The notes under the pieces: model-generated | The model's input: only the letters and a program-made list of their open reading frames with translations | Told to the model about the DNA's origin: nothing | The model's database searches: none | From: Escherichia coli | GTDB lineage: Bacteria > Pseudomonadota > Gammaproteobacteria > Enterobacterales > Enterobacteriaceae | Strand: one strand, 5' to 3' | Assembly: GCF_030384885.1 (NCBI RefSeq) | Contig: NZ_CP128613.1 | Length of the DNA stretch: 64,000 bases | In this document: piece by piece, positions 1-64,000 of the stretch | Position numbering within the stretch: position 1 is the first letter of the stretch | Layout of the letters: every line of letters begins with the position of its first letter | Program-made: the position numbers and the translations under genes

Positions 1-174
1 CACTGCCGGGAACTTCCGCTGCTACTTAATAATTACAACAGATCTCGCATTCATTGCAACAATATATTCACTTATATTTAACTATAAAACACCATTTCAG
101 TGACATTAGTTTCTACTGGAAAGATGACAGAGTGATGACAGTGATGAAAAAAGCTGTGTGCTTTCAGCAGGATT

Positions 175-430
175 CGCATCAGGCATCAACGCACGAACGC
201 CGGATGCGGCGTGAACGCCTTATCCTGCCTACCGAACCCGCACCGATTGTAGGCATGATAAGACGCGCAAGCGTCGCATCAGGCATCAACGCACGAACGC
301 CGGATGCGGCGTGAAAGCCTTATCCAGCCTACCGAACCCGCACCGATTGTAGGCATGATAAGACGTGTAAGCGTCGCATCAGGCATCAGCGCACGAGCGC
401 CTGGTGCGGCGTAAACGCCTTATACGCCTA
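175..430. repeat. Tandem REP/BIME-type palindromic repeats, about 2.5 copies of a ~101 bp unit
   Basis: Near-identical blocks (gccggatgcggcgtgaacgcctta... / cgcatcaggcatcaacgcacgaacgcc...) recur with ~101 bp period; matches the REP consensus family. Confidence 0.7.
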
Positions 431-436
431 AAAACA

Positions 437-1708
437 TTAAACCCGCAATAATGCGCTTCCAAGATAATCGTTCGTGTCCTTCACACCCGGCAGCGCAAAG
501 AAATAGCCGCCACCGATGGGTTTAACGTATTCCTCCAGCGCCTCGCCATTCAACCTTTTTTGTACTGTCAGGAAGCCCTTTTCCAGATCGTGTTGGTAGC
601 AGACAAACAGCAACCCCATATCCAGTTGCCCGGAGTTGGTAACACCCAACGAATAACTGTAGCCACGACGCAGCATCAAACTAGACTCGCTCTCCGTCGT
701 GCGGGGATTCGCCAGCCGGATATGGCTGTCCAGCGCGATCACCTTCCCTTCCGGATCACTGGCGTAATCGGGAACATCATGCTCATGCTGCATTCCCAGC
801 GGCGCGCCGGTTTGTTTATCACGCCCAAATATCGTCTGCTGTTCTTTCAGCGGCGTTCTGTCCCAAAACTCCACCCGAAACTGAATCAACCGCACCGCCT
901 GGTAGCTGCCGCCGATAGCCCAGGCAGGCTCCTGCTGATCTGCCGTCACCCACACCACTTGTTGCATCAACTTATCATTCTGGCTATCGGGATTGGCAGT
1001 GCCGTCTTTGAAACCCAGCAAATTTATCGGCGTCTCTTTACCTTTACTACGCGCCGCGTGGTCGGAAATAAACCCTTCCCGCTTCCAACGCACGCTGAGC
1101 AAATCCGGCGTGTGTTTGATGATATCGCGCAGCGCATGGATCACCGTGTCCTGGGTGTTGGCGCAAATTTGTAGCAACACATCACCATGACATAACGCCG
1201 CATCCAGCGAGTCGTTGGGGAAACGCGTCATCTTCTGCAACTTTTTCGGCATCTGTGGCGCAAGACCAAACCGTTCATCAAACAACGAGTGACCAACTGA
1301 CAACGTGATGGTGAGATTATCGGGCGCAATGTAGCCGCCAAGAATGCCGGAATCGCGTGGTGGCAGGCGTGGATTTGGCGTTTCTGGTGCCGCTCCGCCC
1401 TGAGTCAGAAAAGCAAAACGCTGAGTCAACAAGCGAAACAATCGCTCAAGATCAGCTTTATCGCTGGCAAGCACATCAAACGCCACCAGCATCATTGCCG
1501 CCTGCTGCGGCGTCAGAATACCCGCCTGATGTTCGCCATAAAACGGCTGCGCTTCACTGCGCGCATCCGGTGAAAGCGTCCCCGGCGCACTTAGTGGTTT
1601 TTGCGCATGCGCTACCGGGCAACTTCCCGCCAGTGCCAGCGCGCCAATCCCTTTCAGTAAACGTCGGCGTGACGGTTTATTCACGCCGTTTTCATCTTCA
1701 TACTGCAT
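437..1708 (-). CDS. efeB: Dye-decolorizing peroxidase / deferrochelatase EfeB (Tat-exported)
   Basis: 423 aa ORF; N-terminal twin-arginine motif [10 protein letters not shown]; sequence recalled as EfeB/YcdB. Confidence 0.93.
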
Positions 1709-1713
1709 AACGC

Positions 1714-2841
1714 TTAATCCAGTCCCAGCACACCGCGAAGTTGCGCCAGATCTTCCGCTAGCGCAGTAATCGGCCCTTTCAGCGCATTACGATCGGCATC
1801 GGTCAATTTGTCGTAGGTTTCAAAACCGTCTTTGGTACGGTATTTCGCCAGAATGGTATCGACCTTTTTGAAGTTAGCATCGACTTTTGCCAGCAGTTCC
1901 GGGTTGGCTTTTTGTAGTTGTGGACGCAGCAGATCGACAATTTTCTGCGAGCCTTCAACGTTAGCCTGGAAGTCCCACAGATCGGTGTGGCTGTAGCGAT
2001 CTTCTTCACCGCTGATTTTGCTGGCTGCCACTTCCTCAATCAGTCCGGCTGCGCCGCCGACCACTTTTGAAGGTGGGAAAGCCAGTTCACTGATGCGTTT
2101 TTGCAAATCGACCACATCGGTATAAAGCTGGTCAGCATACTGATCCATTCCTTTGGTGGTATTGTCGCCAAACAATGCTTTTTCCAGACGGTGGAAACCG
2201 GTGAATTTCGGATCGGCGGCTTTTTGCTCGTAATCATCTTCACGGGCGTCAATGCTGCCATCCAGATCGGAGAAAAGTTCAGCAATCGGTTCGATGCGCT
2301 CATAGTGCTGGCGCGTCGGCGCATACAGTGCTTTCGCTTTTTCGATATCGCCTGCTTTAATAGCGTCGGTAAAGGCTTTGGTGTCGGTCACCAGTTGCGT
2401 GGTTTCCGCCATGACATACGCTTTATATGCAGTAATTGCACCACCAAGACTTAACAGCGCATCACTTTGCGCCGCATCCGCCGTTGCTTCACCTTTGACG
2501 ATCAACTTCCCTTTCGGGTTAGTCAGCAGACCGCAGGTCATATCGTATTCGCCAGGCTGTAAATTCGCCGTCATTTTCTGGCTAAAACCAGGGGCGATAT
2601 TTTCCCGCTCTTCCACCACCATCACGCCTTTGAGGATCTCCCACTCCAGCGCCTTCTGGCTATGGTTCTGAATAATGAACTGTGTTTTCCCGGCGTTAAC
2701 CGTAATGGTCATCGGTTCGCACTGCTTATCTGTCACAGTGACTTTGACCTGCGGAATATCAGCGGCGTTAGCCATAAAAGCAGAAGAGAACAGCGCAGCC
2801 ACGCTCAACTGCAATGCGTTACGGCGGAAGTTAATGGTCAT
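1714..2841 (-). CDS. efeO: Periplasmic iron-uptake protein EfeO
   Basis: 375 aa ORF with signal peptide; 6 bp upstream of efeB, operon order efeU-efeO-efeB. Confidence 0.93.
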
Positions 2842-2898
2842 GACGAGACTATCCCTTTAAAGTATGTTGTAACTAAGCAAGAGTTTGCGTCATTTTCG

Positions 2899-3729
2899 TT
2901 ACGCGGAGCGAGACGCTGTCGCCCCTGCGCGCGGCGGCAGAGCAAATGCCACCAGCGCCGGGATGAGATAAATAAACCAGACGGCGACTTCGCTGACGCT
3001 CGGCGCTTCCTGATAACCAAAGATACCTTCCATCAGCGTACCGAACAGCGAGTGAGTTGAGAGCACCGCGCTCATATCGAAGGCGATTTCCTGAAAGTGG
3101 TTCCACAGCCCGGCTTCATGAAACGCGCGAATAGCACCTGCCGCCAGCCCTGCGGCGACGAAGAGAATAAACAGGCTGGTCCATTTAAAAAACGCGCCAA
3201 GATTGAGGCGAATACCGCCCCAGTAGAGCAGGAAGCCGAGCACCACGGCTGTAGCAAGACCGAGCATTGCACCCAGCGGAGGCCAGATACCGACATCTTG
3301 TTGAAACGCCGCCAGCAGGAAAAAGACCGACTCCAGTCCTTCCCTTGCAACGGCAAAAAAGACCATCATCACCAGCGCCCAGCCATGATGATTCCCACGC
3401 TGCAATGCGCTATCGACTGCCTGTTCCAGTTGCACTTTGACGTTGCGCGACACTTTACGCATCCAGAAAACCATCCAGGTGAGGATCACCACGGCAATCA
3501 CCGCCACGATACCTTCGAACAATTCCTGCTCTTTTTGCGGAAATTCGCCGGTAGTTTCATTAATGAATATACCCAGCCCCAGGCACAACGCAGCGGCTAG
3601 CAACACGCCAATCCACATGACACCAATCCATCGACCTCGCTGGGTACGCTTAAGATAGCTGGCAATCAGGCTGACAATCAGCGCGGCTTCAAGTCCTTCG
3701 CGCAACATAATGAGAAACGGAACAAACAT
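2899..3729 (-). CDS. efeU: Ferrous iron permease EfeU (FTR1 family), apparently intact
   Basis: Continuous ORF; 276 aa from MFVPF; REGLE motifs (REGLEAAL, REGLESVF) typical of FTR1 permeases; no frameshift seen. Confidence 0.85.
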   Translation of the reverse strand: MFVPFLIMLREGLEAALIVSLIASYLKRTQRGRWIGVMWIGVLLAAALCLGLGIFINETTGEFPQKEQELFEGIVAVIAVVILTWMVFWMRKVSRNVKVQLEQAVDSALQRGNHHGWALVMMVFFAVAREGLESVFFLLAAFQQDVGIWPPLGAMLGLATAVVLGFLLYWGGIRLNLGAFFKWTSLFILFVAAGLAAGAIRAFHEAGLWNHFQEIAFDMSAVLSTHSLFGTLMEGIFGYQEAPSVSEVAVWFIYLIPALVAFALPPRAGATASRSA

Positions 3730-3948
3730 GCCACCCACCCTTAAACGTTTTTCTGAGTCAATCTATGCAAAGAAAAGTAAATCGCAGTGATAGCGATTAT
3801 CATTACGGTGAAGAAAAACACAAGCGGAATGTAGTGATAATGATGAGGAAATGTAAATTTTATTTGAGAGAAAATGCAGAGGGCAATCACTGATTGCCCT
3901 CTGCCTGCTTCTGATTATGGCGTGGAATTTTCGGTAAAACGCCTTCCC

Positions 3949-5457
<1,509 letters not shown>

Positions 5458-5645
5458 CTAAAGTCTCCAAAAAATTATTATCGGCAATGTCGAAACTTGC
5501 CGTTATATCTGCCACCGGAACGGGGTAGCAGAGTTTATGTTTTACCAGGGCGACCGTATCCTGCCGGAAGCGCTGGTTATTCACAATCGATTTAACACAC
5601 CATTTACATTAAATTTTAGTGCTCAGCGATACTATTTTTCATCAG

Positions 5646-5853
5646 GTTGCACTCCCTCACATTTTTTGTGGTTGCACCTTTCAAAAATGTTAACTGCCGC
5701 AGAGAAAAAGTCTGAGTTATTTTTTTAATCCCTGTCATATCGATTTCTTTTATTAACATTTCATTCATTTTTAAGCTTGCTACGCAGGTCACATTTAACA
5801 TAGTTGCACAAAGTTGCAACATCATGGATATTTCACGATAACGTTAAGTTGCA
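5646..5853. promoter_or_regulatory. put control region with five GTTGCA PutA operator motifs
   Basis: GTTGCA at 5646-5651, 5671-5676, 5803-5808, 5813-5818, 5848-5853 in the putP-putA divergent intergenic region. Confidence 0.6.
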
Positions 5854-5879
5854 CCTTTCAGAACAACAGGAGTAATGGC

Positions 5880-8800
5880 ATGGGAACCACCACCATGGGG
5901 GTTAAGCTGGACGACGCGACGCGTGAACGCATTAAGTCTGCCGCGACACGTATCGATCGCACACCGCACTGGTTAATTAAGCAGGCGATTTTTTCTTATC
6001 TTGAACAACTGGAAAACAGCGATACTCTGCCGGAGCTACCTGCGCTGCTTTCTGGCGCGGCCAATGAGAGCGATGAAGTACCGAATCCGGCAGAGGAACC
6101 ACACCAGCCATTCCTCGACTTTGCCGAGCAAATTTTGCCACAGTCGGTTTCCCGTGCGGCTATCACCGCCGCCTATCGCCGCCCGGAAACCGAAGCGGTT
6201 TCTATGCTGCTGGAACAAGCTCGCCTGCCGCAGCCGGTTGCTGAACAGGCGCATAAACTGGCGTATCAACTGGCCGATAAACTGCGTAATCAAAAAAATG
6301 CCAGTGGTCGCGCAGGCATGGTTCAGGGATTATTGCAGGAGTTTTCGCTGTCATCGCAGGAAGGCGTGGCGCTGATGTGTCTGGCGGAAGCACTATTGCG
6401 TATTCCCGACAAAGCCACCCGTGATGCGTTAATACGCGACAAAATCAGCAACGGTAACTGGCAGTCACATATTGGTCGTAGCCCGTCGCTGTTTGTTAAT
6501 GCCGCCACCTGGGGGCTTCTCTTTACCGGCAAACTGGTTTCTACCCATAACGAAGCCAGCCTCTCCCGTTCGCTGAATCGCATTATCGGTAAGAGTGGCG
6601 AACCGCTAATCCGCAAAGGTGTGGATATGGCGATGCGTCTGATGGGCGAGCAGTTCGTCACTGGTGAAACCATCGCGGAAGCGTTAGCCAATGCCCGCAA
6701 GCTGGAAGAGAAAGGTTTCCGTTACTCCTACGATATGCTGGGCGAAGCCGCACTGACCGCAGCGGACGCGCAGGCATATATGGTTTCCTATCAGCAGGCG
6801 ATTCACGCTATTGGTAAAGCCTCCAATGGTCGTGGCATCTATGAAGGTCCAGGCATTTCAATCAAGCTGTCGGCGCTGCATCCGCGCTACAGCCGCGCCC
6901 AGTACGATCGGTTAATGGAAGAGCTTTACCCGCGTCTGAAATCATTAACCTTGCTGGCGCGTCAGTACGATATTGGTATTAACATTGATGCCGAAGAGGC
7001 CGATCGTCTGGAGATCTCCCTCGATCTGTTGGAAAAGCTTTGTTTCGAGCCTGAACTGGCAGGCTGGAACGGCATCGGTTTTGTTATTCAGGCTTATCAA
7101 AAACGCTGCCCGCTGGTGATCGATTACCTGATTGATCTCGCCACCCGCAGCCGTCGTCGTCTGATGATTCGCCTGGTGAAAGGCGCGTACTGGGATAGTG
7201 AAATCAAACGTGCGCAAATGGACGGCCTTGAAGGTTATCCGGTTTATACCCGCAAGGTGTATACCGATGTTTCTTATCTCGCTTGTGCGAAAAAGCTGCT
7301 GGCGGTGCCAAATCTCATTTACCCGCAGTTTGCAACGCACAACGCCCACACGCTGGCGGCGATTTATCAACTGGCAGGTCAAAACTACTATCCGGGTCAG
7401 TACGAGTTCCAGTGCCTGCATGGTATGGGCGAGCCACTGTATGAGCAGGTCACCGGGAAAGTTGCCGACGGCAAACTTAACCGTCCGTGTCGTATTTATG
7501 CTCCGGTCGGTACCCATGAAACACTGCTGGCATATCTGGTGCGTCGCCTGCTGGAAAACGGTGCTAACACCTCGTTTGTTAACCGTATTGCTGATACCTC
7601 TTTGCCACTGGATGAACTGGTTGCCGATCCAGTCACTGCAGTAGAAAAACTGGCGCAACAGGAAGGGCAAACTGGATTACCCCATCCGAAAATTCCCCTG
7701 CCGCGCGATCTTTACGGTCACGGGCGCGACAACTCGGCAGGGCTGGATCTCGCCAATGAACACCGACTGGCCTCGCTCTCCTCAGCCCTGCTCAACAGTG
7801 CACTGCAAAAATGGCAGGCCTTGCCAATGCTGGAACAACCGGTCGCGGCTGGTGAAATGTCACCCGTTATCAACCCGGCGGAACCGAAAGATATTGTGGG
7901 CTATGTGCGTGAAGCCACGCCACGTGAAGTAGAACAGGCGCTGGAAAGTGCAGTTAATAACGCGCCAATCTGGTTTGCCACGCCTCCGGCCGAACGCGCG
8001 GCGATTTTGCATCGCGCTGCCGTACTGATGGAAAGTCAGATGCAGCAACTGATTGGTATTCTGGTACGTGAGGCCGGAAAAACCTTCAGTAACGCCATTG
8101 CCGAAGTGCGTGAAGCCGTCGATTTTCTCCACTACTACGCGGGACAGGTGCGGGATGATTTCGCTAACGAAACCCACCGTCCATTAGGGCCTGTGGTGTG
8201 TATCAGCCCGTGGAATTTCCCGCTGGCGATTTTCACCGGGCAAATCGCTGCCGCACTGGCGGCAGGTAACAGCGTACTGGCAAAACCGGCAGAACAAACG
8301 CCGCTGATTGCCGCACAAGGGATTGCCATTTTGCTGGAAGCGGGTGTACCGCCAGGCGTGGTGCAGTTGTTGCCCGGTCAGGGTGAAACCGTAGGCGCGC
8401 AACTGACGGGTGATGATCGCGTGCGCGGGGTGATGTTTACCGGATCAACCGAAGTCGCTACGTTACTGCAACGCAATATCGCCAGCCGCCTGGACGCTCA
8501 GGGTCGCCCAATTCCACTCATTGCGGAAACCGGCGGCATGAACGCGATGATTGTCGATTCTTCAGCACTGACCGAACAAGTCGTAATAGATGTGCTGGCC
8601 TCGGCCTTCGACAGTGCGGGTCAGCGTTGTTCGGCACTGCGCGTGCTGTGCCTGCAAGATGAGATTGCCGACCACACGTTGAAAATGCTGCGCGGCGCAA
8701 TGGCCGAATGCCGGATGGGTAATCCGGGTCGCCTGACCACCGATATCGGTCCGGTGATTGATGGCGAAGCGAAAGCCAATATCGAGCGCCATATTCAGAC

Positions 8801-9842
8801 TATGCGTAGTAAAGGCCGTCCGGTGTTCCAGGCGGTGCGGGAAAACAGTGAAGATGCCCGTGAGTGGCAAAGTGGCACCTTTGTCGCCCCGACGCTGATC
8901 GAACTGGATGATTTTGCCGAATTGCAAAAAGAGGTATTTGGTCCGGTGCTGCATGTGGTGCGTTACAACCGTAACCAGTTGCCGGAACTGATCGAACAGA
9001 TTAACGCTTCCGGTTATGGTCTGACGCTTGGCGTCCATACGCGCATTGATGAAACCATTGCCCAGGTCACTGGCTCGGCCCATGTCGGTAATCTGTATGT
9101 TAACCGTAATATGGTGGGCGCAGTGGTTGGGGTGCAACCATTCGGCGGCGAAGGGTTGTCCGGCACCGGGCCGAAAGCAGGCGGCCCGCTCTATCTCTAC
9201 CGTCTGCTGGCGAATCGCCCGGAAAGTGCGCTGGCGGTGACACTGGCGCGTCAGGATGCAGAGTATCCGGTCGATGCACAATTGAAATCCGCATTGATCC
9301 AGCCGCTAAATGCACTGCGTGAATGGTCGGCAAACCGTCCAGAATTGCAGGCGTTATGTACGCAATATAGCGAGCTGGCGCAGGCAGGAACACAACGATT
9401 GCTGCCAGGGCCGACGGGTGAACGCAACACCTGGACGCTGCTGCCGCGTGAGCGCGTGTTGTGTATTGCGGATGATGAACAGGATGCGCTGACTCAGCTC
9501 GCCGCCGTGCTGGCGGTGGGCAGCCAGGTGCTGTGGCCGGATGACGCTCTGCATCGTCAGTTAGTGAAGGCATTGCCATCGGCAGTCAGCGAACGTATTC
9601 AACTGGCGAAAGTGGAAAATATTACCGCTCAACCGTTTAATGCGGTGATCTTCCACGGGGATTCGGATCAGCTTCGTGCATTGTGTGAAGCGGTTGCCGC
9701 GCGGGATGGCGCAATTGTTTCGGTGCAGGGTTTTGCCCGTGGCGAAAGCAATATCCTGCTGGAACGGTTGTATATCGAGCGTTCGCTGAGCGTGAATACC
9801 GCTGCCGCTGGCGGTAACGCCAGTTTAATGACGATTGGTTAA
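5880..9842 (+). CDS. putA: Bifunctional proline dehydrogenase / P5C dehydrogenase and repressor PutA
   Basis: 1320 aa from ATG at 5880 (MGTTTMGVKLDD...); the track ORF starts upstream at a TTG in frame. Confidence 0.95.
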   Translation: MGTTTMGVKLDDATRERIKSAATRIDRTPHWLIKQAIFSYLEQLENSDTLPELPALLSGAANESDEVPNPAEEPHQPFLDFAEQILPQSVSRAAITAAYRRPETEAVSMLLEQARLPQPVAEQAHKLAYQLADKLRNQKNASGRAGMVQGLLQEFSLSSQEGVALMCLAEALLRIPDKATRDALIRDKISNGNWQSHIGRSPSLFVNAATWGLLFTGKLVSTHNEASLSRSLNRIIGKSGEPLIRKGVDMAMRLMGEQFVTGETIAEALANARKLEEKGFRYSYDMLGEAALTAADAQAYMVSYQQAIHAIGKASNGRGIYEGPGISIKLSALHPRYSRAQYDRLMEELYPRLKSLTLLARQYDIGINIDAEEADRLEISLDLLEKLCFEPELAGWNGIGFVIQAYQKRCPLVIDYLIDLATRSRRRLMIRLVKGAYWDSEIKRAQMDGLEGYPVYTRKVYTDVSYLACAKKLLAVPNLIYPQFATHNAHTLAAIYQLAGQNYYPGQYEFQCLHGMGEPLYEQVTGKVADGKLNRPCRIYAPVGTHETLLAYLVRRLLENGANTSFVNRIADTSLPLDELVADPVTAVEKLAQQEGQTGLPHPKIPLPRDLYGHGRDNSAGLDLANEHRLASLSSALLNSALQKWQALPMLEQPVAAGEMSPVINPAEPKDIVGYVREATPREVEQALESAVNNAPIWFATPPAERAAILHRAAVLMESQMQQLIGILVREAGKTFSNAIAEVREAVDFLHYYAGQVRDDFANETHRPLGPVVCISPWNFPLAIFTGQIAAALAAGNSVLAKPAEQTPLIAAQGIAILLEAGVPPGVVQLLPGQGETVGAQLTGDDRVRGVMFTGSTEVATLLQRNIASRLDAQGRPIPLIAETGGMNAMIVDSSALTEQVVIDVLASAFDSAGQRCSALRVLCLQDEIADHTLKMLRGAMAECRMGNPGRLTTDIGPVIDGEAKANIERHIQTMRSKGRPVFQAVRENSEDAREWQSGTFVAPTLIELDDFAELQKEVFGPVLHVVRYNRNQLPELIEQINASGYGLTLGVHTRIDETIAQVTGSAHVGNLYVNRNMVGAVVGVQPFGGEGLSGTGPKAGGPLYLYRLLANRPESALAVTLARQDAEYPVDAQLKSALIQPLNALREWSANRPELQALCTQYSELAQAGTQRLLPGPTGERNTWTLLPRERVLCIADDEQDALTQLAAVLAVGSQVLWPDDALHRQLVKALPSAVSERIQLAKVENITAQPFNAVIFHGDSDQLRALCEAVAARDGAIVSVQGFARGESNILLERLYIERSLSVNTAAAGGNASLMTIG

Positions 9843-9881
9843 GCAGGTTGCCGGAGGATGCTATAACCTCCTCCGGCATCA

Positions 9882-10520
9882 TTAACGTGGTCGAATCCCC
9901 TCAAGAATAATCCGCTGCACGTTTTCAACCGTTTGATTGAAAAACACTTCATCGCGCAACGTGGCACCTGTCACCGCCTCCACCTGAGGGGCGAAATCGG
10001 CGTAATGTTGAGTGGAAGCCCAGATCATAAAAATCAAATGCTGCGGATCAATCAGCGCGAGTTTGCCGCTTTTAACCCAACCGGCAATCAGCGCCGATTT
10101 CTCATCAATTAACGTTTTCAAATCGCCCGTTAGCTCATCCATTAATAACGGTGCGCCTGCCAACATCTCCATACAGAACAGGCGCGAAGCCTGCGGATAA
10201 TCGCGGGAGACTTCCAGCTTCAGACGGATGTACTCTTTAATCGCTGCCAGCGGGGCGAAATCTTCTCGAAACGCTTTTAACGGTGCCAGCCAGATATCGA
10301 GAATCTGCCGCAGTACGGCTATATACAGCGCCTCTTTTGACGGAAAGTAATACAGCAGATTGGTTTTTGAAACACCCGCCAACTCCGCGATCTGCTCCAG
10401 CCTTGTGCCGTGAAAACCGAATTGTGAAAAAGTGTCCAGTGCTGCGCTAAGAATCGCTTTTTTCTTCGCGCTCACTGCGCGCGAACGTTTACCCGTTGTT
10501 TTCACTGCGCCTTGCGTCAT
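9882..10520 (-). CDS. rutR: TetR-family pyrimidine utilization regulator RutR
   Basis: 212 aa from MTQGAVKTTGKR; TetR-type N-terminal HTH. Confidence 0.9.
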   Translation of the reverse strand: MTQGAVKTTGKRSRAVSAKKKAILSAALDTFSQFGFHGTRLEQIAELAGVSKTNLLYYFPSKEALYIAVLRQILDIWLAPLKAFREDFAPLAAIKEYIRLKLEVSRDYPQASRLFCMEMLAGAPLLMDELTGDLKTLIDEKSALIAGWVKSGKLALIDPQHLIFMIWASTQHYADFAPQVEAVTGATLRDEVFFNQTVENVQRIILEGIRPR

Positions 10521-10626
10521 GCGCTCTCCCCTCTTGTTGATTGGCAACAGGATAGCAAAACCCCCGCCCGGCCTCGACCTTCTGCACTCTCATCGCGCAC
10601 GAATGCATGTTTTATGTGCAATTGTT

Positions 10627-10642
10627 TTGACCGTTTAGTCCA
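10627..10642. promoter_or_regulatory. Candidate RutR operator (ttgaccgtttagtcca)
   Basis: 12/14 match to the recalled palindrome TTGACCAnnTGGTCAA, in the rutR-rutA intergenic region. Confidence 0.35.
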
Positions 10643-10706
10643 CTTTTTTCCAGGTATTTTAGATAACTTAACATTAACACATTAATAACATTCACTTTTT
10701 AAAAAC

Positions 10707-10722
10707 TGGCATCCGCTTTGCA
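10707..10722 (+). promoter_or_regulatory. Sigma54 (-24/-12) promoter upstream of rutA
   Basis: TGGCAT-N5-TTGCA fits the TGGCAC-N5-TTGCW consensus; the rut operon is known to be NtrC/sigma54 dependent. Confidence 0.6.
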
Positions 10723-10750
10723 AACAAACCATTACGCGGCTGAAAAGGAT

Positions 10751-12591
<1,841 letters not shown>

Positions 12592-12602
12592 GGAGTTTAA
12601 TG

Positions 12603-12989
12603 ATGCCGAAATCCGTAATTATTCCTGCTGGCAGCAGCGCACCGCTGGCCCCCTTCGTTCCCGGCACGATGGCTGATGGCGTGGTGTATGTCTCCGGCAC
12701 GCTGGCTTTTGATCAACATAATAACGTGCTGTTTGCCGATGACCCAAAGGCGCAAACCCGCCACGTTCTGGAGACCATCCGCAAGGTTATCGAGACGGCG
12801 GGTGGCACGATGGCGGACGTGACCTTCAACAGCATCTTTATTACCGACTGGAAAAATTACGCCGCGATTAACGAAATCTACGCCGAGTTTTTCCCTGATG
12901 ATAAACCGGCGCGATTCTGCATTCAGTGCGGACTGGTAAAACCTGACGCGCTGGTGGAAATCGCCACAATTGCGCATATCGCCAAGTGA
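12603..12989 (+). CDS. rutC: Aminoacrylate peracid reductase RutC (RidA/YjgF family)
   Basis: 128 aa from [10 protein letters not shown]; AAGGAG RBS upstream; in-frame ATG also at 12600. Confidence 0.9.
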
Positions 12990-12996
12990 GGCCGCG

Positions 12997-13797
12997 ATGA
13001 AACTTTCACTCTCACCTCCCCCTTATGCTGATGCGCCCGTAGTGGTGTTGATTTCGGGTCTTGGCGGTAGCGGCAGTTACTGGTTACCGCAACTGGCGGT
13101 GCTGGAGCAGGAGTATCAGATAGTCTGTTACGACCAGCGCGGCACAGGCAATAATCCCGACACGCTGGCAGAAGATTACAGTATCGCCCAGATGGCAACG
13201 GAACTGCATCAGGCGCTGGTAGCCGCAGGGATTGAGCATTACGCAGTGGTCGGCCATGCGCTCGGTGCGCTGGTGGGAATGCAGCTGGCGCTGGATTATC
13301 CCGCGTCGGTCACTGCACTGGTCAGCGTTAACGGCTGGCTACGAATAAACGCCCATACGCGCCGCTGTTTTCAGGTTCGCGAACGATTACTGCATAGCGG
13401 CGGCGCGCAGGCATGGGTGGAAGCGCAGCCGTTGTTCCTCTACCCCGCCGACTGGATGGCGGCCCGCGCCCCTCGCCTTGAGGCAGAAGACGCGCTGGCA
13501 CTGGCGCATTTTCAGGGCAAAAATAATTTACTGCGTCGACTTAACGCCCTCAAACGCGCTGACTTTAGTCGCCATGCGGATCGCATTCGCTGCCCGGTGC
13601 AAATCATCTGCGCCAGTGATGATCTGCTCGTGCCATCAGCATGTTCCAGTGAACTTCATGCCGCCCTGCCCGATAGCCAGAAAATGGTGATGCGCAATGG
13701 CGGACACGCCTGCAACGTGACCGATCCCGAAACGTTTAATGCTCTGTTACTCAACGGGCTTGCCAGCCTGTTACATCACCGTGAAGCCGCCCTGTAA
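12997..13797 (+). CDS. rutD: Alpha/beta hydrolase RutD
   Basis: 266 aa from [10 protein letters not shown]. Confidence 0.9.
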
Positions 13798-13806
13798 GGA
13801 ATTGCT

Positions 13807-14397
13807 ATGAACGAAGCCGTTAGCCCTGGTGCGCTTAGCACCCTGTTCACCGATGCCCGCACTCACAACGGCTGGCGAGAGACACCCGTCAGCGATGAGA
13901 CATTACGGGAGATTTATGCCCTGATGAAATGGGGGCCGACATCAGCTAACTGTTCTCCGGCACGGATCGTGTTTATCCGCACTGCAGAAGGAAAAGAACG
14001 TCTGCGCCCGGCGCTTTCCAGCGGCAATCTGCAAAAAACCCTGACCGCGCCCGTCACCGCGATCGTCGCCTGGGACAGTGAATTTTATGAACGGTTACCA
14101 CAGCTGTTTCCTCACGGCGATGCCCGCAGTTGGTTTACCTCCAGCCCACAACTTGCCGAAGAAACAGCGTTTCGCAACAGTTCCATGCAGGCAGCCTATC
14201 TAATCGTCGCCTGCCGTGCGCTGGGGCTGGATACCGGCCCGATGTCCGGCTTTGACCGTCAACACGTGGACGACGCCTTTTTTACGGGCAGCACGCTGAA
14301 GAGCAATCTGCTGATTAATATCGGCTATGGCGATAGCAGCAAGCTTTATGCGCGCCTGCCACGTCTGTCCTTTGAAGAAGCCTGCGGGCTGTTGTAA
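13807..14397 (+). CDS. rutE: Nitroreductase-family malonic semialdehyde reductase RutE
   Basis: 196 aa ORF. Confidence 0.9.
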
Positions 14398-14407
14398 GGA
14401 GCAAACT

Positions 14408-14902
14408 ATGAACATTGTCGATCAACAAACTTTTCGCGATGCGATGTCCTGCATGGGCGCGGCGGTCAATATCATCACCACGGACGGTCCAGCCGGGCGC
14501 GCCGGGTTCACCGCCAGCGCCGTCTGTAGCGTAACCGACACACCGCCCACATTACTGGTGTGCCTGAATCGTGGGGCATCCGTCTGGCCGGTATTTAATG
14601 AAAACCGAACGCTGTGTGTAAATACACTTAGCGCCGGGCAGGAGCCGCTTTCAAACCTTTTTGGCGGCAAAACGCCCATGGAACACCGCTTTGCCGCCGC
14701 CCGCTGGCAGACTGGTGTGACCGGATGCCCGCAACTGGAAGAAGCACTGGTTTCGTTTGACTGCCGTATCAGCCAGGTGGTGAGCGTCGGCACCCACGAC
14801 ATTCTGTTTTGCGCCATCGAAGCGATTCATCGTCACGCCACCCCCTACGGGCTGGTGTGGTTTGATCGCAGTTATCACGCGCTGATGCGCCCTGCTTGTT
14901 AA
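14408..14902 (+). CDS. rutF: Flavin reductase RutF
   Basis: 164 aa from MNIVDQQTF. Confidence 0.9.
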
Positions 14903-14922
14903 CCTCCTTAAGGAGACAGCTG

Positions 14923-16251
14923 ATGGCAATGTTCGGTTTTCCTCACTGGCAGTTAAAATCGACCTCTACAGAGAGCGGCGTGGTCGCGCCGAATGAACGA
15001 TTGCCGTTTGCTCAGACGGCAATAATGGGCGTTCAACACGCGGTGGCGATGTTTGGCGCGACGGTGTTAATGCCGATTCTGATGGGGCTGGATCCCAACC
15101 TTTCCATTTTAATGTCGGGGATCGGCACGTTACTGTTTTTCTTTATTACCGGCGGGCGCGTCCCCAGTTATCTCGGTTCCAGCGCGGCTTTTGTCGGCGT
15201 GGTGATCGCCGCGACGGGCTTTAATGGTCAGGGAATTAATCCGAATATCAGCATCGCGCTGGGCGGGATTATCGCCTGTGGGCTGGTTTATACCGTCATT
15301 GGCCTGGTGGTGATGAAAATCGGTACGCGCTGGATTGAACGACTAATGCCGCCGGTTGTGACGGGTGCGGTGGTGATGGCGATTGGCCTGAACTTAGCGC
15401 CTATCGCAGTGAAAAGTGTATCGGCTTCGGCCTTTGATAGTTGGATGGCGGTAATGACGGTGCTGTGTATTGGGCTGGTGGCGGTGTTTACCCGTGGCAT
15501 GATCCAGCGATTATTGATTCTCGTAGGATTAATTGTCGCCTGTCTGCTGTATGGCGTGATGACCAACGTTTTAGGGCTGGGAAAAGCCGTCGATTTTACT
15601 CTCGTCAGCCATGCTGCCTGGTTCGGTCTGCCACATTTTTCCACTCCTGCTTTTAATGGTCAGGCAATGATGCTGATTGCGCCCGTGGCGGTTATTCTGG
15701 TGGCGGAAAACTTAGGTCATCTGAAGGCGGTAGCCGGGATGACCGGACGCAATATGGACCCGTATATGGGGCGGGCATTCGTAGGCGATGGGCTGGCAAC
15801 AATGCTTTCGGGTTCTGTCGGCGGTAGCGGCGTGACCACCTATGCTGAAAATATCGGTGTGATGGCTGTGACAAAAGTCTATTCGACGCTGGTGTTTGTT
15901 GCTGCCGCCGTCATCGCCATGCTGTTGGGCTTTTCGCCGAAATTTGGCGCACTAATCCATACCATTCCGGCACCGGTGATTGGTGGTGCGTCAATTGTTG
16001 TGTTCGGGTTAATTGCCGTCGCAGGCGCGCGGATCTGGGTACAAAATCGTGTGGATTTAAGTCAGAACGGTAATTTGATTATGGTCGCAGTAACCTTAGT
16101 GCTGGGTGATGGTGATTTTGCTCTCACGCTGGGCGGTTTTACGTTGGGAGGGATCGGTACAGCAACCTTTGGCGCGATTTTACTCAATGCGTTGTTGAGC
16201 AGAAGGTTGGTTGACGTTCCTCCGCCAGAAGTTGTTCATCAGGAACCATAA
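14923..16251 (+). CDS. rutG: Pyrimidine permease RutG (NCS2 family)
   Basis: 442 aa from MAMFGFPHWQ; AGGAGA RBS; multi-pass membrane protein. Confidence 0.9.
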   Translation: MAMFGFPHWQLKSTSTESGVVAPNERLPFAQTAIMGVQHAVAMFGATVLMPILMGLDPNLSILMSGIGTLLFFFITGGRVPSYLGSSAAFVGVVIAATGFNGQGINPNISIALGGIIACGLVYTVIGLVVMKIGTRWIERLMPPVVTGAVVMAIGLNLAPIAVKSVSASAFDSWMAVMTVLCIGLVAVFTRGMIQRLLILVGLIVACLLYGVMTNVLGLGKAVDFTLVSHAAWFGLPHFSTPAFNGQAMMLIAPVAVILVAENLGHLKAVAGMTGRNMDPYMGRAFVGDGLATMLSGSVGGSGVTTYAENIGVMAVTKVYSTLVFVAAAVIAMLLGFSPKFGALIHTIPAPVIGGASIVVFGLIAVAGARIWVQNRVDLSQNGNLIMVAVTLVLGDGDFALTLGGFTLGGIGTATFGAILLNALLSRRLVDVPPPEVVHQEP

Positions 16252-16258
16252 ACAGAAA

Positions 16259-16290
16259 ACCGCCGGGGTAACCGGCGGTGATGGCTTTTT
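16259..16290 (+). terminator. Candidate intrinsic terminator after rutG
   Basis: 8 bp GC stem (accgccgg/ccggcggt) followed by a T-run. Confidence 0.4.
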
Positions 16291-16333
16291 GACGAGCTAC
16301 AGACAAAAATGCATTCGTCATTGATTAGCCCGG

Positions 16334-16507
16334 CTAGTTGTCGCTTTTGCCGTGACTGCTCTTGCCACCTTTTTTACCTGCTTCAGATGCGCGCTGCGGG
16401 TCATTTTTGAAATTACCCCCGCTGTGCTGTCCACCTTTTTTACCTGCTTCTGATGCTCTTTCGCGGTCTTCTGCAAAATTGCCGGAACCGCCTCGATGGT
16501 TTGCCAT
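16334..16507 (-). CDS. ymdF: Stress-induced KGG-repeat small protein YmdF
   Basis: 57 aa from MANHRGGSGNF; internal repeats ASEAGKKGG. Confidence 0.85.
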   Translation of the reverse strand: MANHRGGSGNFAEDRERASEAGKKGGQHSGGNFKNDPQRASEAGKKGGKSSHGKSDN

Positions 16508-16861
16508 TACTGACCTCCGTCTGGGTATAGACATCATATTGCATAGAATTAACGCGGCGTATGGCGGCTGCCATATTTTCGCTACGTGGGACTAAGCTTA
16601 GTGAACTGACGCGGGCAGACCCGCGTTTGGTAATATCCTGCAACAGCTTCTTAGCGAGAATAGATATCATCTCCAATAATTATCTATAAGCCGCTCTTAT
16701 GATTAAAAAAACGCGATGAGATAAAAATGTGTCATTTTGCGACAAAATTGCGTGCTTGTGAAAGTTGTTATAAATCAAATAAGTGGTTGTGAAATTTGCA
16801 CTCTGAAAAGGACGTCTTATCTTTAAATAAGTGGTAGCGAATCGCTACGGAATAGAGATAA

Positions 16862-17476
<615 letters not shown>

Positions 17477-17496
17477 TCTTCAACAGGAGGATACGC

Positions 17497-17724
17497 ATGC
17501 CAACTCAAGAAGCGAAAGCTCATCACGTCGGTGAATGGGCATCTCTGCGCAATACGTCGCCGGAAATAGCCGAGGCCATTTTCGAAGTCGCCGGGTACGA
17601 CGAAAAAATGGCGGAAAAGATTTGGGAAGAAGGTAGCGATGAAGTGTTAGTCAAAGCCTTTGCTAAGACCGATAAAGATTCGCTTTTTTGGGGCGAACAG
17701 ACCATCGAACGTAAAAACGTTTAA
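17497..17724 (+). CDS. yccJ: Small protein YccJ
   Basis: 75 aa ORF 20 bp downstream of wrbA. Confidence 0.9.
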
Positions 17725-17732
17725 TCCTGAAC

Positions 17733-17759
17733 CTCCCCCGTAGTGAACGGGGGAGTTTT
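17733..17759. terminator. Intrinsic terminator hairpin after yccJ
   Basis: ctcccccg-tagtgaa-cgggggag followed by TTTTC. Confidence 0.7.
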
Positions 17760-18259
17760 CGATTATTCATTGACCAACGTCTCATGTCCTGTTATTACTG
17801 TGAGATATTCAATCACGTTATCAAATAAAAAAATCGATATCATTGCGGTAAGCTTGTTATTGATTATAAATATGGGTAATAAGCGATATCCAGCATGAAT
17901 TTGATTGTACAGGGTATTTCCTATATAGCCATTGGTTAAATCTTGAAGATAAGATACCTCCGGCTGAAAAATCCATCCCGGCAATGAAGGATGTGATATT
18001 TTCGTAATTCTCTTGCAGAATAAACAACCCTGGATACGCTCTGAATACAAGGAAATTTTCCAATAAATTATTTATTCATCAATACTCCCCGGCGAGGATC
18101 ATCAAAATATCTCATTATCTTTTAAAACTGCCCAGCCCGTTATAACGGACGTTATCTGGCGCACGCTGAAGTGGGCATGATACTCACTTTCATTAAAATG
18201 CTCGACATGATTTGCTAATCGCTTAGCTAGATAATTGACGTTCAGTCTGTGCCAAATTT

Positions 18260-18619
18260 TTAGCGAAAAATAGCAAATTTAAGCCGGGAATTTATCAAAG
18301 CATCCTCATTTACTTCACCATGAACAATAAAGTCACGCATAAACTGCAGGTGTTTAATTAATAAAATCCATTCACTTTCAGTAAGATAGTTTTTCCCACG
18401 CAGATTATAATACAGAGATTTGATTAATGGGATCTTCTGCTTATGGCGCTTTGACCGCGCTGAGCACAATATTTGTTCTATCAGGCCAAGCGTCCCTTTC
18501 TGACGCAACCAGCACCGGAGTTCAGACTGCGCGCTAATGCCGCGAGCCACCGACAAATGTATTTGGGTAAGCAATGCGTATAAACCTAATAAAAACGCGT
18601 CGTGATAATACCGCTTCAT
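18260..18619 (-). CDS. Hypothetical basic protein, 119 aa, second gene of the inserted cassette
   Basis: ORF with GAGGTG RBS a few nt before the ATG, 12 bp after the upstream ORF stop; K+R-rich (net charge about +10); no family recognised. Confidence 0.55.
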   Translation of the reverse strand: MKRYYHDAFLLGLYALLTQIHLSVARGISAQSELRCWLRQKGTLGLIEQILCSARSKRHKQKIPLIKSLYYNLRGKNYLTESEWILLIKHLQFMRDFIVHGEVNEDALINSRLKFAIFR

Positions 18620-18631
18620 TACCCACCTCTG

Positions 18632-18970
18632 TTATCGTAATTTTTTAAACAAATAATCATATAAAATTTCGGCAATGAATTCTGCATGTTCACGTCGCAC
18701 AATGACATTCATAACGTAATATTGCGCAGCAATTTCATTGATAAAATGTTCAGGCAGTATGAATACGCGTGCATAAGCCGAGTATATTTCCAGTATTTCA
18801 TTTGAGATGTTTTCAAGATCAACGCAATAATTTGTCACATCATAAAAAAGATTAGCGTATTTTTTATTAATTATGCTAAGGCATATAAATGGGGCATTTA
18901 ATTTTTCACACAATTGCCAGTGCGTTCTTTCATTTTCTCCCTTCCATGTATACTTCATTTTGTCAGCCAT
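18632..18970 (-). CDS. Hypothetical protein, first gene of the inserted cassette (112 aa from ATG 18970; 108 aa from ATG 18958; 122 aa from GTG 19000)
   Basis: ORF in roughly 30-35% GC DNA; start codon ambiguous; no family recognised. Confidence 0.5.
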   Translation of the reverse strand: MADKMKYTWKGENERTHWQLCEKLNAPFICLSIINKKYANLFYDVTNYCVDLENISNEILEIYSAYARVFILPEHFINEIAAQYYVMNVIVRREHAEFIAEILYDYLFKKLR

Positions 18971-19105
18971 CCTTTGATTTACGCGTCTGAAGTTTACCAC
19001 TGTGTCTGGGGTAAACCATGCGTTCTATGGTAAAAATTATACGAGATGTGGCGCTGCGTAATATTCTGCTCCCTCAATATATTTCTGGTGAATATGTTCC
19101 AGGTT

Positions 19106-19138
19106 AATTGGGAAGATCTGCATGTGATCTTCCCAATT
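19106..19138. repeat. Perfect 13 bp inverted repeat with 7 nt loop
   Basis: aattgggaagatc-tgcatgt-gatcttcccaatt, between agp and the cassette. Confidence 0.6.
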
Positions 19139-19167
19139 TTATGACTACAAAATGTCAATAGCCGGGT

Positions 19168-20409
19168 TTATTTCACCGCTTCATTCAACACGCTATCAAA
19201 CTTATCCATTGGGCAGAAACCATCAGCGTCTATCGGGCAGCCGGTTAATTCCAGCGTCACGCGCTGAGCCGGAGCCTGCAACGTTAACGCATCAGCATTA
19301 CGCAACTGTTCCGCACTCTGGTACACATATTCAATTTTCATCAAATCGCGATTAGCTTTGCTGTTATGCCAACGCTGGAAAACGATTTTGCCGCCAATCG
19401 GCGTGCGTTCGTTCTGGTCATGCAACTGATACGGTTTGAAATCCAGTGCCGTTAACAGAGAGGCAATGTTTGAGTCGTGCCCCACCAGCACCGTGATTTT
19501 CGGTGCACTGGCGCGATCTGTCACCAGCGCTTTGTCGATATAACTGACCAGTGGTTTCGCAACATTGCGCGCCACTTCCGGTGAGGTAAACAGGCTATCC
19601 TGGTAACCGTTTTTCAGCTTCGACAACACTTTCCACTGTTGGTCAGATTTGATTTCTCCCCACGCCACCTGATCCATCGGGAAACCTTCGTAGTATTGCA
19701 AAGTAAACGCATCTACCAGCGAGTTGCCGACTTTCAGCGGCCCGGAAACGCCCGGTTCTTGTTGATACTTCGCGCTAAAGGTGTTTTTGCCATCTACAAG
19801 CGAACACTGTTGCTTCTCTTTACAGGCAGGAGAATCTTTATAGTTAACGATTTTTTCCAGTAGCTTGTAGCTGTCGGTAAGCTGGAGTTTGCCGAGCTCT
19901 TTCTCCATTGCCGCCACCGCCTGTTCACTGAATGCGGCGGAATCATCGGTGATCACCGGGTTAAAGGTTGGGTCCATGGTGCCCATTTTTTCCTGGTGGT
20001 GGACTGGAATGTCACACCCAGGGAATGCGCCAGTAATAAAGAACTGCGCGGTTGCGACGGTACGTTGCAGGCTGTTGGCATAGGCATAAACGGTGTCCGG
20101 CGGCGGGCATTCCCCCGAATTCACCATCCCCTGCTCTGCCAGCCACTCACGCATATAGTGGCCCATATACACTTCCAGCACACCGCCTTTGGTGGTGAGC
20201 TGCCCACCGGGGACGTCCCATTCTGGCCATTTATTCGGTGTGGATTGTTCCAGCACACTGCCATTGTTCGCCAGCGGCGCACGTAAGTTATGGCGGCTCA
20301 TTATGAGCACTTGCTGCAACTGATAGCCTTCCGGTACGGTTTGTGCCTGAGCATTTGAAGCGAGTAAAACTATCCCTGCCACAGCTGCGGCGATTAGCGT
20401 TTTGTTCAT
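19168..20409 (-). CDS. agp: Periplasmic glucose-1-phosphatase Agp
   Basis: 413 aa from [10 protein letters not shown]; histidine acid phosphatase motif RHNLRAP. Confidence 0.95.
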
Positions 20410-20703
20410 TCCTGGCACCTCTTTTGTTATCAATCACCAAAGAGTGTGACAGAAATATGACATTTTTCCGGGAACAGGTTCGCAAAATGGCTTGTTGAGT
20501 GCCTGTTTTTCTATATTTGTCATTAAAAAAAGGCAAGATTTGACGCAACCTATGCATGATTAGCCCCTGCCTCGTGTACGCCGTTGATGATTTCACCATG
20601 GGCTAGACAGAATATCACCGACGTTATCGATACAGGGGCAATATTTACTAGTAAAAAGAGAATGTGAGACTAATAAAAACTATTTTAGCACATGTCTTTA
20701 TCA

Positions 20704-21957
20704 TTAGATGGCATAACGATTTAAATAGTCCAGTTGCGCTTTCATTTCCTTATGGTTTAACTGGTATGACTGAGCAAAAAGTTCAGTAGGGAGGTAAACG
20801 TCATAATGATTGCCAGTATTTATTAAATAACCATACTCAAGATCTTCATCCGTTGAAAAGGATTCACTTCCCAAGGAGATTGATCCCACATTACAGGCAA
20901 CAATAAACAATGAACAAATGCTATCTGAAAGCACAGCAAGGAAATTCTTCACCGCTTTAACCTTTTCCGGAGAGTCGGTATTTAAAACAAGCGAACCCTT
21001 GTTATCATTAAATATAAACTCGGGTAAATGCAATATGCATCTTTCGTCATTCAAGCAACTACCAATGAATTCTTTTTTAAACTTAATAAAATTCGACGCT
21101 AAAGAATTACCCATATCCTGAATTTGGTTGTCAGAATGCAGATCAACGCCAAATAATGTCTTAATATCTTCCCTGAGATTAAAGAATGCTGCATCAACAA
21201 AAGACTCAATCACTTGTTTATCAACAATTTTAATAAATTCGTCGTATACTTCTTTTTGCGTCTTTTGACTGCCAAGCGCCCATGAATAATCAACGTGTTT
21301 TATAACCAGGATGGCTCTTAACAGACAATATCCATCGCCATCTACAGGCGCGTATTTTAATTTATGTGCTTGATTAACTTCACTCTGAATAAAAGATATA
21401 CCAGACAAATCAATACCAGTAGCTGAATCATATATTCCCGGCGCATTTATCCGTTTTGGCTGGACATTCGTAATTTCATCATCATCAAAGCAATACTCAG
21501 AAAAAACATCATTACACTCATTTAAGATATCAACATATGCTATAAATTTATACCAACAGCTACTTTTAAAGCCTGCAATAGCCTGTGAAAACATACCCGG
21601 CAAGGATATATTAACAAGCTCTCTTTCTTGAAAATATTGTATAGTATAGGTAATGCCTCCTGAATCCCCTGAATAAGTGTTTGTATCATGAGTACGTAAT
21701 GTTTTCATAAATGAAGATAAATCATTATCATTTTGCATTTCCTCTAATTCTGTTTCTAGTGATTCACACACCAGGCATGAAATATTTTCTTCTTTCCGCA
21801 TGATTTCATTGTACAACCGCATAAAACACTCTAGTTTTTGTTCAAAAAGCGTGATTGAACATTTTTGATTTTCTTCGCGCCTGGTTTTTATATCGGCCCA
21901 GGCTGTTTTCAAATAATTATTAGCACTGCAACTTACTCCATGTATATTACTACCCAT
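20704..21957 (-). CDS. yccE: Uncharacterized protein YccE
   Basis: 417 aa ORF in AT-rich DNA; recalled as YccE. Confidence 0.8.
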   Translation of the reverse strand: MGSNIHGVSCSANNYLKTAWADIKTRREENQKCSITLFEQKLECFMRLYNEIMRKEENISCLVCESLETELEEMQNDNDLSSFMKTLRTHDTNTYSGDSGGITYTIQYFQERELVNISLPGMFSQAIAGFKSSCWYKFIAYVDILNECNDVFSEYCFDDDEITNVQPKRINAPGIYDSATGIDLSGISFIQSEVNQAHKLKYAPVDGDGYCLLRAILVIKHVDYSWALGSQKTQKEVYDEFIKIVDKQVIESFVDAAFFNLREDIKTLFGVDLHSDNQIQDMGNSLASNFIKFKKEFIGSCLNDERCILHLPEFIFNDNKGSLVLNTDSPEKVKAVKNFLAVLSDSICSLFIVACNVGSISLGSESFSTDEDLEYGYLINTGNHYDVYLPTELFAQSYQLNHKEMKAQLDYLNRYAI

Positions 21958-22214
21958 ATATAGCGCCTATAAAATTTAATAAATAATGACGTCCTAGTTA
22001 AGCTTAAAGTGCCTGATTTAACTATCAAAAATCGCTCACCCTTTTACCTGTTTAAACTATGCTCAGCAATCCATCTTGACGCCACCTCCTCTCCACGATG
22101 ATTTCAATAACATATTCTGTGTTGGCATATGAAATTTTGAGGATTACCCTACACTTATAGGAGTTACCTTACAGGGGTTCCTTCAATTTGTGTTGATTTA
22201 CGCGAGATAACGCT

Positions 22215-23135
22215 ATGGAACTAAAGGATTATTACGCCATCATGGGCGTGAAACCGACGGACGATCTCAAGACAATCAAGACCGCCTATCGTCGACTGGC
22301 CCGCAAATACCATCCTGATGTCAGCAAAGAACCGGATGCCGAAGCCCGCTTCAAAGAGGTCGCTGAAGCCTGGGAAGTGTTGAGTGATGAACAACGTCGC
22401 GCTGAGTATGATCAGATGTGGCAACATCGCAACGATCCGCAATTTAACCGTCAATTCCATCATGGCGACGGTCAGAGTTTTAACGCCGAAGATTTTGACG
22501 ATATCTTCTCGTCAATTTTCGGTCAGCATGCCCGCCAGAGCCGTCAACGCCCCGCCACCCGCGGCCACGATATTGAAATCGAAGTGGCGGTATTCCTGGA
22601 AGAAACGCTTACTGAGCACAAGCGTACCATCAGCTATAACCTGCCGGTTTATAACGCCTTTGGCATGATCGAACAGGAAATCCCGAAAACGCTGAATGTG
22701 AAGATCCCGGCGGGCGTCGGCAATGGTCAACGCATCCGCCTGAAAGGCCAGGGAACGCCGGGCGAAAATGGCGGCCCAAATGGCGATTTGTGGCTGGTGA
22801 TTCATATTGCGCCGCATCCATTGTTTGATATTGTCGGCCAGGATCTGGAAATAGTGGTGCCGGTTAGCCCGTGGGAAGCGGCGCTGGGTGCTAAAGTCAC
22901 CGTTCCAACACTGAAAGAAAGCATTTTGCTAACTATCCCGCCGGGCAGTCAGGCCGGGCAACGATTACGCGTTAAAGGCAAAGGCCTGGTGAGCAAAAAA
23001 CAGACCGGCGATCTGTATGCGGTACTGAAAATCGTGATGCCGCCGAAACCGGATGAAAATACGGCCGCGCTGTGGCAGCAACTGGCAGACGCCCAGTCGT
23101 CTTTTGATCCACGTAAAGATTGGGGGAAAGCATGA
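22215..23135 (+). CDS. cbpA: Curved-DNA-binding DnaJ-like protein CbpA
   Basis: 306 aa; J-domain with HPD motif (YHPDVSK). Confidence 0.95.
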
Positions 23136-23440
23136 TGGCTAATGTTACGGTGACTTTTACTATTACCGAATTTTGCCTACATACCGGCATCTCTGAAGAG
23201 GAATTGAATGAAATTGTCGGTTTGGGGGTGGTTGAACCGCGGGAGCGCCTGGAAACAACCTGGGTATTTGACGACCATGCCGCCATTGTGGTGCAACGTG
23301 CGGTACGTCTGCGTCATGAACTGGCACTGGACTGGCCGGGGATCGCGGTGGCGCTAACATTAATGGATGATATTGCGCACCTGAAGCAGGAAAACCGCCT
23401 GCTGCGCCAGCGGCTTTCCCGATTTGTGGCTCATCCGTGA
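23135..23440 (+). CDS. cbpM: CbpA modulator CbpM
   Basis: 101 aa from MANVTVTF; start overlaps the cbpA stop. Confidence 0.9.
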
Positions 23441-23447
23441 GTTTGTT

Positions 23448-23590
23448 GCCTGATGCGACGCTTAACGCGTCTTATCAGGCCTACAAAGCGCACTGTCCCC
23501 GTAGGCCGGATAAGGTTCATGCCGCATCCGGCGGATCTACCTTAATGTCTAATGCGACGCTCAACGCGTCTTATCTGGCCTACAAACGGC
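23448..23590. repeat. REP/BIME palindromic elements
   Basis: gcctgatgcgacgcttaacgcgtcttatcaggcctac and related copies between cbpM and torD. Confidence 0.7.
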
Positions 23591-23591
23591 A

Positions 23592-24191
23592 TTATCTGTT
23601 TTGGTTGTCGCACTCCACTAACGCCAGCAATAACTGGCTTAGTGCCGCGTAAAAACCAAAGCTATCATACTGATGGCAACGCGCCGCAAACTCCGGTAAC
23701 CATTGCCGCAGCGCCATCAGTGTTTTTTGCCGCAAACTGTCGATTCTTCGCGCAGGGATAGTTTCCTCACCCAGCGAAAAATACAGATGACTGAGCAATT
23801 CGAGATAGATCGCCAGATGATCTGCCGGTTCGTTGAAATTGCCGCTGGTTTCCATCCCTGCCTCAACTAACAAGCGTTTAATCTCTTGCTCGTCCTGTTT
23901 GTAGGCCGATGCATACGGCAGCGCCGCTTGTTTGTCGGTCATCAGAAACAGGCCGCAAAAGTCAGCGGCCAGTTCCAGACGGGCGTCGTCACGCACTGTC
24001 AGAGCGGCAATTTTAGTTTCCAGCTCGTTTACCGCCGCAGTGAGCGGCGGTTCGCTTTTTAGCAACGAAAACCATTCAGCCATCTGCGCACTGGCGATTT
24101 GCGTTAGTTGTTCATCGTCCAGCTCACGGGAGAACAACTGCGCCAGCCAGGCGTAGACACAGGCAATCTGTTGTGCTGTCAGCGTGGTCAT
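23592..24191 (-). CDS. torD: TorA-specific chaperone TorD
   Basis: 199 aa from [10 protein letters not shown]; 4 bp overlap with torA. Confidence 0.93.
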
Positions 24192-26734
24192 GATTTCACC
24201 TGCGACGCGGGAACATATTCGCACTGCGCCACCATCTCAACGGGGCCGTTAAACGCCGTCACTTGTTCCACTGTTCCGTTGTACTTCTCAATTTCCACCA
24301 GCGTGGTATGTGCACTGGTCGCCTGCGCCAGCTGCGAAGTACCGATGTCGATGGTCAACACGTTGGGGTTACCGTATTTACACAGTGCACCAGGCTCGCC
24401 GCCTTTATCTGGATCGTACCATGCCCCTTCGTGAATTCGTGCCACGCCGGGTGCATAGCGGTCAGAAACCACTGCTCCAGCCAACACCTGACCACGAGCG
24501 TTAAAGACGCGCACCACATCACCGTTACGAATACCGCGCGCACTGGCATCCTGCGGGCTAATAAATACTGGCTCTTTACCCGCAACCGTATATTGCTGAC
24601 GCAAAGTTTCCGACTCACATAACTGCGAGTGAAGTCGGAAATCCGGATGCACAGATTGCAGATGCAACGGATACTTCTGCGAGCCGGGCCCGCCGTGGGA
24701 GCGTTCGATTTTCTCGAACCACATCGGATGCCCCTGACAATCGTCGTAGTTCATATCGGCGATGGTTTTTGAGTAGATCTCAATCAGGCCACTCGGCGTG
24801 CCCAGCGGTTCGAGATCCGGATCTTCGCGGAATGCCTGGTGGCGAACAAACATCTGCGGATGGTCAAACTCGACGTACTCTTTCTTATTCCAGAAGTCAT
24901 CAAACGCTGGCAGATGAACGCCGCGTCCTTTGCCCTGTTGTACACCTTCCTGCCAGATGCGTTTCAGCCAGCCCATTTCGTCCAGCCCTTCGGTAAAGGC
25001 TTCTTCGCGATTAAAGCGGCGGCACAGCTCGCGGAAAATATCAAAGTCGTTGCGCGCCTCGAACTGCGGCGGCACGACCTGTTTCATGGCGATAATGCCA
25101 CGGTTGGAGTGGTTGCCATACTGGTCGAGATCGTTACGCTCAAACTGCGTGGTCGCAGGCAGCACGATATCGGCAAAGCGGCAGGTTGAGGTCCACTGGT
25201 TATCTATGGCGATAACCGTTTCCAGCTTGCGCCAGCCTTCAATAATGCGGTTGATCTGCTGATGGCGATGGAACGGGTTCGTTCCGGCAAAAATACACAT
25301 TTTCAGCGGCGGCAGTTTTACCGATTTACCGTTCCAGTTGATCACTTTCCCCGGTTCGAGGATCGCATCGACAAAACGGGCAATCGGAATAGTGCTGCTA
25401 TAGCCTTTGTAGTCGCTGTTGTCGTGAACAGGTGGAATCGACGTAGAGCCGGAGAAACCACTCAGAATAACGCCTTTACGCCCCGGCGTGCCTGCGCCGT
25501 TATAGTGCCAGCCAAAACCGAAGCCACCACCCGGCAGGCCAATTTGCCCCAGCATCGCCGCCAGAACCACAATCATCCACGCCCACTGTTCACCGTGCTG
25601 CATACGCTGTACGCACCAACCAGCAATAATCTGCGTTCTGTTCGCCGCCATCTGCCGCGCCAGTCCACGAATGGTTTCGGCATCAATGCCAGTCAGTTTT
25701 TCAGCCCATGCGGAATCTTTCGGCTGACCGTCTTTCTCGCCCAGCAGATAGGGCAGAAACTGCTCAAAGCCCACGCAGTAGTTAGCGAGGAAGTTTTTGT
25801 CGTACAGGTTTTCGCTGTACAACGTATGCGCCAGCGCCAGTTGCAGCGGCACGTCAGTTTGCGGGTTAACCGCAATGTGCTTCACATGCTCGCGTCCCAG
25901 ATACTCATGAGTGGATGTAACAACCGGATCGATGCTGATGACCTGAATTTCACCGGCGGCGACTTTCGCTTTCAACTGCGCGTAATATTCATAAACATCG
26001 TGATCCGGGCACCACCAGTTCGCTTGCTGGTTTTTCAGCAAATCGGAGCCCCACAGCACAATGGTTTTGCTGTTCTGCAATACCAGCGGCCAGGAGGTTT
26101 GCTGTTCATACACTTCCATTGAGCCAACTACACGCGGCAGGATCACCTGCGCAGCACCGGTGGAGTAATCCCCACCCGTACCAACGCTATTACCATGTAA
26201 GGCAATCGCTTTCGCCAACATCCCCGACGCGTTATGGAACATCCCCGTCGACTGCCAACCACTGGCGGTCAGCAAGGCACTCGGCCCGTGCGTTTTCTGC
26301 ACACGTTCCAGCTCTTCATAGAACATGTCGAGGGCTTCATCCCAGCTCACGCGCACAAATCGGTTATCGCCACGCTGAGATGTGTCGCTCAGATGGCGCT
26401 TACGTAGCCAGTCCACGCGTACCATCGGATAACGAATACGCGCCGCGTTGTGTACGTGATCCGGCAATCCGGCGATCATTTTCGACGGATATTTATCCAG
26501 TTCGAACGGTTTTGCCGCCACAAAGCGACCATCCTTCACCGTCGCGCGGATAGCCCCCCAGTGCGACCCGGTAAGAATGCCCTCTTTCGAGATGACAGCC
26601 TCAGTCGCCGCTTGCGCCGCGGTCGCACGGCGCGGCGTTAACAATGACGGCCCCAGCATCCCGGCGACGGTTAAGCCACCGAGTTGTGCCAGAAAACGCC
26701 GACGTGATGCCTGAAAGAGATCGTTATTGCTCAT
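24188..26734 (-). CDS. torA: Trimethylamine-N-oxide reductase TorA (molybdoenzyme, Tat signal)
   Basis: 848 aa; twin-arginine leader [11 protein letters not shown]. Confidence 0.95.
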
Positions 26735-27906
26735 TATTTTTCTTCCTTCTTATCGCCGTGAGCCTTACCTGCGGTGTCAGACGCATTCATTTGGAGATAT
26801 TTCAACAAGGTGCGTTCTTCACGTTTATCGAGGCTGGTAAAGCCAATCATGCCGTTGAGCGTGCCGATCCAACCGTTAGCGTCAAAGTGAGAGATTTCCG
26901 GTGCGCCGTGGCATTGATTACAGGTGCCGTTGTACAGCGAATCCGCATAAGCCCAGATCGGTTTGATATCGTTCACCATGTCGCCTTTCTTCATCCACGC
27001 GGTGGCCTGCAATTTGCTCCACTCGGTATTGGTGTCGGCTACGGTGGTTTTCTCCAGCGTTTTCACCTGCTGCTGAACATCGCCACGAATCGAGGCAACA
27101 AAGATGCGTTTGCCAGGGAACTGGGTGAGTACACGCTGACGTCCTGCGCTTTCCGTCCAGCCAGTGATTTCAATTTGCAGCCAGTCGCCGTCACGTTTAA
27201 GGACTTTCACTTCCGAAGCAGGCAGCAGAGAACCAGACGCTTCTTTATCGCCTTTCGCCGCATAAATTGGCTTAATATCAATGGAGTACAGCGTATCACC
27301 ACTATCATTTGCACTGGCGCGCAGCTCATCGAATTGCTTACGGAAGCCGCTACTCATATCCGGCAACTGGTGGGCAATACCTTTATGACAGTCGATGCAG
27401 GATTGATTATCTTTCGCTGCCACCTTCATCTGACGTGCCGCTTCAGGATGTTGCTTCGCATGATCCATCGCGTCGTAGTTATGGCAGGAGCGGCAGGTTG
27501 CCGAGTTGTTTTCTTTCATTCGCGCCCATTCACGCTCGGCAAGTTCCGCGCGTTTGGCTTCGAATTTCTCAGGTGTATCAATGGAGTGGGCAATAAAGGT
27601 CTGGTAGATGTCGTTGCTCGCTTCCAGTTTACGCTTCACCATGCCTGGAATATCCGGCGGGATATGGCAGTCATGGCATTCAGCTCGCACGCCGGAGGCG
27701 TTCTGGAAATGCACCGACTGTTTATATTCTTCATACACCGGTTGCATACTGTGGCAACTGACACAAAATTCGGTTGTGCTGGTGACTTTGATCCCCACGT
27801 GAGGTAACACAATCAGCGCAATGCCAATCACAATCCCAATAGCGACCAGCGCCAGTACCGACCAACGAGCACTGGGTCGGCGTAACGCGTTCCAGAGTTT
27901 CCGCAT
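26734..27906 (-). CDS. torC: Pentaheme c-type cytochrome TorC
   Basis: 390 aa from MRKLWNAL; five CxxCH motifs. Confidence 0.93.
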   Translation of the reverse strand: MRKLWNALRRPSARWSVLALVAIGIVIGIALIVLPHVGIKVTSTTEFCVSCHSMQPVYEEYKQSVHFQNASGVRAECHDCHIPPDIPGMVKRKLEASNDIYQTFIAHSIDTPEKFEAKRAELAEREWARMKENNSATCRSCHNYDAMDHAKQHPEAARQMKVAAKDNQSCIDCHKGIAHQLPDMSSGFRKQFDELRASANDSGDTLYSIDIKPIYAAKGDKEASGSLLPASEVKVLKRDGDWLQIEITGWTESAGRQRVLTQFPGKRIFVASIRGDVQQQVKTLEKTTVADTNTEWSKLQATAWMKKGDMVNDIKPIWAYADSLYNGTCNQCHGAPEISHFDANGWIGTLNGMIGFTSLDKREERTLLKYLQMNASDTAGKAHGDKKEEK

Positions 27907-27954
27907 AATAGCCCCTGTAAAATTATGGTTTAGTGAAGCGATCTTAATGAGCAA

Positions 27955-28017
27955 ATATGAACAGCGGCACTGGTCAGGATGAACGGCTTACGGCAGAATA
28001 TGAACAGATATGAACAG
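27955..28017 (-). promoter_or_regulatory. tor boxes (TorR binding decamers) in the torC-torR intergenic region
   Basis: ATATGAACAG (reverse complement of CTGTTCATAT) at 27955-27964, 27998-28007, 28008-28017, plus a degenerate copy at 27977-27986. Confidence 0.75.
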
Positions 28018-28035
28018 AATGAGTAAAACTCTCTG

Positions 28036-28728
28036 ATGCCACATCACATTGTTATTGTTGAAGATGAGCCGGTTACCCAGGCGCGATTACAAACCTACTT
28101 CACTCAGGAGGGGTATACGGTTTCCGTTACGGCGAGCGGTGCCGGGCTGCGTGAAATTATGCAAAACCAGCCAGTGGATTTAATTCTGCTGGATATCAAT
28201 TTGCCCGATGAAAATGGCCTGATGTTAACCCGCGCCCTGCGGGAACGTTCGACGGTGGGTATTATTCTGGTTACCGGACGCAGCGATCGGATTGACCGTA
28301 TTGTTGGGCTGGAAATGGGCGCAGACGATTACGTTACCAAACCGCTGGAACTGCGCGAACTGGTGGTACGGGTGAAAAATCTGCTCTGGCGAATCGACCT
28401 CGCGCGACAAGCTCAACCGCTCACTCAGGACAACTGCTATCGCTTTGCCGGTTATTGCCTGAATGTGTCGCGCCATACGCTGGAGATTGATGGCGAACCG
28501 ATTAAACTAACCCGCGCAGAGTATGAAATGTTGGTGGCATTTGTGACCAATCCGGGCGAAATTCTCAGCCGTGAACGTCTGCTGCGTATGCTTTCTGCGC
28601 GCCGGGTGGAAAACCCCGACCTGCGCACCGTCGATGTGTTAATTCGTCGTTTACGTCATAAACTCAGCGCGGATTTACTGGTGACACAACATGGCGAAGG
28701 TTATTTCTTAGCCGCTGATGTGTGCTGA
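28036..28728 (+). CDS. torR: Response regulator TorR (OmpR family)
   Basis: 230 aa; receiver domain plus winged helix. Confidence 0.95.
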   Translation: MPHHIVIVEDEPVTQARLQTYFTQEGYTVSVTASGAGLREIMQNQPVDLILLDINLPDENGLMLTRALRERSTVGIILVTGRSDRIDRIVGLEMGADDYVTKPLELRELVVRVKNLLWRIDLARQAQPLTQDNCYRFAGYCLNVSRHTLEIDGEPIKLTRAEYEMLVAFVTNPGEILSRERLLRMLSARRVENPDLRTVDVLIRRLRHKLSADLLVTQHGEGYFLAADVC

Positions 28729-29729
28729 TAAAAATAGACCGGACGAAATCCCCCTGGCGACAGCGAGCGGCGGATATGTTCGCGGTCGGCATTTTTCGGC
28801 GTCAGGACTAAAATCGGTGGGCTGACATTATCAGACACCGATTGTCCCTGTAATTGCCTGATCGCTTGCTCAACCGCCAGTTCCCCCTGCCAGACCATTT
28901 GATCGCTGGCAGCCATGATCACTCTTCCCCGCTTCAACCCGCGATACACCTGATGTGAAAGATAAAACGACACCACGGTAAGCGGCGTTTTCAGGTTACG
29001 CCCTTCACCCATTGCCGCCTCTGCCGCAATCGCCGTTCCGGCCACAACGTCGATTTCTGGATGGCGCTCCAACATCTCCTGCAACAGGTTACGCTGGATT
29101 TCAATATCGTTGTCGCCGAGCGCAATATCGACAATACGCACCGGGCTTCCGGCAATGGCGGCGCGGAAACCCTCTACCATCTCCTTACTGCCCCCGGCGT
29201 TATCGGGGCCGGGCATCAACAGCACGTTCAGTGGTTTTCCGTGACTCCATTGCACCAGATATCGCCCTGGTTGATAGCCCATCTGAAACCACGGCACACC
29301 AACGCGGCTTTTCACCTGGGGAGCATCAATAGCATTTACCAGTTCGATCACCGGCAGACTTGCTACCTGCTTTTGCAGGTCGGGAAATGACGTCGTGCTA
29401 CTACCGAGCAAAATGGCCTCTGCACCCCACTGTTTGCACTGGTCGATTTGTGCTTGCTGGGTAGCCAACTGGCTGTAGCCGCCTGCCTCCAGCACTTTTA
29501 AATCCACACCGTAGCGGCGAGCAGCCTCCTGCATACCATAGTTCAACGATAACCAATATGAATCTTTCAGGCTGGGATAAAGCGCGCACAGTTTCCATGA
29601 ACGTTTGGCTTTAAGCGGTGTAGAGGGTTGCACCGAGAAATGCTGCGCATCATGCCAGCGCAACAAGTTATCAGCCGAAAATCCAGGCAACATGAAAAGG
29701 GAAAGAAGTAACAATAGCAGTACGCGCAT
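28701..29729 (-). CDS. torT: Periplasmic TMAO-binding protein TorT
   Basis: 342 aa with signal peptide. Confidence 0.93.
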
Positions 29730-29811
29730 GATAGCCTCATCAATAATAAGGCTTTATGCTAGATGCATTCCGCTTTGCGACTCAACCTTTTTCACCTTAA
29801 GTACACTGACC

Positions 29812-32556
29812 GTGAATTTAACCCTGACCCGAAGACTCTGGATGGGCTTTGCCCTGATGGCGCTGTTAACCCTGACCAGTACCCTGGTGGGATGGTACAA
29901 CCTGCGCTTTATCAGCCAGGTGGAAAAAGACAATACTCAGGCATTGATTCCTACCATGAATATGGCGCGCCAGTTGAGCGAAGCCAGCGCCTGGGAACTT
30001 TTCGCCGCACAGAACCTGACCAGTGCCGATAACGAAAAGATGTGGCAGGCGCAGGGGCGAATGCTCACCGCACAAAGCCTGAAGATTAACGCATTGCTGC
30101 AAGCGTTACGGGAACAAGGGTTTGACACTACCGCTATTGAACAACAGGAGCAGGAGATCTCCCGTTCGTTACGTCAACAAGGGGAACTGGTGGGGCAGCG
30201 TTTGCAACTGCGCCAGCAACAACAGCAACTCAGCCAGCAGATAGTCGCCGCCGCCGATGAGATCGCACGCCTGGCACAAGGTCAGGCGAATAATGCGGCG
30301 ACCTCTGCCGGAGCGACCCAGGCCGGGATTTACGATTTGATCGAACAACATCAGCGTCAGGCCGCAGAAAACGCACTTGATCGGCTGATTGATATCGATC
30401 TTGAGTACGTTAACCAGATGAATGAACTGCGCCTTAGCGCCCTGCGGGTGCAGCAAATGGTGATGAATCTGGGGCTGAAACAGATCCAGAAAAATGCGCC
30501 AACGCTGGAAAAGCAGCTCAATAATGCGGTGAAAATTCTGCAACGTCGGCAAATACGCATTGAAGATCCCGGTGTTCGTGCACAGGTCGCGACAACGTTA
30601 ACTACCGTTAGCCAATATAGCGATTTGCTGGCGCTGTATCAGCAGGACAGTGAAATCAGCAATCACCTGCAAACTCTCGCCCAAAATAACATCGCCCAGT
30701 TCGCGCAGTTTAGTAGCGAAGTCAGTCAACTGGTCGACACTATTGAGCTGCGTAATCAGCATGGCCTGGCGCATCTGGAAAAAGCCAGTGCACGCGGGCA
30801 ATACAGCCTGTTATTGCTGGGGATAGTTTCTCTTTGCGCACTGATTCTGATCCTCTGGCGCGTGGTTTATCGCTCAGTCACGCGTCCCCTTGCCGAACAA
30901 ACGCAGGCGCTGCAACGACTGCTGGACGGTGATATCAACTCCCCTTTCCCGGAAACCGCTGGCGTGCGGGAGCTGGACACCATCGGGCGGCTGATGGATG
31001 CGTTTCGCAGCAATGTTCATGCGCTTAATCGCCACCGCGAACAGCTGGCGGCGCAGGTAAAAGCGCGCACAGCCGAATTGCAGGAATTGGTGGTCGAACA
31101 TCGACAGGCACGGGCGGAAGCAGAAAAAGCCAGCCAGGCAAAATCGGCGTTTCTGGCGGCAATGAGCCATGAGATCCGCACACCGCTGTACGGTATTCTC
31201 GGCACCGCGCAACTGCTGGCAGATAACCCCGCACTTAATGCCCAGCGTGATGATTTGCGGGCAATTACTGACTCTGGTGAATCGTTGCTGACCATCCTCA
31301 ACGATATTCTCGATTATTCGGCTATCGAAGCAGGCGGCAAGAATGTTTCGGTCAGCGATGAGCCCTTTGAACCGCGCCCGCTGCTGGAAAGTACCCTGCA
31401 ATTAATGAGCGGACGGGTGAAAGGTCGTCCGATTCGCCTAGTAACTGAAATTGCCGACGATGTACCGACTGCGTTAATGGGCGATCCGCGGCGTATTCGT
31501 CAGGTTATAACCAACCTGTTGAGCAACGCCCTGCGTTTCACCGACGAAGGGCACATTATCCTGCGTAGTCGCACTGATGGCGAACAATGGCTGGTCGAAG
31601 TGGAAGACAGCGGCTGCGGTATTGATCCCTCGAAACTGGCTGAAATCTTCCAGCCATTTGTTCAGGTTAGCGGCAAACGCGGCGGCACCGGGCTGGGGCT
31701 GACTATCAGTAGCCGTCTGGCCCAGGCGATGGGCGGCGAACTCAGCGCCACCAGCACGCCGGAGGTTGGAAGCTGTTTTTGTTTACGCTTGCCGTTACGT
31801 ATTGCCACGGCACCCGTGCCAAAAACAGTCAATCAGGCGGTGCATCTGGACGGTTTACGTTTGCTGTTAATTGAAGATAACCCGCTAACCCAGCGAATTA
31901 CCATTGAGATGCTGAACAACAGTGGTGCGCAGTTCGTTGCTGTTGGCAATGCCGCTCACGCGATAGAGACGTTGCAAAATAGCGAACCGTTTGCTGCCGC
32001 ACTGGTGGATTTTGATCTGCCGGATATCGACGGTATTACCCTTGCCCGACAACTGGTACAGCAATATCCGTCACTGGTTTTGATTGGCTTTAGCGCCCAT
32101 GTCATCGACGAAACACTGCGTCAGCGTACCAGTTCACTATTTCGCGGGATTATCCCTAAACCGGTGCCGCGTGAAGTGCTCGGTCAGTTACTGGCGCACT
32201 ATCTCCAACTGCAAACCAGTAACGATCAACCGTTGGATATATCGCAACTCAATGAAGATGCTCAGTTAATGGGAACAAAGAAGATCCACGAATGGCTGGC
32301 ATTATTTAAACAACATGCCCTGCCGCTTCTCGATGACATCGACATTGCCCGCGCCAGTCAGGAAAGCGAGAAAATAAAGCGTGCCGCGCATCAGCTAAAA
32401 AGCAGTTGCTCGAGTCTGGGAATGCGTAGCGCCAGCCAGCTATGCGCACAACTGGAGCAGCAGCCATTATCTGCCCCCCTTCCACACGAAGAAATTACAC
32501 GCAGTGTTGCCGCTCTGGAAGCATGGTTGAATAAGAAAGACCTGAACGCGATTTGA
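29812..32556 (+). CDS. torS: Hybrid sensor kinase TorS
   Basis: 914 aa from GTG at 29812 ([10 protein letters not shown]); HisKA, HATPase, receiver and Hpt regions recognisable. Confidence 0.9.
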
Positions 32557-32627
32557 ATCAATATCAGCCAGTTAGGAACAACTAGAATAGTGGCATTTGG
32601 TATGCAACTTAACGGACTGGCAAAATC

Positions 32628-33701
32628 ATGGCAGAGAAAAGAAGAACCCGCTGGCAGCGGCGGCCAGGCACGACGGGCGGCAAATTACCGTGGAATGACT
32701 GGCGCAATGCCACGACCTGGCGTAAAGCGACGCAATTATTACTGTTGGCAATTAATATTTATATTGCCATCACGTTCTGGTATTGGGTGCGCTATTACGA
32801 AACGGCAGGTAGTACGACATTTGTCGCCAGGCCAGGAGGCATCGAAGGCTGGCTACCGATTGCCGGTCTGATGAATCTGAAATATAGCCTTGCAACAGGC
32901 CAGTTACCGTCCGTCCACGCCGCCGCGATGCTGTTATTGGTCGCTTTTATCGTCATCAGTCTATTACTAAAAAAGGCCTTTTGTTCATGGTTATGCCCGG
33001 TTGGTACGCTTTCTGAATTAATCGGCGATCTCGGTAACAAACTGTTTGGTCGGCAATTTGTCCTTCCCCGCTGTCTGGATATTCCTCTGCGCGGCGTGAA
33101 GTATTTGCTGTTGAGTTTTTTTCTCTATATCGCGTTATTGATGCCCGCTCAGGCTATTCACTATTTTATGTTGTCGCCCTACAGCGTGGTGATGGACGTT
33201 AAAATGCTCGATTTCTTTCGTCATATGGGGACCGCGACATTAATCAGCGTGACCGTTTTGCTGATTGTCAGCCTGTTTATTCGCCATGCCTGGTGTCGTT
33301 ATCTTTGCCCATATGGCGCGCTGATGGGCTTGGTTTCGCTATTGTCGCCGTTTAAGATTCGTCGCAATGCCGAAAGTTGTATCGACTGTGGCAAATGCGC
33401 AAAAAATTGCCCATCGCGGATCCCGGTCGATAAATTAATTCAGGTACGAACCGTGGAATGTACCGGTTGTATGACTTGCGTAGAGTCATGTCCGGTAGCC
33501 TCAACATTGACCTTTTCACTGCAAAAACCTGCAGCAAATAAAAAAGCCTTTGCGTTGTCTGGGTGGTTAATGACGCTACTGGTTCTGGGGATTATGTTTG
33601 CGGTAATTGGTTACGCAATTTATGTAGGCGTATGGCAAAGCCCGGTGCCGGAGGAATTGTATCGACGCTTAATTCCACAAGCGCCAATGATTGGTCACTA
33701 A
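32628..33701 (+). CDS. yccM: 4Fe-4S membrane protein YccM
   Basis: 357 aa; cysteine clusters CxxCxxCxxxCP. Confidence 0.9.
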   Translation: MAEKRRTRWQRRPGTTGGKLPWNDWRNATTWRKATQLLLLAINIYIAITFWYWVRYYETAGSTTFVARPGGIEGWLPIAGLMNLKYSLATGQLPSVHAAAMLLLVAFIVISLLLKKAFCSWLCPVGTLSELIGDLGNKLFGRQFVLPRCLDIPLRGVKYLLLSFFLYIALLMPAQAIHYFMLSPYSVVMDVKMLDFFRHMGTATLISVTVLLIVSLFIRHAWCRYLCPYGALMGLVSLLSPFKIRRNAESCIDCGKCAKNCPSRIPVDKLIQVRTVECTGCMTCVESCPVASTLTFSLQKPAANKKAFALSGWLMTLLVLGIMFAVIGYAIYVGVWQSPVPEELYRRLIPQAPMIGH

Positions 33702-33749
33702 ATTAGCAACAAGCGGAACATCACCTCGCACGGGGTGATGTTCACAAAA

Positions 33750-33923
33750 TCACATTATTTTGATTTTGACATCATAGCTTTCAAGCCCAGTCATTTTTTC
33801 TCGTGCGGTGAAGCGAATTTCAGAGACTTCTTTCCCTGTATTCTTGTTCAACTCGGCGATTTTTTGCGCGATAAAGTCGGCGATTTCCGTTTCGGCTTGT
33901 TTTTTTAACTCTTCAATATTCAC
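33750..33923 (-). CDS. gnsA: GnsA (secG null mutant suppressor), 57 aa
   Basis: Manual translation gives (V/M)NIEELKKQAETEIADFIAQKIAELNKNTGKEVSEIRFTAREKMTGLESYDVKIKIM with GTG start and AAGAGG RBS. Confidence 0.8.
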   Translation of the reverse strand: MNIEELKKQAETEIADFIAQKIAELNKNTGKEVSEIRFTAREKMTGLESYDVKIKIM

Positions 33924-34014
33924 TGTTAACCTCTTCTGGTCTTAAAAGACAGCAACACGCCAGTAAGGTGTTGGTTCCCGGTACCCTGGTCAGGTAAGAA
34001 ATGTTATAAGCCAT
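33913..34014 (-). pseudogene. ymcE-like small ORF, apparently lacking the N-terminal part and an ATG start
   Basis: Frame reads ...SWSLFYICLIFFNAVCIVSDNLLIIESLGEMAYNISYLTRVPGTNTLLACCCLLRPEEVNSEY after an in-frame stop at 34117-34119; only ATG is at 34014 (34 aa). Confidence 0.25.
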
Positions 34015-34086
34015 CTCCCCTAAAGATTCAATAATCAACAGGTTATCGCTTACTATACATACAGCGTTGAAGAAAATAAGGCAGAT

Positions 34087-34112
34087 ATAAAAAAGGCTCC
34101 ACGAGGGAGCCT
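34087..34112 (-). terminator. Intrinsic terminator downstream of cspG
   Basis: Hairpin ggctcc-acgag-ggagcc followed by a T-run on the minus strand. Confidence 0.65.
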
Positions 34113-34315
34113 GATCTTATTTTGTGAAATCCAGCGGCGCATGGTCAGTGCGTATTTGCAGCGCGACGTTATCAAAGGTGATCATCGTCGATTTACAAAA
34201 AATACACTTTGCCCCTAAAGGATTTCGCTCCGTCACATCGAATGCCGATGTGCGGTACTGTGAACCATGACAACATGGACAGCGGAAATGGAGATGTTGA
34301 GTAATAACGGCAACC

Positions 34316-34528
34316 TTAGAGCGTAACAACGTTCGCTGCCGCGGGACCACGTTGCCCCTGCTCAATAGAAAATTCAACTTTCTGATTTTCGTTCAGCGTG
34401 CGGAATTCATTGCTCTGGATGGCGGTGAAATGGACGAAAACGTCTTTGCTGCCATCATCAGGAGTGATAAAGCCAAAACCTTTATCTGCGTTAAACCATT
34501 TTACTAAACCAGTCATTTTATTAGACAT
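34316..34528 (-). CDS. cspG: Cold shock protein CspG
   Basis: 70 aa; [12 protein letters not shown] cold-shock domain. Confidence 0.95.
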
Positions 34529-34813
34529 ATTTTACTTCCTTCATTTTGAGCCTTTCGGCAAACAGGGCTTTAATACAGAAACTACTTAGTGTTCAGGAGA
34601 GAGACTCAAAAGAAGGGGATAATGCCTGATAATGAGAACTGCTTTAGTAAACTACTTTGTATGCTGTCTGTCTTTCAAACCGACTCAGCTATTAACGCAT
34701 GATAATTGAGATTAAGCAATTTTTATTTTAGCCGTCCGGCGGTCTTAAATATCGCTGGCTTTATTTTATTAACCCCGTATAGTGCAGCGCAGTATTTTCA
34801 GTAAGGAATTTGT

Positions 34814-35026
34814 TTGCCCCGTAAAATGACAGGAATTGTCAAAACCTTTGATCGCAAAAGCGGCAAAGGATTCATTATCCCCTCCGACGGTCGTAAAGAA
34901 GTCCAGGTCCATATTTCCGCATTCACTCCCCGCGACGCAGAAGTACTTATACCAGGATTACGCGTGGAATTTTGCCGCGTAAATGGCCTACGCGGACCAA
35001 CAGCGGCAAATGTTTATCTCTCTTAA
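34814..35026 (+). CDS. cspH: Cold shock-like protein CspH
   Basis: 70 aa CSD protein divergent from cspG. Confidence 0.9.
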
Positions 35027-35467
35027 GATGACGCAGCTTGTTTAAAGCTGGCTGTTTTTATTAAAAAAGCTCAATAGTCAATATCGCACATTATAACAAA
35101 AGTTACTTTCACCCCAGAAAACAAATCCATTTGGCCGAATATCTCTGCACCTAATAGTTATAAATGCTACTTAACAGTCAATCATAGTACCGCTTGAAAC
35201 TATATCACCAACAATAGTTAATAGCTTTCTTAACAATTTTCTTATCTTTAATTTATATTTTTCTAAGATTTATCTTGTGCTCACAAGTCGTATTTCCAGA
35301 GGGGAATAGTTAACAATCTTATATTTCCCTCTGCGCGCCTTCCCCACCCGCAGTATATAGTGCTAGCGGTATGCGGAAAGGGAGATTTCACAAGGATGTT
35401 ATACTCAAAGTAGACAATCCTGATCTCAAGCGTACGTATTGTCCATGCGATGAATAAAGGAAAAGTT

Positions 35468-35773
35468 ATGAAACACAAGCTTTCTGCAATCCTTATGGCC
35501 TTCATGTTGACGACGCCAGCTGCGTTTGCTGCACCAGAAGCAGCAAACGGGACCGAGGCAACGACGGGTACTACTGGCACCACAACGACCACTACTGGTG
35601 CCACTACGACTGCTGCTACCACCGGTGGCGTAGCTGCTGGCGCTGTCGGCACGGCGACGGTTGTCGGTGTGGCAACGGCTGTTGGTGTGGCGACTTTGGC
35701 AGTAGTTGCAGCAAATGACAGTGGCGATGGCGGTTCTCATAACACCTCAACCACCACGTCCACTACGCGCTAA
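35468..35773 (+). CDS. gfcA: Threonine-rich inner membrane protein GfcA (group 4 capsule operon)
   Basis: 101 aa from MKHKLSAILM; long T/G/A low-complexity tract. Confidence 0.85.
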   Translation: MKHKLSAILMAFMLTTPAAFAAPEAANGTEATTGTTGTTTTTTGATTTAATTGGVAAGAVGTATVVGVATAVGVATLAVVAANDSGDGGSHNTSTTTSTTR

Positions 35774-35879
35774 TACTGCTTTAACGCGTCAAAATTAAAG
35801 TTAAATGATACCCGGTTGCGATATTCGTACCGGGCTTTAGAGATTTGCATTTTTTTAATTAACCTTTCAAGGATTAAAG

Positions 35880-36524
35880 GTGCGCCCTCTTATTTTATCG
35901 ATTTTCGCACTATTTCTTGCGGGATGTACGCACAGCCAGCAAAGTATGGTCGATACATTTCGCTCCAGCCTTTTCGATAATCAGGATATCACCGTAGCGG
36001 ATCAGCAGATACAGGCGTTGCCTTATTCCTCGATGTATTTACGCCTTAATGAAGGGCAACGAATCTTTGTGGTACTGGGATATATAGAACAAGAACAAAG
36101 CAAATGGTTATCCCAGGATAACGCCATGCTGGTTACCCACAATGGACGTCTTTTAAAAACCGTCAAACTTAATAATAATCTGCTGGAAGTGACAAATTCC
36201 GGGCAGGACCCTCTGCGTAACGCGCTGGCAATAAAAGACGGCAGCCGCTGGACGCGCGATATTCTCTGGAGTGAAGACAATCATTTTCGCTCTGCGACCC
36301 TGAGTTCCACTTTTTCCTTTGCTGGATTAGAGACGCTGAATATTGCGGGTCGCGATGTGCTGTGTAATGTCTGGCAGGAAGAGGTGACTTCCACGCTGCC
36401 AGAAAAACAGTGGCAAAACACATTCTGGGTCGATTCGGCTACTGGCCAGGTTCGTCAAAGTCGGCAAATGTTAGGCGCAGGGGTTATTCCCGTAGAAATG
36501 ACGTTTCTTAAACCCGCACCATGA
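35880..36524 (+). CDS. gfcB: Lipoprotein GfcB
   Basis: 214 aa; lipobox LAGC. Confidence 0.9.
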   Translation: MRPLILSIFALFLAGCTHSQQSMVDTFRSSLFDNQDITVADQQIQALPYSSMYLRLNEGQRIFVVLGYIEQEQSKWLSQDNAMLVTHNGRLLKTVKLNNNLLEVTNSGQDPLRNALAIKDGSRWTRDILWSEDNHFRSATLSSTFSFAGLETLNIAGRDVLCNVWQEEVTSTLPEKQWQNTFWVDSATGQVRQSRQMLGAGVIPVEMTFLKPAP

Positions 36525-37267
36525 ATAAATTACAGTCGTATTTCATTGCCAGCGTACTTTACGTAATGACACCCCATGCCTTTGCGCAAGGAACGGTGAC
36601 TATTTATCTGCCTGGCGAACAACAGCCCCTTTCCGTTGGCCCCGTGGAGAATGTTGTCCAGTTGGTGACACAACCGCAACTGCGCGATCGCCTCTGGTGG
36701 CCTGGAGTCTTGCTGACCGACTCCGCGGCGAAAGCTAAAGCGCTTAAAGACTACCAACATGTCATGGCACAGCTTGCTTCCTGGGAAGCAGAAGCTGACG
36801 ACGATGTGGCGGCAACGATTAAATCCGTGCGCCAGCAGTTACTCAATCTCAATATCACTGGTCGCTTACCGGTCAAACTGGACCCTGATTTTGTACGAAT
36901 GGATGAGAACAGCAATCCCCCGCTGGTCGGGGACTATACGCTCTATACCGTACAGCGCCCAGTGACTATTACTCTGCTGGGTGCGGTTTCTGGGGCTGGG
37001 CAATTGCCCTGGCAGGCAGGCCGTAGCGTTACCGATTATCTGCAAGATACCCCCCGTCTTGCAGGCGCGGACAAGAATAACGTTATGGTGATTACGCCTG
37101 AGGGTGAGACTGTCGTCGCCCCTGTTGCCCTGTGGAATAAAAGACATGTGGAACCACCGCCTGGCAGCCAGCTTTGGTTGGGCTTTTCTGCGCATGTACT
37201 GCCCGAAAAATATGCTGATTTAAATGACCAGATTGTGTCTGTTTTAACGCAACGTGTTCCTGACTGA
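36521..37267 (+). CDS. gfcC: GfcC (group 4 capsule)
   Basis: 248 aa with signal peptide; 4 bp overlap with gfcB. Confidence 0.9.
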
Positions 37268-39363
37268 TGAAGAAGAACTCTTATCTTTTAAGCTGCCTGG
37301 CCATTGCCGTCTCCAGTGCCTGTCATGCTGAAGTATTCACCTACCCGGATCCGCTGGGGTCGTCGCAATCAGACTTTGGCGGCACAGGATTGTTGCAGAT
37401 GCCAAATGCGCGCATCGCACCGGAAGGTGAATTCAGCGTCAACTACCGGGATAACGATCAATACCGTTTCTACTCCACGTCCGTGGCGCTGTTCCCATGG
37501 CTGGAAGGCACCATTCGTTATACGGATGTGCGCACACGCAAATATAGCCAGTGGGAAGATTTCAGCGGCGATCAGGCATACAAAGACAAATCTTTCGATT
37601 TTAAACTTCGCCTGTGGGAAGAAGGTTACTGGCTACCGCAAGTGGCGTTTGGTAAACGTGATATTGCTGGTACGGGTCTGTTTGACGGTGAATATCTGGT
37701 GGCCAGCAAGCAAGCGGGGCCATTTGATTTCACCCTCGGGATGGCGTGGGGCTACGCCGGTAATGCGGGCAATATTACCAACCCGTTTTGCCGGGTGAGC
37801 GATAAATATTGTCATCGTGCAGAGTCTCACGATGCGGGAGATATCAGCTTTAGCGATATCTTTCGTGGTCCGGCGTCCATCTTTGGCGGCATTGAGTATC
37901 AAACGCCGTGGAATCCTCTGCGTCTGAAACTCGAATACGACGGCAACAATTACCAGAATGATTTTGCGGGCAAATTGCCGCAGGCAAGTCATTTCAATTT
38001 CGGTGCTGTGTATCGTGCTGCCAGCTGGGCAGATCTTAACCTTAGCTACGAGCGCGGTAACACATTGATGTTTGGCTTCACATTACGGACCAATTTCAAC
38101 GATCTGCGCCCTGCCCTGCGCGATACGCCAAAACCGGCGTATCAACCTGCGCCGGAATCTGAAGGATTGCAGTACACCACAGTAGCGAACCAACTTACCG
38201 CGTTGAAGTATAACGCGGGCTTTGACGCGCCAGAAATTCAGCTGCGCGATAAGACGCTATATATGTCTGGTCAGCAATACAAATACCGTGACTCTCGTGA
38301 AGCGGTCGATCGTGCCAACCGGATTCTGGTGAATAACCTGCCGCAAGGCGTTGAGAAGATTAGCGTGACGCAAAAGCGCGAGCATATGACGATGGTGACT
38401 ACCGAAACCGACGTAGCCAGCCTGCGCAAACAGCTGGCCGGTACAGCGCCAGGTCAATCAGAGCCACTGCAACAACAACGTGTTGAAGCTGAAGATCTTT
38501 CTGCCTTTGGTCGGGGCTACCGTATTCGTGAAGATCGCTTTAGCTACTCTTTCAACCCAACACTTTCACAGTCGCTGGGCGGCCCGGAAGATTTCTATAT
38601 GTTCCAGTTGGGGCTGATGTCCAGCGCCCGCTACTGGTTTACCGATCACCTGCTGCTTGATGGCGGTATTTTCACCAATATTTACAACAACTACGACAAG
38701 TTTAAGTCTTCGCTGTTACCCGCGGACTCTACCCTCCCCCGCGTGCGCACGCATATCCGTGACTACGTTCGCAATGACGTTTATCTCAACAACTTGCAGG
38801 CGAACTATTTTGCCGACTTAGGCAATGGTTTCTATGGCCAGGTGTACGGCGGTTATCTGGAAACGATGTATGCCGGTGTTGGTTCCGAGCTGCTTTATCG
38901 CCCGCTCGATGCCAGCTGGGCGCTGGGGGTGGACGTTAACTACGTGAAGCAGCGTGACTGGGACAACATGATGCGCTTCACCGATTATTCCACGCCAACA
39001 GGTTTCGTGACGGCTTACTGGAACCCGCCGACGCTCAACGGCGTACTGATGAAACTCAGCGTTGGGCAATATCTGGCAAAAGATAAAGGGGCAACCATCG
39101 ACGTCGCCAAACGCTTTGACAGCGGCGTGGCGGTAGGGGTATGGGCGGCAATCAGTAACGTATCTAAAGATGACTACGGCGAAGGCGGCTTTAGTAAAGG
39201 TTTTTATATCTCGATTCCGTTCGACTTGATGACCATTGGACCTAACCGCAACCGCGCGGTGGTTTCGTGGACACCATTGACGCGTGATGGTGGACAAATG
39301 CTGTCACGTAAATACCAGCTCTATCCAATGACGGCAGAGCGAGAAGTACCGGTTGGACAATAA
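37267..39363 (+). CDS. gfcD: Outer membrane protein GfcD
   Basis: 698 aa with signal peptide. Confidence 0.9.
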
Positions 39364-39408
39364 CCTGACGTAATTCATAACATTACATTGACTGATAAAT
39401 ATAAACCA

Positions 39409-40548
39409 ATGAAAAAGAACATTTTTAAGTTTTCGGTACTGACATTGGCTGTTCTGTCTTTGACAGCATGTACCCTTGTTCCTGGTCAGAATTTATCGAC
39501 CAGTAACAAGGATGTCATTGAACTACCTGACAATCAGTATGACCTGGACAAAATGGTCAATATCTATCCCGTCACGCCAGGATTGATTGATCAGCTGCGC
39601 GCCAAACCGATTATGTCGCAGGCTAACCCGGAGCTGGAGCAGCAAATCGCGAACTATGAATATCGTATCGGCATTGGTGATGTGTTGATGGTGACGGTCT
39701 GGGATCACCCGGAACTAACCACACCCGCAGGGCAATATCGTAGCGCCAGTGATACTGGCAACTGGGTTAACGCTGATGGTGCAATTTTCTACCCTTATAT
39801 TGGTCGCCTGAAAGTGGCCGGGAAAACGCTTACCCAAGTACGCAACGAGATTACAGCGCGTCTGGACTCAGTCATTGAAAGCCCACAAGTCGATGTCAGC
39901 GTCGCGGCGTTCCGATCGCAAAAAGCGTACGTCACCGGCGAAGTCAGCAAATCGGGTCAGCAGCCGATTACCAATATTCCTCTGACCATCATGGATGCGA
40001 TTAACGCCGCGGGCGGTCTGACCGCAGATGCAGACTGGCGCAACGTGGTGCTCACCCAGAATGGCGTAAAGACCAAAGTGAACCTCTATGCGCTGATGCA
40101 GCGTGGCGACTTGCGCCAGAACAAACTGCTGCACCCGGGCGATATTTTATTTATTCCGCGCAACGATGATCTGAAAGTCTTCGTGATGGGTGAAGTGGGT
40201 AAACAGAGCACGTTGAAAATGGACCGCAGCGGTATGACCCTGGCGGAAGCACTGGGTAACGCTGAGGGTATGAATCAGGATGTCGCTGATGCGACGGGGA
40301 TTTTTGTTATTCGTGCAACGCAAAACAAGCAGAATGGCAAAATCGCCAATATTTATCAGCTGAATGCGAAGGACGCATCGGCAATGATACTCGGAACGGA
40401 ATTCCAGCTTGAACCTTACGACATTGTTTATGTCACTACCGCGCCGCTGGCTCGTTGGAACCGTGTGATTTCTCTGCTGGTACCGACGATTTCCGGGGTG
40501 CATGACCTGACAGAGACTTCACGGTGGATTCAAACATGGCCCAACTAA
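39409..40548 (+). CDS. gfcE: Wza-like outer membrane polysaccharide export lipoprotein GfcE
   Basis: 379 aa from [21 protein letters not shown]. Confidence 0.9.
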
Positions 40549-40982
40549 AATTTAACTCAATCCTGGTGGTTTGTACCGGCAACATTTGCCGTTCGCCCAT
40601 TGGCGAGCGCTTGCTGCGTAAACGTCTGCCAGGCGTAAAAGTCAAATCGGCAGGTGTTCATGGTCTGGTAAAGCACCCTGCAGATGCGACAGCGGCAGAT
40701 GTTGCCGCTAATCATGGCGTATCTCTTGAAGGACATGCCGGACGTAAGCTAACGGCTGAGATGGCACGAAATTACGATCTGATTCTGGCAATGGAGTCAG
40801 AGCATATTGCTCAGGTTACAGCAATCGCTCCCGAGGTCCGCGGGAAGACAATGCTGTTTGGGCAATGGCTGGAACAGAAAGAGATTCCGGATCCCTATCG
40901 TAAAAGTCAGGACGCATTTGAGCATGTCTACGGTATGTTGGAGCGCGCCAGTCAGGAATGGACGAAGCGCCTCAGCCGGTAA
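40536..40982 (+). CDS. etp: Low-molecular-weight phosphotyrosine phosphatase Etp
   Basis: 148 aa; CTGNICRS P-loop. Confidence 0.93.
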
Positions 40983-41001
40983 TTTGAGTTTATAAAATAC
41001 G

Positions 41002-43182
41002 ATGACAACTAAAAATATGAATACGCCACCAGGCAGCACTCAGGAAAATGAGATCGATCTGCTTCGTCTGGTCGGCGAGTTATGGGATCACCGTAAGTTT
41101 ATTATCAGCGTAACCGCGTTGTTCACGCTGATCGCTGTCGCTTACTCGCTGTTAAGCACGCCAATTTATCAGGCAGATACGCTGGTCCAGGTTGAGCAGA
41201 AACAGGGCAACGCCATTCTCAGCGGCCTGAGCGATATGATCCCTAACTCATCGCCCGAGTCAGCACCGGAGATCCAACTGCTGCAATCGCGCATGATTCT
41301 CGGTAAAACCATTGCTGAACTGAATCTGCGCGACATGGTTGAGCAGAAGTATTTTCCGATTGTGGGTCGCGGCTGGGCGAGATTAACCAAAGAGAAACCA
41401 GGTGAGCTGGCGATCAGCTGGATGCACATCCCACAACTGAATGGTCAGGATCAGCAACTTACACTCACAGTTGGGGAAAACGGCCACTATACGCTGGAAG
41501 GTGAAGGGTTCACCGTCAATGGTATGGTCGGCCAGCGTCTGGAAAAAGACGGCGTTGCGTTGACTATCGCGGACATTAAGGCCAAACCAGGAACGCAGTT
41601 TGTCCTGAGCCAGCGTACCGAACTGGAAGCGATTAACGCGTTGCAGGAAACCTTTACCGTTAGCGAACGCAGTAAAGAAAGCGGGATGCTGGAACTTACC
41701 ATGACCGGTGATGATCCCCAGTTGATTACTCGTATTCTGAACAGCATCGCTAACAACTATTTGCAACAGAATATCGCTCGCCAGGCGGCGCAGGATTCAC
41801 AAAGCCTTGAATTCTTACAGCGCCAGTTGCCAGAAGTGCGCAGCGAGCTGGACCAGGCGGAAGAAAAACTCAACGTTTATCGCCAGCAGCGCGATTCGGT
41901 TGACCTTAACCTGGAAGCCAAAGCCGTTCTTGAGCAGATTGTTAACGTTGATAATCAACTCAATGAGCTGACCTTCCGCGAGGCCGAGATCTCCCAGCTG
42001 TATAAGAAAGATCACCCAACTTATCGTGCGCTGCTGGAAAAACGCCAGACGCTGGAGCAAGAACGCAAACGCCTGAATAAGCGGGTATCGGCAATGCCTT
42101 CCACTCAACAGGAAGTATTGCGTTTAAGCCGTGACGTAGAAGCGGGCCGTGCGGTATATCTGCAATTACTTAACCGCCAGCAGGAGTTGAGTATTTCGAA
42201 ATCCAGTGCGATTGGTAACGTGCGGATTATCGACCCGGCAGTCACTCAGCCGCAGCCAGTGAAACCGAAAAAAGCGTTGAATGTGGTGCTTGGTTTTATT
42301 CTTGGCCTGTTTATTTCGGTGGGTGCCGTGCTGGCGCGTGCGATGTTGCGTCGTGGTGTAGAAGCACCGGAACAACTGGAAGAGCACGGCATCAGCGTTT
42401 ATGCCACTATCCCGATGTCCGAGTGGCTGGATAAGCGTACCCGTCTGCGTAAGAAAAATTTATTTTCTAATCAGCAGCGCCATCGTACTAAAAATATCCC
42501 CTTCCTGGCGGTGGATAACCCGGCGGATTCTGCTGTGGAAGCCGTACGTGCGCTACGAACCAGTCTGCATTTCGCTATGATGGAGACTGAGAATAATATT
42601 CTGATGATCACGGGTGCGACGCCAGACAGTGGTAAAACGTTCGTCAGTTCAACTCTGGCAGCGGTGATCGCCCAGTCCGATCAAAAAGTGTTATTTATTG
42701 ATGCCGACTTACGCCGTGGTTATTCGCATAACCTGTTTACCGTGAGTAATGAACATGGCTTGTCGGAATATCTGGCAGGGAAAGATGAGCTCAACAAAGT
42801 GATCCAGCATTTTGGCAAAGGAGGCTTTGATGTGATTACTTGCGGTCAGGTGCCACCTAACCCGTCTGAACTGCTGATGCGCGATCGGATGCGTCAATTA
42901 CTGGAATGGGCGAACGACCATTACGATCTGGTGATTGTCGATACGCCGCCGATGCTGGCAGTGAGCGATGCTGCGGTCGTGGGACGCTCTGTCGGCACCA
43001 GCCTGCTGGTTGCGCGTTTTGGCTTGAACACCGCCAAAGAGGTGAGCTTGTCAATGCAGCGTCTGGAACAGGCTGGCGTTAATATTAAAGGCGCAATCCT
43101 CAATGGTGTGATTAAACGCGCCAGCACCGCTTACAGTTATGGCTATAACTATTATGGTTATAGTTACTCCGAGAAAGAGTAA
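41002..43182 (+). CDS. etk: BY-kinase (tyrosine autokinase) Etk
   Basis: 726 aa; Walker A GATPDSGKT; C-terminal tyrosine cluster YSYGYNYYGYSY. Confidence 0.95.
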   Translation: MTTKNMNTPPGSTQENEIDLLRLVGELWDHRKFIISVTALFTLIAVAYSLLSTPIYQADTLVQVEQKQGNAILSGLSDMIPNSSPESAPEIQLLQSRMILGKTIAELNLRDMVEQKYFPIVGRGWARLTKEKPGELAISWMHIPQLNGQDQQLTLTVGENGHYTLEGEGFTVNGMVGQRLEKDGVALTIADIKAKPGTQFVLSQRTELEAINALQETFTVSERSKESGMLELTMTGDDPQLITRILNSIANNYLQQNIARQAAQDSQSLEFLQRQLPEVRSELDQAEEKLNVYRQQRDSVDLNLEAKAVLEQIVNVDNQLNELTFREAEISQLYKKDHPTYRALLEKRQTLEQERKRLNKRVSAMPSTQQEVLRLSRDVEAGRAVYLQLLNRQQELSISKSSAIGNVRIIDPAVTQPQPVKPKKALNVVLGFILGLFISVGAVLARAMLRRGVEAPEQLEEHGISVYATIPMSEWLDKRTRLRKKNLFSNQQRHRTKNIPFLAVDNPADSAVEAVRALRTSLHFAMMETENNILMITGATPDSGKTFVSSTLAAVIAQSDQKVLFIDADLRRGYSHNLFTVSNEHGLSEYLAGKDELNKVIQHFGKGGFDVITCGQVPPNPSELLMRDRMRQLLEWANDHYDLVIVDTPPMLAVSDAAVVGRSVGTSLLVARFGLNTAKEVSLSMQRLEQAGVNIKGAILNGVIKRASTAYSYGYNYYGYSYSEKE

Positions 43183-43195
43183 AACTGAAGGTAAT

Positions 43196-43235
43196 GTGGC
43201 CGGATGCGGCGTGAACGCCTTTTCCGGCCTACGCA
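43196..43235. repeat. REP element
   Basis: gccggatgcggcgtgaacgccttttccggcctacg. Confidence 0.7.
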
Positions 43236-43302
43236 TCAGACAGTTCTTCGTTTGTCATCAGCTTCAGAGCATTCAGGTAACTGAATGCTCTTTTTTTATG
43301 CA

Positions 43303-44601
43303 TTACAAACTGCACGCCGGTATGCGTGCTTCATTCACGATTTGCGTAAAACCGGTCAACGAACACATGCCCTGCGCGTTTCGCTCTTCACATCCTGCCA
43401 GGGTCAGTTTCACCTCTCCGGGCGGCGTATTTAATGATAGCGGCGTTTTATCACGCATCTGCTGTAAAGTCTGGAAGACCAGCGAAACCTGAATCCAATG
43501 GCTGTTATCGCTTAGCCTACGCCAGCGTTCAAACACCAGTTCACCACCTGGCGGTGTGTTATCCGGCTGACCTGGAAGCGTCCAGTTGAGCTCCAGTGCG
43601 CCGCCGAGATTTGCCAGATTAGTATCGTGTCCGGCGATAAACAGCACTGAAGTGGGTAATGTCACACCATACACCTGTTTTTGCGGTGGATGGGGCATCA
43701 ACGCTGTCATGATCAAATCCAACAACGGGGTGGCACGACTGCGGGCAACCTCTGGCGTGCGTTGTAGCAAATAAAACTGCGCGTTATGCAGGCTTAGCAA
43801 GGTGTTCCACTGGTGTGAATCGGTGATCCTTCCCCACCCCGGCTCCGGCATTCCCTGTGCTTGTTGCAGGAGAAATATCTCCGTCAGCATTGACGCCAGG
43901 CTTACCGCACCGGTTAATGAGACATTGTCGGCGCTCACCTTGAGTTCCGATGGTAATACCTGCGTTAATGAACAGCTTTCGTCCTGTTTCTCACGGTTAA
44001 GGCACAAGTTTGATTGTGGGAAATTAAGCACCTGTTCCAGTTCGCGAAACGCCGTTTGCCGATGCCCGGTAAAGTCAGCAATTGACCCTCCTGCCCTGCT
44101 GAGGATCGCGTCAGTCACGTTCGCGTTATCCAGTTGGCAAATGCCAGTTTTTAGAGGATTAAATAACGGATCGGGACTGGACGTATCTGCCTGGGTATGT
44201 ACGGTTATTGCGCAGTCAGGTGCCAGCCCGGCGGCGAAGGCTTCGCCTGTTTTACGGGTACGCTCGTCGACATCAGCAATAATCGCGACCTGACCAGGCT
44301 GCGGGCAGCCCTTTTTCGCCAGCAATCCGTCAGCCACCAGACGCTGGCGTTGGTAATGTCCGAGATAAGCGATTAGCTCACCACCGCGCGGTGTCAGCCA
44401 CCCCAGTTTTACCGGCCATGTTGGCCATGCGTCTGGGGTGACATCCTGCATCAGTTGCGTGGCCTTGGTTGGGGCACGCACACCATGACGACTGACAATC
44501 ACCACACTTTCCAGCTTCAGCTCCGGCTCACTCTGAGCGAATGCAGATTGCGGGGTGAACGGAATCAGAAGAGATAAGAATGGGATCAAGATCGCTTTCA
44601 T
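43303..44601 (-). CDS. appA: Periplasmic phytase / acid phosphatase AppA
   Basis: 432 aa from MKAILIPFLS; RHGVRAP histidine acid phosphatase motif. Confidence 0.95.
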   Translation of the reverse strand: MKAILIPFLSLLIPFTPQSAFAQSEPELKLESVVIVSRHGVRAPTKATQLMQDVTPDAWPTWPVKLGWLTPRGGELIAYLGHYQRQRLVADGLLAKKGCPQPGQVAIIADVDERTRKTGEAFAAGLAPDCAITVHTQADTSSPDPLFNPLKTGICQLDNANVTDAILSRAGGSIADFTGHRQTAFRELEQVLNFPQSNLCLNREKQDESCSLTQVLPSELKVSADNVSLTGAVSLASMLTEIFLLQQAQGMPEPGWGRITDSHQWNTLLSLHNAQFYLLQRTPEVARSRATPLLDLIMTALMPHPPQKQVYGVTLPTSVLFIAGHDTNLANLGGALELNWTLPGQPDNTPPGGELVFERWRRLSDNSHWIQVSLVFQTLQQMRDKTPLSLNTPPGEVKLTLAGCEERNAQGMCSLTGFTQIVNEARIPACSL

Positions 44602-44639
44602 CGATATGTTTCCGCTTTTCATATCCGACATTATTGATT

Positions 44640-44672
44640 GCCTGATGCGACGCTAATGCGCCTCATCAGGCT
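44640..44672. repeat. REP-like palindrome
   Basis: cctgatgcgacgctaatgcgcctcatcagg. Confidence 0.6.
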
Positions 44673-44680
44673 TACGTTCG

Positions 44681-44773
44681 TTAACTTTTCAGACGCGGGT
44701 CCAGCCATACCAACACAAGGGTGGAGAGCGAACACATCAACAAAATGCCGACGAACCAAAGTAAATACCACAT
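44681..44773 (-). CDS. appX: Small membrane protein AppX (cytochrome bd-II accessory), 30 aa
   Basis: Manual translation MWYLLWFVGILLMCSLSTLVLVWLDPRLKS, immediately downstream of appB. Confidence 0.8.
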   Translation of the reverse strand: MWYLLWFVGILLMCSLSTLVLVWLDPRLKS

Positions 44774-44785
44774 TGTTCCTGCTCC

Positions 44786-45922
44786 TTAGTACAGCTCGTT
44801 TTCGTTACGGCGGAGAGTTTCTGTCGTCATGCGCCCCCACATTTTGTAGTAGCTCCAGAGAGTGTAGAGCAACACAATGGGCAAAAATATCAGCACGATT
44901 ACCAACATAATGCTCAGCGTCAACTGGCTGGAAGTGCTGTCCCACAACGTCAGGCTGGAGATCGGACTCACGCTTGACGGCATGACGAAGGGGAACAGCG
45001 TGATGCCTGCCGTGAAAATCACGCCAAATTGCATCAATGACACCATCAAAAATCCCCACCCCGGGCGACCACGATAAATCGCCATCACCGTCAGCAATGG
45101 GCAGAAGAACCCCAGCAGCGGGAAGATCCACAGAACGGGCGATTCGACGAAATTATTCATCCAGGCACCAGGTAGCACTGCCACCAGTTTCATTAACGGA
45201 TTGGAAGGACCGTTAGCATCCTGGGCGAGCAGTACAAAGCCATCAATACCGACCCACAGCCAGTAACCCGCCAGCAAAAAGCACAGCATCACCAGCAGTG
45301 CGGCGCGTTTGGTCGCCAGCTGTGAACGCAGATGAATCACACCAACAGTTTTTAGTTGTAACCAGACGCCACCTTGCAAAATCACCATCCCAAGGCTGAG
45401 CAATCCGCACAATAAAGGGAATGGCGTCAGCAGTTGCCAGAAGGTGCCGAGATACTCCACGCGTAATTGCGGTGTGAAGGCAAACGGCACGCCGAGCAAC
45501 AAGTTGCCGAAGGCGATACCGAAGACTACCGGCGGCACCAGGCTGCCGATGACCAGACCGGCATCCCACATTTTACGCCAGCGTGCATCGGCGATTTTTC
45601 CGCGATAATCAAAGGCCAGCGGGCGGAAGAACAGTGAGCACAGCACCAGGATCATCGCCACATAAAAGCCGGAAAACGCCGCTGCATACACTCTGGGCCA
45701 GGCGGCAAATAATGCCCCACCTGCGAGGATTAACCAGACCTGATTGCCTTCCCAGTGCGCGCCAACGCTGTTTATCACTATCCGGCGTTCATCATCATTA
45801 CGCGCCACCAGCGGCAGCAGACAGCCGATCCCCATGTCAAATCCATCGGAGATCATAAAGACCACCAGGATCACGCCAATCAGCAGCCACCAGATGAAGC
45901 GCAATGTTTCATAATCAAACAT
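44786..45922 (-). CDS. appB: Cytochrome bd-II oxidase subunit II AppB
   Basis: 378 aa membrane ORF. Confidence 0.95.
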
Positions 45923-45933
45923 GATTTTCTCCT

Positions 45934-47478
45934 TTACCCCTGTTGCTGCGTCGGTTGTTCACTCTGCATCGCACTCGGCCCCAGACGGGCATATTTCTGC
46001 ATCAGGTAGACTTCGGCGATTAAGAACAGGGTGTAAAGCCCTACGATCATGATCAGTGAGAAAGCCAGTTGTCCTGTGGTTAAAGCGGAGTGCGCGGAGT
46101 ATGTCGGTAAGATGTCCTGTATCGCCCACGGCTGCCGACCAAACTCGGTCATAAACCACCCGGCTTCAATCGCAATCCACGGCAACGGCAAACTCCAGAG
46201 CGCCATTTTCAGTACCCAGCGATGCTGGTCGATTTTGCCACGCAGCGTCTGGACAAGCGCAATCAGCATCACCAGTAGCAGCAGAGAACCACAGCCCACC
46301 ATGATGCGGAAACTCCAGAATACCGGCGCAACCTGAGGTATCGCGCCACGCATCGCCGCCTGGTACTGTGCAGCTGTGACATGGTTCATATCCGGCGCAT
46401 AGCGGGAGAGCAACATGCCGTAACCAAGGTCGCCTTCCAGCTCCCGGAATGCCTGCAACACATGCGGCTCACGATTGCCTTGCGATATTTCCTGCATTAA
46501 CAGCCAGGCCATACGTCCGCGTTGCAAGCGTGGGTAGGTTTCAGCCATCAAATTCTTCAGACCCGGCACGGGTTTATCTAATGAGTGAGTGGCGAGGATC
46601 CCTAGCAGCGCAGGAATTTTGATGGCAAAGGCGTTACGCTCTTGATCCTGTTCCGGCCAGGCAACTACATGGAACGGTGCAGGTGCAGGTTCCGTTTGCC
46701 ACTCCCCTTCCATTGCCGCCAGTTTTACCGGTTGTACTTGCGCGACTTCATACGCAGAACTGTCTCCGAGTTGCAGCGTACCGATAATCGCCAGAGTACC
46801 GAAGACGGAACCGATGGCAAACGAGCGTAATGCAACATCGCGCTCCCGTCCGCGCAGTAAATACCAGGCGCTGATCGCCATAATAAACATGGCCCCGGTC
46901 ACGTAGCCCGCCATTACGGTGTGCACAAATTTCACCTGGCTGACCGGGTTAAAGACCAGCTCGCTGAAGCTGGTCATTTCCATACGAAGGGTGTCGATAT
47001 CAAAATGCGCACCGGTCGGGTATTGCATCCAACCGTTGGCATTCAATATCCACAACGCAGAGAGATTTGAACCGAACGCCACCAGCCACGTCACCAGCAG
47101 GTGCTGGTATTTATTCAGCCGTTGCCAGCCGAAGAAGAACAGCCCGACAAAGGTGGATTCGAGGAAGAAGGCCATTAATGCTTCCATCGCCAGCGGTGCG
47201 CCAAAAATATCGCCCACATAGTTGGAATAGAATGACCAGTTAGTACCAAACTGAAACTCCATGGTCAGGCCGGTAGCCACGCCAAGAGCAAAGTTGATAC
47301 CGAAGAGCTTACCCCAGAAGCGCGTCATATCGCGGTAGATTGTTTTGCCGGTGACCACGTAAATGGTTTCCATGATAGCCAGCAAAAAAATCAGCCCCAG
47401 GGTAAGGGGTACAAATAAAAAGTGATACAGCGCGGTCAGAGCAAACTGCCAGCGCGATAAATCAATGACATCCCACAT
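45934..47478 (-). CDS. appC: Cytochrome bd-II oxidase subunit I AppC
   Basis: 514 aa from [10 protein letters not shown]. Confidence 0.95.
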
Positions 47479-47611
47479 GCGCACTCCTGTAGGCGAAGAG
47501 AGAAAAATAACCCGATAATGGTAGATCTCCCTCTTTATCCTGAAACTCTACGACCAGAGGTATTCGCCGATTGCGATATTCATAAGACTGAAAGCGATAC
47601 TTACCGTCTTT

Positions 47612-48469
47612 TTACGTCGGTGCACCTTCCGCCAGCCACTGACATACCTCGCTAAGCCGCTGCGCAGAGTCGACCAAATCTTCTGGCGCTGCCAGCACCA
47701 CTTCCGGTATCGGGCAGATTTCATAACTTTCCAGTAACGGGCCTTTTAAGGTGTCCGTACAGCGTAAATGCCAGACATGGCGTAACCCCGTGGCGTTGAT
47801 ATAGCTCTCGCCGTAGCCAATGGTGCGAATCTGAATATTTCCCGGCCCACAGAGACGTGAGAGAAAAAGCCGATCAGCCTCGCTGATAGGTAATTGCGTC
47901 AGATTAATGCTGTGCGGCTGCGCGTCAGGATTACGTACATGTGCTAGTAATTCATGAGCCAACGGTAGGCCATTCATCAGGCCATCAATGGGCGGCGGTA
48001 ACAGCGAATCTGTCGGCAAGACGTTTTGCGTTGCCGCCTGCCACAACGCGAGCGGCACGCAGCCAGCCTCCAGTTTGTCCTCCAGCAACTGTTCGCCGCA
48101 ACGTCTGCGCACCCGCCATAATCCGCAGAAGATCGCCTCCTGTATTTCACTTTCACTGTCGTCAGCCTGCTGAATGCGCACTGACACTTCCCCTTCCCCG
48201 AGAAGCGTATTGATAAAGTGACGATCGTCGGCGTTGAGATTTAACAGATCGACTGCCAGCACCTCGCCCAGCGGCGGCTGGCGCTCGCTTAGTTGATGTT
48301 GTAACTCGTTTAATAGCGCAATCACCTGCGGGCTGTGAGCACATTGCTCCAGGGCCGCCATACTCGGTTCATCATTCACCTGACAGGTGATCGGCAGTGG
48401 ATTCATGCTGAAACTGTCATCGTTCGGTTGCGTTCCTGGCCCCAGCAGATGGAAAAAAGTTTCGCTCAT
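47612..48469 (-). CDS. hyaF: Hydrogenase-1 operon protein HyaF
   Basis: 285 aa from [10 protein letters not shown]. Confidence 0.9.
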
Positions 48470-48864
48470 GAGGCACGCTCCTGTTGCGGTTCGACAAGCC
48501 CGCGCATCAGGTTTATCAGTTCCGCCCACGGGTGAATACCATTCAGCACGCCGCGATAGCTACCACCGGTAAACACCAGTGTGGCGGGAAAACGAAATAC
48601 GCCAAAACGATCGCCGATGGCTTCGCTTTGCTCAAGGTCGGCAATCGCTACCTGCCATGTATAATCAGGAAACTCGCGCAGTAATTCGCCAATCATTACC
48701 GGATTATCGCTGACCTCTGGCGTGCGTTTCGGGTCACTGCTTAATAACACCACACCGTCTGGCGCTTGCGTAAGCCAGTCGTCAAGACGGGATTCACTGA
48801 TCGGCGTCCAGCCGCGCGCCAGCATACGTTGCCACAACGCATCAAATGGCGTGTCGTTGCTCAT
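48466..48864 (-). CDS. hyaE: Hydrogenase-1 operon protein HyaE
   Basis: 132 aa; 4 bp overlaps with neighbours. Confidence 0.9.
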
Positions 48865-49448
48865 TCCTGCTCCTCCAGCATCATCCGGTACTGGCGCAAG
48901 CGAACGCCTTCGTAGTTTTCCATCGACAGACAGTCATAATTGAGACAGCGCGATTCATTAGCCGGTTGCGGCTCAATTCCCCACGCAGCCAGTTGCGCCA
49001 GCGCCCCCTGTTCCGCGGCGGGCAGTTGCTCCAGAGCCAGTTCGCTCAGGCTACCGCCGTAGTCGTCGAGCATCGCGGGTTGCAGGCCGACGAGGGCAAT
49101 ATGTGCTGGCAGATTTCCGCGGATATCTGCCAGCGCCAGTACTTCGGAGAAACTGTTCTGGTGCAGGCTCATTTTCTTCGCGCTGAGATAGGCCGGAATG
49201 CGTTCTCCGGCATACGTTCGTAGCGTTCCGGGTTCCAGCCCGTAATCAATGGCATCGAGAATCAACAGATGGCTGGCGCTTTCGACATAGCCCAGCAAGT
49301 TCAGTCCCTGAGTACCGCCATCGACAATTTCCACTTCCTCGGGCCAGTAGTAATGGGCATACAACCGTTCCGCCACCCGCACGCCGAAGCCTTCATCGGC
49401 CCACAGCAGATTGCCCAGCCCCATTACCACCACGCGTTGCTCGCTCAT
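48861..49448 (-). CDS. hyaD: Hydrogenase-1 maturation endopeptidase HyaD
   Basis: 195 aa. Confidence 0.93.
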
Positions 49449-50152
49449 GAACGCTCCTTGTTACTTATTTTGCCAAATTTGTGGCTACGGTAGCCGTTGA
49501 CCATGGTGGAGATCACTGTGTCGTCGGACATGATGTCTTCACGCAGCGCCATGTAGACATGACCGATCACAAACGCGCCAATCAGCCACATCCCCAGCCG
49601 ATGCCAGCTGTGAATGTCCATTGAGTTGCCGCCCGTCCAGTAGAAAAATTCCACCACATAACGGAACGGCGCAAAAATAGCGTACTGACTATGTTCGCTG
49701 TACAGCGCAAAGCCGGTGACGATCATAAATACCGACATCAGGAAATAGCCGAACATCGCCGCCTGGGCGATGGGGTTATGACCTATATCGGCACTCGGAC
49801 GTTTTGCCAGAAACAGATACCAGCGGATTTCATACCACACGCCCTGCCACCAGCTTTTACGCCATACCGGCACGATAAACAGCTCGCGTGAGTAGCGATT
49901 GCCGACAAAAGCCCAGTAGATCCGCATCAGCAAGACCACAGTAAAAACCATCCCGGCGCTGAAGTGAATTAACCTGATGTAGCCCATATAAAACAGATAC
50001 GTCGCCTCACCGCTGACCGAAGGCAGCGGCTTGCCGATAAAGTAACCGGTGACCATCAACACCGCCATGCATAACACCGTCAGCCAGTGCCATATCCGCA
50101 CGGGTGCTTCAAAGACATAGTGACTGACAACGTTGTCGCTTTTCTGTTGCAT
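49445..50152 (-). CDS. hyaC: Hydrogenase-1 b-type cytochrome HyaC
   Basis: 235 aa membrane protein. Confidence 0.93.
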
Positions 50153-50170
50153 GATGATTCTCCTTCGCTG

Positions 50171-51964
50171 TTAACGCACCTGCACGGAGATCAGCTCGCT
50201 ACCGTCGTCGCCCAGCACGTGTGTTGAACAGGCGAGGCACGGGTCAAAGCTGTGCAGAGTACGCAGGATCTCCAGCGGTTGCTCGGGGATCGCCATTTTG
50301 GTGTTCATCAGCGCGGCTTCATAAGCGCCAATTTGCCCTTTGGGGTCGCGCGGGCTGGCGTTCCAGGTGGTCGGCACCACACACTGGTAGAGATCAATCT
50401 TGCCGTCACGAATGGCAGCCCAGTGGCCTAGCGCTCCACGCGGCGCTTCGGTAAAACCGACACCACGGCACTCTGTCGGCCAGGTTGCAGGTTCCCATTT
50501 TTCAGTGGACGCGGTGGCGAGATTGCCGTTTTTAAGGTTGGTCATCAACTTGTCGAAGAAGTATTGCAACTTACCTGCGGCCCACTGCGCTTCGTGCGCG
50601 CGGCACAAAATGCGGCCCAACGTTGACTGGATGCCGGAAAGCGGCAGGTTCAACGCCGACATCATGCGATCGACCGACTCAACGGTCGCAGCATCGCCTT
50701 TGTGATAAGCGATCAATGTGCGTGCCAGCGGCCCCACTTCCATCGCGTTACCGCGCCAGCGTGGCGCTTTGATCCACGAGTAGCGTTCCTGTTCATTCAG
50801 CTGCTGAATGTTGGTATCGCTGCCTTTGACATCGCCGGGGTTGTACCACGGGTCGGTAATACCATCGAAGGGATGACGCCCGACCTGATCGTTGGGATAA
50901 CGATACCAGGCGTGATCGACAAATTCCTGCACTTGTTGCGGATCGACTAAATCCACTGGCAGCACATTGTTGAAGTCGCCGTTGATCACCGCGCCGCCAG
51001 GCATTAGCAGACTTTTCTCGCCAAAGTCGTTGGCAATATCCGGGAACGCCCCGTAACTAAGGACACATTTATCAGAAAGACCAGTGCCGATTTCGCTCCA
51101 CGGTTTGTTGAACTGACCGATGGCTAAAGCGTCGGGGATCATCACGTTATTAATGAAATCCGCCGTGCGGGTAATGATCGACTGCACCAGATTCAGGCGC
51201 TCCATATTGACCGCCCCGACCGCGCCACTTTCGTCAATGTTGATAGCGCACGGCATCCCGCCAACAATCCAGTTTGGATGTGGGTTTTTACCACCAAAGA
51301 CCGCGTGGATTTTGACAATTTCACGCTGGAAATCGAGAGCTTCGAGATAGTGAGCAAAGCCCATCAGGTTGGCTTCTGGCGGCAGTTTGTACTGCGGGTG
51401 CCCCCAGTAGCCATTGCGGAAGATCCCCAACTGGCCGCCTTCAACGAATTTCTTCAGGCGGTTTTGCACATCGAAGAAATAGCCAGGTGATGATTTCGGC
51501 CATGAGGAGAGGCTTTGCGCCAGTTCGGAGGTTTTCCGCGGATCGGCTTTCAGCGCATCTAACACATCGATCCAGTCCATCCCGGCAAGCTGATAAAAGT
51601 GCACCAGATGGTCATGGCACCAGAGCGTCGCCAGCATAATGTTGCGAATGATATTAGCGTTGTCCGGCACTTTAATGTCGATAGCATCTTCGATGGCATA
51701 GACCGAAGCCAGAGCGTGTACGCCGGTACAGACGCCGCAAATACGTTCCACGAACGCCCACGCATCGCGCGGGTCGCGCCCTTGCAGAATGATCTCCAGC
51801 CCGCGAAACATGGTGCCGCAGGAGACGGCATTGGTGATCACATTCTGATCGTTAATATTCACTTCACAGCGCATGTGGCCTTCAATGCGCGTAATCGGGT
51901 CGACCACCAGGCGGCGTCCGGCATTGTTGATGGTGTATCCCTGAGTTTCGTACTGAGTGCTCAT
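50171..51964 (-). CDS. hyaB: [NiFe] hydrogenase-1 large subunit HyaB
   Basis: 597 aa; N-terminal RICGVC and C-terminal DPCLACSTH nickel-binding motifs. Confidence 0.95.
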
Positions 51965-53079
51965 GCCTGTTTATCCTCATTGCCTGGCTGTTGTTCGGTT
52001 TCTGTAGGTTGCTGGTTATGACGTCTGCGCTGATCAACGGCGCTGGCGACCGCATGTACACCAACAGCCGCAGCCACCACGCCAAGCGCGGTTAAGCCGA
52101 CGGTATCAGCGGTGGAATGGGTACCCATTTGTGGAATATCGACTACGCGACTGTAGAACGAACCGCGATCCCAGAAACCATTTTCCGCACAGCCCAGGCA
52201 GCCGTGACCAGACTGGATTGGGAAAGAAACGCCATCATTCCAGCGTGTGGAGGAACAGGCGTTATAGGTGGTAGGCCCTTTGCAGCCCATTTTGTACAGG
52301 CAGTAACCTTTGCGGGCAGCGTCATCATCCCAACTCTGGACGAACTCTCCGGCGTCAAAGTGAGCGCGGCGATAACATTTATCGTGAATACGCTGACCAT
52401 AGAACATCAATGGACGGCCCATTCTGTCGACATCCGGCAGACGATCAAACGTCACCATGTAAGTAATGATGGCGCTCATCACATCCGGGATCGGCGGGCA
52501 GCCAGGTACTTTGATAATGGGTTTGTCGGTGATCACTTTGTCGATTGGTGTGGCCTGCGTCGGATTGGGCCGCGCGGCCTGCACGCATCCCCAGGAAGCA
52601 CAGGTTCCCCAGGCGATAATCGCACTGGCTCCGGCGGCGGCGCGTTTGAGTTTTTCAATAAACGGTCGACCACTGCTGATACAGAACATCCCCTGCTCGC
52701 CCAGCGGCGGATTACCTTCTACTGCGAGGATATATTTGCCATTATATTGCGTGATGATGTCTTCAAAGACTTCTTCTGCCTGGGTTCCGGCGGCAGCCAT
52801 CAGGGTATCGTCGTAATCGAGGGAAATCAGGGAAAGGATGACGTCCTTCGCCAGTGGGTGAGCGGAGCGGATAAAAGATTCGGTACAGCAGGTGCATTCA
52901 AGACCGTGGATCCACACCACAGGAATGCGCGGTTTGTTCTCCAGCGCCCAGGCAATCTTCGGAGCCATTCCCGCGCCTAATCCCAGCGAGGTGGCAGCCA
53001 GACTGCAATATTTGAGAAAGCTGCGCCGGGTAACGCCCTGACGCCGCATGGCCTGGTAAAATGTTTCCTCGTTATTCAT
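51961..53079 (-). CDS. hyaA: [NiFe] hydrogenase-1 small subunit HyaA (Tat signal)
   Basis: 372 aa from [10 protein letters not shown]; RRxFLK twin-arginine motif. Confidence 0.93.
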
Positions 53080-53505
53080 ATCGCACGTCTCTTCTCCTTG
53101 CGACACCGGCAGGACACCGGGCGCTTATGGTCGGCAAGCGACGTCCCTGTAGCAAGGCAAACCATCGCTTCACGTGAGATGCTGAAAACGAAAGCTCATC
53201 CTTCTGCACTGGCGCACGTCGCCAGATAGTATTGTTAATAAAGCGTAGTGAAACTTTTGCACAAAACAATACAAACTGTGTGGATTTATCTTTTAGCGAT
53301 AAAAATGGACCTATTTTTCTTTTTGCCGGGCGGTGGGGATGTTTAGCCGGTTGCTAAACGAGTAAAAGAGAAGGAATTCATGGTGATGAAATGATCAATC
53401 TGCTGTTATTTCACGCTATCAATGCACTTTTGGCTGTTTTTCAGTCAAACAAACAAATTAGGGGTTTACACGCCGCATCGGGATGTTTATAGTGCGCGTC
53501 ATTCC

Positions 53506-53593
53506 GGAAGTGTGGCCGAGCGGTTGAAGGCACCGGTCTTGAAAACCGGCGACCCGAAAGGGTTCCAGAGTTCGAATCTCTGCGCTTCCGCCA
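53506..53593 (+). tRNA. serT: tRNA-Ser (anticodon UGA)
   Basis: GGAAGTGTGGCCGAGCGGTTGAAGGCACCGGTCTTGAAAACCGG...GCTTCCGCCA; long variable arm; anticodon loop cTTGAaa; 3' CCA encoded. Confidence 0.93.
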
Positions 53594-53799
53594 AATAAGA
53601 TAAGGGGTTAGCTAAATGCTAACCCCTTTTTCTTTTGCCTGTCGAAATTCTCAGGGCGTTATATTTGCTTAATGACCTGATAATCCGCTGTTAAACCTGT
53701 TCCAGATCAAATGCGTAAAGATGGGTAAAACTTCTGGGTGCCCTTACGCATTATCATTATGCTGCTTAATTAATTACATCTGTCATAGAGAGTGACTCA

Positions 53800-54459
53800 A
53801 TGGATCGTATTGTTAGTTCTTCACATGACCGTACATCGCTGCTTAGCACTCATAAGGTGCTGCGTAATACCTATTTTCTGCTGAGCCTGACGCTGGCCTT
53901 TTCGGCGATTACCGCAACTGCCAGTACGGTGCTGATGCTGCCATCTCCGGGTCTGATTCTGACGCTAGTGGGTATGTATGGTTTGATGTTCCTGACCTAT
54001 AAAACGGCGAATAAGCCGACCGGGATTATCTCCGCATTCGCCTTTACCGGTTTTCTGGGTTATATCCTCGGACCAATTCTCAACACCTATCTGTCTGCCG
54101 GAATGGGCGATGTGATTGGTATGGCGCTGGGCGGAACGGCATTGGTGTTCTTCTGCTGCTCTGCGTATGTGCTGACCACCCGCAAAGATATGTCGTTCCT
54201 TGGCGGTATGCTGATGGCGGGTATTGTGGTGGTGCTGATTGGTATGGTTGCTAATATCTTCCTGCAGCTGCCTGCCCTGCATCTGGCGATCAGCGCGGTC
54301 TTCATTCTGATCTCCTCTGGCGCTATCTTGTTTGAAACCAGCAACATCATTCATGGCGGTGAAACGAACTATATTCGTGCCACGGTTAGCCTGTATGTTT
54401 CGCTGTACAACATCTTCGTCAGCCTGCTGAGCATTCTGGGCTTCGCCAGCCGCGATTAA
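53800..54459 (+). CDS. yccA: BI-1 family membrane protein YccA (FtsH modulator)
   Basis: 219 aa seven-TM ORF. Confidence 0.93.
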
Positions 54460-54549
54460 TCTCACCCGCTAACACTTTCATAGCCTCGCTTTATGCGGGG
54501 CTTTATTTTTTGTTACACTGCCGCCAGTCTGATTAAGGTAGTAATAATT

Positions 54550-54879
54550 ATGCTGATCTTCGAAGGTAAAGAGATAGAAACGGATACCGAAGGCTATCTC
54601 AAAGAAAGCAGCCAGTGGAGTGAGCCGCTGGCAGTGGTGATTGCAGAGAACGAAGGGATTACGCTGTCACCAGAACACTGGGAAGTGGTGCGTTTTGTGC
54701 GTGATTTCTATCTGGAATTCAATACTTCTCCGGCGATTCGTATGCTGGTAAAAGCGATGGCGAATAAATTTGGCGAAGAAAAAGGTAACAGCCGCTATCT
54801 ATACCGACTGTTTCCGAAAGGTCCGGCTAAGCAAGCCACCAAAATTGCTGGCCTGCCAAAACCGGTAAAATGTATCTAA
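54550..54879 (+). CDS. tusE: Sulfurtransferase TusE (DsrC-like)
   Basis: 109 aa from [10 protein letters not shown]; C-terminal PKPVKCI. Confidence 0.9.
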
Positions 54880-55154
54880 CGAATACGAAAATCGGTTAAT
54901 TCCCCCGAGGGATGATGCGGCTCGCTGAGCACCCGTTCCACACGTGCAGAACGCGGGCCGCCACTCTTTAACCACTGCATTAATTTTTCCACCTGCCCTT
55001 CTTCACCGCAGGCAACCACTTCCACGCTGCCATCGTCAAGATTTTTGGCGTAGCCGCTTAACCCGAGTTTTTTCGCTTCGTACTGCGTGGTATAGCGAAA
55101 TCCTACGCCCTGAACTCGCCCGTAAACCCAGGCAATTATGCAGACTTTCGACAT
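54876..55154 (-). CDS. yccX: Acylphosphatase YccX
   Basis: 92 aa from [20 protein letters not shown]. Confidence 0.9.
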
Positions 55155-55248
55155 TGCTGCTCTCCTTATCCTTAATGGACGCGTTGCAAATCCATGGAAA
55201 ACTCCGGACAATGACGCCCATTTCTTTGCATCGACAGAAAAGTAAATT

Positions 55249-56439
55249 ATGAGTATACGTTTAGTGTTAGCCAAAGGGCGCGAAAAATCATTACTTCGTC
55301 GCCATCCGTGGGTCTTTTCCGGGGCCGTTGCCCGCATGGAAGGTAAAGCCAACCTCGGTGAAACCATCGATATTGTTGATCATCAGGGAAAATGGTTAGC
55401 ACGCGGCGCTTATTCGCCAGCTTCGCAAATCCGGGCGCGCGTCTGGACGTTTGACCCCTCTGAATCCATTGACATTGCTTTTTTTACCCGCCGTTTGCAA
55501 CAAGCACAAAAATGGCGTGACTGGCTGGCGCAAAAAGATGGCCTCGACAGCTATCGTTTAATCGCCGGAGAATCTGATGGCCTGCCGGGTATTACTATCG
55601 ATCGTTTCGGTAATTTTCTGGTACTGCAACTGCTGAGTGCTGGGGCAGAATATCAGCGCGCAGCATTAATTAGTGCCCTGCAAACGCTGTACCCGGAATG
55701 TGCAATTTACGATCGCAGCGACGTTGCGGTACGTAAAAAAGAAGGGATGGAGCTGACCCAGGGCCCCGTTACCGGAGAGCTACCGCCTGCCCTGCTGCCG
55801 ATTGAAGAACACGGCATGAAGCTGCTGGTGGACATACAGCACGGGCACAAAACGGGCTACTACCTGGACCAGCGTGACAGCCGCCTGGCTACCCGCCGCT
55901 ACGTTGAAAATAAACGCGTACTGAACTGTTTTTCCTATACCGGTGGTTTCGCCGTATCGGCATTGATGGGCGGTTGCAGCCAGGTTGTCAGCGTTGATAC
56001 CTCCCAGGAAGCGCTGGATATTGCACGGCAGAATGTTGAGCTGAACAAACTGGATCTGAGCAAGGCTGAGTTTGTCCGTGATGATGTCTTTAAATTGCTG
56101 CGTACTTATCGCGATCGCGGTGAAAAATTTGACGTTATCGTGATGGACCCGCCGAAGTTTGTTGAGAATAAAAGCCAGTTGATGGGCGCGTGTCGTGGCT
56201 ATAAAGACATCAACATGCTGGCGATTCAGTTGCTGAATGAAGGCGGAGTTCTCCTGACTTTCTCCTGTTCCGGTCTGATGACCAGCGATTTATTTCAGAA
56301 AATCATCGCGGATGCCGCAATTGATGCCGGTCGTGATGTACAATTTATAGAGCAGTTCCGTCAGGCAGCCGATCATCCGGTGATCGCTACCTACCCGGAA
56401 GGGCTATATCTGAAAGGGTTTGCCTGTCGCGTCATGTAA
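55249..56439 (+). CDS. rlmI: 23S rRNA m5C1962 methyltransferase RlmI
   Basis: 396 aa; PUA plus SAM-methyltransferase. Confidence 0.93.
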
Positions 56440-56814
<375 letters not shown>

Positions 56815-56825
56815 TCCCTGAACAA

Positions 56826-56858
56826 ATCCCCGGAAGGTTTTGGCCTTCCGGGGATTTT
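56826..56858. terminator. Bidirectional intrinsic terminator between hspQ and yccU
   Basis: atccccggaagg-tttt-ggccttccgggg followed by TTTTTT. Confidence 0.65.
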
Positions 56859-57272
56859 TTATTTGGCCAGGCCCAGGCGAGGGATCTCAATAGCCGGGCA
56901 GCGATCCATCACCACATTTAACCCGGCATCCCGTGCCAGTACTGCCGCTTGCTCATTAATCACCCCCAGTTGCATCCAGAGGGTTTTCGCGCCAATGGCG
57001 ATCGCTTCCTGCGCCACGCCCCACGCCGCTTCTGAATTACGGAAAACATCGACCATATCGACTTTTTCCGGAACTTCTGCCAGCGTGCCATACCCCTGCT
57101 GGCCCAGCAGCGTTTTGCCGGCAACTTTTGGTGAAACCGGAATGACGTGATACCCCTGGTCGAGTAGATATTTCATCACGCGATAGCTGGGACGATCGGG
57201 TTTGTCGCTTGCCCCCACCAGCGCAATGGTGTGAGTGGACGTTAAAATGCCTGCAATATCGGTTTCTTTCAT
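56859..57272 (-). CDS. yccU: CoA-binding protein YccU
   Basis: 137 aa from [10 protein letters not shown]. Confidence 0.9.
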
Positions 57273-57444
57273 TATTTCCTCCAGACTGTTTAACAAAGTG
57301 TACGACAAAGCCGACATGCCAACCATGCAGCTAATACGAATGAATGAGAGCAAAAGCGGGAATTATGTCTATATGTTAGTAAGTATGATTAAAGAAAAAT
57401 TTTGACACATTATTATTCGGGCGGTCTTTTGACAGGAGCTACCT

Positions 57445-58107
57445 ATGAAAACCGGCATCGTGACCACCTTGATTGCATTATGTTTGCCGGTATCCGTTTT
57501 TGCCACCACGCTGCGGCTTTCAACCGATGTCGATCTTCTGGTACTCGACGGCAAGAAGGTTTCCAGCTCTCTGCTGCGCGGTGCGGACAGCATTGAACTG
57601 GATAATGGACCACATCAGTTAGTGTTTCGCGTTGAGAAGACGATTCATCTTTCCAATAGTGAAGAACGGCTGTATATCTCCCCACCACTAGTGGTCATTT
57701 TTAATACCCAGCTCATCAACCAGGTCAATTTTCGCCTGCCTCGCCTGGAGAATGAGCGGGAAGCTAACCATTTTGATGCCGCGCCGCGCCTTGAATTGTT
57801 GGATGGCGATGCGACGCCGATTCCGGTAAAGCTGGATATTCTCGCCATTACCTCAACGGCAAAAACGATTGATTATGAGGTCGAGGTTGAACGTTATAAC
57901 AAATCCGCGAAACGCGCTTCACTACCGCAATTTGCCACGATGATGGCAGATGACAGTACGCTGCTTTCGGGTGTTTCCGAGCTGGATGCTATTCCACCGC
58001 AGTCTCAGGTGCTCACAGAACAACGGCTGAAGTATTGGTTTAAACTGGCTGACCCACAAACGCGAAATACTTTTCTGCAATGGGCGGAAAAACAACCATC
58101 TTCCTGA
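57445..58107 (+). CDS. yccT: Periplasmic protein YccT (UPF0319)
   Basis: 220 aa with signal peptide. Confidence 0.9.
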
Positions 58108-58202
58108 GATTTTTGTGCCTGTGCGCAGGCTTTTTCGGTCTTTCTCTTGCAGCGATAAGTGCTTACAGTAATCTGTAGGAAAGTTAACTACGGATGTACA
58201 TT

Positions 58203-58661
58203 ATGGAACTGACGACACGTACTTTACCTGCGCGGAAACATATTGCGCTGGTGGCACACGATCACTGCAAACAAATGCTGATGAGCTGGGTGGAACGGCA
58301 TCAACCGTTACTGGAACAACACGTACTGTATGCAACAGGCACTACCGGTAACTTGATTTCCCGTGCAACCGGCATGAACGTCAACGCGATGTTGAGTGGC
58401 CCAATGGGGGGTGACCAGCAGGTTGGCGCATTGATCTCAGAAGGGAAAATTGATGTATTGATTTTCTTCTGGGACCCACTAAATGCCGTGCCGCACGATC
58501 CTGACGTGAAAGCCTTGCTGCGTCTGGCGACGGTATGGAACATTCCGGTTGCCACCAACGTGGCAACGGCAGACTTCATTATCCAGTCACCGCATTTCAA
58601 CGACGCGGTCGATATTCTGATCCCCGATTATCAGCGTTATCTCGCGGACCGTCTGAAGTAA
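58203..58661 (+). CDS. mgsA: Methylglyoxal synthase MgsA
   Basis: 152 aa from [10 protein letters not shown]. Confidence 0.93.
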
Positions 58662-58692
58662 TATTACACAGGTGGCAAACGCCACCTGTTTC

Positions 58693-60747
58693 CTACGGTT
58701 TTCTCGCCACCGGCACATCCAGATTTTTCAGTATTTCGACAAAGGGAGAGGGATTCTCTTTGTTAAACAATGCCCATACCCGATGGCGTGCCCGGGTCAG
58801 CGCCACGTACATTAACCGCCGTTCTTCAGCGTCCGGAAAATCCTCAACCGGGGGTAGTAGCGCCTCTTCCATAATCGACTCCCGCGCCGCAGCCGGAAAA
58901 CCATCACTCCCCTCCTGCAAGCCAACGATGATGACGTAATCCGCCTGTTGCCCTTTGCTGGCATGAATGGTCATAAAGTCGATTTGCAACTTCGGCCAGC
59001 GTGTTGCCGCTTTTTCCAGGCTGGCAGGCCTCATGTGATGGTAACGCGCCAGGATCAGAATGCGCTCTTCCGGTTTGGCATAACCAGAGAGCTTATCCAG
59101 CAAAGCATCAAGTTGACTCTCATCCAATAACGTGACGGCTTTTTTGTCTCCATTGGTTAAGCTGTTTAGCGGCTTTTTCAGCTGGCCAGGGTTCTGCTGA
59201 ATAAAACGGTTTGCCACCTCACCGATACGACTGTTAAAACGGTAAGTCGTGTCTAAATCACAGCGATCGCCTTCACCAAAGTTTTCATGGAAAGCGGTGG
59301 TGAGCGACATTTGCGCACCGCTGAAACGGTAAATCGCCTGCCAGTCATCGCCAACGGCGAACAACGTCGTTTGACTGTTTTGCTTGCGTAATGCCGCTAA
59401 CAACGCTGCACGCTGCGGCGAGATATCCTGAAATTCATCAACCAGAATATGCTTCCACGGGCTGATAAAGCGACCTTTCTCCAGAATCACAATCGCCTGG
59501 TGAATAAGGCCGGAAAAATCGACAGCGTTTTCTGCCTTCAGCGCACCTTTCCAGGCTTTTAATAACGGGGCCATCAACTTGATACGTTTACTGAACAAGT
59601 CGCGAATCTCTTCAGGTGCATTGGCAATCATTTCTGCCTGTGCACCGCCGTGCATTCGCATCAGACTTACCCAGCGATCGAGGCGAGAAGCAAGACGACG
59701 CTGTAATTTCTCATCATCCCAGAAGTTACCTTCTGGCACTGACCACTGCATTTCTTCCGTCAGCCATTGCCGCCAGCCCTTCGCCTGCGCTTTCTTTTCG
59801 CTGCATTGCTTACGCCACTCAGCAATAAAGAGTTCATGACGGGCAGCGGTATCATTTTCTAGTTTGCTGACTGTCGGCACTTTTTTGCTACCCTGCTGAA
59901 TAATATGCAGCGCCAACGAGTGAAACGTGCGCGCGGTAATGTCTTCGGTATGTAGTCGTTCTCGGATACGCTCGTCCATCTCTTCAGCTGCTTTGCGACC
60001 AAACGCCAGCAATAAAATTTGCTCAGGGGACGCTTCACCACGCGCCAGCAACCAGCCTGCACGGGCCACCAGCACCGACGTTTTTCCGCTTCCTGCACCG
60101 GCCAGCACTAACAGAGAATGCTCGCCGTTAACGACTGCCCGGGCCTGTGCCGGATTCAGCGGTGAAGACTCAACCTGACGGAAAAAATCCGCATACTCGG
60201 TAAGCATAGCTTCGGTATACGCCTGATTATGCTGCAACCGAGCGCCTTCAATATCTTTTAACCAGGCCTGACATTTACGCCACGCCTCACGGCAGTTATC
60301 GAATTCTTCCAGTCGGTTGACCGGCAACGGCAACGCCAACAAAGCCTGGCGGATTTGTTGCTGCACGCCAGAAGTTTGCTCACGCGTCAGCCATTTATTT
60401 TCTCCGGTGCGCGTGGCAATCAAATCCAGTTGCTGCTGTAAAACACCTGCCGCAATTTCGCTCATCTCCGCACTCCACCGCCGCCAGTGAGCATCAAGAT
60501 GATGGTAAAAACGCTGCGTCTCGCCCCATTCGGTGCCGTGCAGACGCACCACTTTTTCGTCCGGCAGTACAAATTCCAGCTCGCCCCATACCAGACCGCG
60601 CTTACAGTGAATTGCCAGTAATTGATTGAAAGGAATAAGGTATTCGTGGCGATCGCCGGAGACTTTAATCCCGGCATTGAGGATCACCGCCCGATCGTAA
60701 GGGTGCTGTGCCAGACGTTTTCCAAGCGTTGTCGCTTTCAGTTCCAT
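58693..60747 (-). CDS. helD: DNA helicase IV HelD (UvrD-like)
   Basis: 684 aa from MELKATTLGK; Walker A GAGSGKT. Confidence 0.93.
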   Translation of the reverse strand: MELKATTLGKRLAQHPYDRAVILNAGIKVSGDRHEYLIPFNQLLAIHCKRGLVWGELEFVLPDEKVVRLHGTEWGETQRFYHHLDAHWRRWSAEMSEIAAGVLQQQLDLIATRTGENKWLTREQTSGVQQQIRQALLALPLPVNRLEEFDNCREAWRKCQAWLKDIEGARLQHNQAYTEAMLTEYADFFRQVESSPLNPAQARAVVNGEHSLLVLAGAGSGKTSVLVARAGWLLARGEASPEQILLLAFGRKAAEEMDERIRERLHTEDITARTFHSLALHIIQQGSKKVPTVSKLENDTAARHELFIAEWRKQCSEKKAQAKGWRQWLTEEMQWSVPEGNFWDDEKLQRRLASRLDRWVSLMRMHGGAQAEMIANAPEEIRDLFSKRIKLMAPLLKAWKGALKAENAVDFSGLIHQAIVILEKGRFISPWKHILVDEFQDISPQRAALLAALRKQNSQTTLFAVGDDWQAIYRFSGAQMSLTTAFHENFGEGDRCDLDTTYRFNSRIGEVANRFIQQNPGQLKKPLNSLTNGDKKAVTLLDESQLDALLDKLSGYAKPEERILILARYHHMRPASLEKAATRWPKLQIDFMTIHASKGQQADYVIIVGLQEGSDGFPAAARESIMEEALLPPVEDFPDAEERRLMYVALTRARHRVWALFNKENPSPFVEILKNLDVPVARKP

Positions 60748-60869
60748 GACTCTGTAGATCCACACGAAATTATTTCTTATCAGTGTAACCGTCAGAGAAA
60801 ACGTGCTCCAGCCCAAAAAAACGTTACAATTGCCGCCCATTACTGAAAACCACAGTAAAGCGAGGTTTT

Positions 60870-61316
60870 ATGCGTACCGTTTTGAACATTCTGAACTTTG
60901 TGCTTGGCGGATTTGCCACCACTCTGGGCTGGCTGTTGGCGACTCTGGTCAGTATTGTGCTGATTTTTACCTTACCGCTGACACGATCCTGCTGGGAGAT
61001 CACTAAACTGTCTCTGGTGCCTTATGGCAATGAAGCTATTCATGTCGATGAACTGAACCCGGCTGGCAAAAATGTGCTGCTGAATACTGGCGGTACGGTA
61101 TTGAATATTTTCTGGCTGATTTTCTTTGGCTGGTGGTTATGCCTGATGCACATTGCAACGGGCATCGCACAATGTATTTCCATCATTGGCATTCCTGTCG
61201 GCATTGCGAACTTTAAAATTGCCGCTATTGCACTATGGCCGGTCGGTCGTCGCGTGGTATCGGTAGAAACAGCGCAAGCTGCGCGTGAAGCCAATGCACG
61301 TCGTCGTTTTGAATAA
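60870..61316 (+). CDS. yccF: Inner membrane protein YccF
   Basis: 148 aa. Confidence 0.9.
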   Translation: MRTVLNILNFVLGGFATTLGWLLATLVSIVLIFTLPLTRSCWEITKLSLVPYGNEAIHVDELNPAGKNVLLNTGGTVLNIFWLIFFGWWLCLMHIATGIAQCISIIGIPVGIANFKIAAIALWPVGRRVVSVETAQAAREANARRRFE

Positions 61317-61334
61317 TCCACTAATATGGCCTTT

Positions 61335-63488
61335 ATGCTAAGTCCTTTGCTCAAACGCTATACCTGGAACAGCGCCTGGCTGTATTACGCGCGTATTTTT
61401 ATTGCGCTTTGTGGAACCACAGCGTTTCCGTGGTGGCTGGGTGATGTAAAACTGACGATTCCGCTGACGCTGGGGATGGTGGCAGCGGCGCTGACCGATC
61501 TCGATGACCGGCTGGCGGGACGTTTGCGTAACCTCATCATTACGCTGTTCTGCTTTTTTATCGCCTCGGCCTCAGTAGAATTGCTGTTTCCCTGGCCCTG
61601 GCTATTTGCAATTGGTTTAACGCTCTCTACCAGCGGCTTCATTTTGCTCGGCGGTCTGGGTCAACGCTATGCAACAATTGCCTTCGGTGCGTTACTGATC
61701 GCCATTTACACTATGTTGGGGACGTCACTGTATGAGCACTGGTATCAGCAGCCGATGTATCTGCTGGCCGGTGCCGTCTGGTACAACGTCCTGACACTTA
61801 TTGGTCATCTACTGTTCCCGGTCCGCCCGCTGCAGGACAACCTGGCGCGTTGCTATGAACAACTGGCGCGTTACCTTGAGCTCAAGTCACGCATGTTTGA
61901 TCCTGATATTGAAGATGAAAGCCAGGCACCGCTGTACGATTTGGCTCTCGCCAACGGTCAGCTGATGGCGACATTGAATCAGACGAAACTCTCGCTGCTG
62001 ACCCGCTTACGTGGCGATCGTGGTCAACGGGGAACGCGTCGCACGCTGCATTATTACTTTGTCGCGCAGGATATTCACGAGCGTGCCAGCTCTTCTCATA
62101 TTCAGTATCAAACATTGCGTGAACATTTTCGCCACAGCGACGTGCTGTTCCGTTTTCAGCGACTGATGTCGATGCAGGGCCAGGCGTGCCAGCAACTGTC
62201 ACGCTGTATTTTGCTGCGTCAGCCTTATCAACATGATCCGCATTTTGAGCGCGCTTTTACGCATATTGATGCTGCGCTGGAGCGGATGCGCGATAACGGC
62301 GCGCCTGCCGATTTACTCAAAACACTGGGATTTTTGCTGAACAATTTACGCGCTATTGATGCCCAACTGGCAACAATTGAATCAGAACAGGCCCAGGCAC
62401 TGCCCCATAATAATGACGAAAATGAGCTCGCTGATGACAGCCCGCACGGATTGAGTGATATCTGGCTGCGTCTTAGCCGTCACTTCACACCGGAATCCGC
62501 CCTCTTCCGTCATGCGGTAAGAATGTCGCTGGTGTTGTGCTTCGGCTACGCCATCATTCAGATAACCGGAATGCATCACGGGTATTGGATCTTGCTGACA
62601 AGTTTGTTTGTCTGCCAGCCAAACTATAACGCCACGCGCCACCGCCTGAAGTTAAGGATTATTGGTACGCTGGTAGGTATCGCCATTGGCATTCCTGTGC
62701 TGTGGTTTGTGCCGTCACTGGAAGGGCAGCTGGTGTTGCTGGTTATTACCGGCGTGCTCTTTTTTGCCTTCCGTAACGTGCAATATGCCCATGCAACGAT
62801 GTTCATCACACTTTTGGTGCTACTTTGTTTTAACTTGCTGGGTGAAGGTTTTGAAGTGGCGTTACCTCGCGTAATCGATACGCTGATTGGTTGTGCCATT
62901 GCGTGGGCGGCGGTGAGCTACATCTGGCCTGACTGGAAGTTTCGCAATCTGCCGCGCATGCTCGAACGTGCCACCGAGGCCAACTGTCGCTATCTCGATG
63001 CCATACTGGAGCAATACCATCAAGGGCGTGATAACCGTCTGGCGTATCGTATTGCCCGCCGCGATGCACACAACCGTGATGCTGAACTGGCGTCGGTGGT
63101 GTCAAATATGTCCAGCGAGCCGAACGTTACCCCGCAAATTCGCGAGGCTGCGTTTCGGTTGCTGTGCCTTAACCATACGTTTACCAGCTATATCTCAGCC
63201 CTCGGTGCTCACCGGGAGCAGTTAACTAATCCTGAAATTCTGGCGTTTCTTGATGACGCAGTTTGCTATGTTGATGACGCGCTACATCATCAACCTGCTG
63301 ATGAAGAACGCGTCAATCAGGCATTAGCTGACCTGAAACAGCGGATGCAGCAACTTGAACCACGGGCAGACAGCAAAGAACCTCTGGTCGTACAACAAGT
63401 CGGGTTATTGATTGCATTACTGCCAGAGATTGGTCGTCTGCAACGCCAGATTACTCAAGTTCCGCAGGAAACTCCTGTTTCGGCGTAA
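61335..63488 (+). CDS. yccS: Inner membrane protein YccS (YccS/YhfK family)
   Basis: 717 aa from MLSPLLKRYT. Confidence 0.9.
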   Translation: MLSPLLKRYTWNSAWLYYARIFIALCGTTAFPWWLGDVKLTIPLTLGMVAAALTDLDDRLAGRLRNLIITLFCFFIASASVELLFPWPWLFAIGLTLSTSGFILLGGLGQRYATIAFGALLIAIYTMLGTSLYEHWYQQPMYLLAGAVWYNVLTLIGHLLFPVRPLQDNLARCYEQLARYLELKSRMFDPDIEDESQAPLYDLALANGQLMATLNQTKLSLLTRLRGDRGQRGTRRTLHYYFVAQDIHERASSSHIQYQTLREHFRHSDVLFRFQRLMSMQGQACQQLSRCILLRQPYQHDPHFERAFTHIDAALERMRDNGAPADLLKTLGFLLNNLRAIDAQLATIESEQAQALPHNNDENELADDSPHGLSDIWLRLSRHFTPESALFRHAVRMSLVLCFGYAIIQITGMHHGYWILLTSLFVCQPNYNATRHRLKLRIIGTLVGIAIGIPVLWFVPSLEGQLVLLVITGVLFFAFRNVQYAHATMFITLLVLLCFNLLGEGFEVALPRVIDTLIGCAIAWAAVSYIWPDWKFRNLPRMLERATEANCRYLDAILEQYHQGRDNRLAYRIARRDAHNRDAELASVVSNMSSEPNVTPQIREAAFRLLCLNHTFTSYISALGAHREQLTNPEILAFLDDAVCYVDDALHHQPADEERVNQALADLKQRMQQLEPRADSKEPLVVQQVGLLIALLPEIGRLQRQITQVPQETPVSA

Positions 63489-64000
63489 GAGAGTCAGCCC
63501 ATTCTGCAAGCTCCTGGCGGCGTGCCACCGGGAGCGCAGCTTCATGAATGCCGATAATGGCCCCTTCAAGCATAAACAGAATCTTTTCTGTCACCAGACT
63601 GTTTTGCTGCCGCAGTCGCAACCAACACATTTTTGCCCCAAGTATACGTAACGCCCGTACATCCTTAATCCCCACCTCCCCGAGTATCGCTTCCAGATGA
63701 AAAGACATATTGGGCAAATCTTTCAGTCTTTCCCGGGTATTGCGCGTGCTTTTCTCTTTCAGCGCTGCATCGAGAGAATATTTCGACAGACGCACCAGCT
63801 TCAGTTGATTTCGCCATAGACTTTCATCAACCCGATAGTAATTGAGGGTAACGGATCGGCCACACTTTTTATATGTCAGCCAGACAGGCGGATGTTTTAC
63901 ACAGTACTGTGCACTTTGCTCACAAGCCCGAAGATACAACTCACCATCAGAAACCATCGCAAACACCGTGTCGTCAACGGTCAGGCTGTAACTACCAAAC
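63451..64000 (-). CDS. sxy: Competence regulator Sxy/TfoX, 3' portion (N-terminus lies beyond the window end)
   Basis: Frame matches the TfoX C-terminal region ...FAMVSDGELYLRACEQSAQYCV...PKQEFPAELE; runs to the window edge without a start. Confidence 0.85.
   Translation of the reverse strand, partial: FGSYSLTVDDTVFAMVSDGELYLRACEQSAQYCVKHPPVWLTYKKCGRSVTLNYYRVDESLWRNQLKLVRLSKYSLDAALKEKSTRNTRERLKDLPNMSFHLEAILGEVGIKDVRALRILGAKMCWLRLRQQNSLVTEKILFMLEGAIIGIHEAALPVARRQELAEWADSLTPKQEFPAELE

Follow-up and report, generated by a model that had tools for sequence, protein, structure and literature searches.

The interval between ymcF and gnsA in the window, the 64,000-nt stretch of E. coli DNA analyzed here, is ymcE with one base deleted from a T5 homopolymer at codon 24. 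This deletion splits ymcE into two frames, and the allele is inherited. The explanation we consider probable is that the allele is most likely neutral and that the region is a leader, or possible promoter, of gnsA and not an antitoxin gene. The frameshift allele itself is already known, since RefSeq flags it as a pseudogene. For this genome it has little weight, since the frameshift is rare, removes a single base and affects a tiny gene of unknown function. The more interesting by-product is that ymcE does not evolve like a protein-coding gene and that its label as an antitoxin looks unsupported by the sequence comparisons described below.

The features of the locus are listed in Table 1. ymcE is sited between ymcF and gnsA and overlaps both: the last 26 nt of ymcF overlap its start, and the first 11 nt of gnsA, on the same strand, overlap its end. 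These coordinates and overlaps are identical to those of K-12, in which ymcE (sfa; WP_001309400.1, 76 aa; PF15939, NF007379) has the same position, the same ATG and the same hairpin in codons 11-18. Over 24 kb the window matches E. coli strain 2013C-4282 (NZ_CP027579.1) at 100% identity; the ymcE coordinates were mapped from this record, in which RefSeq labels the identical sequence as a "ymcE, frameshifted" pseudogene. In RefSeq, ymcF starts at an ATT (34305-34303) and stops at a TAA (34119-34117); it is intact with the ATT start in 10 of the 10 Escherichia sequences aligned. The cspA-type thermoregulator RNA match runs from the cspG leader through the cspG coding sequence into ymcF, of which it takes in the first ~44 nt. 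All sampled E. coli records with an intact gnsA are annotated with one and the same GnsA protein allele, WP_001019197.1.

Table 1. Positions of genes, frames and sequence elements around ymcE in the window
Feature	Position	Strand	Description
yccM	32628-33701	plus	
gnsA	33750-33923	minus	57 aa, GTG start, intact; Pfam GnsAB_toxin, 122 bits
ymcE, frameshifted allele (RefSeq pseudogene)	33913-34142	minus	230 nt, normally 231; between ymcF and gnsA
ymcE C-terminal frame	33913-34116	minus	K-12 codons 25-76 plus out-of-frame upstream codons; PF15939 positions 18-76, 128 bits
~120 nt upstream of gnsA	~33925-34045	minus	15% of columns vary (p = 1e-4), 9% without E69 (p = 7.5e-7), against the neutral proxy
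Spacer with the deletion, ~45 nt after the hairpin	~34046-34089	minus	44% of columns vary, 33% without E69
ymcE N-terminal fragment ORF	34053-34142	minus	29 aa (MRRWISQNKIRLPRGAFFISALFSSTLYV); Pfam PF15939 positions 1-23, 47 bits
T4 run, site of the 1-nt deletion	34073-34076	minus	ymcE codon 24; T5 in K-12 and ~5,400 other genomes
Terminator-like hairpin and T run	34088-34112	minus	stem 34112-34094; within ymcE codons 11-18 (LPRGAFFI)
ymcF	34305-34117	minus	62 aa cold-shock small protein; Pfam YmcF-like, 166 bits
cspG	34528-34316	minus	70 aa, intact; Pfam CSD match
cspA-type thermoregulator RNA (Rfam RF01766)	34262-34684	minus	157.7 bits, gathering score 78

Alignment with K-12 and other strains showed that one T is gone from the T5 run (K-12, TTATTTTTC; window, TTATTTTC). 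Whereas K-12 ymcE is an uninterrupted 76-codon ORF, the frame in the window is broken at codon 24. The K-12 ATG is retained at 34142-34140 and is followed by 23 ymcE codons (MRRWISQNKIRLPRGAFFISALF...) and six out-of-frame codons, after which come a TAG (34055-34053) and, next to it, a TAA. The remaining 52 ymcE codons are read in the -1 frame, which is the phase of ymcF. When the gene was tested against the full 76-position YmcE profile (Pfam PF15939; NCBIfam equivalog NF007379), it failed, the match being split over two frames at positions 1-23 and 18-76. Restoring the T gives the window allele a score of 182 bits, above the cut-off of 163. Besides the deletion, only two base differences from K-12 are present, giving N9K and F41L.

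An earlier note on this DNA had described a ymcE-like frame truncated by an in-frame stop and lacking a good start. The frame ending at 33913 does encode exactly the peptide quoted there (K*DQAPSWSLFYICLIFFNAVCIVSDNLLIIESLGEMAYNISYLTRVPGTNTLLACCCLLRPEEVNSEY*), and the PF15939 (YmcE_antitoxin) match in this frame shows that the resemblance to ymcE reflects homology and not chance. The frame is also bounded upstream by the TAA at 34119-34117 and contains a single ATG, at 34014-34012, as had been stated. From this ATG, however, 33 aa are encoded and not 34, which is the codon number only if the stop is counted. Because the C-terminal frame is in phase with ymcF, the supposed truncating stop is the ymcF stop codon, and the true lesion is the 1-nt deletion. 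This stop does not overlap a cspG terminator hairpin; it ends 5 nt upstream of the hairpin, which follows ymcF and not cspG. Nor is a good start lacking, because the K-12 ATG is present in the other frame. The suggestion that the gene may be degraded was right, the frame being intact in K-12 and broken here. The possibility that K-12 might have the same sequence, making the difference one of annotation, was not borne out, since K-12 has the extra T and an intact ORF. The anatomy had been misread because ymcF and the frameshift went unrecognized.

The earlier note had also raised the use of a non-ATG start. More broadly, ymcE could still be made in full or in part through such a start, through re-initiation, or through programmed or transcriptional frameshifting at the T run. 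The C-terminal frame is open for 68 codons and offers two in-frame alternative starts, a TTG (34038; 41 aa) and the ATG (34014; 33 aa). Neither has a properly spaced Shine-Dalgarno sequence; as read from the sequence, GGGGAG abuts the ATG with zero spacing. A non-ATG start or re-initiation was rejected on account of the real ATG upstream in the other frame. Programmed frameshifting or slippage was rejected as well. A -1 shift would be required, yet the sequence contains no X XXY YYZ slippery heptamer. From the sequence and general knowledge, a run of four Ts is far too short for transcriptional slippage, and T4 is a rare derived state (9/5,414 genomes) and not a conserved recoding site. The amino-acid sequence does not appear to be under selection anyway, as described below. 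We therefore regard residual expression of ymcE as very improbable.

The distribution of the deletion was examined with a 94-nt piece spanning the T run, which was searched against 5,426 complete E. coli genomes, 5,414 of which have the locus. Nine of the 5,414 carry the exact T4 allele; all nine are of one haplotype, which matches the window at 100% identity over 1,416 nt, and all nine are annotated "frameshifted" by RefSeq. The proteins CspH, CspG, YmcF, GnsA and YccM are each represented by the same allele in all carriers. Two of the genomes are from Gambia and one each from the USA, South Korea, Mali, Kenya, India, Bangladesh and Japan, in several separate submissions. Long-read data typically contain artefactual single-base deletions in short homopolymers, so the missing T could be a sequencing or assembly error in a genome whose true ymcE is intact. 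But the same allele occurs in nine assemblies deposited as separate records from several countries, on one haplotype, and in none of the other ~5,400 genomes, whereas random errors would scatter over haplotypes. A homopolymer error is thereby ruled out for practical purposes, and we rate this explanation as extremely improbable.

Over 24 kb, the six other carriers listed individually are ~99.1% identical to the window, which places the T4 allele on at least two slightly different backgrounds. A 902-nt haplotype with the T5 run restored gave no exact match in the complete E. coli genomes searched. The nearest intact relative is RMDEC465, whose ymcE is identical to that of the window, including K9 and L41, except that it has T5 and thus an open 76-codon frame encoding WP_032193925.1. 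Since this gene differs only in the T5 run, the deletion is a single derived event. The T4 allele thus arose once on the K9/L41 ymcE haplotype and is inherited. Its origin is most simply explained by strand slippage in the T run.

Whether the ymcE reading frame is under selection was examined in an alignment of four E. coli sequences and six loci from representatives of other Escherichia species. The K-12 ATG is lost in 4 of the 6 other lineages and the frame is shifted or stopped in 4 of the 6. In Escherichia sp. MOD1-EC7003 the ATG is changed to ATA, and in E. albertii to AGG. "E. coli" SCPM-O-B-8794 has AGG together with a 6-nt deletion that makes a TGA, and Escherichia sp. E1V33 has AGG together with a -1 frameshift in a G run. 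E. whittamii has a -1 frameshift in a G run, and "E. coli" E69 has -2 and -1 indels with stops between them. cspG, ymcF and gnsA are intact wherever they are complete in the aligned loci. A TTG 11 codons upstream, in the same frame as the ymcE ATG, could replace the lost ATG if it is conserved; it is the start of a 40-aa ORF in the window and of an 87-aa form of the protein (P0001).

The substitution patterns in ymcE differ from those in its neighbors. The variable columns at codon positions 1, 2 and 3 number 5, 4 and 24 in cspG, 4, 0 and 19 in ymcF, and 7, 1 and 19 in gnsA, with no gap columns in any of the three. In ymcE the corresponding numbers are 13, 10 and 14, with 9 gap columns (third versus other positions, neighbors versus ymcE, Fisher p = 1.8e-4), and none of the alternative frames of the ymcE region has a better codon-position pattern. 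Among 13 E. coli haplotypes, the synonymous and non-synonymous counts are 6/0 for cspG, 15/2 for ymcF and 5/0 for gnsA, and 2/9 for ymcE (ymcE versus the neighbors' 26/2, Fisher p = 1.3e-5). By the Nei-Gojobori method, ymcE has a dN/dS of 0.81 in the comparison with E. albertii and of 0.90 in that with MOD1-EC7003; such values near 1 leave some room for a translated product should nucleotide-level constraint act on all positions. For the neighbors dN/dS is 0.02-0.09 wherever dS is above zero. The dS of ymcE is just 0.02-0.08 versus 0.18-0.63 in most neighbor comparisons. Purifying selection on a YmcE protein was thus not detected in these comparisons, which gave no excess of third-position or synonymous changes, no dN/dS well below 1, and frame-breaking indels. 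These patterns point to constraint on nucleotides and not on codons. Nowhere in the genus does ymcE show signs of selection at the protein level; it appears to evolve like non-coding DNA, and the frameshift is therefore probably harmless.

The nucleotide-level constraint is unevenly distributed along ymcE. As a neutral proxy we used the third codon positions of the neighbors, in which 35% of columns are variable (33% without E69). The hairpin lies 5 nt past the ymcF stop and consists of a 7-pair stem (5 G-C), a 5-nt loop and a tail TTTTTATATC; with a G+C-rich stem and a T run downstream of a gene it has the form of an intrinsic terminator, and we predict that it is one. Only 11% of the columns of the hairpin and T run (~34116-34090) vary across species, with or without E69. 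The spacer that bears the deletion evolves, judged by its variable columns (Table 1), at the neutral rate. In the ~120 nt before gnsA it is the nucleotides that are conserved, whatever their codon position. The substitutions that lineages other than E69 have in this block affect the spacer of a putative promoter, the indel hot spot GGGTACCGGG, or a single T of a CTTTT run near gnsA. The possible gnsA promoter consists of TTGAAT (34031-34026), 17 nt, and TATAAC (34008-34003), and the gnsA Shine-Dalgarno sequence, AAGAGG (33935-33930), lies 6 nt ahead of the GTG. This pattern suggests that the conserved 120 nt may be a leader or promoter of gnsA.

A search for a conserved RNA structure in ymcE or the gnsA leader demonstrated none. 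None of the 55 pairs predicted by RNAalifold has a compensatory change, because the sequence is too conserved to show any. The single-sequence fold is no better than shuffles (z-score -0.83), and Rfam gave nothing at threshold over ymcE. Given the lack of covariation and this z-score, a predicted pairing of an invariant UAACCU with the gnsA Shine-Dalgarno sequence is only an idea.

These observations are consistent with the following account of the T4 allele. The change from T5 to T4 at codon 24 puts the ATG and 23 codons in one frame that ends after 29 aa, and shifts the remaining 52 codons into the frame of the upstream ymcF. The deletion has a constrained non-coding element on either side, the hairpin behind ymcF on one and the ~120 nt before gnsA on the other. 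On the cold-induced cspG-ymcF transcript the ymcE region would most likely serve gnsA as a read-through leader, and possibly as its promoter; it is unlikely to encode an antitoxin. Because the deletion lies in a neutrally evolving stretch of a repeatedly broken, unselected ORF, the change is most likely selectively neutral, for which we find good support. gnsA, ymcF and cspG are untouched by the deletion, and gnsA, which has retained its own Shine-Dalgarno sequence and GTG, should therefore still be expressed in the T4 lineage. We go further, and hold it somewhat better than an even chance, that ymcE in general is not a protein-coding gene under selection but a cis-acting stretch of the cold-induced cspG-ymcF-gnsA transcript. 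Such a stretch would comprise a terminator, maybe crossed by a short upstream ORF as by YnfR in the Qin prophage (see below), a free spacer, and a ~120-nt leader or promoter of gnsA. If this is true, the T4 lineage and the Shigella strains with a disrupted ymcE are natural knock-outs, and the 76-aa product is dispensable.

The alternative is that ymcE is a functional small membrane protein or antitoxin that has truly been lost here, with a cost or benefit in the cold or in lipid homeostasis, or with GnsA left unneutralized but tolerated as weakly toxic. More than 99% of E. coli genomes have an open 76-codon frame, and curated YmcE models exist at NCBI (NF007379) and Pfam (PF15939); both facts count against a non-coding ymcE. 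The protein would have a hydrophobic segment, and its gene overlaps gnsA by 11 nt. Overexpression of ymcE from the ASKA library gives slightly higher n-butanol tolerance (PMC3050900), which also counts against the non-coding reading. ymcE is named among the cold-shock genes (PMC2948877), and in O157 Sakai the ymcE/sfa mRNA rises ~3.2 log2 after a cold downshift while the protein is absent from the accompanying proteomics (PMC4057180). In the literature on ymcE we found no report in which the protein was detected. Its frame has no third-position bias, the synonymous and non-synonymous counts and the dN/dS given above do not resemble those of a constrained protein, and the frame is repeatedly broken beside an intact gnsA in other Escherichia species, in Shigella and in the T4 lineage. 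A functional YmcE is therefore unlikely in our judgment.

The antitoxin label has been carried through several kinds of study. Reviews and databases give ymcE-gnsA as a toxin-antitoxin pair (PMC8484670, PMC5516121, PMC12219334); modelling and expression papers, citing reviews and the GnsA crystal-structure paper, list it as type II (PMC8484670, PMC5516121). A 2025 structure-prediction study calls YmcE "a bacterial antitoxin" and notes few homologues and noisy couplings (PMC12219334), and phylostratigraphy places ymcE-gnsA among young genes (PMC12218254). Plasmid-borne gnsA, on the other hand, is a multicopy suppressor that rescues the growth of several mutants and raises unsaturated fatty acids, and in these suppressor studies its overexpression was not reported to be toxic (bioRxiv 2024.03.27.586906, PMC10607373). 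Such rescue of growth is not the behavior expected of a classical toxin, and it too argues against YmcE as a functional antitoxin. The suppression of fabA6, the sfa phenotype, was reportedly credited by Sugai et al. in 2001 to gnsA and not to sfa/ymcE.

ymcE and gnsA do have the layout of type II pairs such as relBE, being two small, adjacent, co-oriented genes with an 11-nt overlap, and a single transcription unit is putative. Unlike those pairs, the supposed antitoxin is not co-conserved with its toxin: gnsA is intact in all Escherichia lineages aligned, whereas ymcE is repeatedly lost. It also shows no protein-level selection and lies off mobile elements. Indirect evidence also speaks against the harm expected from loss of an antitoxin: viable, geographically widespread lineages (the nine E. 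coli genomes and Shigella) have a broken ymcE and an intact gnsA. Taken together, the comparisons suggest that selection does not act on the "antitoxin" frame and that what is conserved is the nucleotide sequence ahead of gnsA. Lists of E. coli toxin-antitoxin systems routinely include ymcE-gnsA, and the pair has served in modelling (PMC8484670) and structure prediction (PMC12219334). If our reading is confirmed experimentally, both the K-12 gene annotation and the toxin-antitoxin entry need revision, and the focus moves to the coupling of gnsA, a modulator of unsaturated fatty-acid content, with the cold-shock transcript.

The YmcE family is small, with 28 clusters among 5.8 billion proteins. 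All are from Escherichia, Shigella or E. albertii except for one partial entry labeled Salmonella, and many of them are fused to YmcF or GnsA, are truncated, or have had their N-terminus replaced. No ymcE-like DNA was found in 50,697 phage records, and in the plasmid collection the only matches were 12 large non-mobilizable E. coli records; in these collections the family is thus absent from phages and mobile plasmids. The common form in Shigella (P0013; L032, L033), seen in at least 135 contigs, is a ymcE interrupted by an IS4-family transposase, and the gnsA directly downstream is intact. Like the allele in the window, it is a natural disruption that leaves gnsA, ymcF and cspG intact, but it is a transposase insertion near the hairpin and not a frameshift, and it is much more widespread.

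A paralogous module with the same gene order, cspI-ynfQ-ynfR-ynfN-gnsB, is present in the Qin prophage of K-12. Its csp gene, its ymcF-like gene, and gns with its Shine-Dalgarno region are 73-74% identical to their counterparts. The spacer before gnsB is unrelated to ymcE in sequence and much longer (473 nt versus 194 nt), which rules out YnfN as a YmcE homologue, although the spacer ORF ynfN is likewise marked frameshifted by RefSeq. gnsB is a paralogue without a ymcE counterpart, a further point against YmcE as a functional antitoxin. An equivalent hairpin follows the ymcF-like gene in Qin, and there too a short ORF is read across it: YnfR (21 aa) crosses it as ...APSGAFLL..., as YmcE codons 11-18 do as ...LPRGAFFI.... 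Detection of YnfR as a small protein induced by cold has been reported (PMC6001520). Since a real peptide crosses the equivalent hairpin, the 5' part of ymcE, at least, may be translated too, and translation across the hairpin after ymcF may be real even without the full 76-aa product.

The six other listed carriers of the ymcE frameshift were compared with positions 20000-44000 of the window, and their identity was about 99.1% over these 24 kb. The same six genomes are 100% identical to the window across 1.4 kb around ymcE. This difference between the local and the regional identity suggests that the ymcE locus of the carriers is surrounded by a recombination mosaic.

Some of the 901-nt matches are non-carriers of the frameshift because of a separate 1-nt length difference in the gnsA-yccM intergenic region (window 33702-33749). 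This difference is found in some E. coli, for example O26 FWSEC0001 and EC7518, and both strains have an intact ymcE. Strain 272 (NZ_CP018239.1; positions 779-951 of comparison locus L026) presents the reverse case. Its ymcE is intact and its gnsA is annotated as frameshifted, with the gap column visible in the alignment. The ymcE gene is broken in both SCPM-O-B-8794 (L015) and E69 (L018). The records of these two strains are titled Escherichia coli and come from a one-genome-per-species collection, and their identities to K-12 over this block are just 96% and 94%, respectively.

In the Qin prophage of K-12 (locus L029), the place of ymcE upstream of gnsB is taken by ynfN. The sequences of ynfN and ymcE are unrelated. 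RefSeq annotates ynfN as frameshifted in K-12 itself.

The earlier note had raised a non-ATG start for ymcE. In this neighborhood it is ymcF (ATT) and gnsA (GTG) that have non-ATG starts, rather than ymcE. The ATT start of ymcF is kept in all ten Escherichia sequences of the alignment. For ymcF, the ORF list gave an 86-aa frame with a TTG start at 34117-34377, overlapping the end of cspG.

Features near ymcE and in the Qin prophage (positions in the window unless marked L029)
Feature	Position	Strand	Remarks
ymcF start	34303-34305	minus	ATT, non-canonical; RefSeq annotation
STnc220 sub-threshold match	34079-34159	minus	spans ymcF 3' end and hairpin
Hairpin 3' of ymcF	34088-34112	minus	within ymcE codons 11-18
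Sigma-70-like motif	34003-34031	minus	TTGAAT-17 nt-TATAAC; inside invariant block 5' of gnsA
ynfN	L029 10645-10874		230 nt; ymcE-equivalent position upstream of gnsB, K-12 Qin prophage

In the prophage copy, the 21-aa YnfR, which has been detected experimentally, is read across the equivalent of the ymcF hairpin (L029, around 10879-10944). Read-through into gnsA and gnsB could be modulated by translation across the terminator. Over the ymcF hairpin of the window, Rfam gave a sub-threshold match to the Salmonella sRNA STnc220, scoring 31.4 bits where the gathering score is 60 (E = 0.004). This weak match could reflect a 3'-end-derived small RNA or could be due to chance.

The sigma-70-like motif is a candidate promoter upstream of gnsA. 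Both of its hexamers show no variation across species, and several positions of the spacer are variable. Its -10 hexamer does not end in T, which is why the motif was missed by the consensus scan. The cspA thermoregulator was matched by Rfam with a full score on cspG (157.7 bits), and a weak, sub-threshold match of 15.9 bits was found on the leader of the divergently transcribed cspH (window 34684-34900, plus strand).

Follow-up and report, generated by a model that had tools for sequence, protein, structure and literature searches.

An uninterrupted cspH–gfcA spacer upstream of a complete group 4 capsule operon in a cryptic clade I Escherichia strain

We are highly confident that the 441 bp separating cspH from gfcA in the window, by which we mean the whole 64,000-nucleotide stretch of DNA that was analysed, constitute the native control region of the group 4 capsule export operon, never having been interrupted. 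The cspH gene ends at 35026 and the ATG of gfcA begins at 35468, so the spacer occupies exactly 35027–35467. The first-pass annotation had described it as 441 bp of AT-rich DNA devoid of IS-like reading frames and terminal inverted repeats, and this description holds in all its parts: the coordinates are exact, the G+C content is 36.1% against 51.4% over the whole window (and about 30% in the distal half of the spacer), the list of open reading frames contains none of at least 40 aa lying wholly within the spacer, and the repeats present are short, the best of them being a 12-nt hairpin, with none bracketing a reading frame. A search for IS1 termini returned zero matches at up to three mismatches in the entire 64-kb window. 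The spacer occurs at a median of one place in E. coli genomes, and at most at two; it is single-copy and therefore not a mobile repeat. Since absence of an IS is the default state, a chance statistic is inapplicable here. An Rfam search of 33500–36500 gave no match within the spacer, its two sub-threshold hits and a match to the cspA thermoregulator lying elsewhere in that interval. The IS-free character of the region is real, ordinary and already known.

Both the cspH–gfcA stretch and the 9.4-kb gfc locus match NZ_CP027579.1, the chromosome of strain 2013C-4282, at 100%. A study of Escherichia cryptic clade I includes this strain in its list of those with complete sequences. The isolate was recovered in 2013 from human stool and harbours an Stx1a phage (stx1a); it is typed as OG9 (O17/O44/O73/O77/O106):H45 in supplementary Table S1 of PMC10100065. 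The origin of the source in cryptic clade I explains why the window is only 94–98% identical to K-12 and why only 9 genomes match the cspH–gfcA stretch at 99% or more. The OG9 typing implies an O-antigen cluster, outside the window, which could supply material for the capsule.

The operon downstream of the spacer is complete, as the first-pass annotation had also maintained: its seven co-oriented genes are open and free of internal stops, all have the lengths of their MG1655 counterparts (Table 1), and the encoded proteins display 98–100% amino acid identity to them. The identity of CspH to its K-12 counterpart is 98.6%. Matches far above the curated Pfam cut-offs were obtained for six of the seven operon proteins (YjbF, GfcC N and C, YjbH, Wza-like OPX, LMW-PTP and Wzc-like BY-kinase), while the low-complexity, threonine-rich GfcA matched no Pfam family. 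In the RefSeq annotation of NZ_CP027579.1 the order runs cspH, gfcA, gfcB, gfcC, gfcD, gfcE, etp, etk and then appA; the order of the seven genes is the one described for E. coli, and the position between cspH and appA is that of the group 4 capsule operon. In every feature of a gfc operon that can be read from a sequence, the locus in the window corresponds to it.

Table 1. Features of the gfc locus and of its upstream spacer, in coordinates of the window
Feature	Position	Strand	Basis or remark
cspH, 70 aa, TTG start	34814–35026	+	ORF list; RefSeq annotation of NZ_CP027579.1
Whole cspH–gfcA spacer	35027–35467	+	Uninterrupted gfc regulatory region, 36.1% G+C
Terminator-like hairpin and T-run	35034–35060	+	Consensus scan: stem 35034–35050 CAGCTTGTTTAAAGCTG, then GCTGTTTTTA
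Hypervariable AT-rich half	35054–35213	.	50 of 160 columns substituted among 11 alleles
Fairly conserved segment	35214–35333		11-allele alignment
Sigma-70-like candidate TTAACA-18-TATATT	35230–35259	+	Best match in the window allele
Best conserved sigma-70-like candidate TTGTAT-17-TATGCT	35253–35281	+	PWM scan; TTATAT-17-TGTGCT in the window
Conserved hairpin	35297–35333	+	12-bp arms CAGAGGGGAATA / TATTTCCCTCTG, 13-nt loop
Variable segment	35334–35373		11-allele alignment
Near-invariant gfcA-proximal block	35374–35467	+	2 of 94 columns substituted among 11 alleles
Extended −10-like motif TGTTATACT	35397–35405	+	Within the invariant block, without a −35; read directly
Empty IS1 target site CGTATTGTC	35435–35443	.	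Single copy; duplicated around IS1D in K-12
Shine-Dalgarno AAGGA	35457–35461	+	Motif read off directly
gfcA, 101 aa, threonine-rich inner membrane protein	35468–35773	+	Annotation, alignment
gfcB, 214 aa, lipoprotein, Pfam YjbF	35880–36524	+	Annotation, alignment, Pfam
gfcC, 248 aa, Pfam Caps_syn_GfcC_N and _C	36521–37267	+	Annotation, alignment, Pfam
gfcD, 698 aa, Pfam YjbH	37267–39363	+	Annotation, alignment, Pfam
gfcE, 379 aa, Wza-like exporter (Poly_export, SLBB, Wza_C)	39409–40548	+	Annotation, alignment, Pfam
etp, 148 aa, low-molecular-weight phosphotyrosine phosphatase	40536–40982	+	Annotation, alignment, Pfam
etk, 726 aa, tyrosine autokinase (Wzz, GNVR, AAA_31)	41002–43182	+	Annotation, alignment, Pfam

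The corresponding region of the K-12 reference is neither identical nor uninterrupted. In MG1655, IS1D (768 bp, 1049778–1050545, with insA4 and insB4) lies between gfcA, whose start is at 1049744, and cspH, and it is bordered by the 9-bp target duplication GACAATACG, which in the orientation of the window reads CGTATTGTC. The IS1 which the first-pass annotation had mentioned for the promoter region of K-12 laboratory strains is thus confirmed by the MG1655 annotation, and it is also published: IS1D has been placed in the gfcA promoter region (PMC12428005), and a further article (PMC2516531) credits the IS1 upstream of the K-12 gfc operon to Peleg 2005. The arithmetic of the K-12 spacer is exact, its 1218 bp being the sum of 441, 768 and 9 bp, and removal of IS1D together with one copy of the duplication yields a gap-free 441-bp alignment to the window, with identities of 90.2% in the spacer, 97.2% in cspH and 95.4% in gfcA, and with complete identity from 35375 to 35532. 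The MG1655 gfc locus (b0981–b0988; NC_000913.3 1042030–1050545) accordingly has the same genes with the same lengths and a spacer which is colinear after excision; it differs from the window in that the 768-bp element and its 9-bp duplication split the leader 24 bp before the ATG.

In the window the target site is empty. The CGTATTGTC nonamer stands there in a single copy, shortly before the Shine-Dalgarno sequence and 24 bp ahead of the gfcA ATG, and the window holds no 768-bp element with IS1 ends and insA/insB; the same nonamer is duplicated in K-12 and in the wild isolates ETEC1703 and PSJ-23. Precise excision of IS1 occurs at low frequency, and an empty site might in principle be secondary, left behind by a former IS1 which has been precisely excised. 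The single-copy nonamer, however, is embedded in a block that is nearly invariant among 11 alleles and is found in about 3,200 genomes including those of clade I and of the other E. coli lineages sampled, and the IS1-bearing genomes examined share a near-identical flank of the K-12 type (2 and 4 mismatches in about 4.3 kb). We consider a secondary origin of the empty site extremely improbable, and the never-interrupted state remains our reading of it.

How common this state is can be judged from a survey of 5,426 complete E. coli genomes. An 81-bp probe spanning the target site was found in 3,610 of them and was uninterrupted in 3,205; in the remaining genomes, about 405 of the 3,610, it is interrupted, and in most of those sampled the break falls at the base matching 35435. 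Clade I, EPEC O127:H6, O157:H7 and strain B are among those that carry the uninterrupted spacer, and its occurrence in these indicates that the IS-free state is ancestral. The IS-free spacer is therefore the majority and the ancestral condition, and no peculiarity of this window. A 140-bp probe placed over the K-12 gfcA/IS1D junction is matched at full length in 413 genomes, of which the best 60 comprise K-12 laboratory derivatives and the NEB ‘B’ strains C3029 and C2566. The junction in C3029 and C2566, set beside the uninterrupted spacer of BL21(DE3), was probably brought in with K-12 DNA alongside a neighbouring marker; in K-12, sulA is about 30 kb distant.

Outside the laboratory, the isolates ETEC1703 (pig, Belgium) and PSJ-23 (human, Ecuador) carry IS1 at the K-12 site, where its orientation and its duplication are those of K-12 (positions 1733–2500 in both extracted loci, L005 and L006). 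Their flanks differ from K-12 by 2 and 4 mismatches, respectively, in about 4.3 kb, which favours a single shared insertion over the alternative of an insertional hot spot. The inserted elements of the two isolates depart from IS1D at 4 and 10 bases, a divergence consistent with subsequent conversion among IS1 copies. The presence of the K-12 insertion in at least two K-12-like wild isolates means that it was not a purely laboratory event.

Loss of the locus is likewise frequent. With a 9.4-kb probe for the locus, 80% or more of it was recovered from 3,695 of 5,422 genomes and less than that from about 1,727, and in most of the latter that were sampled cspH adjoins appA. In DSM 101139, the sole example aligned, there is a clean 8.29-kb deletion equivalent to 35025–43311 of the window, which runs from the cspH stop codon to the 3′ end of appA, so that the annotated cspH and appA overlap; the flanking cspG, cspH and appA are as in the window, whereas the whole spacer and all seven genes are gone. 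The gfc locus thus has three common states: intact, split by IS1, and largely or wholly deleted. Rarer lesions were also noted. PE15 has an independent IS1 within the 3′ end of gfcA (L007, 1921–2688) with the duplication CGATGGCGG, an IS3-family element lies at some point of the gfc locus in strain H115, and some genomes are broken at other positions of the spacer. The locus has been struck repeatedly by IS elements.

What are the consequences of an uninterrupted spacer for expression? In K-12, IS1 lies downstream of all three promoter candidates described below and upstream of the ribosome-binding site, 24 bp before the gfcA start, so that promoter and leader end up on one side of the element and the ribosome-binding site with the genes on the other. 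IS1 is strongly polar in either orientation, and its polarity would block read-through from the native promoter, so that the ribosome-binding site and all seven genes of K-12 would be cut off from the upstream control region. This separation is the published reason why K-12 does not make the capsule machinery, and the K-12 gfc operon is thought not to be expressed during growth in LB. In the window the operon is contiguous from the promoter region through leader and ribosome-binding site to the last of the seven intact genes, and the potential for normal regulated expression would be kept. The suggestion of the first-pass annotation that the operon may be expressible is plausible for strain 2013C-4282, where expression and the building of a capsule are predicted from the sequence.

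The effect of IS1 on K-12 might also be an altered regulation rather than an on/off switch, if the element had replaced native control with a weak outward promoter of its left end. The insA-proximal end of IS1D faces gfcA, and genomic SELEX places an RpoD holoenzyme site between gfcA and insA4. A predicted promoter directed towards gfcA reads TGGAGA-18-TACACT, in which TACACT is the complement of AGTGTA, nucleotides 26–31 of IS1D at the end abutting gfcA, and the gfcA–insA4 pair is listed as a divergent excludon with overlapping transcripts. K-12 is moreover not fully silent, as etk is expressed and etk-dependent phenotypes exist in it. The literature, however, regards the operon as not expressed in K-12 in LB, and etk expression there could arise from an internal promoter. 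We deem such a replacement of control unlikely, and prefer the view that IS1 severs the operon from its promoter.

A further concern is that an operon free of insertions may nevertheless be poorly expressed or silent in the present strain, owing to promoter changes at 35277 and 35255, to repression acting on the AT-rich region, or to both. Enterohaemorrhagic E. coli (EHEC) provides the precedent: its spacer is uninterrupted, yet under the same conditions its gfcA mRNA level is about 30-fold below that of EPEC and no capsule can be seen, so that absence of an IS is no guarantee of expression. With a G+C content of only about 30%, the distal half of the spacer would suit repression of an AT-rich region, and the promoter changes have to be judged against the candidate promoters themselves.

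Consensus and PWM scans of 11 aligned spacer alleles yielded promoter candidates which are in silico predictions, weak and mutually inconsistent (Table 1). The best conserved of them, TTGTAT-17-TATGCT, is kept in all other full-length alleles examined. In the window it is altered at two positions. The A to G change at 35277, the second position of the candidate −10, turns TATGCT into TGTGCT and is private to strain 2013C-4282: the other examined alleles have A, and so do the nearest relatives (L032 and L033, 99.4–99.5% identity). The G to A change at 35255, characteristic of the sublineage, turns TTGTAT into TTATAT and at the same time creates a TATATT −10 paired with TTAACA, where all 10 other alleles of the 11-allele alignment read TGTATT, while the two closest relatives share TATATT. 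The private change could weaken the candidate promoter of this strain, and the two changes together could shift the promoter by about 23 bp.

In favour of a silent allele stands the loss of an otherwise conserved A at 35277. The substitution may, on the other hand, lie outside the actual promoter; the change at 35255 creates a better-scoring candidate, TTAACA-18-TATATT; neither substitution falls within the invariant 94-bp block with its extended −10-like motif; and all seven genes are under purifying selection, as reflected in their 98–100% amino acid identity. Poor expression or silence is, on balance, a tangible but minority possibility, and an expressible operon remains the preferred reading. 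Published complementation experiments are informative about the extent of the promoter region. To judge by the published primer CAGCCAGTTATAGTACCACTTG, 292 bp upstream of gfcA were enough to complement a g4c deletion in S. sonnei, and in EPEC the whole spacer was used as the ‘gfcA promoter’ fragment (primer gfcA5).

Deletions in the spacer were seen in two further strains. E. coli B has lost 23 bp equivalent to 35266–35288, including the candidate −10 TATGCT, and strain 06-00048 has lost 13 bp equivalent to 35357–35369, in the variable segment before the invariant block. The spacer is 441 bp long in 9 of the 11 alleles examined, and that of the window can be aligned without gaps both with the K-12 spacer after IS1 excision and with 8 further full-length alleles.

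Conservation along the spacer is strikingly uneven, as the same 11-allele alignment demonstrates. Directly behind cspH stands a terminator-like hairpin with a T-run, which probably ends the cspH transcript, to judge by its consensus features. It gives way to the hypervariable half, to a fairly conserved segment which closes with a second hairpin, to a short variable segment opening with a C-rich tract (35334–35352) directly after that hairpin, and finally to the near-invariant block, which runs on into the GfcA signal peptide. This 94-bp block, into which the K-12 IS1 has inserted, hardly varies between cryptic clade I, EPEC, EHEC and K-12. The hairpin at 35297–35333 has a predicted RNA folding energy of −16.5 kcal/mol (z = −3.8); of its base pairs 8 are invariant and 3 are changed on one side in a G.U-compatible manner, with 0 compensatory changes, and covariation hence lends it no support.

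It is tempting to view the hairpin, the C-rich tract and the 94-bp block as a cis-regulatory leader, with the two point changes having re-wired the promoter ahead of it, although we rate this combined proposal as rather improbable. If true, it would point, for example, to control of mRNA stability or of Rho-dependent termination ahead of the Rho site of gfcA, in which a strong Rho-dependent terminator zone has been reported. JUMPstart/ops leaders, which depend on RfaH, are likewise long leaders upstream of multi-gene polysaccharide export operons. As an identity for the present leader they were rejected: the ops core GGCGGTAG is absent from 35027–35467 at up to one mismatch, and Rfam gave no JUMPstart match at E ≤ 1. 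A scan of genome contigs for the leader with the 18-mer GGATGTTATACTCAAAGT yielded nothing beyond 15 chance hits, which fell in MAGs of Prevotella and Clostridia. A recombination boundary at the spacer was also considered and discarded, the identity to K-12 in 2-kb bins being mosaic (86.6–98.9%) with no clean break.

The best reference for a functioning operon of this kind is EPEC O127:H6 E2348/69, for which capsule production has been demonstrated, whereas 2013C-4282 is known here from its sequence. The E2348/69 operon (ymcDCBA-yccZ-etp-etk) occupies the same place after cspH and is preceded by a 441-bp spacer that is likewise uninterrupted, shares the hairpin haplotype and has a single differing base in its proximal block. 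The overall spacer identity is 90.9%; the distal half is strongly diverged, and within the candidate promoter region positions 35255 and 35277 of the window are changed in a lineage-specific way. The gfc group 4 capsule operon of EPEC and its upstream region are reportedly the subject of Peleg et al. 2005, J Bacteriol 187:5259. The K-12 gfc IS1 and its absence from pathogenic strains are already known, having been in the literature since 2005.

The value of the present observation is therefore one of annotation, in that a cryptic clade I strain carrying stx1a keeps a complete and uninterrupted capsule-export operon. The group 4 capsule has been linked to resistance to the antimicrobial peptide alpha-defensin 5 (HD-5) and to phage adsorption, and its temporal regulation permits type III secretion contact with host cells.

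Several other features of the window came to light alongside the gfc locus. Between yccJ and agp, about 1.4 kb at 17767–19168 are missing from K-12; this segment has two minus-strand reading frames, 18260–18619 (119 aa) and 18632–19000 (122 aa), neither with a Pfam match, and only 5 of the 5,426 complete E. coli genomes contain 80% or more of the segment. The 2-kb bin at 20001–22000, in the region of yccE, is the most divergent from K-12 at 86.6%, the identity elsewhere being 93–99%. The ymcE gene, at about 33913–34142 (11100–11329 of L002), is annotated by RefSeq as a frameshifted pseudogene in 2013C-4282. The cspA thermoregulator match lies at 34262–34684 on the minus strand (157.7 bits, E = 1.7e-42) and covers the 5′ UTR and the start of cspG, which is divergent from cspH.

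Follow-up and report, generated by a model that had tools for sequence, protein, structure and literature searches.

The threonine-rich tract of GfcA, first product of the group 4 capsule operon of Escherichia coli: protein-level selection and constant length

The threonine-rich, low-complexity tract discussed here is the body of GfcA, the known first product of the group 4 (O-antigen) capsule operon of Escherichia coli. Its sequence is kept by purifying selection at the protein level, and its length is 101 codons throughout the species. A low-complexity protein tract is thus, in this case, not an unstable DNA tract; the inference from the one to the other is intuitive and has to be corrected. 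Mixed synonymous codons and strong purifying selection hold the 101 codons across about 3600 genomes. The best explanation as a whole, to which we assign a probability of roughly 0.55, is that GfcA is a known, selected and length-constant capsule protein that would be exported in abundance to act together with GfcBCD in a structural role. The literature already contains the gene, its richness in threonine and the idea of its glycosylation, and the richness is also part of the RefSeq product name.

By “the window” we mean the whole 64-kb stretch of DNA that was analysed. The tract lies there in a single open reading frame, which starts with ATG 35468, ends with TAA 35771-35773 and encodes 101 amino acids plus stop. 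The AAGGA in front of it favours this start over ATG 35450, an upstream alternative at which inspection of the sequence revealed no Shine-Dalgarno motif. The gfcA DNA of the window is 100% identical to that of E. coli 2013C-4282, where the product, WP_001299283.1, carries the name “threonine-rich inner membrane protein GfcA”; O157:H7 F7349 and SC418 bear the same protein. It corresponds to the GfcA (YmcD) of EPEC O127, EHEC O157 and Shigella sonnei, which is encoded in the same operon with the same flanking genes. In the identical record the genes after gfcA are gfcB, gfcC, gfcD, gfcE, etp and etk, and according to this annotation and the layout of the open frames the operon gfcABCDE-etp-etk sits between cspH and appA. 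Two open frames 3′ of gfcA match the Pfam families YjbF and GfcC. The genes gfcB, gfcC and gfcD overlap one another, in contrast to gfcA and gfcB, which are separated by a gap of 106 nt. The GfcA of K-12 is two residues apart from the window protein, and K-12 carries an IS1 about 30-35 nt 5′ of gfcA, an element that the window lacks. As DNA, the allele of the window is rare: an identity of at least 99% is reached in just 8 of 3607 records. Further upstream, the sigma-70-like promoter of Table 1 is a candidate only, because such matches are no commoner there than in shuffled sequence. An Rfam scan of 34000-36500 yielded nothing on gfcA except a chance-level isrG (14.5 bits versus a gathering score of 100).

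Table 1. Positions of gfcA, its parts and neighbouring features in the window
Feature	Coordinates	Strand	Basis or remark
gfcA (ymcD) coding sequence	35468..35773	+	Open reading frame; identical DNA annotated as GfcA WP_001299283.1; changes between alleles synonymous
Shine-Dalgarno-like AAGGA	35457..35461	+	6 nt 5′ of ATG 35468; read from the sequence
Candidate sigma-70-like promoter (TTAACA, 18-nt spacer, TATATT)	35230..35259	+	10/12 consensus match; AT-rich region 5′ of gfcA
Predicted Sec signal peptide, residues 1-21 (MKHKLSAILMAFMLTTPAAFA, then AP)	35468..35530	+	Basic n-region, hydrophobic h-region, A-x-A site
Thr/Gly-rich hydrophilic linker, residues 29-54 (TEATTGTTGTTTTTTGATTTAATTGG)	35552..35629	+	Sequence and length vary between species
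Imperfect 21-nt tandem duplication (TTGTTTT / TTGATTT)	35570..35610	+	TRF period 21, 2.0 copies, 85% matches
Gly/Ala/Val/Thr hydrophobic core, residues 55-82 (VAAGAVGTATVVGVATAVGVATLAVVAA), candidate membrane helix	35630..35713	+	Kyte-Doolittle, AF2, conservation
Imperfect 18-nt (6-aa) repeat, 2.8 copies (GTATVV / GVATAV / GVAT), inside the hydrophobic core	35642..35691	+	TRF period 18, 78% matches
C-terminal tail, residues 83-101 (NDSGDGGSHNTSTTTSTTR)	35714..35770	+	Asp/Gly/Ser motif and poly-Thr run common to GfcA and YjbE
Stem-loop CCCGGUUGCGAUAUUCGUACCGGG between gfcA and gfcB (106-nt gap), with a U-rich stretch behind it	35811..35834	+	dG -13.1 kcal/mol
gfcB (lipoprotein, YjbF family)	35880..36524	+	Pfam PF11102, E = 2e-69; annotation
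Spurious antisense open frame, 123 aa	35281..35652	-	ORF listing; internal stop in O157 and ETEC1746 alleles
Spurious antisense open frame, 104 aa	35426..35740	-	9-14 nt differences between alleles give 9-12 aa changes, versus 0-4 in the sense frame

Threonine (28), alanine (22), glycine (13) and valine (9) make up 71% of the 101 residues of GfcA. The threonine content has been given as 30% (PMC8592465); 28/101 were counted in the window protein. The unbroken run of T, G, A and V comprises residues 31-76 and reaches residue 82 with one Leu77 (51 of 52 residues). An earlier note on this DNA had quoted the string TTGTTGTTTTTTGATTTAATTGG, which is residues 32-54, and had spoken of about 60 residues that are almost exclusively T, G, A and V. 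The composition was described correctly, but the length was overestimated, since 52 residues were counted. The best 52-residue segment of GfcA consists of these four amino acids to 98%. Across the window, 233 open frames are at least 80 aa long; their median share is 35%, and 56% marks the 99th percentile. The next-best real protein reaches 58%, and the runner-up frame, at 81%, is the antisense frame of the GfcA tract itself.

The DNA of the tract is, as had been noted, GC-rich (61-64% versus 28-46% in the flanks). That it is also repetitive applies in a weak sense: TRF detects imperfect repeats, but the longest exact repeat in the coding sequence measures 8 nt. This repeat is so short because the threonine codons are mixed (ACG 11, ACC 8, ACT 8, ACA 1); with one codon per residue the longest repeat would, by computation, be 16 nt. 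Selection against DNA repeats was considered as a cause and dropped: synonymous-codon shuffles yield a mean of 9.6 nt, and 25% of them have 8 nt or less, so the observed value is not significantly shorter. The codon mixing in gfcA is ordinary use, without evidence of selection beyond that. With its synonymous codons mixed, the gene is not a slippage-prone repeat.

Among 5426 complete E. coli genomes, 3607 contain gfcA, and in 3591 of these the match extends over at least 80% of the gene. A distant blastn search against the E. coli genomes returned the same 3607 as megablast, which implies that the genomes without a match truly lack gfcA and do not hide a diverged allele. For the length survey, two evenly spread samples of 60 rows each were drawn from the gfcA-bearing genomes. 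The gene was exactly 306 nt long in 58 of 60 rows of either sample, i.e., in 116/120; the four others are all disruptions by IS1 or IS5, be it insertions or deletions. The allele of a cryptic clade, with 90.8% identity, also has 306 nt. With this constancy, and with perfect repeats missing, the expectation that the tract is prone to length variation among strains had to be abandoned. On a longer timescale it is partly justified: the length does vary between species, solely in the Thr-rich part, but not within E. coli.

The substitutions point to selection at the protein level. Compared with the alleles of O157:H7 and SC418, the window allele has 10 and 9 nt differences, respectively, and no amino acid change; compared with K-12 it has 12 synonymous and 2 non-synonymous ones (A26T, A50T). 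The low nucleotide identity of gfcA results from its many four-fold degenerate codons. An unusually high synonymous divergence was also taken into account and rejected, the pS of 0.136 being in line with the region (gfcD 0.127, torS 0.129). The clustered protein collection contains neither of the exact GfcA sequences (101 aa, 107 aa) and provided no population data. A homologue search in the protein collection gave 31 matches, the majority being E. coli products with a frameshift or a truncation that stem from raw assemblies. The informative ones among these are an E. albertii protein (P0005), a variant with six residues deleted (P0002) and a remote homologue (P0028).

Behind a Sec-type signal peptide the protein consists of three modules: a hydrophilic linker (residues ~29-54), a hydrophobic segment (~55-82) and a C-terminal tail. 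The h-region of the signal peptide has a Kyte-Doolittle 12-residue mean of 1.99, and we infer that the peptide is cleaved. Variation is concentrated around the linker. Residues 25-60 hold both amino acid differences to K-12 and 9 of the 11 cryptic-clade differences. GfcA of E. albertii has 5-7 residues fewer in the Thr-rich part, with a 15-nt deletion in the linker, and Enterobacter-type homologues have just ~15 linker residues. The longer linker of E. coli likely originated from the 21-nt duplication, where E. albertii is gapped.

The hydrophobic core hardly varies in the GfcA-type homologues of several genera. Its Kyte-Doolittle 19-residue mean of 2.16 exceeds the classical threshold of 1.6, and a simple Hessa-scale sum of +0.98 kcal/mol is marginal. 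AF2, based on a 12-sequence alignment, predicts a helix from 59 to 84 with low confidence (pLDDT <55 there; mean pLDDT 45). In the tail, D87, T93 and T95-97 show at least 90% conservation in an alignment of GfcA- and YjbE-type proteins. Pfam and NCBIfam returned no family match for GfcA, and a PDB profile search nothing relevant. NCBIfam NF041742 (WGxxGxxG) scored 17.3 bits (E = 0.005) versus its 35-bit cut-off, over residues 1-47 only; this was judged to be compositional. The region concerned is the signal peptide plus the Gly/Thr region.

The arrangement of a small secreted protein 5′ of a YjbF/GfcB lipoprotein gene is widespread. With a GfcB plus YjbF profile, 21 gfcB/yjbF loci from other species were found. 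In 21/21 a small ORF with a signal peptide, 80-129 aa long if read from the first ATG, lies 69-192 nt 5′ of the gfcB/yjbF homologue, and in 21/21 it consists of T, S, G, A and V to 60-79%. The window, with its gap of 106 nt, has the same arrangement. The GfcA type proper is a very narrow family: an exhaustive HMMER search with its profile detected just 15 representative clusters and contributed one new homologue (P0032).

The presumed paralogue of GfcA is YjbE (Pfam PF11106), which belongs to the Rcs-regulated yjbEFGH exopolysaccharide operon. It occupies the same operon position, 5′ of a YjbF/GfcB lipoprotein, a GfcC-family protein and a YjbH/GfcD barrel. Like GfcA it has a signal peptide, a small-residue low-complexity body and a C-terminal tail of GDG-S-NT-poly-Thr type, and its gene is likewise followed by a hairpin. 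The two also differ. With its 80 aa, YjbE is devoid of the ~18-residue Thr/Gly linker of GfcA; it has Ser where GfcA has Gly, Val or Ala and contains no transmembrane-grade segment (Kyte-Doolittle 1.24 versus 2.16). BLASTP of GfcA versus YjbE produced no alignment, and in hhalign the GfcA-type and YjbE-type profiles align in their signal peptides alone. PF11106, with a gathering threshold of 27.9 bits, does not match the window protein even at E <= 10. It gives 16.0 bits for E. albertii GfcA and 15.2 for an Enterobacter GfcA-like protein, both below that threshold, 43.3 for a Mixta protein and 113.6 for YjbE. In sequence, GfcA and YjbE are only weakly homologous; what speaks for their homology is synteny, architecture and intermediate sequences. 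The regularities of the family, i.e., a small-residue first gene in 21/21 loci, the poly-Thr tail of GfcA and YjbE, a TM-like segment that YjbE does not conserve and the usual hairpin, could guide experiments on capsule attachment.

This hairpin is, in the window, a candidate for a partial terminator or an mRNA-stabilising structure. When 23 gaps were folded (those of the 21 loci, of the window and of K-12 yjbE), the strongest local structure behind the small gene was in most cases a stable hairpin that ends in a short U-rich tail; the sequences of the stems are unrelated between lineages. A consensus terminator scan did not call the stem-loop of the window, which lacks an adjacent U-run, and its fold z-score is just -1.6. 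Among the surface-structure transcripts measured in EPEC, gfcA mRNA ranked first in abundance (PMC3853201).

That GfcA is needed for the capsule is known. An EPEC gfcA deletion mutant is unencapsulated, and pgfcA restores the capsule in trans (PMC3853201). All seven genes are required according to a passage of PMC4368438 that cites Peleg 2005. An activation of the Rcs envelope-stress response, as mentioned in PMC8117528, is the inference of its authors, made ahead of a transcript measurement in that strain. As to the mechanism, GfcA would be exported by Sec and remain largely disordered. Present in stoichiometric amounts, it might serve the outer-membrane module of GfcB, GfcC and GfcD as a structural partner or as cargo. 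The linker with its many threonines would then be a flexible hydrophilic periplasmic spacer, and the hydrophobic segment may hold GfcA in a membrane or in a partner protein. GfcA would be neither an enzyme nor a cis-regulatory leader. Taken jointly, these steps have about an even chance of being right.

Of course, GfcA could simply be what its RefSeq product name says: a single-pass inner-membrane protein with a transmembrane helix, a periplasmic linker and a cytoplasmic tail, whose partners would be Etk, Wzx and Wzy rather than GfcBCD. The Kyte-Doolittle value of the core, the tentative AF2 helix and the near-invariance of the segment are in favour of such a topology. However, the annotation is itself a prediction only, Gly and Thr abound in the segment, whose Hessa-scale sum is positive, and the sole basic residue behind it is the C-terminal Arg, which lends weak positive-inside support. 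Moreover, no such hydrophobic stretch exists in YjbE or in the Mixta protein, although both share the operon position and the tail. Since the equivalent region of YjbE is Ser-rich and non-hydrophobic, membrane anchoring cannot be the mechanism of the whole family; and a segment that spans the inner membrane after cleavage of the signal peptide would place the poly-Thr tail in the cytoplasm in GfcA, but in the periplasm in YjbE. Finally, the gene is always linked to gfcBCD/yjbFGH, the yjbEFGH-type loci included, and the latter may have no wza-wzb-wzc homologues encoded nearby (PMC8592465). We consider the annotated topology with these partners rather unlikely. Less probable still is a mucin-like carrier, the Thr and Ser of which would be modified with O-antigen polymer in the periplasm and which GfcB/GfcC would pass to the GfcD double barrel to anchor the group 4 capsule. 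The idea was proposed, as a speculation, in PMC8592465, where a LolA-like fold suited to a hydrophobic ligand is described for GfcB. It is attractive in that GfcA is required in trans, the anchor of group 4 capsules is still being sought, poly-Thr is the one sequence feature common to GfcA and YjbE, and expression of the gene seems to be high, which a stoichiometric acceptor would require. With 28% Thr, a predicted signal peptide and a Thr/Gly linker, GfcA has the Ser/Thr-rich exported tract of a mucin-like domain. Like mucin-like linkers and bacterial O-glycoprotein acceptors (PglL/PilO substrates), it is Thr-rich, hydrophilic, of low complexity, predicted to be exported and part of a surface-glycan system, and its linker conserves composition rather than exact sequence. 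It differs from them in lacking a Pro-rich context, in its short tract (~25 residues) and in having no oligosaccharyltransferase in the operon. Indeed, according to the annotation of the identical record, the operon encodes neither a glycosyltransferase nor an O-oligosaccharyltransferase. Nor is E. coli known to have a general O-glycosylation system, which we also count against the carrier. Further, no glycopeptide has ever been reported, no conserved sequon was seen (in the alignment, neither YjbE nor the Mixta protein has the N-x-S/T of N92), a core that forms a transmembrane helix would put the conserved tail into the cytoplasm, and deletion of waaL makes the capsule heterogeneous, not absent (PMC3853201). 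A wider version, which we regard as equally doubtful, would see in the GfcA and YjbE types a conserved class of abundant exported small-residue polypeptides. Their poly-Thr tail, in GfcA together with the Thr-rich linker, might be the point at which polysaccharide is attached covalently or non-covalently, and the LolA-like GfcB/GfcC pair might hand the peptide to the GfcD double barrel. If this were true, GfcA and YjbE would provide the surface anchor that has long been sought for group 4 capsules and for the YjbEFGH exopolysaccharide, and the stem-loop 3′ of the gene would set the high ratio of peptide to machinery that an anchor needs.

Two other explanations relate to the nucleic acid instead of the protein. 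One, which takes up the length variation suggested in the earlier note, is a hypermutable contingency locus: simple-sequence DNA in which slippage would change the length of the tract and thereby switch or tune the capsule. A low-complexity coding sequence in a surface-structure gene is indeed what gfcA has in common with phase-variable loci such as those with the lic tetranucleotide repeats of Haemophilus. The weak 21-nt and 18-nt tandem repeats, the indels between species, scattered frameshifted products, mostly from raw-read assemblies, and rare variants, such as the one protein cluster (P0002) that lacks six residues (GATTTA), could be cited as well. Perfect tandem repeats, however, are not there (TRF matches of 78-85% in 2-2.8 copies), a polymorphism of repeat number was not seen in the 120 rows sampled from the ~3600 genomes, among which the exceptions are IS-mediated, alleles that have diverged by up to 9% keep the same length, and the substitutions between them are overwhelmingly synonymous. 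A contingency locus is, hence, highly improbable. We give even less credit to a leader ORF acting in cis, which would sense Thr-tRNA by its 28 Thr codons and control read-through of the hairpin into gfcBCDE, as does the leader of the thr operon. Between the Thr-rich ORF and gfcB there is a hairpin with its U-rich tract, and this layout is conserved in the family. But a plasmid complements the gfcA deletion in trans, which largely refutes the idea; purifying selection acts on the amino acid sequence, with signal peptide and non-Thr segments; the tract of YjbE is mostly Ser, not Thr; and the hairpin lies at least 38 nt past the stop codon, so that a translating ribosome would not control it.

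There remain the long antisense open frames across the tract, which the earlier note had called spurious. Both are present, and both are artefacts of codon composition. With ACN, GGN, GCN and GTN as sense codons, two of the three antisense frames contain just 1 and 2 triplets that form a stop. The 9-10 nt differences between alleles that are silent in the sense frame cause 9-10 amino acid changes in the shorter of the two. Neither frame should be annotated.

GfcA is the product of a real gene that is needed in trans; selection on the protein maintains its low-complexity sequence, which is stable in length and modular. The gene is not new, and its richness in threonine had been noted before. 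The name proposed in the earlier note is correct, since E. coli 2013C-4282, 100% identical to the window over 801 bases around gfcA, has the same ORF annotated as WP_001299283.1, “threonine-rich inner membrane protein GfcA”, in the order cspH-gfcA-gfcB-gfcC-gfcD-gfcE-etp-etk-appA, and since Pfam recognises YjbF/GfcB (E = 2e-69) and the N- and C-terminal domains of GfcC in the two ORFs 3' of it. No Pfam model matches GfcA itself, and NCBIfam yields a single sub-threshold match of compositional nature. RefSeq names are inconsistent: alleles with one or few residue changes (e.g., R101P, T47K) go under “hypothetical protein”, presumably since GfcA is covered by no HMM and a near-exact match is needed. 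A collection of 15 billion proteins lacks the canonical 101- and 107-residue forms and contains frameshifted or truncated ones (109-residue products and others); low-complexity proteins of this kind may be under-represented in such collections.

Features of the gfcA region (window coordinates) and of the GfcA protein (residues)
Feature	Position	Strand	Remark
gfcA ORF	35468-35773	+	101 codons + TAA
Ribosome-binding site AAGGA	35457-35461	+	upstream of gfcA start
Whole gfcA-etk operon	35027-43182		
Stem-loop	35811-35834		within gfcA-gfcB gap 35774-35879
Signal peptide	residues 1-21		A-F-A then A-P; from alignment
Thr/Gly linker	residues ~29-54		from alignment
Gly/Ala/Val/Thr hydrophobic core	residues 55-82		nearly invariant among GfcA-type proteins
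C-terminal tail	NDSGDGGSHNTSTTTSTTR		from alignment

The composition is extreme. Of 101 residues, 28 are T, 22 A, 13 G and 9 V, and residues 31-82 consist of these four throughout, Leu77 being the sole exception; the low-complexity tract thus exists, with 52 residues instead of the roughly 60 assumed earlier. Its T/G/A/V content (98% in the best 52-residue stretch) is far beyond chance: for all open frames of 80 residues or more in the window (233), the median is 35% and the 99th percentile 56%, and the highest value among its other real proteins is 58%. The DNA is indeed GC-rich (61-64% versus 28-46% in the flanks). That it is repetitive holds only for imperfect repeats, a 21-nt unit twice (85% matches) and an 18-nt unit 2.8 times (78% matches) according to TRF; the longest exact repeat in the coding sequence measures 8 nt, because the Thr codons are mixed (ACG 11, ACC 8, ACT 8, ACA 1).

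Judged by its substitutions, gfcA is under selection for its protein: all 10 differences from O157:H7 and all 9 from SC418 are synonymous, as are 12 of those from K-12, where two are not (A26T, A50T). Nucleotide identity to K-12 is 95.4%. An unusual divergence of the gene was considered and rejected, pS being on a par (gfcA 0.136, gfcD 0.127, torS 0.129). The antisense ORFs at 35281-35652 and 35426-35740 are present and, as suspected, spurious; they exist because the sense codons leave few antisense stops (1, 2 and 7 stop-forming triplets per frame across gfcA). Comparison of alleles shows no conservation of either as coding sequence. Against O157, SC418 and ETEC1746, 9-15 nucleotide differences change 0, 0 and 4 amino acids of GfcA but 9-12 of the product of 35426-35740, and in two of these alleles 35281-35652 is interrupted by a stop codon.

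Megablast and sensitive blastn agree in finding gfcA in 3607 of 5426 complete E. coli genomes, at least 80% of it being covered in 3591. When 60 rows were sampled evenly along the ranking for each of two query alleles, 58 had exactly 306 nt with either allele, so that the presumed proneness to length variation among strains is not borne out; even a cryptic-clade allele of 90.8% identity keeps frame and length. The exceptions are IS damage, the only disruption sampled: IS1 in the last codons (L6-21, apparently also cM2a) and an IS5-associated deletion (VREC0864). The entire operon is absent from about one third of the genomes (e.g., O25b:H4 and other human isolates), where cspH abuts appA, and the cspG-appA interval is covered to at least 80% in only 3698 of 5426. 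The polymorphism therefore consists in presence or absence of the operon and in IS damage, not in tract length. A contingency locus, which would live on such length changes, is accordingly a very improbable reading of the tract. Around gfcA, IS damage is recurrent (loci L002, L003, L008 = PSJ-32-1, VREC0864, L6-21; H258, H39) and comprises IS1 in the last codons, IS5-associated loss of most of the gene, and a case in which IS1 and ISKpn26 have removed gfcA together with the start of gfcB (its 5' end). In K-12, an IS1 (L004:9260-9957) sits about 30-35 nt 5' of the start codon, between a promoter-like site and the gene. The equivalent site of the window (~35430-35440) has no insertion, as in O157 and EPEC-type loci, and the operon is therefore probably expressible.

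A search with a GfcB+YjbF profile, one genome per species, gave 21 loci (Escherichia, Enterobacter, Mixta, Citrobacter, Lelliottia, Pluralibacter, Buttiauxella, Arsukibacterium and others). All 21 have, 69-192 nt upstream of the gfcB/yjbF homologue, a small ORF (80-129 residues from the first ATG) with a signal peptide and 60-79% T/S/G/A/V. Differences between Escherichia GfcA alleles lie mostly in the linker, where the 21-nt imperfect duplication (TTGTTTT/TTGATTT) also falls. In E. albertii the linker falls short by 5-7 residues (the NBRC 107761 allele has a 15-nt gap); it has about 15 residues in the Enterobacter sp. and P0032 homologues, and is absent from YjbE, product of the first gene of yjbEFGH. 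The YjbE tail, GGGDGSNTGTTTTTTTSTQ, shares a D-G-S...N-T-poly-Thr pattern with GfcA, whereas the part of YjbE that corresponds to the core is Ser-rich (Kyte-Doolittle 1.24). Formal sequence links between the two are weak: BLASTP gave no alignment, hhalign aligned the signal peptides only, and PF11106 does not match the window protein, while the GfcA-like proteins of E. albertii and Enterobacter reach 15-16 bits with it and the Mixta protein 43 bits. An exhaustive profile search retrieved just 15 representative clusters; GfcA-type proteins are therefore a narrow group. A PDB profile search found no solved structure of a relative.

gfcB, gfcC and gfcD overlap one another, and a gap sets the first gene apart. 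In most of 23 folded gaps (the 21 loci, the window and K-12 yjbE; L012, L013, L014, L010:11047-11159, L015-L031), the strongest local structure is a stable hairpin followed by a short U-rich tail. Different lineages have unrelated stem sequences: Escherichia has CCCGGU...ACCGGG, Enterobacter GCCCGGAGC...GCUCCGGG and the yjbE loci AUAACCACAC...GUGUGGUUAU; the Arsukibacterium gaps hold canonical terminators. A consensus terminator scan did not flag the E. coli gfcA-gfcB hairpin. Because gap and recurrent hairpin separate the first gene from the overlapping ones, an excess of GfcA may be argued; the hairpin suggests partial termination or 3'-end stabilisation, which would yield surplus gfcA/yjbE mRNA.

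GfcA has been called “entirely uncharacterized” (10.1101/2023.12.04.565983). In EPEC, its deletion abolishes the capsule and is complemented in trans, and gfcA is the highest-expressed of the surface-structure genes tested (PMC3853201). PMC4368438 reports all seven operon genes as required; activation by Rcs is the authors' inference in PMC8117528. We propose that GfcA would be exported by Sec, stay largely disordered, be made in excess over the proteins encoded downstream and work stoichiometrically with the GfcB-GfcC-GfcD module, its Thr-rich linker acting as a hydrophilic periplasmic spacer and its hydrophobic core holding it in a membrane or in a partner. To this mechanism as a whole we assign a probability of about 50%.

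A strict single-pass inner-membrane protein is a doubtful alternative. The core is hydrophobic (Kyte-Doolittle 19-residue mean 2.16), its Hessa-scale sum is marginal (+0.98 kcal/mol), and a low-confidence AlphaFold2 model (mean pLDDT 45) makes residues 59-84 helical and the rest disordered. A core spanning the inner membrane after signal-peptide cleavage would, however, leave the conserved poly-Thr tail in the cytoplasm, yet that of YjbE must be periplasmic. A glycopeptide carrying O-antigen is rather unlikely; the mucin-like idea is a published speculation (PMC8592465), and deletion of waaL made the capsule heterogeneous instead of abolishing it (PMC3853201). That gfcA might be a Thr-sensing leader peptide has hardly any probability left, being refuted by the complementation in trans. 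The regularities of the family offer modest leads on how the group 4 capsule is attached.

The distant Arsukibacterium counterparts (L028, L029, L031; ORFs ~2920-3362; 125-129 residues) are a more elaborate form of the same first-gene theme, with a Gly/Ala-rich hydrophobic stretch, a run of 7-10 Pro, a Cys-x(9)-Cys motif and a Thr-rich tail TVTVTGTGTGTNTG ending in TFTYAP. Further upstream in the window, a strong match to the cspA thermoregulator 5' UTR of Rfam (RF01766; 34262-34684, minus strand; 157.7 bits, E = 1e-42) covers cspG (34316-34528, minus) and its 5' leader, and ymcE (~33913-34142, minus; L001:7714-7943) carries the annotation of a frameshifted pseudogene in the window-identical strain and is intact in K-12.
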